This document shows positions 1-32,000 of a stretch of DNA of 32,000 bases, one piece after another. Source of the stretch: Erysipelotrichaceae bacterium (GTDB taxonomy: Bacteria > Bacillota_I > Bacilli_A > Erysipelotrichales > Coprobacillaceae). Within the stretch, counting starts at the first letter, position 1; every line of letters starts with the position of its first letter. The notes beneath the pieces were generated by a model. It saw only the letters and a program-made list of their open reading frames with translations, was not told where the DNA came from and made no database searches. Location: the NCBI GenBank assembly GCA_028698185.1, contig JAQVDW010000008.1:1-32000 (forward strand), given 5' to 3'. The position numbers and the translations under genes are program-made.

Positions 1-10
1 AAAAGCTACA

Positions 11-2038
11 TTGATATCATCGCAAAGCGATGATATCAAGACAAAATTGTCAAAGCTGTTGAACCTGTTTGCGCGCTTTATAAAGGCTGAAGACACCAGC
101 CTGTACCTGGTGAATGAAAACCAGGACCAAGCGTTACCGTTCAATTTGGGATCAGGTGCAAATTCAGGGCCAACAATCACAAGGGAATGGATTGAAACTT
201 TTAAGAATCTTGCAAATGGGGCGACTGTCTGTGTTGATTTGGACAAGGAGGTCCAAGGCCCTGCTCATCATGCAACCATAATCAAGACAAACAACCGGAT
301 TATGGGACTGCTGCTTTTCAGGATGCCTGAAGGCAGGATTTCAAAAAAAAATCGGAAGGCAATTCGATGTTTTGGCACAATTTGTGCCAATCTGATAAAC
401 CAGGAAAGATCTGGGGCGTCGCATAGGGCAAACATCGGAGCCAAAGTCGTCAATTCGGTCGACCGTTATGTGTTCATCTTTGATCAGGCGGGAAAAATAA
501 TATTCGCCAACACCCACCTGCGCATGAAAACCGGCTATGGCCTCGAGGATCTGGTCAACCGGAACGTTGACGATTTTCTCAAAAATATATCAAGTGCCTC
601 TTGCGACAACCATTATGAAAGCCTGATTGGCGTTCCGGAAACAAATCTGTCGCTTTCCCTGGTGGGAACGGACAGCGAAATGATCAACCTGACCGGCCAG
701 TTGGCCCGCTGCAATCTGGAAAACAAGGAATGTTACCTGGCGATTTTCAGCGAGGTAGAATCACTTTCCAAGGAGCTGGCAAGGTTTACCCGTCTGTTTA
801 GAAACAATCCGGTGATTGGGACAATCAACACCCTTCCCGACCACCGATTCATCAATGTCAACAGCGCCTTCTTGAAAACAACCGGATACCAGATCGGGGA
901 ACTGATTGGCAAATCCTGGATGGAACTTGGATTGATTGCCAATTACGAACAGGTCAAGACCGTAATACATGAGATCGAGAGCAAAGGGCTGATTGAAAAT
1001 GTCGAAGTCCAGCTAAGATCAAAAGACGGTACCATCAGTGAAGTGCTCCTTTGCGCCGAAGTAGTCTACTGTTTTGGGGAACGTCTGCTCCTTGTGGTGA
1101 TGATTGACATCACCAGCCAAAGAGGGATCCAGAACCTCTACTATGAACAGACTCGACGGCTCAACAGCATCATCGAAGGAACCAGACTGGGGACATGGGA
1201 ATGGAACATCCAGACCGGGGAAACAAAATTCAATGAGCGCTGGGCCGCCATGTTGGGATATACGATTGCGGAACTGGAGCCTGTCTCGATTGAAACATGG
1301 CTTCTGCTCGTCCATCCTGAAGATATCATCAATGCCCAGGTACTTTTGCAGCAACATTTCAATGGTGAACTTGAATTCTATGATGTCGAAGTCCGGGCCA
1401 AGGCCAAAGATGGCAGCTGGGTCTGGATCCATGATCGGGGCAAGGTCATCGAATACGATAAAAATGGCCATCCCCTGATGATGTACGGCACCCATTCGGA
1501 CATAACCAAAAAGAAGGATTTCGAGTTCCGGATCAATGAGTTGTCGATCCGGGATCCTCTTACCAATATTTACAACCGCCGTTATGTCTATGAAAGACTG
1601 GAGCAGGATCTGAAACGATTCGCCCGGCATCGGTCGGTTTTCGCCCTTGCCATCCTGGATATCGACCGGTTCAAGGATATCAACGACCGCCATGGCCATC
1701 TTGCCGGGGACCAAATCATCAAAGAATTCACCGAACTGATCCAGGACAACCTGCGCGAATACGACATACTTGGCCGTTACGGAGGTGAGGAATTTGTGGT
1801 CATCATGTATGACAGCGACAAAGCCGAAGCGGCGCTGATCATCGAACGGATTCTAGAAAAAGTCCGGAACAGGACCTTTTCATATCACGATGCCATTATC
1901 CGCTTCACATTCTCCGCCGGGGTATGTGACAGCAGTGAATTTGATGTTGAAGCGATAACAAACGAGAGGCTGATCGGTTTGGCCGACAAAAGGCTTTATT
2001 ACGCCAAACAGCTAGGCAGGGATCGGATTGTGACTTAG
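11..2038 (+). CDS. Sensor diguanylate cyclase with an N-terminal GAF-like region, tandem PAS/PAC modules and a C-terminal GGDEF domain. The frame is open to the left window edge, so the true start may lie upstream.
   Basis: 675-aa ORF. The C-terminal block DPLTNIYNRRY...LDIDRFKDINDRHGH...RYGGEEF is a typical GGDEF domain with an intact GGEEF site and an RxxD I-site (REYD) five residues upstream. PAS-like segments are present, e.g. GTWEWNIQTGETKFNERWAAMLGY. There is no stop codon between position 2 and 11. Confidence 0.85.
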   Translation: MISSQSDDIKTKLSKLLNLFARFIKAEDTSLYLVNENQDQALPFNLGSGANSGPTITREWIETFKNLANGATVCVDLDKEVQGPAHHATIIKTNNRIMGLLLFRMPEGRISKKNRKAIRCFGTICANLINQERSGASHRANIGAKVVNSVDRYVFIFDQAGKIIFANTHLRMKTGYGLEDLVNRNVDDFLKNISSASCDNHYESLIGVPETNLSLSLVGTDSEMINLTGQLARCNLENKECYLAIFSEVESLSKELARFTRLFRNNPVIGTINTLPDHRFINVNSAFLKTTGYQIGELIGKSWMELGLIANYEQVKTVIHEIESKGLIENVEVQLRSKDGTISEVLLCAEVVYCFGERLLLVVMIDITSQRGIQNLYYEQTRRLNSIIEGTRLGTWEWNIQTGETKFNERWAAMLGYTIAELEPVSIETWLLLVHPEDIINAQVLLQQHFNGELEFYDVEVRAKAKDGSWVWIHDRGKVIEYDKNGHPLMMYGTHSDITKKKDFEFRINELSIRDPLTNIYNRRYVYERLEQDLKRFARHRSVFALAILDIDRFKDINDRHGHLAGDQIIKEFTELIQDNLREYDILGRYGGEEFVVIMYDSDKAEAALIIERILEKVRNRTFSYHDAIIRFTFSAGVCDSSEFDVEAITNERLIGLADKRLYYAKQLGRDRIVT

Positions 2039-2127
2039 TGTTTATTTTAACAAGTTTCATCCCTTGTGGAAATCACGCCAGGATGTTATTGTAGTACAAC
2101 ATCATTATTGATTTTCAGGAGGAACTT

Positions 2128-2526
2128 ATGTACACATTACAAACGCCGACCTATGTTTTTTCGGCGATCTCACTTTTGATGATAGCCTACACCAGCCGTT
2201 ATGTGGCAATTACACAGGTCATCCGGCAGCTTAACGAGAACGGCACCAAACGTGAAGGCCGGATAGATTGCCAGATCAAATCGCTGATGAAACGGGTCAA
2301 ATACATCCGGAACATGCAGATTTCGGCATTGGTCGGATTCTCGCTCAACATTTTGACGATGATCCTGATTGCCTTGGGTTTCGATTTCATGGTACCAACC
2401 TTATTTCTGGCGGGACTGGCATTCGTTCTGGTTTCGCTTGTCATCTGCATACTGGAAATAGCCCTGTCGGCGCAGGCCTTGAGCATCTCACTGTCCGATG
2501 AACAAAGCGACTGTCCGGTAAAATAG
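2128..2526 (+). CDS. Small integral membrane protein of unknown function
   Basis: 132-aa ORF with an AGGAGGA SD just upstream. It has three hydrophobic segments (FSAISLLMIAY, ISALVGFSLNILTMILIALGF, LFLAGLAFVLVSLVICILEIAL) and is followed by an intrinsic terminator. No family was recognised with certainty. Confidence 0.6.
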   Translation: MYTLQTPTYVFSAISLLMIAYTSRYVAITQVIRQLNENGTKREGRIDCQIKSLMKRVKYIRNMQISALVGFSLNILTMILIALGFDFMVPTLFLAGLAFVLVSLVICILEIALSAQALSISLSDEQSDCPVK

Positions 2527-2527
2527 G

Positions 2528-2556
2528 AAAAAGAGGATTTTAGTCCTCTTTTTTCA
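2528..2556 (+). terminator. Intrinsic terminator after the small membrane protein gene
   Basis: AAAAAGAGGA-tttTAG-TCCTCTTTTT hairpin with a T-run. Confidence 0.8.
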
Positions 2557-2572
2557 AATTAAAGAAGTTCCG

Positions 2573-2600
2573 TTGTCACAACACCCGATGGTGGTATAAT
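2573..2600 (+). promoter_or_regulatory. Sigma-A-type promoter of udp
   Basis: TTGTCA (2573-2578), a 16-nt spacer, then the extended -10 TGgTATAAT (TATAAT at 2595-2600). Confidence 0.65.
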
Positions 2601-2628
2601 TGAAACGACAAATACAAAGGAGATCAAC

Positions 2629-3414
2629 ATGAAATACGCACAAGAAGGAAAACAATATCATATCGAAGTCGGCCAGGGTGAAATTGGCCGCTACGTCATT
2701 CTGCCCGGCGATCCCAAACGCTGCGCCAAGATCGCCCAGTACTTTGACGATCCCAAACTGATCGCCGACAGCCGGGAATTTGTGACATACACGGGCTATC
2801 TCGATGGCGTCAAAGTCAGTGTGACCTCGACGGGAATCGGTGGGCCTTCGGCTTCCATCGCCATGGAGGAGTTGGTGAAATGCGGTGCCGATACATTTGT
2901 TCGGGTCGGTACCTGCGGAGGAATCGACATCGGCGTCAAAAGCGGAGACGTCGTCGTAGCGACCGGAGCGGTACGGATGGAGGGAACATCCAAGGAATAT
3001 GCCCCAATTGAATTTCCGGCCGTGGCCAACCTTGATGTGACCAATGCCCTGGTGGCTGGAGCCAAATCACAGGGTGCTTCGTGGCATGTCGGGGTGGTCC
3101 AGTGCAAGGATTCGTTTTATGGCCAACATTCGCCAAGTATCATGCCGGTTAGCTACGAGCTTGAAAACAAGTGGGAAGCGTGGAAACGGTTGGGTGTCCT
3201 GGCTTCAGAGATGGAATCGGCGGCTTTGTTTGTGGTTGCCAGCCATTTGAAAGTCCGGGTCGGATCATGTTTCATGGTCGTAGCCAACCAGGAAAGGGAG
3301 AAGGCCGGGCTGAATAATCCGGTTGTCCACAATACCCAACAGGCTATCGAGGTCGGTGTTGCCGCCCTAAAAAACCTGATTGCATCGGATAAAAATCAAG
3401 AAAAGAACACTTAG
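2629..3414 (+). CDS. udp: Uridine phosphorylase (PNP/UDP-1 nucleoside phosphorylase family)
   Basis: 261 aa with an AAGGAGA SD. Motifs [32 protein letters not shown] and EMESAALF line up with my recollection of E. coli Udp. It has its own promoter and terminator. Confidence 0.8.
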
Positions 3415-3429
3415 CGGTGTTCTTTTTTT
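3401..3429 (+). terminator. Intrinsic terminator of udp
   Basis: AAAAGAACAC-ttagcg-GTGTTCTTTT followed by TTT. It overlaps the stop codon. Confidence 0.85.
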
Positions 3430-3444
3430 CACCCCAAATTAATT

Positions 3445-3467
3445 TTGGCACTATTGTCGGACGCCAA
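3445..3467 (+). promoter_or_regulatory. Operator-like inverted repeat TTGGC-N13-GCCAA upstream of mtlA, a putative MtlR site
   Basis: It lies within the 28-nt element TTTTGGCACTATTGTCGGACGCCAAATC. A near-identical copy is at 9571-9598. Both end 17 nt before their -35 box. Confidence 0.6.
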
Positions 3468-3484
3468 ATCTAATTTGGGTTTGA

Positions 3485-3514
3485 TTGAAAATATGTTTTG
3501 GTAGCGCTTATAAT
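3485..3514 (+). promoter_or_regulatory. mtlA promoter
   Basis: TTGAAA (3485-3490), an 18-nt spacer, TATAAT (3509-3514). Confidence 0.6.
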
Positions 3515-3577
3515 AAGCTTGTAAAACACAGAAGCAATTGGCCATTACTTCAAACTACAATCTAAAGGAGAGCTATT

Positions 3578-4957
3578 ATGAAAGAAAAAGTCCAAACATT
3601 CGGACGGTTTTTAAGCGGCATGGTAATGCCAAATATCGGGGCATTCATTGCCTGGGGTTTGATCACTGCATTTTTTATTGAGACAGGATGGTTGCCAAAC
3701 GCGACATTCGCAGCATTGGTCGGACCAATGATCACTTATCTGTTGCCTTTATTGATCGGTTTCACCGGAGGGAAAATGGTTCATGACTTCCGCGGTGGGG
3801 TAATTGGAGCAATCGTAACCATGGGCGTTATCGTCGGTTCTGGAACAATCATGTTCATGGGGGCGATGATCTGCGGTCCTCTGGCTGCATGGATCTTGAA
3901 AAAATTCGATGAAAGAGTCGAAGGTAAAGTAAAACCCGGCTTTGAAATGCTTGTAAACAACTTCTCAATCGGAATCATCGGTCTGATCCTGACATTGCTT
4001 GCCATGTTGGCAATCGCGCCAGTGGTCGTAGCTGTAAACAACGCATTGGCGGCTGGAGTTGGCTTCTTCGTTGAACGCTCAATGTTGCCATTGGCGTCAC
4101 TGTTCATCGAACCGGCAAAAATCCTATTCTTGAACAACGCAATCAATCACGGAATCTTCTCGCCTCTGGGAATCGCCCAAGTCGAAGAAGTTGGAAAATC
4201 AATCTTCTTCCTGCTTGAGGCAAATCCGGGACCAGGTCTAGGAATCCTTATGGCCTATATGATTGCCGGAAAAGGGATGTCAAAAGCATCAGCGCCAGGA
4301 GCAATAATCATCCACTTCCTGGGTGGTATCCATGAAATCTATTTCCCATTCGTATTGATGAATCCATTGTTGATCTTCGCCGCTATCGGTGGGGGAGCTG
4401 CCGGTGTCTTCACTTTCCAAATGTTGAATGTCGGTCTGACTGCTCCAGCTTCACCGGGTTCAATCTTCGCATTATTGATGATGTGCTCTAAAGACAGCTA
4501 TGTCGGTCTGGTTTTGGGTGTGGCTGCAGCGGCCCTGGTGGCACTGGCGATTGCCCTGCCAATCCTGAAATTCTCAAACAAAGAAACTAGTCTCGAAGAA
4601 GCAAAACAAAAAAACAAGGAATTGAAAGGTGCAAATCCTGCGCAGGATACAAAAGCAATCACCGGAAAAATTTCGAAAATCGCTTTTGCCTGCGATGCCG
4701 GAATGGGATCAAGCGCGATGGGAGCTACAGTCTTGAAAAACAAGATTAAGGATGCGGGCCTAACTGGAATCGAAGTCATCCATACGTCGGTTTCGACAAT
4801 CCCCGGGGATGTCCAGGTCGTTGTCACCCATGAGTCACTGGCGCAACGGGCGGCCAATTCGAATCCGGATGCCAAGCTGGTATTGATCACAAACTTCCTG
4901 CAGGCTCCTGAGTATGATGAGCTAGTCGAATTCCTAAAAGAAAACCATAAAAATTAG
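3578..4957 (+). CDS. mtlA: PTS mannitol-specific EIICB component
   Basis: 459 aa. The N-terminus FGRFLSGMVMPNIGAFIAWG plus LFLNNAINHGIF, NPGPG and FLGGIHEIYFP are mannitol EIIC motifs. The C-terminal EIIB module has the phospho-Cys context IAFACDAGMGSSAMG. AAGGAG SD present. Confidence 0.9.
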   Translation: MKEKVQTFGRFLSGMVMPNIGAFIAWGLITAFFIETGWLPNATFAALVGPMITYLLPLLIGFTGGKMVHDFRGGVIGAIVTMGVIVGSGTIMFMGAMICGPLAAWILKKFDERVEGKVKPGFEMLVNNFSIGIIGLILTLLAMLAIAPVVVAVNNALAAGVGFFVERSMLPLASLFIEPAKILFLNNAINHGIFSPLGIAQVEEVGKSIFFLLEANPGPGLGILMAYMIAGKGMSKASAPGAIIIHFLGGIHEIYFPFVLMNPLLIFAAIGGGAAGVFTFQMLNVGLTAPASPGSIFALLMMCSKDSYVGLVLGVAAAALVALAIALPILKFSNKETSLEEAKQKNKELKGANPAQDTKAITGKISKIAFACDAGMGSSAMGATVLKNKIKDAGLTGIEVIHTSVSTIPGDVQVVVTHESLAQRAANSNPDAKLVLITNFLQAPEYDELVEFLKENHKN

Positions 4958-4980
4958 GTCACTTAAGTGACCTGTTTTTT
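4956..4980 (+). terminator. Intrinsic terminator of mtlA
   Basis: AGGTCAC-ttaa-GTGACCT followed by GTTTTTT. Confidence 0.85.
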
Positions 4981-4988
4981 GGTATAAT
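4980..4988 (+). promoter_or_regulatory. Extended -10 promoter element in front of the mtlA paralog-mtlR unit
   Basis: TGgTATAAT lies immediately after the mtlA terminator T-run. There is no -35 box. The start codons lie only 9 nt (GTG) or 18 nt (ATG) downstream. Confidence 0.5.
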
Positions 4989-5005
4989 GGTTACGGGTGA
5001 TATTA

Positions 5006-6334
5006 ATGAAAAAACAAATCAAGAAAATTATCAAGTTCTATGCCTCGATTATCATGTCCTGCATGGGCGTATTCATGTTTCTGGGCATTTTGAATATAGT
5101 GTCGAATTTCTACCAGGATGAACGCCTGGTCCAAAGCATCCATGTGATAATAAACATCATTCTACCGGTGACCATAGCTTACCTGGCGGCCACCAGGATA
5201 TCGGACCATACCGGTGGAATAATCGGACTTCTGGCTAGTGTAGCCTTGATTGTGACACCAAACAATGCGAGCATCATCGGCGCCTTTGTGATTGGGAGTT
5301 GCGCCGGGCTTGTCAACCGGCATTTTTTGAAGCGGCTCATAGAGCGGATTCCACCGGGATTCGAGCTTCTGTTTACCAACCTGATTATCGGCGTTTTCGG
5401 TTTTGGACTGGGGATGCTGGTGAATCTGGTGATGATTCCAACGCTGAATGTTTTTAGCGTTGTTACCAACGGATTTATCACATACCTGCTAAACAACGAG
5501 CTGATCGCTCTGATGGCGGTGGTAATCGAGGTTTCCAAAGTGTTTTTCTTGAACAACCTGATCAACCATGGAATCCTGATCCCCCTGGGTCTGTCCCAGG
5601 TCAATCAGATGGGAGACACGATCCTTTTTTTCCTGGAAACAAATCCCGGACCGGGTGCCGGGGTGATCCTGGCCCTGCTTTTTGCAAAAAAAAGGGAGGC
5701 CCGGCAGATGTTTAGTTATTTCACGGTCCAGTTTCTAGGCGGAATCCATGAGGTTTACTTCCCGCTTGTCCTGGAATTCAGGAAGCTATTCATCGCCCTG
5801 ATAATGGGTGGGATGGCCGGAATCATCACGATGGAGAACATGGATCTCGGACTGATAAGTCCGGTAAGTCCCGGCAGCGTCTTTACGATCATGCTCAATG
5901 CGAGCAATTCCGACCGCCTGCTGGTGCTGGCACCAATCGGGATTTCCCTGCTGGTTTCATTCTTTAGCGCGATTGTAATCCTCCAGATTTCCACTGCTTC
6001 CCATGGGGGCAAGAAAAGTTCCGTCCTAAAATTGGGACCGATCAAAAAGATCGTTTTCACATGCGACGGGGGCTTCGGATCGTCGGTGATGGGTGCATCC
6101 CTTTTCAATCGCAAAATCAAGAAATATGATTTCAACCTGACGGTCAAGGCTCAGGGAATAAATAATATCGATGAAGATGTCTCGCTGATTGTCGTCCAGA
6201 CGGGATTAGAGAAGATGGCTCGGGAAAAGTATCCTCACAAGGAAATATATCCGGTCAATGAATTCCTGGACAATGGCAGCTATGACGAACTTATTGCAAT
6301 GTTGGAAGAAAGGAACAGGAATAATGAACTTTGA
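5006..6334 (+). CDS. Divergent mannitol-family PTS EIICB paralog, either a second permease or a sensor
   Basis: 442 aa from ATG 5006 (an in-frame GTG lies at 4997). It retains FFLNNLINHGI, NPGPG, FLGGIHEVYFP, SPGS and an EIIB Cys context (IVFTCDGGFGSSVMG). The N-terminus and most loops differ from the upstream MtlA. It overlaps the mtlR start by 11 nt. Confidence 0.8.
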   Translation: MKKQIKKIIKFYASIIMSCMGVFMFLGILNIVSNFYQDERLVQSIHVIINIILPVTIAYLAATRISDHTGGIIGLLASVALIVTPNNASIIGAFVIGSCAGLVNRHFLKRLIERIPPGFELLFTNLIIGVFGFGLGMLVNLVMIPTLNVFSVVTNGFITYLLNNELIALMAVVIEVSKVFFLNNLINHGILIPLGLSQVNQMGDTILFFLETNPGPGAGVILALLFAKKREARQMFSYFTVQFLGGIHEVYFPLVLEFRKLFIALIMGGMAGIITMENMDLGLISPVSPGSVFTIMLNASNSDRLLVLAPIGISLLVSFFSAIVILQISTASHGGKKSSVLKLGPIKKIVFTCDGGFGSSVMGASLFNRKIKKYDFNLTVKAQGINNIDEDVSLIVVQTGLEKMAREKYPHKEIYPVNEFLDNGSYDELIAMLEERNRNNEL

Positions 6335-8378
6335 TCCACGAATGAAAAAAATACTTCTGGAATTGCTCAAGGATGAGTACCTTTCGATTTCCCAGCTGGC
6401 TGAGCGCGTCGGGGTATCCAAACGGACTATCCAGCGAGAGCTTGGCTACATTGACGATGATTTAAGACCGTACAATCTGGTGTTCCAAAGCAAGACCGGA
6501 AAGGGCGTCTGGCTTGAAGGGTCCCAGGAAAACAAGCTTGAACTTTACAGTGCCATTGAAAAGGACAACACCTTCGACAGTTTCGATGCCAAAAACCGCC
6601 AGCGCCGGATCCTGCTCGAATTGCTCAAATCACAGGACATCCACAAGATAATATCCTTTGCGAACCTGATCAATGTATCAGAAGCGACAATCAGGCTCGA
6701 TCTTATGGAAATCGAAAAGTGGCTTGACAAGTTCGACCTTGTCCTGGAAAAGACACCGGGCCTAGGAGTCAGGATGTCGGGCAGCGAGGCCAATTTGCGT
6801 CGGGCAATTCGTGCCTACTTCAGTGATTTTGCCCCGGAAAGCAGCGGCTCAGGTCGGTTTGATGAAATCAAGGAATTCATGGTCAAGAATCGTGAAGGCA
6901 TATCCCAGCTGCTCGATGAGGACATCCTCAAAAGGGTGATCGAATGTCTTGAGGACATTTCCAGCGACCAGATCAGGGAGCTTACCGAAAGTTCCTATAT
7001 CGGCCTGATTATCCATCTGGCCATAGTGGTCAAAAGGATCCAAAGCGGGGAGCAGATAAGCTATGACCGTGATCTGCTCAAAAGCATCGACATCGACCAG
7101 GATTACCGGATCGCCAAGCTGATTGGCGAATTTCTAATGGCGGAGTTCGATATTGTGATCGACGAGATGGAACTGTATTACATCAACCTCCATCTCAAGG
7201 GAACCAAACACCAGACCATGAATATCGAGAATATCCAAATGGACAACGAGGTCATCAAGCGCCTGATCAACAAGATGATCGATGCCTATGATCCGGCTAT
7301 CGCCTTTGAACTGAAGCAGGACGACCATTTCATCAACGGCCTGCTTACCCATTTGCAGCCTACTTTGATCAGGATTGTCAATGACATGGTCATAACAAAT
7401 CCTTTGCTTGACCAGATCAAGAAACAGTATCCTCGCGAGTTCGAAAAATGCCTGAATGTGGGTCAGGTCCTCGAGGATTTCACCCACAAGAAGGTGCCTT
7501 CGGGCGAAATCGGATTTCTCGCGATGCATTTTGGCAGTGCCGGCATCCGGCTCAAACTCGCTACCAAAAAAGCACGCCGGGTCAATGTCGGAGTCATCTG
7601 TGCGACGGGAATCGGGCTGTCACGTCTGATGGGGGCAAGTCTTGAAAAGATATATGGCGACAGGATCAGGGTTTTCCCCTTTTCCAAGGCCGATGCTTTT
7701 AGCGCTGATGTGATTGATTTCTACCTTTCATCGATAAAGATGGATGGCTACCATGAAAATCTTCTTTACGTCAACCCGATATTGAATGATCAGGACCTTG
7801 ATGCCATTGGCGCGCTTATTGAAAAGCATTGTTACCTTCCTGTAAAGAATACCACCGTTCAGGACAGTTTCATCGAACAGCTTAGCGAATTCGACTACTA
7901 TGTGGGCACAATCAAATATATTCTCGAAAACATCCGGATCACCCGGATTCGAGCGGACTGTGATTTTGGTGGCCTTGTCGCCCGTTCAACTGATTCCATG
8001 GATGAAACAATGGCTGCTACGGTGCGCCATGACCTTATTGCCCGGGAAAAAATAGGCAGCCAGATTTTCAAACAGCTATCGTTTGGCCTGCTACATACCA
8101 AGACTAACGGGGTTGAAAGACCTCAAATCATCCTGATTTTGCCTGAATCCGGGCCGGCTTTTGTGGATGACTATCTTGCAGGAGTCAAGGTTGTCATTTG
8201 TTTGCTTATGCCAAAAAATGAATACGAGAATCTTAATTCGAACATCCTGGGCCATATTTCATCGGTGCTCGTCGAAGACGAATCGATAATCGACGTATTT
8301 GCCACCGGTCAAAAACAGGAAATAGTCGAGAAGCTCTCGCTCCATTTCAAGACTTTCCTGGCTAAAAACCTGCTATGA
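6324..8378 (+). CDS. mtlR: MtlR-type PRD-containing transcriptional activator (HTH, Mga-like region, PRD1, PRD2, EIIB-Gat-like and EIIA-Mtl-like domains)
   Basis: 684 aa from ATG 6324, with AAGGAACAGGA upstream. The longer ORF from 6258 has no SD. Features are an N-terminal HTH (LSISQLAERVGVSKRTIQREL), PRD histidines (YINLHLKG, FLAMHFGSAG), an EIIB-like Cys (VGVICATGIGLS) and a C-terminal EIIA-like His (GLLHTKT). Its length and context match MtlR of Bacillus and Geobacillus. Confidence 0.85.
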   Translation: MNFDPRMKKILLELLKDEYLSISQLAERVGVSKRTIQRELGYIDDDLRPYNLVFQSKTGKGVWLEGSQENKLELYSAIEKDNTFDSFDAKNRQRRILLELLKSQDIHKIISFANLINVSEATIRLDLMEIEKWLDKFDLVLEKTPGLGVRMSGSEANLRRAIRAYFSDFAPESSGSGRFDEIKEFMVKNREGISQLLDEDILKRVIECLEDISSDQIRELTESSYIGLIIHLAIVVKRIQSGEQISYDRDLLKSIDIDQDYRIAKLIGEFLMAEFDIVIDEMELYYINLHLKGTKHQTMNIENIQMDNEVIKRLINKMIDAYDPAIAFELKQDDHFINGLLTHLQPTLIRIVNDMVITNPLLDQIKKQYPREFEKCLNVGQVLEDFTHKKVPSGEIGFLAMHFGSAGIRLKLATKKARRVNVGVICATGIGLSRLMGASLEKIYGDRIRVFPFSKADAFSADVIDFYLSSIKMDGYHENLLYVNPILNDQDLDAIGALIEKHCYLPVKNTTVQDSFIEQLSEFDYYVGTIKYILENIRITRIRADCDFGGLVARSTDSMDETMAATVRHDLIAREKIGSQIFKQLSFGLLHTKTNGVERPQIILILPESGPAFVDDYLAGVKVVICLLMPKNEYENLNSNILGHISSVLVEDESIIDVFATGQKQEIVEKLSLHFKTFLAKNLL

Positions 8379-8461
8379 TGGTTTTAAAGTCGTCATCTTT
8401 GCATTTGCAAGTCTTTTTTGATATGGTTATACCATAAAGAAAAGACAAGGAGAATTCAAAT

Positions 8462-9055
8462 ATGAGCGAATATCTGCATTTGATTGAAAAGCGCCGCTCC
8501 AATTACGACCTTGGTCGCAATGTCACAGCCACCAAGGAAGAGATAAATGAGCTGATCGCCACTGTCGTCCATCACAACCCATCATCATACAACAGCCAGT
8601 CCACTAAGGTAATCGTGCTTTATGATTTGGAACATGACGATTTCTGGGACCTGGTCTCGAACCAACTTGAGAAGATCGTCGCTCCGGAAAGATTTCCAGC
8701 CACCAAAAAAAAGATTGAAGGATTCAAAAAGGCCTTTGGGACCGTCCTGTTTTTCGAAGATGAAAGCATAACCGGAGACCTGGTGAAAAAGTACCCCAGC
8801 TATGCCCAAAACTTCCGAATCTGGGCGCAGCAGGCCAATGCGATGGTCCAGTATGGAATCTGGGTCGGGTTGGGGGTGATGTCTCTTGGCGGTTCGCTCC
8901 AGCATTACAATGAAGTAATCGAAACGGCGGTGTGGCAGGCGTACGATCTTGATCGAAGCTGGAGGCTGATCGCCCAGATGCCTTTTGGATCGATCGAGAG
9001 CGCACCAAATGAAAAGGCGAAGAAAATCGAAGGGCGCATGATAATTAAAGAATAG
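8462..9055 (+). CDS. Nitroreductase-family flavoprotein
   Basis: 197 aa with an AAGGAGA SD. The N-terminal IEKRRSNYDL and the later NSQSTKVIVL block are typical of the small NAD(P)H nitroreductase-like family. A terminator follows. Confidence 0.7.
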   Translation: MSEYLHLIEKRRSNYDLGRNVTATKEEINELIATVVHHNPSSYNSQSTKVIVLYDLEHDDFWDLVSNQLEKIVAPERFPATKKKIEGFKKAFGTVLFFEDESITGDLVKKYPSYAQNFRIWAQQANAMVQYGIWVGLGVMSLGGSLQHYNEVIETAVWQAYDLDRSWRLIAQMPFGSIESAPNEKAKKIEGRMIIKE

Positions 9056-9080
9056 AGTCGCCTTGATCTATCACAATGGA

Positions 9081-9116
9081 GTCAACTTAAGAATTTTTTC
9101 TTGAGTTGGCTTTTTT
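9081..9116 (+). terminator. Intrinsic terminator after the nitroreductase gene
   Basis: GTCAACTTAAG-aatttttt-CTTGAGTTGGC (two G-U pairs) followed by TTTTTT. Confidence 0.8.
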
Positions 9117-9521
9117 GTTTGTGCAGTTTGCGGGTGATCTGACAAATGATTTTTAGAAACTCAAACATCATCGAGCCTCCAGGAATTGGCTATCACTCGT
9201 CACTGAATGTTTGGTCAACTCCGACATTTGAAGATTATAAAAAATGTGTCTCATCCGTTGCTTGCACTCAGACAGTTCTCATTGCAACAATCTTTCTTTG
9301 CAGGTTCACAGTTAGGACTACCATGCAAATTATCCTGGCAAGGCTTGAATGGTTTTGCAACGCGGATGGCCCTACCTGCAGTATACCATTACCATTATAA
9401 GACTTGATTTTGACGGCAATAAGTTAATTTATCTTGATACAATCGCCATAAATCGAAGATATCGCTATCCAAAACGAAAACATGTTTAAGCCAGGGAAGT
9501 TATTTAAGTTGATTCCTTTTG

Positions 9522-9558
9522 CACCTTGATCTGGATTGTTCAGGTCTGGGTGTTTTTT
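9522..9558 (+). terminator. Orphan intrinsic terminator just upstream of the mtlF operator
   Basis: CACCTTGATCTG-gattgtt-CAGGTCTGGGTG (one mismatch, two wobbles) followed by TTTTTT. Confidence 0.7.
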
Positions 9559-9573
9559 CTACCCTAAGCAGTT

Positions 9574-9596
9574 TTGGCACTAATTGATGGGGCCAA
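9574..9596 (+). promoter_or_regulatory. Second copy of the TTGGC-N13-GCCAA operator, upstream of mtlF
   Basis: The element is TTTTGGCACTAATTGATGGGGCCAAATC. The 11-nt left flank and the 8-nt right flank are identical to the mtlA copy. Confidence 0.6.
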
Positions 9597-9613
9597 ATCA
9601 ACTTTGCAATAAA

Positions 9614-9642
9614 TTGAATTACAAGCGATTACATAGGATAAT
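9614..9642 (+). promoter_or_regulatory. mtlF operon promoter
   Basis: TTGAAT (9614-9619), a 17-nt spacer, GATAAT (9637-9642). Confidence 0.55.
9620..9633 (+). promoter_or_regulatory. cre-like (CcpA) site inside the mtlF promoter spacer
   Basis: TACAAGCGATTACA compared with the consensus TGWAANCGNTNWCA. The right half and the central CG are perfect, and the left half has two mismatches. Confidence 0.35.
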
Positions 9643-9670
9643 GGACTTGTAGAAAGAAAGGAGCACCGAA

Positions 9671-10132
9671 ATGTTTTTTAAGAAAAATAAACAGGCGGTA
9701 GAGAAACCGCCCTTACTGAAAAAAGAAAATATCATAATCAACGCCAAGGCGGCCGACAAAGACGATGCCATCAACCAGGTCGGAAAGATTTTGTTTGATA
9801 GCGGCTATGTGCTGCAAGAATATATCCAGGGTATGCACGAAAGAGAAAAGACCTTCGCGACATACATGGGCAACTATCTGGCGCTGCCCCATGGGGTGGA
9901 ACAGGTCAAGGATGCCATCGTCAATTCCGGAATCGCAATCATGATCTTCCCGGATGGTGTCGACTGGGACGGCAACGATGCCAAAATAGTGATCGGCATC
10001 GCCGGCAAAGGCGGCGAACACATGACCATCCTGGCGAATATAGCAACCAAGCTGATCGACATCAACGTTTGCGAACAGCTGATTGCCAGTGACCAGGACA
10101 CCATTTACGACATACTGACAAGCGAGGCCTAA
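9671..10132 (+). CDS. mtlF: PTS mannitol-specific EIIA component
   Basis: 153 aa with an AAAGGAG SD. The phospho-His context is YLALPHGVEQ. The overall pattern (KENI..N, GYV...Y, ER E, GIAGKGGEH) closely follows my recollection of B. subtilis MtlF. Confidence 0.85.
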   Translation: MFFKKNKQAVEKPPLLKKENIIINAKAADKDDAINQVGKILFDSGYVLQEYIQGMHEREKTFATYMGNYLALPHGVEQVKDAIVNSGIAIMIFPDGVDWDGNDAKIVIGIAGKGGEHMTILANIATKLIDINVCEQLIASDQDTIYDILTSEA

Positions 10133-10133
10133 G

Positions 10134-11060
10134 ATGATAATCACAATTACTATGAATCCCGCAGTGGATAAGACAATAACACTCGACCAGCTAGAACTGG
10201 GCGGATTGAGCCGGGTCAAATCAATCAAGCAGGACGCCGGTGGCAAAGGAATCAATGTTTCCAAGACAATCAAGGCATTGCACGGGGAATCCCTGGCATT
10301 GGGATTTGTCGGAGGCGAAAGCGGAACATTCATTGTCAAGGCATTGAATGAACTGGACATCAGACATGATTTTGTATACCTGGACCAGAATACCCGGGTT
10401 AACACGAAGGTGGTTGAAAACAGTGGCCGGGTCAGTGAAATAAATGAACCTGGACCGATCATCAACCGGGAAATGGTCGACTTGCTTTTGGAAAAGGTCA
10501 GAAAATATGCGGCAGAAGACGTTGTCTTTGTCCTTGCGGGATCGATTCCCCTTGGAGTGGACAAAGGAATCTACGGAAAGATCGTCGACATCGCCCATCT
10601 AAACGGGGCCAAGGTCATCCTGGATGCGGACGGCGACCTGTTCCGGGAATCGCTGCCTTCAAATCCCGACTATATCAAACCAAACCGCGAGGAATTGGAA
10701 AAATACGCCGGGCTGGACCACGAGGCATCAAAAGAGGAGCTGATCGCCATCGGTCAGGGACTCAAGGACAAGGGTATTGACAATGTCCTGATTTCACTGG
10801 GCAAAGAAGGGGCTTTGTTTTTGATGGAACGCAATGCGTTCGTGCCAGGACTCAAGGTAGTTGCCCAATCGACAGTCGGCGCCGGTGACGCGCTGGTCGG
10901 GGCGCTGGCTTACAGTGTCGAACACAAACTTGAACTAGAAGACCTGATCGAGCTGGCAATCGCCACTTCGGCTGGAGCAGTCACGACCCATGGAACCCAG
11001 CCACCAACGAATGAACTGGTCAACGAGCTCAAAAAACAAGTGAAAATTGAAATGTTATAG
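10134..11060 (+). CDS. 1-phosphofructokinase-family hexose-phosphate kinase (PfkB/FruK/LacC family)
   Basis: 308 aa. The N-terminus MIITITMNPAVDKT...DAGGKGINVS and the C-terminal anion-hole motif VGAGDALVGALAY are typical of FruK/LacC kinases. The start is 1 nt after the mtlF stop, with a GAGG SD inside the mtlF 3-prime end. Confidence 0.85.
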   Translation: MIITITMNPAVDKTITLDQLELGGLSRVKSIKQDAGGKGINVSKTIKALHGESLALGFVGGESGTFIVKALNELDIRHDFVYLDQNTRVNTKVVENSGRVSEINEPGPIINREMVDLLLEKVRKYAAEDVVFVLAGSIPLGVDKGIYGKIVDIAHLNGAKVILDADGDLFRESLPSNPDYIKPNREELEKYAGLDHEASKEELIAIGQGLKDKGIDNVLISLGKEGALFLMERNAFVPGLKVVAQSTVGAGDALVGALAYSVEHKLELEDLIELAIATSAGAVTTHGTQPPTNELVNELKKQVKIEML

Positions 11061-11096
11061 ATAGATAAAAAAAGATAGAAAATCGAGGAGAACAAG

Positions 11097-12362
11097 ATGA
11101 AAACTAGAGCAGTTAGAATGTACGGAGAAAATGATTTACGCTTGGAAGAATTTGAATTGCCACAGATCAAGGATGATGAAATCCTGGTTAAGGTTATGTC
11201 TGACAGTATCTGCATGTCAACCTACAAATTGGCTATCCAAGGTAAAAAACACAAGAGAGCACCCAAAAATATCGATACCAACCCGATCATCATCGGTCAT
11301 GAATTCGCGGGAGTTATCGTTGAAGTCGGAAAGAAATGGCAGGACCAGTTCAAACCGGGAATGAAATTCGCGCAACAGCCGGCATTGAACTACAAAGGTT
11401 CTCTGGCATCACCGGGTTATTCATATGAATTCTTCGGGGGAGCCTGCACTTATTGCATCATCCCACAAGAAGTAATGGAACTGGGATGTCTGATGGAATA
11501 TAAAGGAGAAAGTTTCTTCGAAGCTTCACTGGGGGAACCGATGTCATGTATCATCGGCGGTTACCATGCCAACTACCATACAAACAAACAGAACTACGAG
11601 CATGCGATGGGAACCAAAAAAGACGGGAACATCATCATTCTTGGAGGTTGTGGACCGATGGGTCTGGGTGCGATCTCTTACGGGCTGCAAATCGAAAACA
11701 GACCGCAACGGATTGTCGTTACGGATATCGACGATGCGAAAATCCAAAGAGCTCGCGAAGTTATCAGCGAACAGCAAGCCAAGGAGGCCGGAGTCGAACT
11801 GATCTATGTCAATACAGCCAAAATGGCCGACCAAGTAAAGGAACTCAAAGATCTTACCGACGGTCATGGTTATGATGATGTCTTTGTCTACATCCCGAAC
11901 CAGAAAGTGGCGGAACTAGGTGACCAGCTTATGGCCTTCGATGGTTGCTTGAACTTCTTCGCCGGACCGACTGACAGCAATTTCTCAGCCAAAATCAACC
12001 TTTACAATGTCCACTACACCGCAAGCAAGATCATCGGGTCGACCGGTGGGAACAACGATGATTTGATCGAAGCCAATGAACTGGCATCGAAAAAATTGAT
12101 CGAACCGGCCGTAATGGTAACCCATGTCGGTGGTATTGATTCAATTGCCCAAGCGACTCTCGACTTGCCAAATATTCCAGGTGGGAAAAAGCTGACTTAC
12201 ACCCAATTCGAAATGCCTCTGACTGCAATCGAAGATTTCAAGGAATTAGGAAAAACCGATCCTCTTTTCAAGAAGCTCGATGAAGCCTGCCAGGCAAACC
12301 GCGGACTATGGAGCAGCGAAGCGGAAAAAATCCTGTTCGATCATTATAACGTAACTTATTAA
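11097..12362 (+). CDS. Zn-dependent medium-chain dehydrogenase of the roughly 420-aa SorE/YggP (L-sorbose-1-phosphate reductase-like) type
   Basis: 421 aa with a GAGGAG SD. Motifs include DSICMSTYK, IIGHEFAGVIVEVGKKW, a Rossmann loop ILGGCGPMGLGA, FFAGPTD and PGGKKLTY. The length and motif order match my recollection of SorE and E. coli YggP, and not MtlD. Confidence 0.75.
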   Translation: MKTRAVRMYGENDLRLEEFELPQIKDDEILVKVMSDSICMSTYKLAIQGKKHKRAPKNIDTNPIIIGHEFAGVIVEVGKKWQDQFKPGMKFAQQPALNYKGSLASPGYSYEFFGGACTYCIIPQEVMELGCLMEYKGESFFEASLGEPMSCIIGGYHANYHTNKQNYEHAMGTKKDGNIIILGGCGPMGLGAISYGLQIENRPQRIVVTDIDDAKIQRAREVISEQQAKEAGVELIYVNTAKMADQVKELKDLTDGHGYDDVFVYIPNQKVAELGDQLMAFDGCLNFFAGPTDSNFSAKINLYNVHYTASKIIGSTGGNNDDLIEANELASKKLIEPAVMVTHVGGIDSIAQATLDLPNIPGGKKLTYTQFEMPLTAIEDFKELGKTDPLFKKLDEACQANRGLWSSEAEKILFDHYNVTY

Positions 12363-12369
12363 TGACACT

Positions 12370-12395
12370 GACGATCCTTATCGGGTCGTCTTTTT
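12370..12395 (+). terminator. Intrinsic terminator of the mtlF-kinase-dehydrogenase operon
   Basis: GACGATCC-ttatc-GGGTCGTC followed by TTTTT. Confidence 0.75.
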
Positions 12396-12453
12396 ATGTG
12401 GCAATATATTTTTTAATGGGGTAAAATCTAGATAACAAGGGAGGATTGGGGTT

Positions 12454-13152
12454 ATGAAAACAAGACTTAAATACATTATCGGCGGGATGATTTTGGCAGT
12501 TGCGCTTGCGCTGGGTGGGTTTCTAGTCTATGCCGGAGACTATTACCGCTGCGGTCCTGTTGCCGGTGCAATGATTGATGACCCTGATCTTATAAGATTT
12601 GACAACGGCGACATCTACCTGGAGGCGGGTGCCGGTGGCAGCGATAAGCTGATCATATTCTACCCGGGCGGTAAGGTCGGATATGAGGCCTACCTGCCCA
12701 TGGCAAAGATGATCGCCGACCAGGGGATTGGGGTTGTTGTCTGCAGGATGCCATTCAATCTGGCGGTATTCGACAAGGATCGGGCCCAGAAATATCTCGA
12801 CCGGTTTGACAGTGACACTTCCATATATCTGATGGGCCACTCGCTTGGCGGCGCCATGGCTTCCAGTTTTGCGAGCGAACATCAGGACGATGTCGCTGGA
12901 TTGATCCTTCTTGGCAGTTATCTTTACGGCAGCTATCCTGTGGAATCACAGCTCACCATTTACGGAAGCAATGACCTGGTCCTCAACCGCTCCAAGATTG
13001 ACTACACCTCGAATGTGGTCGTCATCGATGGAGGCAATCACAGCGGCTTTGGCGATTACGGACCTCAAAAAGGCGACGGCGTGGCAGAAATATCCTCGCA
13101 GCAACAACAGGTTCTAACCGTATCCGCCATCCTGGAATTTATCAGGGGATAA
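12454..13152 (+). CDS. Membrane-anchored alpha/beta-fold hydrolase
   Basis: 232 aa with a GGGAGGA SD. It has an N-terminal hydrophobic anchor (IIGGMILAVALALGGFLVYA) and a nucleophile elbow GHSLGG. Confidence 0.7.
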   Translation: MKTRLKYIIGGMILAVALALGGFLVYAGDYYRCGPVAGAMIDDPDLIRFDNGDIYLEAGAGGSDKLIIFYPGGKVGYEAYLPMAKMIADQGIGVVVCRMPFNLAVFDKDRAQKYLDRFDSDTSIYLMGHSLGGAMASSFASEHQDDVAGLILLGSYLYGSYPVESQLTIYGSNDLVLNRSKIDYTSNVVVIDGGNHSGFGDYGPQKGDGVAEISSQQQQVLTVSAILEFIRG

Positions 13153-13178
13153 AAAAACTGCAGCTGTTGCCGCAGTTT
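13151..13178 (-). terminator. Terminator of mnmA, shared convergent region with the hydrolase gene
   Basis: The ACTGCAGC-tgtt-GCCGCAGT hairpin has an A-run on the plus strand, which is a T-run after the hairpin on the minus strand. Confidence 0.65.
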
Positions 13179-14250
13179 AGTGGATAATTTTATTGATCAA
13201 TCCGCCTCCGAGGATGACACCTTGGTCATCGTAGAAGACCAGCGCCTGACCTGGAGTCATGGCCCGCTGGGCCTGGGTGAAGGTGCATAGATAGTTGTCC
13301 TTGTCAATTTTGGTGATGATACAGTCGCTAGGCTTTTGGGAATAGCGGGCCTTGGCCTTGGCTTTAAGATCGCCTTCAATCGATGCGATCCCCATGAAAT
13401 TGATCTGGTCGAACTGGCACGAAGAGGCATAAAGGTCTTCGTTATCGCCTAAAGTGATTTCGTTGGTCGTTGCATCGATGTCCACGACAAAGGCCTTCTT
13501 GTTGAGGTTGATGTCCAGTCCCTTGCGCTGACCAATGGTATAGCGGGCGATTCCCTTGTGCTTGCCGATGACATTGCCATCAGTATCGACATAATTGCCA
13601 GGGACGAATTCCTTATGGGTGAACTCCTCAATGAAGGTCACGTAATCCGATGTCTTGACGAAACATATCTCCTGGGAATCGTTTTTGGCGGCGATGCGCG
13701 CATTGATGTTCTTGGCAATTTCCCGGACATCTTCCTTCTCGTAATCTCCCAGCGGGAAAAGCGTGTGGGCAAGTTGTTCCTGGGTGAGGTTGAAAAGCAT
13801 ATAAGTCTGGTCTTTTGTGGCTGTTTTGGCATGTTTGATGGCAAAACGGCCATTTTCCATCTGAATGATTTTGGCGTAGTGGCCCGTCGCGATATAGTCG
13901 ACCTTTATCTGTTCCTGGTTGTGGAGCAGCATCGGCCACTTGATTTTGCGGTTGCAGACAACACACGGATTCGGGGTCCGGCCTCTTTGGTATTCATCGA
14001 CAAAGTATTCGATGACTTCCTTCTGGAACTCCGCTCGCTTGTCGATGACGATAAGTTCGATACCTAGTGTGTCGCACACCTTCTGGGCATCCTCGATTTC
14101 GGCCGATTGGCCTTGCGACTCGGGCAGGGTTATCATGTGCACACCGGTGACATGATATCCTTGTTGCAATAATAGATAGGCAGTAACCGATGAATCGACG
14201 CCACCGCTCATGCCTACAAGTACATGTTTTTTTTCCATATGTTCCTCCAT
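13177..14250 (-). CDS. mnmA: tRNA 2-thiouridine(34) synthase MnmA
   Basis: 357 aa. The PP-loop VLVGMSGGVDSSV, the NPCVVCN Cys motif and ATGHYA are present. The real start may be the ATG at 14238, which follows GGAGGA. Confidence 0.9.
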   Translation of the reverse strand: MEEHMEKKHVLVGMSGGVDSSVTAYLLLQQGYHVTGVHMITLPESQGQSAEIEDAQKVCDTLGIELIVIDKRAEFQKEVIEYFVDEYQRGRTPNPCVVCNRKIKWPMLLHNQEQIKVDYIATGHYAKIIQMENGRFAIKHAKTATKDQTYMLFNLTQEQLAHTLFPLGDYEKEDVREIAKNINARIAAKNDSQEICFVKTSDYVTFIEEFTHKEFVPGNYVDTDGNVIGKHKGIARYTIGQRKGLDINLNKKAFVVDIDATTNEITLGDNEDLYASSCQFDQINFMGIASIEGDLKAKAKARYSQKPSDCIITKIDKDNYLCTFTQAQRAMTPGQALVFYDDQGVILGGGLINKIIH

Positions 14251-14348
14251 TAAATCGCAGCTAAAAGATTTAAAAGATCTAAAGCCAAATGTACGTTTCC
14301 ACTATAACACAATTGAAAGAAAAGTAAACCCTAATAATTTTTGCGTGA

Positions 14349-14374
14349 AGAAAAAACATCCATGAAAGGATGTT
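14349..14374 (-). terminator. Terminator of the ABC importer operon
   Basis: On the minus strand: AACATCC-tttcat-GGATGTT followed by TTTTTCTT. Confidence 0.75.
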
Positions 14375-15171
14375 TAATCGACAAGGAGCATCCGGTCGTT
14401 TGCGAATGATTCGTGGGACACTTCTTCGAATTTGCGCAGGAGGTCCTCGACCGTAAGGTTCATTTTTTCTTCCCCGGAAACGTCATAGACAATCTGCCCC
14501 TGGTTCATCATGATCAGCCGGTTGCCGATGGCGATGGCGTCTTTCATGTTGTGGGTGACCATCAACGCGGTCAGGTTCTGTTCGGCTACGATTTCTTCAG
14601 TCAGTTCAAGCACTTTTTTGGCGGTGACTGGATCAAGTGCGGCCGTATGCTCGTCGAGCAGGAGAATCTTTGGTTTTTGCAGGGTCGCCATAAGCAACGT
14701 CAAGGCCTGGCGCTGCCCGCCTGAAAGCAACCCGACTTTAGAAGTCATCCGGTTTTCCAGGCCTAGCCCGAGCCGTTTCAATACTTCATGGTATTGTTGT
14801 TTCTCGCTGGCCTTGATTCCCCATGCAAGGGTTCTTCTTTTGCCGCGGCGGTTGGCCAGGGCGAGATTCTCGATGATTTCCAGATTGGTTGCGGTACCCA
14901 TCATCGGATCCTGGAATACCCGCCCGATGTTTGCGGCAATTTCATGTTCGCCTTTGAGCGAAACATCATTGTTGTCGAGATAGATATGGCCGCAATCGAT
15001 GCTGTAGACCCCGGCGATTGTGTTGAGCAAAGTCGATTTCCCCGCTCCGTTGCCGCCGATGATCGTGATGAAATCTCCGTCATTGACTGTCAAGGAGATG
15101 TTTTGAAGGGCCTTTTTCTCGTTGATTGTTCCCAAGTTGAACGTTTTGGAAATGTTACTTAGTTTCAGCAT
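14374..15171 (-). CDS. ABC transporter ATP-binding protein (COG1101-type partner of the COG2984/COG4120 system)
   Basis: Walker A GGNGAGKST, signature LSGGQRQ and Walker B ILLLDEHT. The ATG at 15171 lies 7 nt after AAGGAG. The ORF track starts it at TTG 15177. Confidence 0.85.
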   Translation of the reverse strand: MLKLSNISKTFNLGTINEKKALQNISLTVNDGDFITIIGGNGAGKSTLLNTIAGVYSIDCGHIYLDNNDVSLKGEHEIAANIGRVFQDPMMGTATNLEIIENLALANRRGKRRTLAWGIKASEKQQYHEVLKRLGLGLENRMTSKVGLLSGGQRQALTLLMATLQKPKILLLDEHTAALDPVTAKKVLELTEEIVAEQNLTALMVTHNMKDAIAIGNRLIMMNQGQIVYDVSGEEKMNLTVEDLLRKFEEVSHESFANDRMLLVD

Positions 15172-16081
15172 CTTCAAGCTCCTTTGTCATTTTTTTGTAT
15201 GTGGTGACCTGTCTTCGTTTGGCCAGATAGGTCGGAATGGCCAAAGCCACGGCAACCAGAATGGCGGTGAAAAGTTTCAGGTCATCGGTCGAAAGTCCGG
15301 CCTGGAGCACCAGGGTGATGATGATCCGATAGATGATTGAACCGGAAATGATCGCGGCTAGGGTGACCATAAAATTGGTTCCCTTAGAGATTAGGACTTC
15401 ACCGATTACAATCGAAGCCAGGGCCATGACAATCGCCCCGATCCCCATTTTGATGTCGGCATAACCCTGGGCCTGGGTGACAAGTCCGCCCGAAAGGGCG
15501 ATCAGGCCGTTGGAAATCATCAGTCCGATGATCTTTGTCGAGTTGGTGTTCACGCCAAGCGAACGGACCATCTTCTCATTGTTTCCGGTGGCCCGAATCG
15601 CGCTTCCCAGTTCGGTTCCAAAAAACCAGTAACTGATCATGATGATGACCACTGCAATCACAAGCCCGATTATCAAAACGATCCAGTTGTTTGACAGCCC
15701 GCCAATCGGGAAGTCCTTGAACAGGTTAGGGGTGTTGAGCAATGGGATGTTCGATCTCCCCATTATTCGAAGGTTGATCGAGTACAGCCCGATCTGTGAC
15801 AATATCCCGGCCAGGATGGCGGGAATATCGAATTTGGTGTGTAAGATTCCGGTTATTCCTCCGGCAATGAAACCGGAAACCGTGGCCATCAAAATGGCGA
15901 CGAAAGGATTGATTCCTGATGTCAACGCTACTGCGCAGACCGCTCCGCCTGTGGCAAAAGAGCCGTCTACCGTCAAATCAGCAATGTCCAAAAGTCTAAA
16001 AGTAATAAAAACGCCTAAGGCCATGATACCCCAAAGGATACCTTGACCTACAGCGCTTTGAATAGCAAGTAAAAAAGGCAT
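15155..16081 (-). CDS. ABC transporter permease (COG4120-type)
   Basis: 308-aa polytopic membrane ORF. Its start overlaps the stop of the upstream binding-protein gene (TAATG), and its 3-prime end overlaps the ATPase start. Confidence 0.85.
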   Translation of the reverse strand: MPFLLAIQSAVGQGILWGIMALGVFITFRLLDIADLTVDGSFATGGAVCAVALTSGINPFVAILMATVSGFIAGGITGILHTKFDIPAILAGILSQIGLYSINLRIMGRSNIPLLNTPNLFKDFPIGGLSNNWIVLIIGLVIAVVIIMISYWFFGTELGSAIRATGNNEKMVRSLGVNTNSTKIIGLMISNGLIALSGGLVTQAQGYADIKMGIGAIVMALASIVIGEVLISKGTNFMVTLAAIISGSIIYRIIITLVLQAGLSTDDLKLFTAILVAVALAIPTYLAKRRQVTTYKKMTKELEDAETK

Positions 16082-17046
16082 TATTCGACGATTACCGCTT
16101 CGGAACTCAAATCTGCGGGAATTGTGATTCCAAGCGCATCAGCAGTAGTCTGATTAATTGTAAGTTCGCATTCTTCTTTATTTAAATATACGATTGGCAT
16201 AGATGCCGGATTGGCTTGGTTTTTCAGGATTTCAACAGCTTGTTGACCAGCCAGTTTTCCAAGTTCATAGTAGTCGATTCCATAAGTGGCAAGCCCCCCG
16301 TTGGTAACCATTCCGGCTTCACCGACGATAGTAGGGATCTTGTTTTCGTTGCATACCATGGCAACTGTCTGCATTCCGTCAGCCAGCAAGTTGTCGGTAG
16401 GGATGTAGATGGCGTCAACTTTTCCTACAGCCGATTCAACAACTTGTTGGATCGCGTTTGATTCGGATACAGTGTATGGCTTATATGTCATTCCTGCCGC
16501 TTCAATTGCTTCTTTGGCAAGGTTTGCCTGGAAAATTGAGTTGTCCTCTGACGAGTTGTACATAACCCCGACAGTTTTGGCAGTTGGGATCAGTTGTTTG
16601 AGCAGGTCGATCTGTTCTTGAACAGGAGTCAGATCCGATGCCCCAGTGACGTTTGTCCCAGGGTTTTCGTTGCTTTGAACCAGTCCTGAAGATGCCGGAT
16701 CGGTAACGGCACTGACAACGATAGGGATATCGGTTGTTTTTGAAGCCGCCGATTGGGCTGCCGGAGTGGCAATGGCGTAGATCAGATCAACGCCGTCGTT
16801 GACGAATTTCGATGCGATCGAATCGCAGTTGGCGATATCGCCTTGAGCGTTCTGGTCGTCGTATGTTACTTCGATGCCCGCTTCTTCCAAGGCGTCTTTG
16901 AATCCTTCATTGGTGGCATCAAGGGCCGGATGTTGGACTAGCTGGATGATTCCAACTGTCTGCGTGTCTGCGGATGTGGAACTTCCACAAGCAGCTAATC
17001 CAAGCGCCAATGAAGATGCCAGTAATGACTTGAATATTTTCTTCAT
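16081..17046 (-). CDS. ABC transporter substrate-binding lipoprotein (ABC_sub_bind / COG2984 type)
   Basis: 321 aa. It has a signal peptide with lipobox LGLAACGSS, and GIIQLVQHPALD is typical of this family. It is the first gene of a three-gene operon on the minus strand. Confidence 0.85.
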   Translation of the reverse strand: MKKIFKSLLASSLALGLAACGSSTSADTQTVGIIQLVQHPALDATNEGFKDALEEAGIEVTYDDQNAQGDIANCDSIASKFVNDGVDLIYAIATPAAQSAASKTTDIPIVVSAVTDPASSGLVQSNENPGTNVTGASDLTPVQEQIDLLKQLIPTAKTVGVMYNSSEDNSIFQANLAKEAIEAAGMTYKPYTVSESNAIQQVVESAVGKVDAIYIPTDNLLADGMQTVAMVCNENKIPTIVGEAGMVTNGGLATYGIDYYELGKLAGQQAVEILKNQANPASMPIVYLNKEECELTINQTTADALGITIPADLSSEAVIVE

Positions 17047-17094
17047 ATTCTCTTCCTTCTCTTTCTCACTTGATTATCTAAAATAGATAACTAA

Positions 17095-17123
17095 ATATTA
17101 ATAAAATATCACATCCAAGTCAA
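17095..17123 (-). promoter_or_regulatory. Promoter of the ABC importer operon
   Basis: On the minus strand: TTGACT, a 17-nt spacer, TAATAT, about 45 nt upstream of the start codon. Confidence 0.55.
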
Positions 17124-17324
17124 TCATATTTAGCAAACGGCCAAATATCGTATCAGCTTTTTTTAAAATTGACGAAAGGCAGCAGAAAACCATATCGGTT
17201 GTAATACAAACTTTTGGGTGATAGACTGTGAGCGTTATAAGAATTTAACACCATTATTCTTGCTAGTTGACAATACCGGCTGTAACTCCTTTTAATAGCA
17301 CTTGTTGATATCGCGATAGCTATC

Positions 17325-17366
17325 AAAAAAACAAGATGATTCCCTGCGGCTTCATCTTGTTTTTTT
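17325..17366 (-). terminator. Bidirectional terminator after the HhH-GPD gene
   Basis: A 9-bp stem ACAAGATGA/TCATCTTGT with an 11-12 nt loop, flanked by an A-run and a T-run. Confidence 0.8.
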
Positions 17367-17367
17367 G

Positions 17368-18000
17368 TTATTTTTTGTTTTTGGGCTGGGGATCGGTCAA
17401 ATCCGCAATTGCTCCATTGGCGATTGCTGCAAGATACAGGGCGGCCACTTGACCATGGGGCTGGTATCTCTTTGAGTAACGATCGAATTTGGCATCGTCG
17501 ATTGCCCGGTGCCGGTAAAGCATCCGCATCCCTTTGAGGATCGTTTCATTTTCCCGTTCGAGGGGCTCGATATTATTTGATGGGGATTTTTTGAATTCTT
17601 CGATGGCTTCAAAGGTCAGACCTGGGATGGCGCAAAGGCTTGCTTCAAGCAACCCTTCATCGGTGCTTGAAAGTTGGGTCAGGTCATACTGGTTGCGGTA
17701 AACGCGGGCGGCGAAGTCTTTGATGCACAGGACTTGAAATTGGGGGATTTTCAAGGCATGCAGCTTCTTTTCCTTGATCTTTGTCAGCGTGTATGGTGTC
17801 AGTTTCTCAAAGCTTTTTTCCAGCTTTTCGAAAAGCTCATGGCCATTGTCCAAAGGTGCCAGGATGCTCTGGATGACCTTGATAAAAGGGTCGCTAGAAT
17901 TTCCGACCGGGATGAAACCGATTTGTTCAATGGCTTCTTTAAATTTTTTGTCTTTTTTTGATAGATAGTCCAGTTCTACTTGAGAGTAAGTAAAATTCAT
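17368..18000 (-). CDS. HhH-GPD superfamily protein (short AlkA-like 3-methyladenine glycosylase family), probably catalytically degenerate
   Basis: 210 aa with an AAGGAGG SD. The N-terminal YLSKKDKKFKEAIEQIG and C-terminal LYRHR...FDRYSKRYQPHGQVAALYL match short AlkA-like proteins as I recall them. The hairpin loop is IPGLT, and there is no Asp in the following 40 residues. Confidence 0.65.
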   Translation of the reverse strand: MNFTYSQVELDYLSKKDKKFKEAIEQIGFIPVGNSSDPFIKVIQSILAPLDNGHELFEKLEKSFEKLTPYTLTKIKEKKLHALKIPQFQVLCIKDFAARVYRNQYDLTQLSSTDEGLLEASLCAIPGLTFEAIEEFKKSPSNNIEPLERENETILKGMRMLYRHRAIDDAKFDRYSKRYQPHGQVAALYLAAIANGAIADLTDPQPKNKK

Positions 18001-18090
18001 ATCAGTACCTCCTTAAGCGATAACTGCAACATCATAACATAAATAGTGATTTCATGCCAATTTTTTTTAAAAAAATATCGTAAAAATGTT

Positions 18091-18125
18091 TATTGTTACA
18101 ATGTGTGTATCTATTGTTACAATGT
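18091..18125 (+). repeat. Two identical 14-bp direct repeats, TATTGTTACAATGT, 21 bp apart
   Basis: Copies are at 18091-18104 and 18112-18125. Each contains the palindrome ATTGT-N-ACAAT and an extended -10-like TGTTACAAT. Confidence 0.8.
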
Positions 18126-18145
18126 AAACTTTCTTGGTACATATA

Positions 18146-18174
18146 TTGTAATTTGGCTTTGGAGGTAGTATAAT
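18146..18174 (+). promoter_or_regulatory. Promoter of the 186-aa hypothetical gene
   Basis: TTGTAA (18146-18151), a 17-nt spacer, TATAAT (18169-18174). Confidence 0.6.
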
Positions 18175-18198
18175 GGTTTTAGAAATGGAGGCGATAAA

Positions 18199-18759
18199 AT
18201 GTTGGACAATAAAACTATCGTCGTTTATGGCTTAACTAAGCGCGAAATGAACATGGTGGAACGGGCAAGCCAGGATTTCAAGGTCAATGTAGTCAAAATC
18301 AAATACCTCAAAGAAATTTATCATGCGGATTATTTCCTGGCGATTTTGGATGTCAATAATGCCAAAAGTGAGGAACTGGAAAAGTACAGCGATTATCTTG
18401 AAAATGTGGATCCGAATCTGGCGACAAAGGTTATTATTGATATTGACAAAAAAGAGCTTAGCAAGAAAGGGAACTATGCATCGTTCAACAGTTTTCAAGG
18501 GATTGAAAATGAATTGAGCGTCTTGATCAAGAAATCTTTCCAAAAAGCCAAACGCGAGCTGGGTGTAGCCGACAGCATGAACAAGGCTATTGCAGTGTAC
18601 AATTATCTTTCAAACAATTCTGGAAGCATTGAACAGATCCAAAAGACGACCGGGCTAGACAATGCTGAAGTGATCCGTTACCTCGGGATTCTCGAAATTT
18701 TTTGTGATGATATTCAATTTGACAATGAAAATAATAGCTATGGAAAAAAGGAAAGCTGA
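18199..18759 (+). CDS. Hypothetical protein with a C-terminal winged-helix-like segment
   Basis: 186 aa with a GGAGG SD. A TTGTAA-17-TATAAT promoter lies upstream. No family was recognised. The segment SIEQIQKTTGLDNAEVIRYLGILE reads like an HTH. Confidence 0.6.
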   Translation: MLDNKTIVVYGLTKREMNMVERASQDFKVNVVKIKYLKEIYHADYFLAILDVNNAKSEELEKYSDYLENVDPNLATKVIIDIDKKELSKKGNYASFNSFQGIENELSVLIKKSFQKAKRELGVADSMNKAIAVYNYLSNNSGSIEQIQKTTGLDNAEVIRYLGILEIFCDDIQFDNENNSYGKKES

Positions 18760-18772
18760 TTTCCTTTTTTTC
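18745..18772 (+). terminator. Weak terminator after the 186-aa hypothetical gene
   Basis: An A/T-rich hairpin, AAAAAGGAAA-gctga-TTTCCTTTTT, followed by TT. Confidence 0.5.
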
Positions 18773-18794
18773 TTGTCTTTAAGGGGATAAAGTG

Positions 18795-18823
18795 TTGACA
18801 CCGATTTTAAATTTAGCTAATAT
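18795..18823 (+). promoter_or_regulatory. prfC promoter
   Basis: TTGACA (18795-18800), a 17-nt spacer, TAATAT (18818-18823). Confidence 0.6.
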
Positions 18824-18845
18824 AAGGAATACTGGAGGATTGAAC

Positions 18846-20432
18846 ATGAGTGATTTTATCAATGAAATAAACAGACGCAGGACATTTGCGATCATATCCC
18901 ATCCCGATGCCGGGAAGACGACCTTGACCGAAAAATTCCTGTTATATGGTGGGGCCATTCAGCTGGCCGGTACCGTTAAAGGAAAAAAGAATTCGCGCCA
19001 CGCGACCAGCGACTGGATGGAAATCGAAAAACAAAGAGGGATTTCGGTAACTTCATCCGTGCTGCAATTCGAATATGACGGATATTGCATCAATATCCTG
19101 GATACTCCGGGCCATCAGGATTTCTCGGAGGATACTTACCGGACCCTTATGGCGGCGGATTGCGCGGTCATGGTAATCGATGCCTCAAAAGGGGTCGAGG
19201 AACAGACCCGCAAGCTGTTCAAGGTTTGCACAATGAGAAACATCCCAATCATCACTTTCATTAATAAAATGGACCGTGAAGCTCAAGATCCTTACATGCT
19301 TTTAGAAGAGATAGAACAGGAGTTGGGAATAAAGACCACTCCGGTCAATTGGCCGATTGGATGCGGCAAACAGTTTGCCGGGGTTTACGAAAGGGAAAAA
19401 AAGGAGATCATCCGCTTCCTGGAATACACCGGTGGTAAAAAGGCGGTAAGCAGTGAGACCATCAAAATCGATGATCCGATGCTCAAGGACGCCATTGACC
19501 AGGAGCTTTACGAAAAGCTGCTTGAAGATATCGAACTTCTGGATATCGCCGGCAACGAGTTCGACCTCGAGGCGGTCCACAACGGGAAGCTGTCACCGGT
19601 TTGTTTCGGTTCGGCACTGACCAACTTTGGAATCGAGCCGTTCCTGCGCCATTTCTTGGCCATGACGACTCCGCCACTGCCACGGGTTGCCGAGGGCAGA
19701 CAAGTCAATCCCACCGATGAGGATTTCTCGGCATTTGTATTCAAAATCCAGGCGAATATGAACAAGAATCACCGCGACCGGATGGCCTTTTTTAGGATCT
19801 GCAGCGGCAAATTCACCAAAGGGATGGAGGTCTACCATTTCCAAGGCAAACGCAAAATCAAACTCAATCAGTCGAAATCGCTGATGGCCGACGAGCGTTC
19901 CGAGGTTGACGAGGCCTATGCGGGGGATATAATCGGGATTTTCGATCCGGGAATCTTCTCGATTGGGGATACCATCACCAACGCCAAAAAGCCATTCGCC
20001 TTTGAAGGCATTCCAACCTTCGCGCCGGAACACTTCCGCCTTATCCGCAACAAGGACACGATGAAACGGAAGCAATTTGTAAAAGGCGTGGAACAGATAG
20101 CCAAAGAAGGTGCGATACAGATTTTCACCGAAATGGGCGGGGCCATGGACGAAATCTTCGTCGGCGTGGTCGGAGTTTTGCAGTTCGAGGTTCTCGAACA
20201 CCGCTTGAAAAACGAATATAATGTGGAAATCGTATCGTCAGGATTGCCATACCAGTTCATCCGCTGGATCAACAACGATGCCAACTTGAAAGAGCTCAAC
20301 TTGCCATCGGACTGCCGGGCGGTCCAGGATCTTAGGGGCAACACCCTGTTGCTTTTCACCTCGTCTTGGGGTGTCAACTGGGCAAGAGACAAGAACCCAA
20401 ATCTGACCCTGCGCGATTTTTCGAAAAACTAG
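18846..20432 (+). CDS. prfC: Peptide chain release factor 3
   Basis: 528 aa from ATG 18846, with a GGAGGA SD. The N-terminus RRRTFAIISHPDAGKTTLTEK, the G-domain DTPGHQDF and NKMD are present. The upstream extension of the ORF overlaps the promoter and the SD. Confidence 0.9.
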   Translation: MSDFINEINRRRTFAIISHPDAGKTTLTEKFLLYGGAIQLAGTVKGKKNSRHATSDWMEIEKQRGISVTSSVLQFEYDGYCINILDTPGHQDFSEDTYRTLMAADCAVMVIDASKGVEEQTRKLFKVCTMRNIPIITFINKMDREAQDPYMLLEEIEQELGIKTTPVNWPIGCGKQFAGVYEREKKEIIRFLEYTGGKKAVSSETIKIDDPMLKDAIDQELYEKLLEDIELLDIAGNEFDLEAVHNGKLSPVCFGSALTNFGIEPFLRHFLAMTTPPLPRVAEGRQVNPTDEDFSAFVFKIQANMNKNHRDRMAFFRICSGKFTKGMEVYHFQGKRKIKLNQSKSLMADERSEVDEAYAGDIIGIFDPGIFSIGDTITNAKKPFAFEGIPTFAPEHFRLIRNKDTMKRKQFVKGVEQIAKEGAIQIFTEMGGAMDEIFVGVVGVLQFEVLEHRLKNEYNVEIVSSGLPYQFIRWINNDANLKELNLPSDCRAVQDLRGNTLLLFTSSWGVNWARDKNPNLTLRDFSKN

Positions 20433-20440
20433 TGTCTAAT

Positions 20441-20500
20441 AAGATTCCTCATTTGTGGCAACGCCCTTTAGAAGCGAAGGCCCGGGAGGAATCTTTTCTT
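20441..20500 (+). terminator. Long-loop hairpin after prfC, a possible terminator
   Basis: A 10-bp stem AAGATTCCTC/GAGGAATCTT encloses 35 nt and is followed by TTTCTTGTT. Confidence 0.45.
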
Positions 20501-20534
20501 GTTGCAGTTTTTAATGTGCAAAAATGACAAATTG

Positions 20535-20543
20535 TGATAAAAT
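20535..20543 (+). promoter_or_regulatory. Extended -10-like element upstream of the small ORFs and the ATPase-like gene
   Basis: TGaTAAAAT. The first ATG (20552) lies 9 nt downstream. Confidence 0.35.
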
Positions 20544-20613
20544 ATTCTCTAATGGGGGGTGACGCTTTATCGCACATGTTGGAAAAAGACTTAGCTGCCG
20601 CTGCTTCAAAAAC

Positions 20614-20793
20614 ATGGAGATGAAAATCGGCAAGGAAGAAGAAGTGCTGTTTTTCGAAAGACAAATCTATGATTGTGTTGTTAAAGATGATGGCATCAAT
20701 CCCGTTTACTATAAGGTTTATGGTGAAGAATACGCATTAAGTTGCACCCACAAAGAGTTCAATACGTATTTCGTATTGATCAATAAAAAGTAA
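20614..20793 (+). CDS. Candidate small protein of 59 aa, below the ORF-track cutoff
   Basis: The ORF reads MEMKIGKEEEVLFFERQIYDCVVKDDGINPVYYKVYGEEYALSCTHKEFNTYFVLINKK. It ends 13 nt before the downstream ATPase-like gene and is preceded by a 23-codon uORF whose stop overlaps its second ATG (ATGA). It has no clear SD. Confidence 0.35.
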   Translation: MEMKIGKEEEVLFFERQIYDCVVKDDGINPVYYKVYGEEYALSCTHKEFNTYFVLINKK

Positions 20794-20806
20794 AGGTGGC
20801 ATATTT

Positions 20807-22747
20807 ATGATCAGACATTTTACTATCAAGAACATCAACGACGTCAAAACATTCAATGAGCTCTCGCTCAAGCTCAACAGCCTTGGCGAGGTTGCTCATA
20901 TAAAGGTAAAAGACAATGCCGTCGAGTTCGACAGTATCGACATCATGGGCATTGTCGAAATAGTCGAAGCGATCGACCCTGCTTTGAAAATCCAGGAGAT
21001 CGTCGACGAAGAGGAAATCGACCTGAAAAAGGAGTCGGAACCAAAAGAGTATTTCTTCCTTTTTGAAAACATCTCGAAGGATGAAATGGAACAGGTTCTG
21101 ACCGTGTTGAGCTCCTATTCGAGTTACACCAACGTATCGCTCAACCGACAAAACAAATTGCTCAAGCTCACAACCAACGACCATCATGTTCTGGCCCGAC
21201 TTAAACGGATTGTTGCAAAAATCGGACCGAATATCAGTATCATCAACTATAACCGTCCATTCCAGGGAGAGGATTTTTTCAATCGGACCTTCAGCAGGTA
21301 TTTCATCATGGTTCTTGTCGGGGCCCTGGCGTTCGGGATTGCCGTCGTAACCCGACGCGAGCCGACAATCATCACCAGAATCGCCTGGCTGGTTACCCTG
21401 GCGGTTCTTCTTTCGAGCATGCTCAAGACCGCTTGGATCGACATCAAACGTAAACGTTACTTCACCGAGGACAATCTGATGATCCTTTCTGGATTTTTGG
21501 GCTGGGCCTTTGGGTTCTATTTCGAAATGGTCCTGGTTGTCATCATCTATCTGGCATCCAAGGAATTGTTGATCAACCTGGGGACTTGGATCATCAATGA
21601 TATCGACCGGAAACTCGAGTCGATCGAATATGGCAACCTGCGGACACAGCAGGGTGTTGTCAGAGTTCCTCTTAGCAGCATCGACATTGATGATATTGTG
21701 GTGGTGCACGAAAATGAAGCCATAAATTTCGACAGTGAGCTGGTTGACGCCAAGGCGTTTGTCAACTCTTATGCGGTAGATGGCGATGACAGTGACAAGC
21801 TCATCAATGCCGGGGATCCCATCCGGGCCGGTTGCACCAACCTGCAAGGGACCATCCAGGTCAGGGTCAAGAAAATCTACCAGTCTTCGGCATTGAACCT
21901 GGTCGCATCAAGAGCGACAAGCTACGCCTTGAGCGAATCGAAGATGTTCAAGTTCATGCAGCTGTTCGCCAAGGGATACACCATCACCTTGATCGTCCTG
22001 GCGGCATTGATGATCGTCTTTGGGGGCGGATTCAGGCTGATTGATGAAGCGTATGTATATATTGGAATAATCCTTCTTTCAATCAGCTCCAATGCGACTT
22101 ACGTCCAGGCGATTTCATATTCGTCATTGGGTGTGGTTGGCAACGCTTTGGTTAAAAATATAGTCATCAAGAACACCAACAGCATTTACCGGCTCCATTC
22201 ATGCAATGTGATTATCTATGACCGGATCGATGACCAGCCGGTAAGTCTTGACGAACTCGAGCTGATCGAATATCTCCACTCTTTAAACAAGATCCTGATT
22301 ATCTTCAACGACGGACCTCAGGACCTCATTGCCGGAAAATATCAGGTTCGCAACAACTATACAACCGAAGAAAAACTGCAAGTTATCACTGATTACCAGA
22401 AACACAATGCGGTATGTTATATTGGCGATTCGACCAAGGATATCGTCATGCTCCAAAGTGCCAATGTCGGTATTGCCCGGGGCGGGATCCTTGCCAAGAG
22501 GGTTATCCGCAACAGCGACATCGTGCTGAAAGATTCATCGAAACAGACGATGGAAAACGCCTTTTTAGTGTCCAAACGCTACCGCCATGTGATTTATCAA
22601 TATGGCTTTTTGGGACTGGTCGGGGTCGTGGCCATTTTCATCATGGCTGTCGCCAATATCATCCCTTGGGTGCTCGCGGTGGCTATCGACGTTATCATCA
22701 GCGGCGCTGTAATTTTGATCAATAAAAGGATAGTGAACTTATCATGA
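20807..22747 (+). CDS. Degenerate P1B-type (Cd/Zn/Cu-like) P-type ATPase homolog lacking the catalytic and metal-binding motifs
   Basis: 646 aa with an AAAGGTGG SD. The membrane and actuator core resembles CadA/ZntA-like pumps (YFTEDNLMILSGFLGWAFGFYFE, AGDPIRAGCTNLQGTIQVRV). TGES is replaced by DGDD, CPC by SSN, DKTGT by DRIDD and GDGxND by GDSTKD. The N-domain is missing, and two HMA-like N-terminal modules have no CxxC. Confidence 0.8.
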   Translation: MIRHFTIKNINDVKTFNELSLKLNSLGEVAHIKVKDNAVEFDSIDIMGIVEIVEAIDPALKIQEIVDEEEIDLKKESEPKEYFFLFENISKDEMEQVLTVLSSYSSYTNVSLNRQNKLLKLTTNDHHVLARLKRIVAKIGPNISIINYNRPFQGEDFFNRTFSRYFIMVLVGALAFGIAVVTRREPTIITRIAWLVTLAVLLSSMLKTAWIDIKRKRYFTEDNLMILSGFLGWAFGFYFEMVLVVIIYLASKELLINLGTWIINDIDRKLESIEYGNLRTQQGVVRVPLSSIDIDDIVVVHENEAINFDSELVDAKAFVNSYAVDGDDSDKLINAGDPIRAGCTNLQGTIQVRVKKIYQSSALNLVASRATSYALSESKMFKFMQLFAKGYTITLIVLAALMIVFGGGFRLIDEAYVYIGIILLSISSNATYVQAISYSSLGVVGNALVKNIVIKNTNSIYRLHSCNVIIYDRIDDQPVSLDELELIEYLHSLNKILIIFNDGPQDLIAGKYQVRNNYTTEEKLQVITDYQKHNAVCYIGDSTKDIVMLQSANVGIARGGILAKRVIRNSDIVLKDSSKQTMENAFLVSKRYRHVIYQYGFLGLVGVVAIFIMAVANIIPWVLAVAIDVIISGAVILINKRIVNLS

Positions 22748-23571
22748 GACCATTGATTGTAAAACAGACGACCCAGCTGCAGGATTTCCTGCTCAATTTC
22801 TACAATAAGAAGAATGTAAAAAAATATCTCAAATACAAGCAGGTCCATCTCAACGGCTCGAATGAAGTCCGTTTTGACACGCTTTGCCAGCCCGGGGACC
22901 AGGTCGAAATCAAGGAAGCGGCCAAGACGGGGCTGGACATCATATATGAGGATGAAGAATTGGTGGTGATCGACAAACCGGCCGGCTTGCTGTCAATTGC
23001 CGGAGGCAACGAGAAGGAACAGACTGCCTACCACCAGGTTTCCCTCTACCTCAAGGAAACAAATCCCAAGGCCCGGGTTTTCGTCCTGCATCGGCTCGAC
23101 CGGGACACTTCGGGAATTCTGATGTTCGCGAAAAACGAGAGAATCAAGAAGCTGCTCCAGGATAAATGGAATGATATCGTCACCCATAGGGGTTACTATG
23201 CCCTGTGTGAAGGCAAATTGCCCAAGGAAAAAGACCGGATCGTCAACTATCTCAAGGAGTCCAAGACCCAGCAGGTATACATTGCCAAAGACGGCAAAAA
23301 GGCGATCACCGATTACGAGGTAATGAAAAGTTCGAAGGGCAACACCCTGGCCCGGATATTTTTACAGACCGGCCGGAAGAACCAGATCCGGGTGACGCTC
23401 TCATCGCTCAACTGCCCAATTGTCGGGGACAAGAAGTACGGCAGCGTGACCAACCCGATCAGAAGGCTCGGTCTTCATGCCTACTGTTTTGGCTTTGTTC
23501 ATCCCATAACCATGAAGAAGTATTATTTTGAATCAGCTATTCCTGAAGAGTTCGAACGGGTTTTCAAATAA
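22744..23571 (+). CDS. RluA-family pseudouridine synthase with an N-terminal S4-like module
   Basis: 275 aa. The catalytic motif HRLDRDTSGILMFAK and KNQIRV are present. Its ATG overlaps the upstream stop (ATGA). Confidence 0.85.
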   Translation: MRPLIVKQTTQLQDFLLNFYNKKNVKKYLKYKQVHLNGSNEVRFDTLCQPGDQVEIKEAAKTGLDIIYEDEELVVIDKPAGLLSIAGGNEKEQTAYHQVSLYLKETNPKARVFVLHRLDRDTSGILMFAKNERIKKLLQDKWNDIVTHRGYYALCEGKLPKEKDRIVNYLKESKTQQVYIAKDGKKAITDYEVMKSSKGNTLARIFLQTGRKNQIRVTLSSLNCPIVGDKKYGSVTNPIRRLGLHAYCFGFVHPITMKKYYFESAIPEEFERVFK

Positions 23572-23587
23572 AAAAATGAAAATAGGT

Positions 23588-23616
23588 TTGACAAGTAGCT
23601 AGATAACTGTTATAGT
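23588..23616 (+). promoter_or_regulatory. infC-rpmI-rplT promoter
   Basis: TTGACA (23588-23593), a 17-nt spacer, TATAGT (23611-23616). Confidence 0.7.
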
Positions 23617-23761
23617 ATGACAGTAAATGAAAAGTAGTGGAAAGAAGAAGTGCCTGCTTCTCGCCTGAGTGAACTTATCGCTAGGCCAATGTCACAAAGA
23701 ATTTATTCTTAATGAGATTATAGCGGGTGCAATCTGTACTCGCTTTTTATTTTAAACTACT
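23617..23761 (+). promoter_or_regulatory. Structured 5-prime leader of the infC operon, an L20-leader-type attenuator
   Basis: A leader of about 140 nt lies between the promoter and the infC SD. It ends in an intrinsic terminator (23722-23750). This is the architecture described for L20-mediated autoregulation in Bacillus. Confidence 0.55.
23722..23750 (+). terminator. Attenuator terminator inside the infC leader
   Basis: AGCGGGTGCA-atc-TGTACTCGCT followed by TTTTTATTTT, 12 nt before the infC SD. Confidence 0.7.
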
Positions 23762-24316
23762 ATGGAGGTGACTTTTATTAGAAAATATGATACCAAAAAA
23801 CCAAAACAACCTGATGAGTTAGTAAATGAGAAGATTCGGTTCAGAGAAGTCTTGGTTATTGATCAAAATGGTGATCAGCTTGGAGTTAAATCGAAAAATG
23901 AGGCTATCGATCTTGCGTATAGCCGTGATTTAGATTTGGTTTGTGTTGCCCCAAATGCCAAACCGCCAGTTTGCCGGATTATGGACTTTGGAAAATATCG
24001 TTTTGAGCAACAAAAAAAGGCTCGAGAAATGAAGAAAAACTCGAAAACTGTTACCCTTAAAGAAACGCAGTTGTCAGTGACTATCGATACTCATGACAAA
24101 AACGTGAAGTTGAAAAGAACATTGGCTTGGCTTGAGGAAGGTAACAAAGTTAAAATTGCAATCAGGTTCAGAGGTCGACAAATGGCTCATATGGACTTAG
24201 GAAAGAAAGTCATTGATGATTTTGTGGCTGAATGTGCGGAATTCGGTACGGTTGAATCACCAGCCAAACTAGAAGGAAGAACGTTGACTGCAATCATTGC
24301 ACCAAAGAAAAAATAA
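23762..24316 (+). CDS. infC: Translation initiation factor IF-3
   Basis: The pattern INEKIRFREVLVIDQNGDQLG...VCRIMDFGKYRFEQQKK...FRGRQMAH is typical IF-3. The ATG at 23762 sits inside the GGAGGTGA SD, so the real start is probably the in-frame ATT at 23777. Confidence 0.9.
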   Translation: MEVTFIRKYDTKKPKQPDELVNEKIRFREVLVIDQNGDQLGVKSKNEAIDLAYSRDLDLVCVAPNAKPPVCRIMDFGKYRFEQQKKAREMKKNSKTVTLKETQLSVTIDTHDKNVKLKRTLAWLEEGNKVKIAIRFRGRQMAHMDLGKKVIDDFVAECAEFGTVESPAKLEGRTLTAIIAPKKK

Positions 24317-24334
24317 TTTTAGGAGGATATAGTT

Positions 24335-24529
24335 ATGCCAAAAATGAAATCTCACAGTGGATTAAAAAAACGTATTAAAATTACTGGATCAGGTAAATTG
24401 AAAAGATCTCACGCTTATACTTCTCACTTAGCTCACAACAAATCTCATAAGCAAAAGAAACACCTTGCTAAATCAGGATTGGTAAGCAAATCAGATTATA
24501 AGAGAATTAAAACTAGACTTTCAAAATAA
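24335..24529 (+). CDS. rpmI: 50S ribosomal protein L35
   Basis: 64 aa reading [32 protein letters not shown], with an AGGAGGA SD. Confidence 0.95.
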
Positions 24530-24544
24530 TAGGAGGAAACTTAA

Positions 24545-24904
24545 ATGGCAAGAGTAAAAGGTGGATACACTGCTAGACGCAGAAGAAAAAAAGTTTTAAA
24601 GTTAGCTAAAGGATATTTTGGAGCGAAACATAAATTATACAAAACGGCTCATGAACAGGTAATGCATTCATATGCATACGCATACCGTGACCGTCGTCAA
24701 GTTAAACGTGATATGAGAAAATTATGGATTGCTCGTATTAACGCTGCAGCTAGAATGAACGAAATCTCATATTCAAAATTGATGTTTGGATTGAAGTTGG
24801 CTGGTGTTGAAATCAACCGTAAAATGCTTTCTGAAATCGCAATCGCAGATCCAAAAGGATTCAGCGCAATTGTTGACCAAGCAAAAGCACAATTAAATAA
24901 ATAA
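24545..24904 (+). CDS. rplT: 50S ribosomal protein L20
   Basis: 119 aa reading [29 protein letters not shown], with an AGGAGGA SD. A terminator follows. Confidence 0.95.
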
Positions 24905-24906
24905 TC

Positions 24907-24931
24907 TAGCACTTTTATAGTGCTATTTTTT
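24907..24931 (+). terminator. Terminator of infC-rpmI-rplT
   Basis: TAGCACT-tttat-AGTGCTA followed by TTTTTT. Confidence 0.85.
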
Positions 24932-24947
24932 GTAGGGGGAAAATTTG

Positions 24948-25769
24948 ATGCTTGAAATGTTTAAGGTAGTGCTTCTAGGAATTGTTGAAGGAATAACCGA
25001 ATGGTTGCCGATTTCATCGACCGGCCATATGATCCTGGTCGATGAGTTTGTCAAGCTTAATTGCACCGATGAATTCCTGTCGATGTTTTTAGTTGTTATC
25101 CAGCTGGGTGCGATAATGGCGGTTGTGGCCCTGTATTTTTCCAAACTGATGCCCCTGACCAGGCATGAGGGGAAAATCAAGCTGATACCCAGCAAGCTGA
25201 GATTGTGGTCGAAGATTCTGGTGGCTTCCCTGCCGGCCGCTTTGATTGGCTTGGCCTTCGATGACCTGATCGAAGAGAAGCTTTTCAATCCGCTTGTGGT
25301 CGCCTTGACCCTGATAGTTTATGGTGTTGCTTTTATTGTGATTGAATACTATAATAAAGATAGAGAAGTTAGAATCAATGATTTGAAGCAAATGGATTAT
25401 AAAACCGCTTTGGGAATCGGGGTTTTCCAGATTCTTGCTTTGATTCCGGGAACTAGTCGTTCTGGAGCGACCATAATTGGAGGGATTCTATTGGGTACAT
25501 CACGAGAAATTGCCGCCGAGTTCACTTTCTATCTGGCAATACCGATAATGTTCGGGGCATCTTTGCTCAAGATTTTTAAATTCGGTCTGGCATTCACTTT
25601 GGCGGAAGCAACCATGCTTTTGATTGGCTGCGCTGTCGCCTTTGTCGTATCAATTTTTGCAATCAAATTCTTGATGGGCTATATCAAGAAGCATGACTTC
25701 AGTGTCTTTGGATATTACCGGATCCTGGTCGGGGCCCTGGTATTGATTTATTTCTTCCTGGTAAAATAG
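24948..25769 (+). CDS. uppP: Undecaprenyl-diphosphate phosphatase
   Basis: Motifs GIVEGITEWLPISSTGH and PGTSRSGATIIGG are present. The ATG at 24948 follows GGGGGA. The ORF-track TTG lies 3 nt upstream. Confidence 0.9.
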   Translation: MLEMFKVVLLGIVEGITEWLPISSTGHMILVDEFVKLNCTDEFLSMFLVVIQLGAIMAVVALYFSKLMPLTRHEGKIKLIPSKLRLWSKILVASLPAALIGLAFDDLIEEKLFNPLVVALTLIVYGVAFIVIEYYNKDREVRINDLKQMDYKTALGIGVFQILALIPGTSRSGATIIGGILLGTSREIAAEFTFYLAIPIMFGASLLKIFKFGLAFTLAEATMLLIGCAVAFVVSIFAIKFLMGYIKKHDFSVFGYYRILVGALVLIYFFLVK

Positions 25770-25770
25770 G

Positions 25771-26175
25771 ATGAAGCAGGTAATCAAGCAGGCAGACATC
25801 TTGAACCGCACACCGACCGAGGTATACAAGATAATATGCAACTTCCCGCAAATAATATCTGGCATCAAGGATGCTAAAGAAGAGATCGATGGCCAGTTTT
25901 ATCACTACTACGTCAACGGTAAAGAAATTTTCACAATCCAGGTGACCAACTTGATTGAGGATCTGATGGTCGTATTCCACTTCAAGGGCATCCATCAGGA
26001 AGGGACTTTGTCAATCCAGTTGGCTTCATTGAACGAAACGTCGACACGGATCTATTTCACGTCATTTTTCGATTCACTGGACTATCTTGGCAAAGCCGAA
26101 CTGGCGTTCAACCGCCTGGCGATATATGTCGATGACATCGAACTCAACATCCGCAACGCATTGAAGAACGGTTAA
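25771..26175 (+). CDS. Hypothetical protein, possibly SRPBCC/START-like fold
   Basis: 134 aa. It starts 1 nt after the uppP stop and a terminator follows. The N-terminal pattern ILNRTPTEVYKIICNFPQI resembles SRPBCC proteins. This is a weak call. Confidence 0.5.
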   Translation: MKQVIKQADILNRTPTEVYKIICNFPQIISGIKDAKEEIDGQFYHYYVNGKEIFTIQVTNLIEDLMVVFHFKGIHQEGTLSIQLASLNETSTRIYFTSFFDSLDYLGKAELAFNRLAIYVDDIELNIRNALKNG

Positions 26176-26188
26176 GCCGTTCTTTTTT
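26164..26188 (+). terminator. Terminator after the uppP and SRPBCC-like genes
   Basis: GAACGG-ttaag-CCGTTC followed by TTTTTT. Confidence 0.8.
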
Positions 26189-26311
26189 GTTTTTTGTCAA
26201 TTTTGCGGTATAATTGAATCAGATAGACCAGCATCAATTCATTTTCATATTATAAAAATATATTTTCATATTTGGATATTTTGTGCTAATATTGAATCAG
26301 GAGGATGGATC

Positions 26312-27445
26312 ATGAAAATTCAAAGCAAGCGGATTTACCTGGCGGGGATGTTTCTGCCTGGAATTATTGAAATGGAAAATGAAAAAATCAAACGGATATT
26401 GCCTTATGGAAGCGAGACACCCGACCATGATTACGGGGACAGGATGATCATTCCGGGAATGATTGATGTCCATTGTCATGGAGGGATCGGGGTTGACACC
26501 AACGACGCTGACGAACCGGGTATGATTGCCTGGTCAAAGGCGCTGTTGGAAGAAGGAATCACTTCCTTCACTCCGACGACCGTCACCGATTCGGTCGATT
26601 CCCTGAAAAACGCGGTTGCTGTGGTGGCCAAGATAATTGACGAGAGAACCTACGGGGCCCAAATGGTGGGAATCCATCTCGAGGGACCTTATGTCAATAC
26701 CGAAAAAAAAGGAGCCCAGCCGCCCCAACATATCCTGAAGCCTGATCCTGAAACGTTCAAGCAGATCAATGAAGCGGCCAAAAACAATATCAAGATCGTG
26801 ACCCTGGCCCCGGAACTTGACGATGGTTTCGAATTCACCAGATATCTTGCCGATCAGGGAATCCAAGTGGCTCTTGGCCATTCCAATGCGACTTTTGAAC
26901 AAGGCTACCAGGCGGTTGCCAATGGGGCCAACGGAATCACCCATTGTTACAATGCGATGAATCCGTTACACCACCGCGACCCCTCGCTGGTGGGTCTCGC
27001 GATGAATCTCGATGATATCTTCGTTGAGGTGATCTGCGATGGCAATCATGTCACCTGGCCGGCCTTAAAGGGGCTTGTGGATGCCCGAAACAATCTCAAT
27101 TGCATTATGGTCGACGACGCTCTGGCGGCAAAAGGCTGCGCACCGGGAGTGTATCAGCTGGGCGATTATGAAGTGGAGGTCCGCGACAACGGGTCATGCT
27201 ACATCGTCAACACTCAGACATTGGCCGGCGGTTCCCTCAAGTTCAACGAGGGATTGGCGAACCTGATCGAAAAGGCTCTTGTTCCGATTCCTGTGGCGAT
27301 AAACATGGTGACAATCAATCCGGCCCGATATCTCAAGATTGACGATTTCAAAGGAAAAATCCAGGCCGGCTACGACGGTGACCTGGTTGTCTTGAACCCG
27401 GACTATTCGATTCAGGCGGTTTATTGCCGTGGAAAAATGGTATAG
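26312..27445 (+). CDS. nagA: N-acetylglucosamine-6-phosphate deacetylase
   Basis: 377 aa with an AGGAGGA SD. Features are the metal-ligand motif IPGMIDVHCHGG, HLEGPY, ALGHSNAT, THCYNAM and the C-terminal GYDGDLVVL. Confidence 0.9.
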   Translation: MKIQSKRIYLAGMFLPGIIEMENEKIKRILPYGSETPDHDYGDRMIIPGMIDVHCHGGIGVDTNDADEPGMIAWSKALLEEGITSFTPTTVTDSVDSLKNAVAVVAKIIDERTYGAQMVGIHLEGPYVNTEKKGAQPPQHILKPDPETFKQINEAAKNNIKIVTLAPELDDGFEFTRYLADQGIQVALGHSNATFEQGYQAVANGANGITHCYNAMNPLHHRDPSLVGLAMNLDDIFVEVICDGNHVTWPALKGLVDARNNLNCIMVDDALAAKGCAPGVYQLGDYEVEVRDNGSCYIVNTQTLAGGSLKFNEGLANLIEKALVPIPVAINMVTINPARYLKIDDFKGKIQAGYDGDLVVLNPDYSIQAVYCRGKMV

Positions 27446-27450
27446 AGGCA

Positions 27451-27480
27451 AAAAAAGGATAACGCAAGCTATCCTTTTTT
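27451..27480. terminator. Bidirectional terminator between convergent nagA and the phosphoesterase gene
   Basis: AAAAAAGGATA-acgcaagc-TATCCTTTTTT. Confidence 0.85.
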
Positions 27481-28015
27481 ATTTGAATACTGATTTCAAA
27501 TATCCCATAAACCCGGATTTGTTGGTGTGGTCGAATGGATTGCATTCCTGGAAGTCGTCGGCATTGTAATAACGGCAGCTTCTCTCTGTCGTGTCGAAAA
27601 TGGCGAAGGTTCCCTTGCGGTAATGGCCTCGAGGCAAGGCAAGCGAACCGGGGTTGATCAGGGTAAGGTCATCGACCTCGTCAAAATACGCGATGTGGGT
27701 GTGGCCGAAGCATACGACATCGGCGTGTTTGTTCCGGGCGGTTTCAATAAGGTAATCAAGGGTGTAGTTGACATCGTGGCGGTTGCCATGGACGATGAAA
27801 AAGACAAGATTGTCGATTGTCACCAGCAGTTCCTGGTGGCCGGGATAATAATCGTTGTTGCCAAGAACGATATAGAAGTTTCTGGCATTGGAAGGCTGGA
27901 AATTGTAGTGGATGTCACCACAATGAATATAACAATCGACGGAATGTGATTTCATGATTTTCTCGATTTTGGATTGCTCCATAAAATGGGAATCCGACAT
28001 GATCATAATTTTCAT
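27479..28015 (-). CDS. Metallophosphoesterase, YfcE/MJ0936 family
   Basis: 178 aa with an AAAGGAG SD. Motifs appear in the canonical order: MSDSH, CGDI, GNND, HGN and GHTH. Confidence 0.85.
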   Translation of the reverse strand: MKIMIMSDSHFMEQSKIEKIMKSHSVDCYIHCGDIHYNFQPSNARNFYIVLGNNDYYPGHQELLVTIDNLVFFIVHGNRHDVNYTLDYLIETARNKHADVVCFGHTHIAYFDEVDDLTLINPGSLALPRGHYRKGTFAIFDTTERSCRYYNADDFQECNPFDHTNKSGFMGYLKSVFK

Positions 28016-28096
28016 ATAAGTGCTCCTTTACCTTATACTACCAAATTAACACAATAATTACAAAAAAAATCCAAATTTCCAATGAAATTCGAGCAT

Positions 28097-28124
28097 TTCC
28101 TAAATCATCCGGATGATTTAGGAA
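28097..28124. repeat. Perfect 28-bp palindrome
   Basis: TTCCTAAATCATCC|GGATGATTTAGGAA. There is no T-run on either side. It lies between divergent genes. Confidence 0.9.
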
Positions 28125-28349
28125 TTCACTAAAGGATATATTACCCATGTATAAACTAAGTGTGTAAAAAAATGTGTCAAGAAAGCGACATGCCCGATTG
28201 TAAACGTTACCATTCCAAATAAAAGTTTACAATATTATATATAAGTAACCTATCAATTTGTTAAAAGTCGAGAAAAATACGAATTGTTGTGGATTTTTAT
28301 GTTGAGGGATAGTATAATTATGTCATCGATTATTTATGGAGGGCAAATT

Positions 28350-29777
28350 ATGGCCAGTAAATTGATGCGGATAAAGGATTATCTTGAAAATAAAGTGATC
28401 GCACGAAAAGCGATGTTCCTGCCTTTGGTGTGCGTTTCAACCTTCATGTTGGTTGGTTACGCTGCGGTGGACAAGGAAGCTCCGGTGATTGAAACCAATA
28501 CTGTTGAATTGGTTTACCAAGGAAGTCTGACTTTGGATATGATCAATGTCAGCGACAACCGTGATGAACCCGCCACACTCAACGTTTCGATCGATGAAAA
28601 CAACCTTAATATAAACCAACTAGGTTCATATACTATAAATGTAACTGCAAAGGATTCATTCAACAATGAAGCCCAAAAGGAAGTGACAGTCAACGTTGTC
28701 GATCTGACTGCTCCGACAATCGAACCACTTGGCCAAATCCAAGGCTACGTGATCAATGTGCCGGTAAAAGGCAGCAACGATTTAGGCAATTACCTTCTCG
28801 CGAGTGACGATGTGGACGGTGACGTCACACCGTTCATCGAGTCTTCTGCAAAACTCGATACCGCCAAATTGGGACTTCAGACATTGGAGTTGACTGTTGC
28901 TGACAGCTCTGCCAATGTGACAAAAACAACTTATACATTCAATGTAACCGACACTCAGGCACCCAAAATCGACCTGCCAAAAGGTGTCAACGTTGTTCTT
29001 GAGTATAATCAAAACTTCAATCTCAATGACTATTTCAAGGCAACCGACAACTTTGAAAGCAATTTGAAAGTTGAAACTGCCGGTGCTGTCGATGTCAAAA
29101 AGTATCAGGAAAAACAGACTGTCGAAATCGTTGTCACCGACAGCTCGGAAAACCAAACAAGACAGACGATGACTTTCGTCGTGGAGGACAACCAGGCCCC
29201 TTCCTTGAAGCTCAAAAACAGCTCGATTACTGTCAGCACCAATGACAGCCTGAATCTTGCTTCATATGTTTCCAGCGCCACTGACAACAAGGACGGCAAT
29301 GTGGTCAAAGAAGTCAGCTTCAACACGATTTCGACTTCAAGTGCCGGTACGAAAATCGTGACTTACCAGGTGGCCGATGAGGCTGGAAACAAGGCTACGG
29401 CGCAGCTCAAAGTCCGCGTTGTGGCACCATTGACTTACTCAAGTGTTACCGGTAATCGCATTGTCGATGTCGCTTTTAGCAAAATCGGGACGCCTTATGT
29501 TTATGGCGCTACCGGACCGAACGCATTCGACTGTTCGGGCTTCACCCAATGGGTTTACCGCCAAAACGGAAAAACCATCCCGAGAACTTCAACCGCCCAA
29601 AAAACCGGAGGAACGGTGATTTCGATTTCGCAAGCGCGTCCGGGTGACATTTTATGGCGTTCGGGACATGTGGCGATCTATGTAGGGGGGAACTCATATA
29701 TCCATGCGCCCCATACCGGAGCCTATGTCCGGGTGGATAGTGGAATTTACTCATTCACCTGTGCGGTGAGATACTGA
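28350..29777 (+). CDS. Secreted or anchored cell-wall hydrolase with four Ig-like repeats of about 80 aa and a C-terminal NlpC/P60 domain
   Basis: 475 aa from ATG 28350, with a GGAGGG SD. It has an N-terminal anchor (AMFLPLVCVSTFMLVGYAAV). Four repeats each begin with xxAPxI and end in V.V.D. The P60 catalytic context FDCSGFTQWVY ... GHVAIYVG ... HAP is present. Confidence 0.85.
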   Translation: MASKLMRIKDYLENKVIARKAMFLPLVCVSTFMLVGYAAVDKEAPVIETNTVELVYQGSLTLDMINVSDNRDEPATLNVSIDENNLNINQLGSYTINVTAKDSFNNEAQKEVTVNVVDLTAPTIEPLGQIQGYVINVPVKGSNDLGNYLLASDDVDGDVTPFIESSAKLDTAKLGLQTLELTVADSSANVTKTTYTFNVTDTQAPKIDLPKGVNVVLEYNQNFNLNDYFKATDNFESNLKVETAGAVDVKKYQEKQTVEIVVTDSSENQTRQTMTFVVEDNQAPSLKLKNSSITVSTNDSLNLASYVSSATDNKDGNVVKEVSFNTISTSSAGTKIVTYQVADEAGNKATAQLKVRVVAPLTYSSVTGNRIVDVAFSKIGTPYVYGATGPNAFDCSGFTQWVYRQNGKTIPRTSTAQKTGGTVISISQARPGDILWRSGHVAIYVGGNSYIHAPHTGAYVRVDSGIYSFTCAVRY

Positions 29778-29782
29778 TGATC

Positions 29783-29833
29783 AAAGGTTTGCTTTTTCGG
29801 TAATTTCCGGGAAAACGAACCTTTTTATTTTTT
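29783..29833 (+). terminator. Terminator of the NlpC/P60 gene
   Basis: An 18-bp stem (AAAGGTTTGCTTTTTCGG / CCGGGAAAACGAACCTTT, with wobbles and one mismatch) followed by TTATTTTTT. Confidence 0.75.
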
Positions 29834-29873
29834 CTTGACTCTGGCTATGCTAAAATAAGTCGAGGTGAATTTT

Positions 29874-31361
29874 ATGTATGTAGGAACAAAAAAGATATTT
29901 GAGAAATATGATCAGGCATTGCTCGAGCAGGGAAACAGGATTGAGGAATTGGTCGACCTGGCTAGCGATGCTTTGTATAGACATCTGGATAAATACCAGT
30001 CATATGCGTTTTTAATAGGACCGGGCAACAACGGTGCCGACGGTCTAAGCTTGGGGCTGAAGTTGGCCTTGAACAAGAAGGAAGTCCAGTTCTACTGTTT
30101 TTCCACTCATCATTCCCCTGCCAATTCGCATTACCTTGAACAGGTAGACCAGCTATCCATTCCCGTAGCAAAGATGGATCAGGAAAATCTTGAATCTTTC
30201 CAGGAAGAGCTAAACTTGTATGATGTCGTTGTCGACTGCCTTTTTGGTTTTGGTTTGAACAAACCGATGGCGGGGATCTATAAAGATGTGGCTGAGCTAG
30301 TAAACAATGAATGCAACAGCGATGTCGTGGCAATCGACATTCCAAGCGGAATGTATTGCGACACTTTCAATGGCGGCGATACCATTATCAAGGCCGATCT
30401 GACCGTCACTCTGACCGCTTTGAAGCAGTCTTTCTTGAATCCGGCCAGTCAGGAATACACCGGAAAAATCCAACTTGAATACCTGGACGCTCAAAGTTTC
30501 CATAAGCAGCTGGGATTTGCGAGAATTCTTGAGCGTAATGACATGGTCAGGATCATGAAAAAGAGGAATTACGACGACTACAAGCATAGAAACGGAATGG
30601 CGATCCATTTTACCGGATCTTCGAGATACCGGGGCGCCAGTGTCTTGGCAGCCAAAGCGGCGGTTTACAGCGGCTGCGGAATTGTGGCTTTGAGCAGCGT
30701 CGCTCTGGTGGAACAGGCGGTATGCAACAATGTTCCCGAAGTTGTGTTTGATTTCCTTGAGGGAACGACAATGGAACAAGGTCTGGCCAAATACGATTCG
30801 ATCCTTGTGGGCAGTGGCCTGGGGATATCGCTTGAATCCATCAAGACTGTTTTTGGCGTGCTTGAATACGCCCGCGGGCCACTTGTTATCGACGGCGATG
30901 CCCTGACGATTTTAGCCAAACGGCAGGAGATATTGAAAGAGATTTCAACGAAGCTGGTGCTCACGCCTCATATCGGCGAATTCAAAAGGTTTTGCCATCT
31001 TGAAGATGGTGACGACGTTATGGCCAAAGCGGTAAGTTTCGCCAGGGAAAACCGAATCATCCTTGTTTTGAAAGGGCCCAACACCATCATCACCGACGGC
31101 AACACAACCTACCGCAATTCGACCGGTTCGATGGCTATGGCCACCGCCGGAAGTGGCGATGTTCTTGCGGGAATGATCTCCTCGTTTCTAGCCCAGGGCT
31201 ACGAACCTCTTAATGCGGCATGCCTCGGGGTCTATTGCCATGGCCAGGCGGGGGAAGAGGTCGCGTTGACCAGCTATATGGCCGTAGCCAGCCAGGTCAT
31301 CGAAAAAATACCGGCAGTTTTGAAAGAATTCGAGGACTGCAATCTTAAATACAGCCGATAA
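29874..31361 (+). CDS. nnr: Bifunctional NAD(P)H-hydrate repair enzyme (YjeF_N epimerase plus ADP-dependent dehydratase)
   Basis: About 495 aa from ATG 29874, with a GAGGTGA SD. The N-terminal half has GPGNNGADG and the C-terminal half has ATAGSGDVLAGMI, typical of Nnr/YjeF. Confidence 0.9.
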   Translation: MYVGTKKIFEKYDQALLEQGNRIEELVDLASDALYRHLDKYQSYAFLIGPGNNGADGLSLGLKLALNKKEVQFYCFSTHHSPANSHYLEQVDQLSIPVAKMDQENLESFQEELNLYDVVVDCLFGFGLNKPMAGIYKDVAELVNNECNSDVVAIDIPSGMYCDTFNGGDTIIKADLTVTLTALKQSFLNPASQEYTGKIQLEYLDAQSFHKQLGFARILERNDMVRIMKKRNYDDYKHRNGMAIHFTGSSRYRGASVLAAKAAVYSGCGIVALSSVALVEQAVCNNVPEVVFDFLEGTTMEQGLAKYDSILVGSGLGISLESIKTVFGVLEYARGPLVIDGDALTILAKRQEILKEISTKLVLTPHIGEFKRFCHLEDGDDVMAKAVSFARENRIILVLKGPNTIITDGNTTYRNSTGSMAMATAGSGDVLAGMISSFLAQGYEPLNAACLGVYCHGQAGEEVALTSYMAVASQVIEKIPAVLKEFEDCNLKYSR

Positions 31362-31405
31362 AAAAGCCAGGCGGGAATCAAAATATGATCCCATCTGGCT
31401 TTTTC
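31361..31405. terminator. Bidirectional terminator between convergent nnr and pgeF
   Basis: AAAAAGCCAG ... CTGGCTTTTT with an inner imperfect stem. Confidence 0.7.
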
Positions 31406-32000
31406 TTATTTGAATTTTATGAACGTGACATTTCGGCTGCCGTCGCGATTGCGGCGGTGCGAACTGAAAATGTCATTGTGATCGAATGTGTCGAAATCCG
31501 ATACCTTGATGTTTCCGGATGGAACCCCAAATCTTTGCAACTGCGCCTTGTTGAGGCCCTTGTTGTCAAGGAGATAGTGGAGTTCGTCTTTGGCACGGTA
31601 ATAATCGCCTGTGTCAAAACTCATCTTCCTGACCAGATCAATCACATCGTCTTGGACCTCGAGATGCCCTTTGCCAAGAGATGGTCCGATGTATGCATAA
31701 ACGTTCAGGGGATCGACCTGGAATTTTTCAATCAGATAGGCTGTGACCTTTGATGTGATTTCGCTCACCGTACCCTTCCAGCCGGAGTGGATCGAGGCGA
31801 TGATTTTCTTGTCGGCGCAATAGATCATCACCGGAGTGCAGTCAGCATGGAAGCTAAGCAGGACAAGATCATCCTGGCTGATCAGTGCGTCGACCCCATC
31901 GAGATGGCCGAAGTTTCCGGTCACATTGGTCCCCCGGTCGCTGGAGTCGACAACCGCAAAGATGCTGGTGTGTTTCTGGATTGGAGCCACCAGGTCATCG
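31406..32000 (-). CDS. pgeF: Peptidoglycan editing factor PgeF / YfiH (DUF152, laccase-domain) protein. It is partial, with the N-terminus beyond the right window edge.
   Basis: Motifs FHADCTPV, SIHSGWKGT and SSHR are present. The frame stays open from 31990 to the window end. Confidence 0.8.
   Translation of the reverse strand, partial: DDLVAPIQKHTSIFAVVDSSDRGTNVTGNFGHLDGVDALISQDDLVLLSFHADCTPVMIYCADKKIIASIHSGWKGTVSEITSKVTAYLIEKFQVDPLNVYAYIGPSLGKGHLEVQDDVIDLVRKMSFDTGDYYRAKDELHYLLDNKGLNKAQLQRFGVPSGNIKVSDFDTFDHNDIFSSHRRNRDGSRNVTFIKFK

Follow-up and report, generated by a model that had tools for sequence, protein, structure and literature searches.

A diverged EIICB(Mtl) paralog encoded directly upstream of mtlR as a candidate regulator-dedicated sensor

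In E. coli, a diverged and cryptic EIICB(Mtl) paralog of unclear role, CmtA/CmtB, is present beside the canonical MtlA. A regulatory use of mannitol permeases has been described for Bacillus subtilis, where the activity of MtlR requires tethering by the EIIB domain of MtlA (Bouraoui 2013, as cited in PMC8560693), and where the phosphorylatable residues of MtlR, H230, H289, H342, H399, C419 and H599, have been assigned their roles (PMC8560693). In Listeria monocytogenes, PTS-Mpo controls ManR (Ake 2011, as summarised in PMC3924034). The mtlA-mtlR-mtlF operon of Enterococcus faecalis is constitutive. Growth on mannitol does not require its PTS, but full repression of the inducible operon, mtlA2-mtlF2-mtlD, does, and the latter is derepressed 2-3 fold when the constitutive unit is deleted; a different substrate of the paralog could not be ruled out in that study (Anbalagan, Sadlon & Weaver, bioRxiv 10.1101/2022.02.04.479212).

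Here we analyse a 32,000-nt stretch of DNA (the window) from an Erysipelotrichaceae bacterium (GCA_028698185.1 JAQVDW010000008.1:1-32000), in which a second EIICB(Mtl), hereafter EIICB', is encoded between mtlA and mtlR.

Gene layout and control signals

The features of the locus are as follows:

3445..3467, + strand: MtlR-operator-like site 1, TTGGCACTATTGTCGGACGCCAA, exact match to TTGGCA-N12-GCCAA
3485..3514, + strand: mtlA promoter-like site TTGAAA-18-TATAAT from the promoter scan, 11/12 consensus positions
3578..4957, + strand: mtlA, canonical mannitol EIICB, 459 aa; 659.6 bits on NF011663 (cut-off 589) and 512.6 bits on TIGR00851 (cut-off 468.4)
4955..4980, + strand: intrinsic terminator after mtlA from the terminator scan, 8-bp stem, 4-nt loop and T6
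4980..4988, + strand: extended -10 promoter-like element TGGTATAAT of the EIICB'-mtlR unit, from sequence and conservation
4995..5001, + strand: Shine-Dalgarno-like GGGTGAT of EIICB', with a GGTGAT core invariant in four loci
5006..6334, + strand: EIICB', diverged EIICB(Mtl) paralog, 442 aa, from homology to MtlA, motifs and an AlphaFold2 model
6324..8378, + strand: mtlR, PRD-type activator, 684 aa, from its domains
8462..9055, + strand: nitroreductase-family gene, PF00881 match
9078..9119, + strand: terminator 3' of the nitroreductase gene from the terminator scan, 16-bp stem and T-run, hairpin -19.4 kcal/mol
9574..9596, + strand: MtlR-operator-like site 2, TTGGCACTAATTGATGGGGCCAA, exact match to TTGGCA-N12-GCCAA
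9614..9642, + strand: mtlF promoter-like site TTGAAT-17-GATAAT from the promoter scan
9671..10132, + strand: mtlF, EIIA(Mtl/Fru), 114 bits on PF00359
10134..11060, + strand: pfkB-family kinase, predicted 1-phosphofructokinase, 310.8 bits on TIGR03828 (cut-off 292)
11097..12362, + strand: Zn-dependent polyol-phosphate dehydrogenase (SorE-like), 421 aa, ADH_N and ADH_zinc_N domains

Exact matches to TTGGCA-N12-GCCAA occur only twice in the 32-kb window, before mtlA and before mtlF, each 17 bp upstream of a -35 box (TTGAAA and TTGAAT, respectively), and operator-like elements were also found before both genes in related loci. The same search of the window returned no exact site ahead of EIICB', which bears out the preliminary description of this DNA, where the EIICB'-mtlR unit had been said to be operator-less. 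The extended -10 element TGGTATAAT that had been placed directly behind the mtlA terminator is likewise present, at 4980-4988; it is not listed by a simple -35/-10 scan because its -35 is poor. The terminator itself, a hairpin of TAGGTCAC-TTAA-GTGACCTG at 4955-4974 followed by T6 at 4975-4980, is preserved despite base changes in three related loci (L001, L002 and L003). It had been called strong, but with a folding energy of -10.2 kcal/mol it is weaker than the others in the 32-kb window (-12.5 to -19.4 kcal/mol) and thus ordinary. In several Lachnospiraceae loci no clear terminator was found between mtlA and EIICB'.

In four syntenic loci, whose EIICB' proteins are just 55-82% identical, the T6-GGTATAAT stretch and the GGTGAT Shine-Dalgarno are invariant and the spacing from the -10 to the ATG of EIICB' is constant at 17 nt. 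An extended -10 is present in 16/17 gaps between mtlA and EIICB' (mean 2.4 and maximum 8 in 500 shuffles) and in only 6/39 gaps between mtlA and mtlR of cassettes without EIICB' (Fisher p = 2.6e-8), statistics that are optimistic because the loci are not phylogenetically independent. From this arrangement we infer constitutive expression of the unit. Transcripts reading through from the mtlA promoter may add to it, given the ordinary strength of the terminator and the short 5' leader, only ~10-11 nt, that the promoter implies.

EIICB' starts with an ATG at 5006, within an open frame that begins earlier with GTG at 4997, and its stop codon ends at 6334, while the ATG of mtlR lies at 6324. The resulting 11-nt overlap, already pointed out in the preliminary description, recurs identically in the gene calls of L001 and L003. 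In MtlR, the Pfam domains HTH_11, Mga, two PRD and EIIA_2 were detected, and H231, H290, H343, H402, C426 and H591 are conserved in 56 MtlRs from such cassettes. These correspond in order to the six B. subtilis residues named above, as matched by motif and position rather than by direct alignment. [quoted passage not shown]

The only free-standing EIIA gene at the locus, mtlF, is positioned behind the second operator. The Zn-dehydrogenase, whose place is usually occupied by MtlD, is 80-95% identical across cassettes and is named 'zinc-binding dehydrogenase' or, once, 'L-sorbose 1-phosphate reductase' in the sources. The nitroreductase gene is possibly the last gene of the EIICB'-mtlR unit; no convincing terminator was found in the gap between it and mtlR (-3.9 kcal/mol), and among the loci compared it is confined to the Erysipelotrichaceae clade.

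Conservation and evolution of EIICB'

EIICB' aligns with MtlA over its full length at 32% identity (451 aligned columns, E = 1e-77), with the divergence peaking in the N-terminal helices (12-29% identity). It carries FFLNNLINHGI, NPGPG, FLGGIHEVYFP and the EIIB loop CDGGFGSSVMGA, in agreement with its earlier characterisation as a second EIICB that keeps the core EIIC motifs and the EIIB cysteine and is otherwise strongly diverged. Its profile scores are low: EIICB' reaches 264.3 bits on NF011663 (cut-off 589; MtlA ~660), 212.8 bits on TIGR00851 (cut-off 468.4) and 26.5 on PF02378 (cut-off 30.7), the sole curated cut-off passed being that of PF02302 (26.4 vs 23.6), and its relatives are labelled 'hypothetical protein' in NCBI records. 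The E/K, FLNNxINHG, ExNPGPGxG, GGIHExYFP and PGS motifs are invariant in 62/62 EIICB' sequences examined, as is the EIIB loop C-D-x-G-x-G-S-S-x-M-G with its cysteine (100%). This residue, C353, aligns with the E. coli EIIB(Mtl) cysteine for which the phospho-mimic entry 1vrv carries a substitution (C384SEP). Systematic differences from canonical MtlA are found in the segment before GGIHE and, near the motifs, at G233K, G241S, A188L and I254V. The AlphaFold2 model of EIICB' (pLDDT 87.4, pTM 0.70) superposes on 1vkr with a TM of 0.90 and an rmsd of 1.5 Å, and its best match in the PDB library is 9a2w, an integrative model of E. coli MtlA (E = 7e-16); a sequence search for an experimental EIIC(Mtl) structure found none. 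The EIIC fold is predicted to be complete.

The gene order mtlA, EIICB', mtlR, mtlF, 1-phosphofructokinase and Zn-dehydrogenase was found in 17 distinct loci of Erysipelotrichaceae and Lachnospiraceae-type genomes, i.e. in at least two bacterial families, so that the adjacency of EIICB' and mtlR holds in related genomes and extends to numerous gut Firmicutes; all carriers found are metagenome-assembled genomes. Among the cassettes found, EIICB' always has mtlR directly downstream, mostly at a spacing of -37 to +14 nt, and all double-permease cassettes contain one free EIIA gene only. EIICB' is accessory, because at least 36 otherwise identical cassettes lack it, and it appears to have been lost repeatedly, as in the MtlR tree the single-permease cassettes nest among the double-permease ones. 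Both points hint indirectly that EIICB' may be dispensable for growth on mannitol while modulating MtlR-dependent expression. A soluble EIIB' is all that is left at the position of EIICB' in two lineages, with the cysteine, a promoter and the adjacency to mtlR: one of 142 aa in L034, where EIIC was lost in frame, and one of 98-101 aa in L021 and L090-L092, the latter forming three clusters whose identity goes as low as 69%, at a dN/dS of 0.26.

Within double-permease cassettes, mtlA and EIICB' are always adjacent. Mannitol EIIC functions as a dimer, and both points could indicate that MtlA depends on EIICB' as a heteromeric partner, the mixed EIIC dimer being the working transporter of this cassette type. 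We regard such a partnership as very improbable, since most cassettes of the same type (at least 36 loci) work with MtlA alone, the two genes differ in their regulatory signals and strongly in evolutionary rate, and EIIB'-only variants exist. The low identity of the N-terminal helices (12-29%) would also be likelier to prevent mixing, provided that the dimer scaffold is built from these helices here as it is in other EIIC structures.

Compared with the Lachnospiraceae-type loci, the window shows identities of 36-37% for EIICB', 38-41% for MtlR, 67-70% for MtlA and 80-81% for the dehydrogenase; EIICB' evolves at the pace of MtlR, and its divergence is roughly double that of MtlA. Its codon usage (ENC 49.5, GC3 0.61) resembles that of mtlR (51.3, 0.59) and not that of mtlA, which shares its values with adh (45, 0.51). 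With a dN/dS of 0.09-0.15, about 0.10, EIICB' is under purifying selection, which largely refutes the view that it is a functionless, decaying duplicate retained merely for the promoter and ribosome-loading context of mtlR. Its repeated loss, its truncation in some lineages and its scores under the cut-offs of NF011663, TIGR00851 and PF02378, though not of PF02302, could be read as decay, but the frame is intact, the motifs are invariant across clades merely ~36% identical, and the EIIB of the truncated forms is still intact, cysteine included (dN/dS 0.26), which leaves this explanation hardly tenable.

In a neighbour-joining tree, in which long-branch attraction is possible and the enterococcal type is represented by Vagococcus and not by E. 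faecalis itself, the window-type and Lachnospiraceae-type EIICB' form one clade (bootstrap 98/100). The Vagococcus paralogs, which have the enterococcal layout, fall on the canonical side of this split and retain canonical residues where the two EIICB' types share derived ones. EIICB' and the enterococcal-type duplicate are judged from this to be of independent origin. We regard EIICB' as belonging to an old subfamily of mannitol-type EIICB that evolves fast, has not yet been named, and has become attached to the regulator and not to the catabolic operon.

Sensing, transport and the role of EIICB'

On balance, EIICB' probably serves MtlR as a dedicated, transport-coupled sensor and phospho-partner, an assignment made with moderate confidence. 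The preliminary description had suggested a dedicated sensor or membrane anchor for the regulator. The sensor part gains from the conserved EIICB'-mtlR unit, its operator-less and enriched extended -10, the MtlR-like rate and codons, the accessory nature of EIICB', the EIIB'-only remnants and the precedent of E. faecalis. Membrane anchoring as the core function did not hold up and is unlikely, given the strictly conserved substrate-site and phosphoryl-transfer motifs and the EIIB'-only derivatives without a membrane part.

In the proposed mechanism, EIICB' and MtlR would be made together at a low level and independently of MtlR from the operator-less extended -10 promoter, their translation being coupled via the 11-nt overlap. 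Without substrate, phosphate would pass from PEP via EI, HPr and basal MtlF to the cysteine of EIIB' and on to C426 and H591 of MtlR, where it would hold the regulator inactive. In the presence of mannitol or a close analogue, EIICB' would phosphorylate the substrate and thereby drain MtlF, EIIB' and MtlR. MtlR, then phosphorylated by HPr alone on PRD2, and possibly also bound by the unphosphorylated EIIB' domain as in B. subtilis, would activate the two operator-bearing promoters of mtlA and of mtlF-pfkB-dehydrogenase, and the flux would be carried by the high-capacity MtlA. The steps at MtlR, i.e. inactivation by P~EIIA and P~EIIB and activation by unphosphorylated EIIB, are taken from the B. 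subtilis system. Since the EIICB'-mtlR unit lacks its own EIIA, sensing would rely on basal expression of mtlF, a point against the mechanism.

Further points speak against a sensor. The regulatory effect in E. faecalis is small (2-3 fold; bioRxiv 10.1101/2022.02.04.479212), and the retained transport motifs would fit a genuine permease equally well. EIICB' could be a second working permease, for mannitol at another affinity or for a related polyol, that uses the single MtlF and the same kinase and dehydrogenase and has no specific action on MtlR, its place beside mtlR being a leftover of tandem duplication. The strictly conserved EIIC core motifs and EIIB cysteine and the complete, confidently predicted EIICB fold are compatible with this, the segment before GGIHE together with G233K, G241S, A188L and I254V could change the specificity, and another substrate was likewise left open for the E. 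faecalis paralog (bioRxiv 10.1101/2022.02.04.479212). However, a catabolic permease is expected to be substrate-induced and to show the codons and rate of MtlA, whereas EIICB' is operator-less and MtlR-like. In every case found mtlR follows it directly, there is no second catabolic enzyme to go with it, and EIIB'-only derivatives, which are incapable of transport, are kept under selection beside mtlR. We therefore consider a second permease as the sole role unlikely; sensing and transport are compatible, as it is through transport that a PTS sensor reports.

A more far-reaching version of the sensor assignment, which is doubtful, is that EIICB' and its EIIB'-only derivatives form a family of dedicated MtlR co-regulators, i.e. 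stoichiometric, translationally coupled phospho-partners whose EIIC would now serve as a receptor and contribute little or nothing to nutrient flux. If so, the family would solve a circularity, as MtlR needs EIIB(Mtl) for its activity and the EIIB-bearing permease needs MtlR for its expression. Evolution would then have arrived at this solution at least twice, in the present family and in enterococci, with a decay towards a soluble EIIB' regulator in some Lachnospiraceae.

Comparison with described systems

Like EIICB', CmtA of E. coli is a diverged EIICB(Mtl) paralog beside a canonical MtlA. CmtA belongs to Proteobacteria, is not known to be linked to a regulator gene and has its own EIIA, CmtB.

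As summarised in PMC3924034, Listeria PTS-Mpo resembles the proposed sensor in that sensing is done by a paralogous PTS whose expression does not depend on the regulator, and in that the PRD-type activator of the main transport operon is controlled by the EIIB of this PTS; it differs in being a mannose-family PTS with a LevR-type sigma-54 activator and a sensor operon apart from the regulator gene. With the B. subtilis MtlR/MtlA/MtlF system, as presented in PMC8560693 (Joyet 2010; Bouraoui 2013), the window shares the MtlR domains, the six phosphorylatable residues and an operator just upstream of the -35 box. There, however, a single transport permease does both jobs, whereas the window has a separate, diverged EIICB' beside the regulator.

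In E. faecalis, as in the window, the gene for a paralogous EIICB immediately precedes mtlR, and the two lie in a unit of their own, apart from the transport operon that MtlR activates, a layout that was also found in a Vagococcus fluvialis locus (L009). The enterococcal regulatory unit has its own EIIA (mtlF), whereas the EIICB'-mtlR unit has none; the gene order is inverted, with the inducible permease coming first in the window; MtlD is the catabolic enzyme there, in place of the 1-phosphofructokinase and Zn-dehydrogenase of the window cassette; and EIIB'-only derivatives occur in the window-type family. By analogy with this independently evolved pair, EIICB' most likely supplies MtlR with a low-level sensor of its own.

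The mtl locus and its regulatory signals

In the window, a diverged second EIICB gene, EIICB', is located between the canonical mannitol permease gene mtlA and the regulator gene mtlR.

Features of the mtl locus in the window
3445-3467, +, operator-like site 1 (exact match of the TTGGCA-N12-GCCAA type), 17 bp upstream of the -35 box
3485-3514, +, mtlA promoter-like site
3578-4957, +, mtlA, canonical mannitol EIICB (660 bits against a cut-off of 589)
4955-4974, +, hairpin after mtlA, T6 directly 3'
4980-4988, +, extended -10 promoter-like element TGGTATAAT before EIICB'
4995-5001, +, GGGTGAT ahead of EIICB'
5006-6334, +, EIICB', second EIICB gene
6324-8378, +, mtlR, sharing 11 nt with the end of EIICB'
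8462-9055, +, nitroreductase-family gene, terminator directly 3'
9574-9596, +, operator-like site 2 (exact match), 17 bp upstream of the -35 box
9614-9642, +, mtlF promoter-like site
9671-10132, +, mtlF
10134-11060, +, predicted 1-phosphofructokinase (pfkB)
11097-12362, +, 421-aa Zn-dehydrogenase (adh)

Exact operator matches occur twice in the whole 32 kb, before mtlA and before mtlF only, in agreement with the preliminary description, which had seen no operator ahead of the EIICB'-mtlR unit. Its extended -10 element directly behind the mtlA terminator was found again as TGGTATAAT, and the 11-nt overlap of EIICB' and mtlR is borne out by the coordinates. The mtlA terminator it had called strong is present, but with -10.2 kcal/mol it is ordinary, and of the four such hairpins of the window whose folding energy was computed it is the weakest; the sequence description needs no other correction. 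An Rfam search of the mtl locus gave no match.

Three metagenomic genomes (L001-L003) keep the gene order of the window including the nitroreductase gene, with paralogs of 82, 70 and 55% identity to EIICB'. When their mtlA-EIICB' spacers are aligned with that of the window, no variation is seen in the T-run, GGTATAAT and GGTGAT, the hairpin persists despite base changes, and the distance from the -10 element to the ATG is 17 nt throughout. More distant paralogs (34-37% identity) lie between canonical mtlA and mtlR in Lachnospiraceae-type genomes, followed by mtlF, pfkB and the matching dehydrogenase gene. A scan of genome contigs with a single paralog protein as query returned no relatives; the family was reached via the protein database and via the well-conserved dehydrogenase, with which at least 536 relatives were found in GTDB species genomes. 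Among the best 80 of these loci, which were annotated, three main architectures emerged: the order mtlA-mtlR-mtlF-pfkB-adh was found in 25, mtlA-EIICB'-mtlR-mtlF-pfkB-adh in 18 and mtlA-mtlR-mtlF-adh in 11, and the paralog always stands beside mtlR. Dropping duplicate contigs reduces the 18 to 16, or 17 distinct loci with the window counted, so the EIICB'-mtlR adjacency, proposed earlier as a check in related genomes, is conserved.

An extended -10 element (TGnTAnnnT with at least 4/6 matches to TATAAT) is present in the mtlA|EIICB' spacer of 16 of the 17 distinct loci; 500 shuffles gave a mean of 2.4 and at most 8. Paralog-less cassettes mostly have a short mtlA|mtlR spacer, and the element was seen there in 6 of 39 loci, where 4.1 would be expected (Fisher p = 2.6e-8 for the two groups, whose loci are not independent samples). 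Across loci, operator-like sites precede mtlA and mtlF, with none in the mtlA|EIICB' spacers. A clear intrinsic terminator follows mtlA in the clade of the window; of the remaining loci, some have one and others do not. These signals suggest that presence of the paralog accompanies a change in the regulatory circuit: without it, mtlR would be transcribed as part of the MtlR-activated mtlA transcript, while with it EIICB' and mtlR would form an operator-less unit of their own.

Some cassettes of Lachnospiraceae (L042, ~1560-1650; L032, ~4560-4640) have a terminator-like hairpin before the paralog, between the candidate extended -10 element and the start codon. It may represent an attenuator within the leader of the paralog; alternatively, the promoter assignment may be wrong. 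A TTGGCCA(A) palindrome in the mtlA 5' leader, between promoter and start codon (TTGGCCA at 3538-3544 in the window), resembles two operator half-sites fused without a spacer. Of 64 loci, 25 have it upstream of mtlA, compared with 0 of 69 for mtlF, and it did not fit the cre consensus; two mtlA leaders (L004 and L007) carry the perfect palindrome TGATTGGCCAATCA.

The nitroreductase-family gene between mtlR and mtlF (8462-9055) is restricted to the Erysipelotrichaceae clade. No terminator between mtlR and this gene was convincing, so it may share a transcript with EIICB' and mtlR. Between its terminator and the mtlF operator, ~400 bp of the window (9114-9520) are without counterpart in the closest relatives; the equivalent spacer in L001 measures just ~157 bp, conservation is limited to the last ~150 bp, and neither a convincing ORF nor an Rfam match was found in the 9114-9520 segment. 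In L003 the same spacer contains a group II intron-type reverse transcriptase (RVT_1 + GIIM, 14445-15842). Ahead of udp and the mtl genes lie a gene for a PAS/GGDEF protein and a DUF2721 gene (11-2038), in a neighbourhood kept in L001-L003. An ordinary L20 leader (RF00558, 62.4 bits, 23636-23757) precedes infC (23762-24316).

Conservation and ancestry of the EIICB' family

EIICB' shares 32% identity with the MtlA of the window over its full length and scores far below the cut-offs of the curated mannitol EIICB families, yet it keeps the EIIC motifs and the EIIB cysteine, as the preliminary description had noted. E178/K181, FLNNxINHG, ExNPGPGxG, GGIHExYFP, PGS and the EIIB loop including the cysteine are retained in all paralogs. 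Identity to MtlA is 48% in the core, 34% in EIIB and 12-29% in the N-terminal helices and core-flanking segments. The AlphaFold2 model, a confident one (pLDDT 87.4), predicts complete EIIC and EIIB domains. Its closest structural counterpart is a modelled E. coli MtlA, and the EIIB part can be superposed on 1vkr. A PDB sequence search found no experimental EIIC(Mtl) structure.

With dN/dS values of only 0.09-0.15 (MtlA, 0.06-0.07; MtlR, 0.06-0.10), the EIICB' gene is judged to be functional, and in all likelihood the protein continues to bind and phosphorylate a substrate. A pseudogene was ruled out by dN/dS and motif conservation; that EIICB' is a dead duplicate is hardly credible. Family members are annotated by NCBI as 'hypothetical protein', and a protein identical to EIICB' of the window bears the title 'MAG: hypothetical protein [Erysipelotrichaceae bacterium]', which places the window in an uncultured member of this family.

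The window-clade and Lachnospiraceae-type paralogs form one group, separate from canonical MtlA and Vagococcus-type paralogs, with a bootstrap support of 98/100 in a neighbor-joining tree of 37 taxa and gap-filtered columns, in which long-branch attraction is possible. A first neighbor-joining tree (128 sequences, midpoint rooting) split the two paralog groups; its basal branches were very short and it was set aside. Both groups share the derived residues Y12, I15, F25, L29, L129, K233, S241 and V254 at positions invariant in canonical MtlA. Their identical genomic position argues for a single origin of the paralogs. Within a Lachnospiraceae clade of the MtlR tree, paralog-less cassettes are nested among paralog-bearing ones, which implies repeated loss.

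In the deepest comparisons, identities amount to 36-37% for the paralog, 38-41% for MtlR, 67-70% for MtlA and 80-81% for the dehydrogenase; at this level the evolutionary rate of EIICB' tracks that of MtlR. The codon usage of EIICB' is likewise mtlR-like, unlike that of mtlA or adh. MtlR phosphorylation sites were the same whether or not a cassette carries the paralog and hence bear no signature of altered control logic.

Two lineages carry the EIIB' domain alone in the paralog position before mtlR, as genes of 98-142 aa that retain the cysteine and each have their own promoter-like signal.

Stand-alone EIIB' genes
L034, 3347-3775, 142 aa, EIIC part deleted in frame
L021, ~131-427
L090, 134-430
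L091, 139-435
L092, 141-446

The latter four encode 98-101 aa, 38-40 nt ahead of mtlR, with a good ribosome-binding site, a terminator and a putative TTGACG-17-TGTTAAAAT promoter. They fall into three clusters with identity down to 69% and a dN/dS of 0.26. The independent assemblies of L021, L090 and L091 all break ~130 nt upstream of the gene, perhaps at a repeat or a site of strain variation. As L021 is sister to two cassettes wholly without the paralog in the MtlR tree, a path from full EIICB' via EIIB' alone to loss is suggested; the mtlA|mtlR gaps of paralog-less cassettes contained no extra small EIIB genes. Since two lineages retain EIIB' alone, the phosphorylatable EIIB domain beside mtlR appears to be the longest-persisting part of the paralog.

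Possible role of EIICB' in MtlR control

MtlR of the window contains the complete set of B. subtilis-type domains, and none of the six phosphorylatable residues is missing. On balance, we lean towards EIICB' being a low-level, MtlR-independent, transport-coupled sensor and phospho-partner of MtlR. It would be produced in fixed proportion to MtlR and would determine the state of the regulator ahead of the induction of high-capacity MtlA. The weakness of this model is that it requires basal mtlF expression, because the EIICB'-mtlR unit is without an EIIA. The sensor-regulator module of the preliminary description is supported in part; the MtlR-like rate and codon usage, the loss pattern and the EIIB'-only genes speak for a link of EIICB' with the regulator. 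The main rival, that EIICB' is simply a further permease, for mannitol or a different polyol, keeps some weight as a rather unlikely explanation. The two overlap, since PTS sensors signal by transporting. A mere membrane anchor, also considered initially, is disfavoured because the catalytic motifs are strictly conserved and soluble EIIB' variants exist. It is very improbable that EIICB' is an obligatory heterodimer partner.

Proposed catabolic route and comparison with known systems

Downstream of mtlF (9671-12362 in the window; also L010-L089), the predicted 1-phosphofructokinase and the 421-aa Zn-dehydrogenase are encoded and MtlD is absent. The dehydrogenase, annotated in one source as L-sorbose 1-phosphate reductase, is 80-95% identical across cassettes and has at least 8000 protein-database matches at E<=1e-30. 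The gene content suggests a route from mannitol-1-P via fructose-1-P to fructose-1,6-bisphosphate. A literature search found no paper on the EIICB' family, nor on the dehydrogenase/1-phosphofructokinase cassette or its route. A gut-bacterial family that is common but labelled 'hypothetical protein' by current pipelines gains a name and a context, and a widespread mannitol-type cassette is flagged in which 1-phosphofructokinase and a SorE-like dehydrogenase replace MtlD.

MtlR-type activators are the model case of transcriptional control in Firmicutes through PTS phosphorylation and tethering to the membrane. The model organisms use a single permease for both transport and signalling, so the two roles are inseparable there. 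Here they are apparently divided between two genes and, as variants reduced to EIIB also exist, the EIIB-MtlR signalling step becomes directly testable.

As reported in PMC8560693 (citing Bouraoui 2013), B. subtilis MtlR is inactivated via MtlF and MtlA, and its activity requires the unphosphorylated EIIB(Mtl) domain. The closest known case to the EIICB'-mtlR pairing is E. faecalis, where the paralogous PTS of a constitutive mtlA-mtlR-mtlF operon is not mannitol-induced and is dispensable for growth on mannitol; its deletion raises the inducible mtlA2-mtlF2-mtlD 2-3 fold in glucose, and the authors considered the reason for the second transporter unclear (bioRxiv 10.1101/2022.02.04.479212). 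The Vagococcus fluvialis locus (L009, 8001-15671) has the same layout, with a diverged EIICB (556 aa), mtlR (not called as a gene in the index), EIIA, canonical EIICB, EIIA and MtlD, and its paralog belongs to a lineage separate from EIICB' of the window. In contrast to E. faecalis, the EIICB' family is of apparently separate origin and includes EIIB'-only derivatives, the EIICB'-mtlR unit has no EIIA of its own, the gene order is inverted, and 1-phosphofructokinase and the SorE-like dehydrogenase stand where MtlD would be. Listeria PTS-Mpo/ManR, as outlined in PMC3924034, is a functional analogue of EIICB'-MtlR from another PTS family. As an idea, a regulator-linked PTS paralog is already precedented; the conserved EIICB' family, with its apparently independent origin and natural EIIB'-only forms, makes the EIIB-MtlR signalling step experimentally tractable.

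Follow-up and report, generated by a model that had tools for sequence, protein, structure and literature searches.

A mannitol-class PTS regulon encoding a 1-phosphofructokinase and a SorE/YggP-family dehydrogenase points to a mannitol route through fructose 1-phosphate

The MtlD route of mannitol catabolism yields fructose 6-phosphate (F6P). Another chemistry on hexitol phosphates is that of SorE, a dehydrogenase that acts at the carbon adjacent to the phosphate and whose gene in K. pneumoniae belongs to the sorCDFBAM-E operon, with a mannose-class PTS. A gene of the same family, yggP, is found in E. coli K-12 in the order cmtB-cmtA-yggP-yggF-fumE-yggC; this bears out the place beside cmtAB that the original prediction had given it, and the linkage is kept in Photobacterium. 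Our literature search found neither a named SorE/YggP-type mannitol-1-phosphate dehydrogenase or mannitol route through fructose 1-phosphate (F1P), nor biochemical or genetic data on YggP or on the members of its clade linked to Mtl genes. Here, we analysed a stretch of 32 kb from an Erysipelotrichaceae bacterium, a gut Firmicute (the window), and surveyed 82 loci encoding related dehydrogenases: those of 80 different species genomes, the window itself, and its close relative L002. The pairing of an F1P kinase with a SorE/YggP-type zinc dehydrogenase, in dozens of species, points to a possible and undescribed route from mannitol 1-phosphate through F1P into glycolysis.

The window is best read as a two-promoter mannitol regulon, with all its features on the plus strand. 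It has the components of such regulons in Firmicutes: an EIICB, a PRD activator with a C-terminal EIIA_2 domain, a separate EIIA_2 protein, and a common operator. The EIICB gene, mtlA (3578-4957), passes the two mannitol-permease models, NF011663 (659.6 bits for a cut-off of 589) and TIGR00851 (512.6 bits for a cut-off of 468.4). Its product is 50% identical to CmtA and 60% identical to E. coli MtlA, from which we infer that it takes up mannitol. This protein lacks a IIA domain and depends on a separately encoded EIIA, which is supplied by the downstream unit described below. A divergent MtlA-like EIICB paralogue follows (4997-6334; 264.6 bits on NF011663, under the cut-off, and 29% identity to CmtA), with full-length copies also in L002, L004, L009 and L010. 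The activator gene mtlR (6324-8378) matches the Pfam families HTH_11, Mga, PRD (in two stretches) and PTS_EIIA_2; its reading frame is open from 6258 and probably starts at 6324 (MNFDPRM). The gene is syntenic in L002, and 50 of the 82 loci of the survey have it in the same context. Between mtlR and the downstream unit lie a gene of the Pfam Nitroreductase family (8462-9055) and a terminator-like hairpin of 16 pairs followed by a T-run (9078-9113). The nitroreductase gene is present at the locus in the window and L002 only, among the 82, and is probably foreign to the pathway.

The downstream unit and mtlA were predicted to carry the same operator, and this was borne out. The MtlR-type operator TTTGGCAC-N11-GCCAAAT occurs 5' of mtlA (3444-3469) and 5' of the unit (9573-9598), and these are the only two exact matches of the 26-nt pattern in the 32 kb, where none is expected by chance. 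The first copy holds the imperfect inverted repeat TTGGCAC-N9-ACGCCAA, aligns with matching sites in L002, and ends 16 nt before the -35 element of a TTGAAA/TATAAT pair (3485-3514). The second ends at the same distance from the promoter TTGAAT-17-GATAAT (9614-9642), so that the geometry is equal at both places. A 23-nt site resembling TTGGCAC-N9-GTGCCAA precedes mtlA, and again the EIIA gene, not only in the window but in at least nine further loci. These operators presumably resemble the half-sites of B. subtilis MtlR, and MtlR would activate both promoters by binding to them.

The unit itself is a single transcription unit of three genes, encoding an EIIA (9671-10132), a kinase (10134-11060) and a 421-aa zinc dehydrogenase (11097-12362). 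The layout initially described was accurate: one nucleotide separates the EIIA gene from the kinase gene (TAA-G-ATG), the dehydrogenase gene follows after 36 nt with its own Shine-Dalgarno sequence (GAGGAG upstream of the ATG), and the sole terminator lies after the third gene. This intrinsic terminator-like element (12370-12396) consists of a strong hairpin (12370-12390) with an 8-pair stem, including five G-C pairs, and of a T-run (TTTTT, in TTTTTAT). A hairpin scan of the plus strand within the unit gave a single minimal-stem match of five pairs, at 11402-11416. The EIIA protein (153 aa) matches PTS_EIIA_2 (PF00359, E = 6e-33), has its phosphorylatable histidine at residue 74 in the motif LALPHG, and is the only free-standing EIIA_2 protein of the window. 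It had been called a clear MtlF type. The EIIA_2 class and the LPHG context hold, but the sequence does not support the narrower type: the protein scores 117 bits with FruB and 105 bits with the C-terminus of MtlA. Since the match to FruB is as good, within an EIIA_2 class common to Mtl and Fru proteins, the MtlF label comes from genomic context. The similarity of the EIIA to CmtB of E. coli is marginal (19 bits, E = 0.018).

The kinase was predicted to be FruK-like, and the curated models agree. This PfkB-family protein of 308 aa scores 310.8 bits on TIGR03828, the 1-phosphofructokinase equivalog with a curated cut-off of 292 bits, and falls far below the cut-offs of the sister models, with 125 bits on Pfk-2 (cut-off 353) and 147-165 bits on the LacC models (cut-offs 410-469). 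By the curated model it is thus classified as a 1-phosphofructokinase, and we call its gene fruK. The homologues encoded in the surveyed clusters behave alike: all 56 match the two 1-phosphofructokinase/hexose-kinase models, TIGR03828 and TIGR03168, with E-values of about 1e-105 at best, and reach E-values of 1e-61 or weaker on the tagatose-6-phosphate kinase and Pfk-2 models. A mannitol operon has need of its own F1P kinase only where F1P is formed on the way.

The dehydrogenase is, as had been proposed, a zinc-type medium-chain dehydrogenase/reductase (MDR). Its ADH_N (PF08240) and ADH_zinc_N (PF00107) domains both exceed the Pfam gathering cut-offs, the family alignment shows little or no variation at the zinc ligands C39, H68, E69 and E147, and the dinucleotide-binding motif G184-x-G186-x-x-G189 is present. 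The residue that closes the second Rossmann strand, D210, suggests NAD as the cofactor; a four-Cys structural-zinc loop is not visible in the sequence. The AlphaFold model (pLDDT 95.3) has an MDR fold, whose best Foldseek matches are butanediol, threonine and sorbitol dehydrogenases (E-values down to 9e-28). Domains, ligands, nucleotide-binding motif and fold place the protein in the polyol-dehydrogenase branch of the zinc MDRs. Its homology to SorE and YggP extends from end to end, including a C-terminal extension in which W405 and E410 are invariant among 20-23 family representatives, and its identity is 51% with E. coli YggP over the full length, 45% with K. pneumoniae SorE, and 42% with a SorE-like protein of L. 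plantarum. Relatives of the dehydrogenase occur in at least 597 species-representative genomes, and the SorE/YggP family has few full-length representatives when clustered at 50% identity. In a neighbour-joining tree built without support values, the window protein groups with YggP and with a Firmicute clade linked to Mtl genes, separate from the clade of its own that is formed by two SorE-type proteins (52% identical to each other). Its assignment to SorE proper is not supported: it falls outside the SorE clade, and neither a mannose-class PTS nor a short-chain dehydrogenase (SDR) accompanies it in the window. PTS genes are lacking near the members of a nested subclade of about 59% identity, and the function is therefore not uniform across the family.

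Taken together, these genes suggest the following path. MtlA and the separate EIIA would take up and phosphorylate mannitol to mannitol 1-phosphate. The dehydrogenase would replace MtlD and oxidise C2, next to the phosphate, to give D-fructose 1-phosphate, probably with NAD+. The co-transcribed 1-phosphofructokinase would convert the latter to fructose 1,6-bisphosphate (FBP), the substrate of glycolytic aldolase, bypassing F6P and the housekeeping phosphofructokinase. The stereochemistry favours this proposal. Derived from Fischer projections starting at the phosphate end, D-mannitol 1-phosphate (2L,3L,4R,5R) and D-glucitol 6-phosphate (2L,3L,4R,5L) differ only at C5, and the products of their oxidation at C2, D-fructose 1-phosphate and L-sorbose 1-phosphate, are C5 epimers. 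Given this single difference, SorE chemistry would transfer to mannitol 1-phosphate and give F1P. The regiochemistry is here carried over from SorE at 45% identity, and the product and cofactor of the dehydrogenase, like the activation of the unit by MtlR, are predictions read from the genes. We regard the path from mannitol through mannitol 1-phosphate and F1P to FBP as probable in this bacterium.

The dehydrogenase gene stands where mtlD does in the canonical order mtlA-R-F-D, and one may ask if the enzyme is simply a non-homologous replacement of MtlD that oxidises the distal carbon to F6P, the kinase being then a Pfk-2-like 6-phosphofructokinase or serving co-imported fructose. Most polyol MDRs, such as sorbitol dehydrogenase and GatD, which are among the nearest solved folds, do oxidise next to a free primary hydroxyl, and there are F6P kinases in the PfkB family. 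Yet, the wide gap between the scores of the kinase on the 1-phosphofructokinase and Pfk-2 models, repeated in its 56 homologues, argues against this explanation, and the closest characterised relative of the dehydrogenase, SorE, acts next to the phosphate. Furthermore, one cluster encodes both a member of the family and a Mannitol_dh-family enzyme, which argues against redundancy with MtlD. We find this replacement improbable.

The relation between the route through F1P and MtlD is nevertheless not one of strict exclusion. The absence of an MtlD from the 32 kb, noted from the start, was confirmed: a tblastn search of the window with E. coli MtlD gave a best E-value of 3.3, and among the window ORFs put through Pfam or NCBIfam scans there was no match to the Mannitol_dh family. 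When the ±10-kb flanks of the relatives are included, MtlD was found within 10 kb of the cluster in two of 82 loci (L031 and L082), both times outside the operon. The mtlD of L031 stands alone, 4.5 kb away from the cluster, beside putative pgi and glmS genes named by their N-terminal sequences only, and in L094 and L095 the gene of the dehydrogenase family adjoins one of the Mannitol_dh family. The idea of an MtlD-independent pathway thus stands for the window and most flanks, whereas the co-occurrences in L031, L094 and L095 show that the two types of enzyme are not strictly exclusive. This fits non-redundant chemistries, and weakens the demand that mtlD be absent. It might also be taken to indicate that the enzyme works mainly in reverse, reducing F1P to mannitol 1-phosphate as an electron sink or, with an MtlD encoded elsewhere, as part of a redox-neutral conversion of F1P to F6P, and that it is not the step by which mannitol enters catabolism. 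SorE is reductive in vivo, the neighbours of the L031 mtlD encode putative users of F6P, and in L094 and L095 the enzyme is encoded together with a sugar kinase and a protein of the Mannitol_dh family. Still, the unit in the window is co-regulated with the mannitol permease and provides its EIIA, the window has no fructose PTS and no mtlD, and F1P would also be drawn on by the FruK that this unit encodes. A mainly reductive role seems very improbable to us.

The oxidative route through F1P draws its comparative support from the conservation of the gene association. The dehydrogenase is linked to a mannitol-class PTS (MtlA/EIIA type) in 70 of the 82 loci, and 56 of these 70 clusters also encode a 1-phosphofructokinase; some of the 14 that miss fruK are on truncated contigs. 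The kinase gene is adjacent to that of the dehydrogenase in 49 loci, immediately upstream in 45 and immediately downstream in 4. The trio of MtlA, dehydrogenase and FruK spans many Firmicute families and also occurs in spirochaetes; its gene order takes at least four forms, and its regulator is of either of two types (MtlR or DeoR). These orders include mtlA-mtlR-mtlF-fruK-DH(-HPr), DeoR-mtlA(CBA)-DH-fruK-HPr, DeoR-fruK-mtlA-DH and, in L089, mtlA-EIIA-DH-PfkB-HPr-EI-MtlR (DH, dehydrogenase gene). The cluster is arranged divergently in Peptacetobacter hiranonis (L096) and directly adjoins fruR-fruK-fruA in L044. Loci of Anaerostipes have two to three tandem dehydrogenase paralogues with MtlA-like permeases. 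The true SorE proteins are encoded beside mannose-class PTS genes. Other members of the family are found with Aldolase_II-SDR fusions, or in a cluster of FGGY kinase, dehydrogenase and Mannitol_dh-family genes that mimics the logic of sor; these contexts, too, would involve ketose 1-phosphates. The conserved trio, the uniform kinase matches, the distinct clade and the common operator all favour the F1P route that was originally put forward. On balance, we favour the broader view that a SorE/YggP-family mannitol-1-phosphate 2-dehydrogenase and FruK constitute a widespread third bacterial route for mannitol.

A further question is that of the substrate. The PTS could import another hexitol or a ketose, with the dehydrogenase acting on the resulting sugar phosphate, for example as an L-sorbose-1-phosphate reductase or on a glucitol phosphate, and the PfkB protein on a ketose phosphate. 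Some close homologues are indeed named L-sorbose 1-phosphate reductase in databases, the cluster has a second and divergent EIICB, E. coli MtlA weakly accepts other polyols, and the tandem paralogues of Anaerostipes hint at substrate diversification. However, true sor operons have a mannose-class PTS and an SDR glucitol-6-phosphate dehydrogenase, which are both absent from the window, and the window dehydrogenase lies outside the SorE clade. The permease passes both mannitol models and is 60% identical to E. coli MtlA, and the kinase exceeds the equivalog cut-off for 1-phosphofructokinase. Moreover, the clusters have no conserved dedicated aldolase, without which a bisphosphate of tagatose or sorbose could not be processed. 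A substrate other than mannitol is therefore unlikely.

The predicted mannitol route through F1P is close in organization to the canonical mtlA-mtlR-mtlF-mtlD operon, with which the window has in common the order of mtlA, a PRD-type mtlR and an mtlF-like EIIA, and an operator 5' of the promoter. They differ in that fruK and an unrelated MDR dehydrogenase take the place of MtlD (mannitol-1-phosphate 5-dehydrogenase, EC 1.1.1.17), and in that the predicted product is F1P instead of F6P. SorE belongs to the same family and length class as the window enzyme (410-425 aa, an MDR core extended at the C-terminus by about 60 conserved aa), and the proposed chemistry is the same, interconverting a hexitol phosphate and a ketose 1-phosphate at the carbon that neighbours the phosphate. 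Yet, SorE is associated with a mannose-class PTS and an SDR glucitol-6-phosphate dehydrogenase, whereas the window enzyme is associated with a mannitol-class PTS and FruK, would work in the oxidative direction, and would use the C5 epimer, mannitol 1-phosphate. GatD (galactitol-1-phosphate 5-dehydrogenase, PDB 4A2C; Foldseek E = 6e-21) is also a zinc MDR acting on a PTS-derived hexitol phosphate, but it is about 23% identical to the window enzyme, lacks the C-terminal extension, and forms a ketose 6-phosphate by oxidation at the carbon remote from the phosphate.

The closest named relative is E. coli YggP, described in RefSeq as a putative zinc-binding dehydrogenase only, whose gene comes right after the genes of a mannitol-class EIIA/EIICB pair, a linkage like that of the window. 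The proteobacterial cmt operon lacks fruK and has instead genes for an FBPase (yggF) and a P-loop NTPase (yggC); an FBPase gene following cmtBA-yggP would make sense if the route bypasses F6P. If our reading is correct, it would provide a function for yggP and the "cryptic" cmt operon. Finally, the FruK proteins of fruBKA and fruRKA operons pass TIGR03828 like the window kinase, which shares only 32% identity with the FruK of E. coli, and the proposed role, from F1P to FBP, is identical. In fructose PTS operons F1P arises from PTS uptake of fructose, whereas in the window, where fruK is part of a mannitol regulon devoid of a fructose permease, it would arise from the dehydrogenase. Such a pathway would yield F1P independently of fructose uptake, and F1P is the effector to which Cra and FruR respond.

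Our analysis showed that the three genes of the original prediction form a compact unit on the + strand, an observation that is real and non-random. ORF listing and profile searches placed a 153-aa PTS EIIA_2 protein at 9671-10132 (PF00359, E = 6e-33, with its histidine in LALPHG), a 308-aa PfkB kinase (fruK) at 10134-11060 and a 421-aa zinc dehydrogenase with ADH_N and ADH_zinc_N domains at 11097-12362, all as first read. The gaps are of 1 nt and then 36 nt, the latter holding GAGGAG, and the only terminator, expected after the third gene, corresponds to a strong terminator-like hairpin with a T-run (12370-12390); a + strand hairpin scan inside the unit gave a single minimal-stem match (11402-11416). 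The kinase passes the NCBIfam 1-phosphofructokinase equivalog model (TIGR03828; 310.8 bits, cut-off 292) and falls far under the cut-offs of the tagatose-6-P kinase and Pfk-2 models in the profile search. A 283-aa antisense ORF (9713-10564) was rejected as a gene, since it lies wholly opposite two well-supported ones. The predicted absence of MtlD was borne out by a homologue search of all 32 kb, and the other scanned genes of the window are housekeeping or have no family match. A ribosomal protein L20 leader (Rfam RF00558, 62.4 bits; 23636-23757) upstream of infC (23762-24316) is an ordinary housekeeping feature.

The locus reads mtlA, a divergent MtlA-like EIICB, a PRD-type mtlR, a nitroreductase gene with its own terminator, and then the three-gene unit. 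L002, a close relative with a genome of 2.57 Mb and a dehydrogenase of 89% identity, has the same layout. The mtlA product is an EIICB that scores above the cut-offs of both curated mannitol-permease models and shares 60% identity with E. coli MtlA; lacking a IIA domain, it depends on the EIIA of the second unit. The strongly divergent EIICB (4997-6334), between mtlA and mtlR and preceded by a terminator-like hairpin at 4955-4974, scores under the cut-off of the mannitol IICBA model (264.6 bits against 589), shares 29% identity with CmtA, and retains both the Cys motif of EIIB and the GIHE motif. It is full-length in L002 and in three other loci of our survey (L004, L009, L010), fragmentary in two (L013, L068), and has a putative substrate or sensor role. 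The nitroreductase gene (from 8462, terminator at 9078-9113), inserted between mtlR and the EIIA gene, occurs only in the window and L002 among the 82 loci surveyed. It is followed by about 450 nt without a convincing gene before the second operator, a spacer that is much shorter in L002.

The claim that the unit carries the same operator as mtlA also held: the 32 kb contain exactly two copies of the motif TTTGGCAC-N11-GCCAAAT, with a chance expectation of none, one upstream of mtlA (3444-3469) and one upstream of the EIIA gene (9573-9598), and both end 16 nt ahead of a -35-like hexamer. The inverted repeat TTGGCAC-N9-GTGCCAA precedes both genes in the window and in nine other loci, and the two-promoter regulon is therefore conserved. 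Sequences resembling cre (CcpA) sites, with two mismatches to TGWAANCGNTNWCA, sit between the -35 and -10 of both mannitol promoters (3499-3512 and 9620-9633). We give them little weight because two-mismatch matches occur across the window at nearly the frequency expected by chance (44 observed, 32 ± 7 expected).

When one genome per GTDB species was scanned, at least 597 encoded a relative of the dehydrogenase. We analysed the best 80 of them (57-83% identity) together with the window and L002; ORFs in these 82 loci were called and then labelled by their match to a reference set, which makes the labels reference-based. In 70 of the 82, the dehydrogenase is linked to a mannitol-class PTS encoded on its own strand, and 56 of these 70 clusters also include a 1-phosphofructokinase gene; in 45 loci this gene immediately precedes that of the dehydrogenase, and in 4 it immediately follows it. 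All 56 kinases match two 1-phosphofructokinase/hexose-kinase models, with best E-values far beyond those of other models. The trio of mtlA, dehydrogenase and fruK survives rearrangement, being found in the orders mtlA-mtlR-mtlF-fruK-dehydrogenase (with or without HPr), DeoR-mtlA(CBA)-dehydrogenase-fruK-HPr and DeoR-fruK-mtlA-dehydrogenase, and, in L044, as a cluster directly adjoining fruR-fruK-fruA. Across the 82 loci, regulators are of the PRD-type MtlR (50) or DeoR (18) kinds, a small HPr gene is present in 36 (one example confirmed by Pfam), and an MtlD homologue occurs within 10 kb in only 2, outside the operon in both. In Peptacetobacter hiranonis (L096), mtlA-mtlR is divergent from the EIIA-PfkB-dehydrogenase unit. 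A more distant locus, L089, where the family member (8001-9260; representative P0122) is 50% identical, has the order mtlA-EIIA-dehydrogenase-PfkB-HPr-EI-MtlR; with its own HPr and Enzyme I, it appears to be a self-contained PTS dedicated to the pathway.

The P. hiranonis locus has a second PfkB-family kinase gene (10469-11395) after the dehydrogenase, besides the one before it. Three Anaerostipes loci (L052, L054, L059) lack fruK and have two or three closely spaced dehydrogenase paralogues (47-64% identity to the window protein), among which genes for DeoR regulators and MtlA-like permeases are interspersed; this suggests diversification towards other polyol phosphates. An Oscillibacter MAG (L031) has a standalone mtlD homologue (15831-16982, 47% identical to E. 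coli MtlD) 4.5 kb downstream of its DeoR-fruK-mtlA-dehydrogenase cluster, adjoining ORFs that are pgi- and glmS-like as judged by their N-terminal sequences only.

The dehydrogenase is identical to a deposited "zinc-binding dehydrogenase [Erysipelotrichaceae bacterium]", and homologues of about 80% identity abound in Lachnospiraceae and Peptacetobacter. HMMER, run exhaustively over 1.84 billion cluster representatives, showed it to belong to a compact family of roughly twenty full-length 50%-identity clusters. Identity is 51% over the full length with E. coli YggP. Two authentic sor operons served for comparison, one on a Klebsiella plasmid (sorC, SDR, mannose-class IIA/B/C/D, sorE) and one on a plasmid of Lactiplantibacillus; the window protein shares 45% and 42% identity with their respective SorE proteins, and these share 52% with one another. 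The phylogeny and context survey called for by the original prediction placed the window protein in a large Firmicute mannitol-PTS-linked clade, apart from the SorE clade (mannose-PTS context) and from a YggP branch, in a neighbour-joining tree without support values. The protein has the catalytic zinc ligands C39, H68, E69 and E147, a GxGxxG motif and a conserved C-terminal extension (W405, E410), and D210, at the end of the second Rossmann strand, weakly suggests NAD as the cofactor. Its AlphaFold model (pLDDT 95.3) has the MDR fold; among solved structures, those of butanediol, threonine and sorbitol dehydrogenases come closest to it, with about 20% sequence identity (at most 21%). The PDB holds no relative better than E = 9e-10, over partial length, and no solved member of the family; NCBIfam has no model specific to it, the top match being IolM (68 bits, cut-off 450). 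The dehydrogenase diverges far more slowly than its operon partners: between the window and L002 identity is 89% for the dehydrogenase, 76% for MtlA, 69% for EIIA, 67% for FruK and 57% for MtlR, and with Lachnospiraceae loci (L003-L025) it is about 80%, 54% and 38% for the dehydrogenase, FruK and MtlR. Strong constraint is one possible cause, horizontal transfer another.

These gene contexts and homologies make the originally proposed route, from mannitol-1-P through fructose-1-P (F1P) to fructose-1,6-bisphosphate (FBP), the best-supported interpretation, and one that we consider fairly probable. MtlA and EIIA would deliver mannitol-1-P, the dehydrogenase would oxidise it at C2, the carbon adjacent to the phosphate, and FruK would then form FBP. 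The MtlD route yields fructose-6-P (F6P), and only a pathway that forms F1P would call for a kinase dedicated to it, which argues for the F1P route. SorE, the closest relative to have been characterised, acts at the phosphate-adjacent carbon in interconverting L-sorbose-1-P and D-glucitol-6-P, and this homology supports C2 oxidation of mannitol-1-P. Read from the phosphate end in Fischer projections, D-mannitol-1-P is 2L,3L,4R,5R and D-glucitol-6-P is 2L,3L,4R,5L; C5 is the sole difference, and oxidation at C2 yields D-fructose-1-P and L-sorbose-1-P, respectively. Such shared stereochemistry also favours the reading of mannitol-1-P as the substrate and F1P as the product. The sorbose-1-phosphate reductase of Aerobacter/Klebsiella may also reduce F1P to mannitol-1-P, a point that we excluded from the evidence. 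Action on free mannitol was rejected, because the PTS supplies mannitol-1-P and FruK requires F1P. Another substrate for the whole module, as the database names of homologues and the extra EIICB might suggest, is unlikely given the strong scores on the MtlA models and the absence of sor-type partners and of a dedicated aldolase. Of the 70 mannitol-PTS-linked clusters, 14 lack fruK, some being truncated contigs. In clusters without the gene, F1P could conceivably induce a FruR-controlled fruK elsewhere.

Family members also occur away from the PTS. A PTS-free subclade (57-60% identity to the window protein), nested in or near the mannitol-PTS-linked clade, neighbours a fused E1alpha-beta/E2/E3/lipoate-ligase complex and/or a class II aldolase-SDR fusion. 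It comprises L067, L072, L074, L076, L077 and L092/L093 and includes a 54%-identical representative (P0121); the fused complex resembles 2-oxoacid or acetoin dehydrogenases. Class II aldolases of the fusion type act on ketose-1-phosphates, and the pathway may be a ketose-1-phosphate or deoxy-sugar route. In L094/L095, around representative P0127, the family member is flanked by genes for an FGGY sugar kinase and a Mannitol_dh-family protein, an arrangement that resembles a sorbose pathway working without a PTS (ketose-1-P to alditol-P to ketose-6-P). This cluster also has a shikimate-DH-like gene, an ABC sugar transporter and a 2-hydroxyacid dehydrogenase, with a Sugar-bind (SorC-type) regulator gene at the upstream end in L095. 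We read ketose-1-phosphates as the common theme of the PTS-free contexts. The association of kinase, dehydrogenase and Mannitol_dh genes implies that the dehydrogenase and MtlD families are complementary, not redundant. The usual regiochemistry of polyol MDR enzymes would fit an MtlD analogue yielding F6P, but the co-occurrence with Mannitol_dh-family genes and the 1-phosphofructokinase signature of every cluster kinase make this quite improbable. In L031, the two dehydrogenases could interconvert F1P and F6P via mannitol-1-P. A mainly reductive role, suggested by L031 and L094, is difficult to square with regulation shared with a mannitol permease, and we regard it as very improbable.

Two bacterial mannitol routes are given in textbooks and pathway databases, PTS uptake followed by MtlD to F6P, and mannitol 2-dehydrogenase followed by fructokinase. 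The F1P route, if correct, would be a third, requiring a new enzyme activity, and would account for a conserved operon of many gut and environmental anaerobes. We found no description of the activity or the operon in the searchable literature, which mostly excludes subscription journals and may omit an older biochemical report. It is reasonably likely that known enzyme families have here been combined into an undescribed mannitol route, widespread in anaerobes. F1P is the effector of Cra/FruR-type regulators. In E. coli, fructose import has been stated to be its only documented source (PMC11157272). The proposed route, if real, would thus bear on Cra/FruR-type regulation. It would also mean that reconstructions of gut bacteria using mtlD only wrongly score carriers of this operon as non-users of mannitol, a common food additive and laxative.

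Finally, the route is probably common to the cmt-yggP locus of E. coli. The originally cited position of yggP beside cmtAB proved right, the K-12 record (L001) giving cmtB-cmtA-yggP-yggF-fumE-yggC, and Photobacterium (L097) has cmtB-cmtA-yggP-yggD-yggC. In these gamma-proteobacteria, cmtB-cmtA-yggP is thus followed by yggD or fumE and the P-loop NTPase gene yggC, with an additional FBPase gene, yggF, in E. coli. Unlike the window unit, both loci lack fruK, and YggC is a candidate for the kinase in FruK's place. The presence of yggF beside yggP is tentatively consistent with a route bypassing F6P. If the F1P route operates there, it would give a function to yggP and the long-"cryptic" cmtAB system, and would account for the FBPase gene beside them.

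Follow-up and report, generated by a model that had tools for sequence, protein, structure and literature searches.

All characterised P-type ATPases have A-, P- and N-domains, the DKTGT phosphorylation motif, the TGES motif and a proline in M4; the TGES loop with its catalytic Glu is present in all pumps, and the M4 proline breaks the helix at the ion site (PMC10654040). A conserved P-type ATPase lineage lacking the N-domain is described neither in that account nor elsewhere in the literature that we searched. Among the heavy-metal (P1B) pumps, the closest systems are the P1B-2 type (Zn/Cd/Pb), represented by the structures of ZntA (4umv/4umw) and CadA (7qbz) and by the profiles TIGR01512 and TIGR01525, and the Cu(I)-transporting P1B-1 type, represented by CopA (3j08, 7r0g, 3rfu) and ATP7B (7si3, 7xun). 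A further point of comparison is provided by the capless (C0) HAD domains and the stand-alone "soluble P-type ATPase" proteins (COG4087), which consist of a Rossmann HAD core with an open site.

The gene considered here, which we call X, encodes a 646-aa membrane protein and lies in the window, by which we mean the whole 32,000-nucleotide stretch of Erysipelotrichaceae contig JAQVDW010000008.1 that was analysed. With the P1B-2 pumps X shares the topology of MA, MB and M1-M6, the beta fold of the A-domain, the Rossmann core of the P-domain (Asp, Lys, GDxxxD) and N-terminal HMA-fold modules. Unlike those pumps, it is devoid of the N-domain, the CPC/M4 proline, the M5 Lys, a conserved M6 Asp, the TGES Glu, the KTGT residues and the HMA cysteines, and its TIGR01525 and TIGR01512 scores fall far below the cut-offs. 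The Cu(I) pumps give the best global superpositions on X (TM-score ~0.55, with E1-state structures); relative to them the losses are the same as for P1B-2, and in sequence X resembles them less than it does the Cd/Zn type. The C0 HAD domains and COG4087 proteins resemble X in having no cap or N-domain and in the presence of the Asp nucleophile, the Lys and the acidic motif IV, whereas the X core is built into a complete P1B scaffold of membrane part and A-domain, has neither acid nor Thr at position +2 of motif I, and has the Ser/Thr of motif II replaced. We found no database family or name for X, and its orthologues are without names on record.

Domain layout and P1B ancestry

The features of the locus, all on the + strand, are as follows.

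20614..20793, +, small59, a conserved 59-aa ORF whose soluble product has two invariant Cys (C21, C44); from species and metagenome loci
20793..20799, +, Shine-Dalgarno sequence AAGGTGG, 7 nt 5' of the X ATG and abutting the small59 stop codon; read directly from the sequence
20807..22747, +, X, 646-aa P1B-ATPase-derived membrane protein without N-domain; from the ORF list and profile and structure matches
20807..21004, +, HMA-fold module 1 (aa 1-66), no CxxC, with NINDVKT in its place; hhalign 95.6%, E 1e-8, and AF2/DSSP
21038..21256, +, HMA-fold module 2 (aa 78-150), no CxxC; hhalign 97.4%, E 1e-11, and AF2 fold
21269..21625, +, helices MA, MB, M1 and M2 (aa ~155-273); from hydropathy, AF2 helices and ZntA alignment
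21626..21934, +, A-domain (aa 274-376), TGES loop reading DGDD (325-328); from PF00122 and the motif table
21935..22153, +, helices M3 and M4 (aa 377-449), CPC position reading SNA (428-430); from the profile alignment and motif table
22154..22540, +, capless P-domain (aa 450-578), the most conserved region; from conservation, dN, codon, PDB and DSSP evidence
22223..22246, +, short loop (aa 473-480) at the N-domain insertion point of canonical pumps; from spacing and HMM alignments
22541..22744, +, helices M5 and M6 (aa 579-646); from hydropathy, profile alignment and the motif table
22744..23571, +, rlu, RluA-family pseudouridine synthase gene, the conserved neighbour downstream of X

The ORF is real and intact, and it is preceded by a strong ribosome-binding site, both as stated in the first-pass annotation. 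The ATG of rlu overlaps the X stop codon (ATGA), and co-transcription of X and rlu is therefore probable. An Rfam scan found no riboswitch or leader 5' of X, its sole match being the L20 leader upstream of infC, and a scan for promoters and terminators gave no signal above background.

X is homologous to the P-type ATPase superfamily across its membrane, A- and P-domains, far beyond chance. Pfam PF00122 matches aa 281-424 at 1e-16, over its cut-off, and TIGR01494 passes its cut-off of 62.3 bits with 64.0 bits; TIGR01525 (9e-34, 117.3 bits) and TIGR01512 (3e-32, 112.2 bits) fall below their curated cut-offs of 346.25 and 313.5 bits, respectively. A profile of the X family searched against the PDB finds ZntA (4umv) at 3e-27, aligned from residue 153, and a Foldseek search finds ZntA, ATP7B and CopA at 1e-22 to 1e-19 (best 2e-22). 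PF00122, TIGR01525, TIGR01512, the ZntA profile match and Foldseek all agree with the P1B pump layout that had been read from the sequence at the outset.

The N-terminal modules were compared by hhalign with 76 true HMA domains. Both are recognised, as listed above, and in the DSSP assignment of the AF2 model both have the order beta-alpha-beta-beta-alpha-beta. The GMTCxxC motif of HMA domains aligns with NINDVKT in module 1, and no Cys stands at or near the CxxC columns of either module, which bears out the earlier description of two HMA-like modules without CxxC. The membrane part likewise keeps its clearly hydrophobic helices, eight by hydropathy, AF2 and the ZntA alignment, including MA and MB before the core six.

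Losses in the pump machinery and the retained pocket

The distance from D472 to G540 in X is 68 residues, whereas in 131 canonical relatives it has a median of 191 and ranges over 174-307; ~120 residues, the entire N-domain, have been cleanly excised. In the alignment, X lacks every one of the 12 N-domain columns that are invariant in canonical pumps, the lost domain including the SEHP and GxG motifs, and the HMM alignments jump over profile or target positions at aa 473-480. The absence of the N-domain, first suspected from the short spacing, is thereby substantiated. Because the domain with SEHP and GxG is deleted, canonical ATP binding and hydrolysis by X should be impossible, and the earlier designation as a pseudo-enzyme unable to hydrolyse ATP is upheld at the level of a sequence-based prediction.

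Motif retention was scored in 36 members of the X family, with registers taken from a 106-sequence MAFFT alignment. The DKTGT motif reads DRIDD (472-476) in X; the Asp is kept in 100% of members, while the changes K to R, T to I/F, G to D and T to D/G leave each of the other canonical residues at 0-3%. At the TGES position stands DGDD (325-328), with the Glu retained in 0% of the family and the loop variable (n = 36), and GDGxND has become GDSTKD (540-545), with Gly and Asn replaced and both Asp kept. For all three motifs, profile and MAFFT alignments concur with the positions assigned in the first-pass annotation. For CPC, the loss reported there stands, whereas the residues named need a small correction: the CopA alignment agrees with the original SSN (427-429), but the register with better support, seen in both the ZntA HMM alignment and the 106-sequence MAFFT alignment, gives S428-N429-A430. 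Neither register contains Cys or Pro, each of the three CPC residues is retained in 0% of the family, and the helix-breaking M4 proline occurs in 0/36 members, among which the M4 positions vary. A second conserved proline (column 1049) is also retained in 0%. The canonical M5 Lys is absent from X and kept in 25% of the family, and retention of the M6 Asp (D628) is confined to the clade of X itself (22% of the family). Among the canonical-invariant columns, the Glu column of E240, which we take to be that of the entry-site Glu of ZntA, is retained in 94%. A register shift that restores the canonical motifs was ruled out, as phmmer, the PDB profile and the 106-sequence MAFFT alignment agree on D472 and on the losses; only the CPC and TGD registers move among the three alignments, each by one residue.

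Canonical metal coordination by X should likewise be impossible, because CPC, the conserved proline, the M5 and M6 ligands and the HMA cysteines are lost or variable. Judged by its sequence, X cannot be an ATP-driven metal pump; with the N-domain, ion site, HMA cysteines, TGES Glu and conservation in the membrane gone, we infer that it is neither such a pump nor a specific ion channel.

The core of the phosphorylation site is retained. D472 (the phospho-Asp), D502 (the TGD Asp), K523 (motif III), D541 and D545 (motif IV) and D571 are kept in 100% of the 36 members and G540 in 97%, although the motif strings around them differ, and the claim that every catalytic motif was lost is therefore overstated. 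The conserved core of the P-domain comprises Y471-D472-R473-x-D475, N501-D502-G503-P504, K523, G540-D541-x-x-K544-D545, R558-G-G and D571, in which R473, D475, N501, P504, K544 and R558 are invariants specific to the family and added to the pocket. Of the 32 positions conserved at 95% or more, 24 lie in aa 450-578 and 0 in membrane helices; the lowest dN of X also falls in the P-domain, and the pocket residues are encoded by 2-6 synonymous codons each across the family. The site once described as part of a fossil is thus the most constrained part of the protein, and from these patterns the pocket looks re-tuned rather than dead.

Its layout was taken from strand-end positions in the DSSP string of the AF2 model, in which the P-domain has the Rossmann strand/helix order. 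The invariant D472 of motif I lies at the end of strand E468-472, the residue at +2 is I or F and that at +3 the invariant D475; the Thr position of motif II corresponds to F500 or N501 depending on the register, and K523 of motif III and D541/D545 of motif IV stand at 100%. Both Thr of DKTGT are replaced, as are the Thr and Gly of TGD; in real pumps, the Thr residues of the two motifs help to position Mg2+ and phosphate. Searched on its own against PDB and Pfam, the P-domain of X gives significant matches only to P-type P-domains (in the PDB in two pieces), with phosphoserine phosphatase at E 0.014. Two divergent relatives depart from this conservation: the most divergent member (P0031) is without FNDGP and GDxxKD, and in a divergent lineage (L096) small59 is present and X still has its HMA modules, membrane part and A-domain, but most of the P-domain pocket has been lost. 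The pocket is therefore not essential throughout the wider group.

Distribution, selection and the partner gene small59

Positional orthologues of X occur in ~29 Coprobacillaceae/Erysipelotrichales species. The ORF is intact in 26 of the 29 species loci (645-673 aa), two others being cut by contig ends and one lying in a frameshift-laden assembly. That assembly (L025, a complete genome), in which X is broken into four ORFs, was ruled out as a natural X pseudogene, since the essential genes prfC and infC, and also rlu, are frameshifted there too, which indicates assembly error; in one strain (L041), a transposase occupies the expected place of X. In comparison with its closest relative (L030), X has 56 synonymous and 7 nonsynonymous differences (dN/dS 0.033), and against L031 and L001 dN/dS is ~0.05-0.06, values comparable to those of rlu (0.03-0.08). 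Purifying selection acts on the HMA-like modules, the A-domain and the membrane part alike, with the eight helices at dN/dS ~0.05-0.08, and length is constant among members that are 27-99% identical. Decay among the orthologues is ruled out by the intact ORFs, the low dN/dS and the assembly errors of the one broken copy. The first reading of the long ORF as retained under selection thus holds, and on these comparative grounds X is a repurposed protein, not a decaying one. An exhaustive search of 1.84 billion representatives yielded ~9 full-length X clusters at 251-1166 bits, followed by a gap, with canonical pumps at 208 bits or less.

The gene upstream, small59, is full length in ~27/29 species loci at 46-90% identity, and an alignment of 17 sequences contains 16 invariant positions. 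X lies downstream of it in 64 of the 66 metagenomic loci with room, at a distance of at most 100 nt in 56; for comparison, linkage to prfC is seen in 30/56 loci. small59 and X are a co-inherited gene pair. Gene callers predict small59 in L030 and L031, a protein search gave 3 close matches, and its distribution was resolved by a metagenome DNA scan instead. The protein has no match in Pfam or NCBIfam, and its structure prediction (pLDDT 46) is too low for reading a fold. The first-pass account of 20807-22747 does not mention small59.

Possible roles and their alternatives

The reading that we prefer, with roughly an even chance of being right, is that X is a selected non-pumping P1B descendant, inherited vertically with small59, whose ligand-binding pocket serves as a switch or dock on a membrane scaffold in a regulatory or sensory role. 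Its ancestor would have been a two-HMA, CPC-type (Cd/Zn-like) P1B ATPase, and its line would have passed vertically through the Coprobacillaceae/Erysipelotrichales, paired with small59. The comparisons show that selection keeps the overall fold and, foremost, the capless HAD-type pocket. The open pocket could still bind a divalent cation, a phosphoryl-like ligand or both; alternatively, small59 or another partner could bind there. It might thereby work as a switch, or as a place of docking, on the membrane-anchored scaffold, for regulation or sensing and not for transport. As a counterpoint, given the replaced Thr residues of DKTGT and TGD, internal salt bridges of R473 and K544 with D472 and D475 may hold the pocket in a ligand-free form.

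This counterpoint leads to the possibility, unlikely in our estimate though deserving serious weight, that X is an inert structural pseudo-enzyme or anchor (for instance for small59), in which the pocket charges merely stabilise the Rossmann fold and neither ligand nor phosphoryl chemistry is involved. The invariant R473 and K544 adjoin D472, D475, D541 and D545, whose charges they could neutralise. In the L096 lineage the pocket was lost and the remainder of the protein kept, and purifying selection extends over the HMA-like, A-domain and membrane parts. An inert scaffold makes it hard, however, to explain why ancestral catalytic residues, rather than other positions that stabilise the fold, should be the sole full invariants at ~30% overall identity. 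The opposite view, to which we give a low probability, takes the pocket as chemically active and X as a P-type machine that still transduces energy. D472 would receive its phosphate from acetyl phosphate, carbamoyl phosphate, Pi or a kinase in trans; this would drive or gate movements of the membrane domain and make X a receiver-like phospho-switch or an alternative-fuel transporter. Pi and acetyl phosphate are both able to phosphorylate canonical P-type ATPases, and in HAD chemistry a non-acid residue at +2 favours a long-lived acyl-phosphate. Consistent with such a role, the nucleophile Asp, the motif-III Lys, the motif-IV Asp pair and the TGD Asp are completely kept under synonymous turnover, the +2 residue is hydrophobic and not an acid, and the hosts are fermentative gut anaerobes. 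On the other hand, with the TGES Glu absent and its loop variable there is no conserved dephosphorylation machinery; the M4 proline is gone together with all ion ligands, and conserved residues are absent from the membrane helices, which leaves no evident substrate site; both Thr of DKTGT and that of TGD are replaced; and the L096 lineage manages without the pocket. In its most far-reaching form, which we regard as similarly improbable, X would be the first ATP-independent derivative of a P-type ATPase, a receiver-like membrane phospho-switch working with small59 through a pocket charged by a small-molecule donor, for instance acetyl phosphate or Pi, or by a partner protein.

The remaining explanations carry much less weight. 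A passive channel or uniporter using the old membrane domain of the pump would fit the eight hydrophobic helices under purifying selection and the retention of E240, but it is disfavoured, and in our view very unlikely, because no membrane-helix position is conserved; in addition, the ion ligands (CPC, Lys and Asp) have either disappeared or vary, and no member has the M4 proline that unwinds the helix to form the site. Still further down in probability is a split ATPase, in which a separate protein would supply the missing N-domain in trans. A co-inherited small gene does exist, but at 59 aa its product compares with ~120 for an N-domain, it has neither an SEHP/GxG-like motif nor a database match in Pfam or NCBIfam, X has no other co-conserved neighbour, and a supply of ATP would not make up for the missing ion site, TGES Glu and KTGT residues. 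The view of X as a pseudogene in decay, or as an artefact of assembly or annotation, is effectively refuted: the broken X of L025, the transposase in L041 and the existence of accidental N-domain deletions in real CadA pumps (P0053, see below) could be cited in its favour, but dN/dS stays at 0.03-0.06, most species loci are intact, nearly all small59 loci carry X, prfC and infC are frameshifted in L025 likewise, and the length of X is constant over the whole range of identities.

The X family shows that a pump scaffold can persist under strong selection for a purpose other than ATP-driven transport, and that the part which counts is the phosphorylation pocket rather than the path of the ions. 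The family offers a natural experiment on the P-domain pocket and on the coupling of A-domain, P-domain and membrane without ATP. X and small59 make up a two-gene module that is unannotated in Erysipelotrichales common in the human gut, for example Thomasclavelia and Faecalibacillus, and annotation pipelines could mislabel X as a heavy-metal-translocating ATPase and thus inflate counts of metal-resistance genes.

Two sequences were considered as intermediates on the way to X and rejected. The top-scoring canonical relative of X (P0033), a two-HMA, CPC pump, had been a candidate for an intermediate without DKTGT and turned out to be a normal pump with DKSGT. The other (P0053), a metagenomic singleton CadA, is like X in that the N-domain region is collapsed and the alignment forms a single contiguous stretch. 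It is unlike X in that it is 59% identical to normal CadA, adjoins an ArsR-type regulator in a cadC-like context, keeps CxxC and CPC, carries Glu where the phospho-Asp should be and stands without a surrounding family; P0053 is a recent accident and not a conserved lineage.

Architecture of X and loss of the N-domain

The P1B-ATPase-derived membrane protein X and the small ORF directly 5' of it, small59, lie in the window as follows:

20614..20793, + strand: small59, a 59-aa ORF that is conserved and has two invariant cysteines
20807..22747, + strand: X, an intact 646-aa ORF with a strong Shine-Dalgarno sequence (AAGGTGG) 7 nt 5'

The sole Pfam match of X is PF00122, the E1-E2_ATPase A-domain/membrane model (residues 281-424, 1e-16), with no HMA or hydrolase model matching in that search, and its nearest NCBIfam models are those of heavy-metal P1B ATPases (TIGR01525, 9e-34; TIGR01512, 3e-32), at scores about one third of the curated cut-offs. 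The NCBIfam match falls into two pieces, residues 222-472 and ~516-625, with the middle of the profile skipped, and the same pattern is seen when the sequence of X or the family profile is matched to solved structures of ZntA, CopA and CadA. In an AlphaFold2 model of X (pLDDT 76.9), two modules fold as beta-alpha-beta-beta-alpha-beta, there are eight long helices, the A-domain is rich in beta structure and the P-domain is of the Rossmann type; Foldseek searches with this model returned ZntA, ATP7B and CopA (E 1e-22 to 1e-19), the top TM-score of ~0.55 being reached against E1-state copper pumps. The strand opposite the first half of X also contains a 355-aa frame (20780..21847, -), a mechanical ORF that nothing supports as a gene and that codon composition probably explains.

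Profile alignments place the family motif YDRxD on FDKTGT of ZntA, which makes D472 the phospho-Asp position, and show DGDD in place of TGES and GDSTKD in place of GDGIND. The first-pass annotation had described X as a fossil P1B pump with its motifs lost, and the strings it read agree with these alignments apart from the CPC position, which is S428-N429-A430, one residue out of register with the SSN that was read there and that the CopA alignment gives. Both N-terminal modules match a profile of 76 genuine HMA domains end to end (probabilities 95.6% and 97.4%), with NINDVKT and ENI-SKD in the CxxC columns. The claimed deletion of the nucleotide-binding domain likewise holds, since 68 residues separate the phospho-Asp from the GDGxND position in X, as opposed to a median of 191 (range 174-307) in the 131 canonical pumps nearest to it, each with CPC, DKTGT and GDGxND. 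X cannot be a canonical ATP-driven metal pump. The universal hallmarks of P-type ATPases are listed in a 2023 review (PMC10654040), and neither that review nor the literature searches yielded a description of a P-type lineage devoid of the N-domain.

A conserved family under purifying selection

X represents a family and not an accident. A word-indexed search recovered 12 full-length relatives (629-649 aa, 33-99% identity), each with PF00122 alone, while an HMMER search run exhaustively over 1.84 billion representatives yielded ~9 full-length clusters matching in a single stretch (251-1166 bits), followed below a gap in the ranking by canonical pumps with two-stretch matches of at most 208 bits. 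These proteins have no database name on record, and no curated family in Pfam or NCBIfam captures them. Scanning one genome per species gave 29 X loci, labelled nearly all as Coprobacillaceae, Thomasclavelia, Faecalibacillus or Erysipelotrichales, with the conserved synteny prfC - X - rluA-family - infC. The proteins are confined to one bacterial family and will be of interest to specialists in P-type ATPases and pseudo-enzymes. The ORF is intact (645-673 aa) at 26 of the 29 loci, cut by contig ends at two, and split at one, L025 (CP139560.1, a 'complete genome'). In this assembly prfC and infC each occupy three frames and rlu two, so the split in X is a sequencing error; a natural pseudogene is ruled out, and the assembly is error-prone and unfit for calling pseudogenes.

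Compared with its closest relative, X carries 56 synonymous and 7 nonsynonymous differences (dN/dS 0.033, at an unsaturated dS of 0.14), and compared with relatives ~85% identical its dN/dS is ~0.05-0.06, similar to the 0.03-0.08 seen for the adjacent pseudouridine synthase and fairly near the 0.02 of prfC. Among the domains, dN is lowest in the P-domain (0.05-0.06, versus 0.09-0.19 elsewhere). Decay is excluded, and the earlier proposal of retention under selection is borne out. Between the window and its closest relative L030, the DNA of prfC and small59 (18846..20793) is 100% identical, and in 20807..23571 dS is 0.14 for X and 0.24 for rlu, a pattern that resembles a recombination boundary at about the beginning of X, the two strains being closely related.

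The picture of a one-off fossil is instead provided by P0053 (L033:4533..6308), a metagenomic singleton of 591 aa that is CadA-like with a collapsed N-domain region. In contrast to X, it keeps CxxC and CPC and adjoins an ArsR/HTH_5 regulator; Glu occupies its phospho-Asp position. Its N-domain deletion appears to be independent and probably recent.

The ancestral phosphorylation pocket

In a combined alignment of the family with 70 canonical pumps, 97 columns are at least 90% conserved among the canonical sequences.

Fate in the X family of the columns conserved in canonical pumps
Deleted: 12 columns (N-domain ATP-site motifs E..S.HP.A and E..G.G, and others)
Retained: 16 columns
Changed or variable: 69 columns

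Half of the 16 retained columns make up the phosphorylation-site core (D472, D502, K523, G540, D541, D545, G559 and D571); G540 is found in 97% of members and the other seven residues in 100%. No member keeps the CPC cysteines, either M4 proline or the TGES Glu (0% each), and retention is 25% for the M5 Lys and 22% for the M6 Asp. The 36-member family alignment contains 32 positions conserved to at least 95%, 24 within residues 450-578 and none in the membrane helices; those in the P-domain include Y471, D472, R473, D475, E483, N501, D502, G503, P504, K523, G540, D541, K544, D545, R558, G559, G560 and D571. Synonymous codons vary at every core residue among 27 orthologues (four for R473, four for P504, six for R558), indicating maintenance at the amino-acid level. 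A profile of the P-domain alone finds significant matches only in P-type P-domains (CopB 2iye, 4.5e-8), in two pieces with ~140 target residues skipped, while phosphoserine phosphatase reaches only E 0.014. In the DSSP assignment of the model, strands end at D472, N501 and G540/D541 and a helix starts at K523, which matches the HAD fold.

Because this pocket is the most constrained element, X most likely works through it. Now uncapped and bearing the family-specific invariant residues R473, D475, K544 and R558, it could serve as a switch on a membrane scaffold, binding a cation, a phosphoryl ligand or a partner. The main rival, somewhat unlikely in our judgement, takes X for an inert scaffold with a charged pocket that only neutralises itself, and a more exciting one, an ATP-independent aspartyl-phosphate switch, seems quite improbable. 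A channel is unlikely because the helices hold no conserved positions. Loss of the pocket is possible, as in the divergent member P0031 and in the L096 lineage, which lowers confidence in any pocket-centred mechanism. The 573-aa homologue at L096:5178..6899, right after small59, still has the HMA modules, the membrane part and the A-domain (hhalign 99.1%), with its P-domain cut to ~80 residues that are devoid of the YDRxD, FNDGP and GDxxKD core; it is a second step of reduction in one lineage.

The small59-X module and its neighbourhood

X is held by strong selection within a two-gene module with small59. Full-length small59 is present at ~27 of the 29 species loci with 46-90% identity, a conservation exceeding that of X, and has 16 invariant positions including the two cysteines, with no match in Pfam or NCBIfam. 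In a metagenome scan seeded on small59, X lies downstream in 64 of the 66 loci with enough downstream sequence, within 100 nt in 56 of the 64, whereas prfC lies upstream in only 30 of 56 loci. The exceptions are the reduced L096 homologue and L041, where a DDE transposase (PF01609; 5328..7073, -) sits immediately 3' of small59 and X is therefore absent from that stretch in that strain.

In Thomasclavelia a GNAT-like gene separates small59 from X; at L005:5419..5943 and the equivalent site of other Thomasclavelia loci it encodes a 174-aa acetyltransferase with weak RimI-type matches. L025 has an additional 100-aa ORF between X and rlu. Two ORFs 5' of prfC (17368..18000, -, 210 aa; 18199..18759, +, 186 aa) have no significant Pfam match, the latter reaching DUF2582 marginally (E 0.09), and are conserved in the closest relatives only (L001 and L002). 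An Rfam L20 leader (RF00558, 62.4 bits) is located at 23636..23757 (+), 5' of infC-rpmI-rplT, near a strong promoter-like site at 23588..23616.
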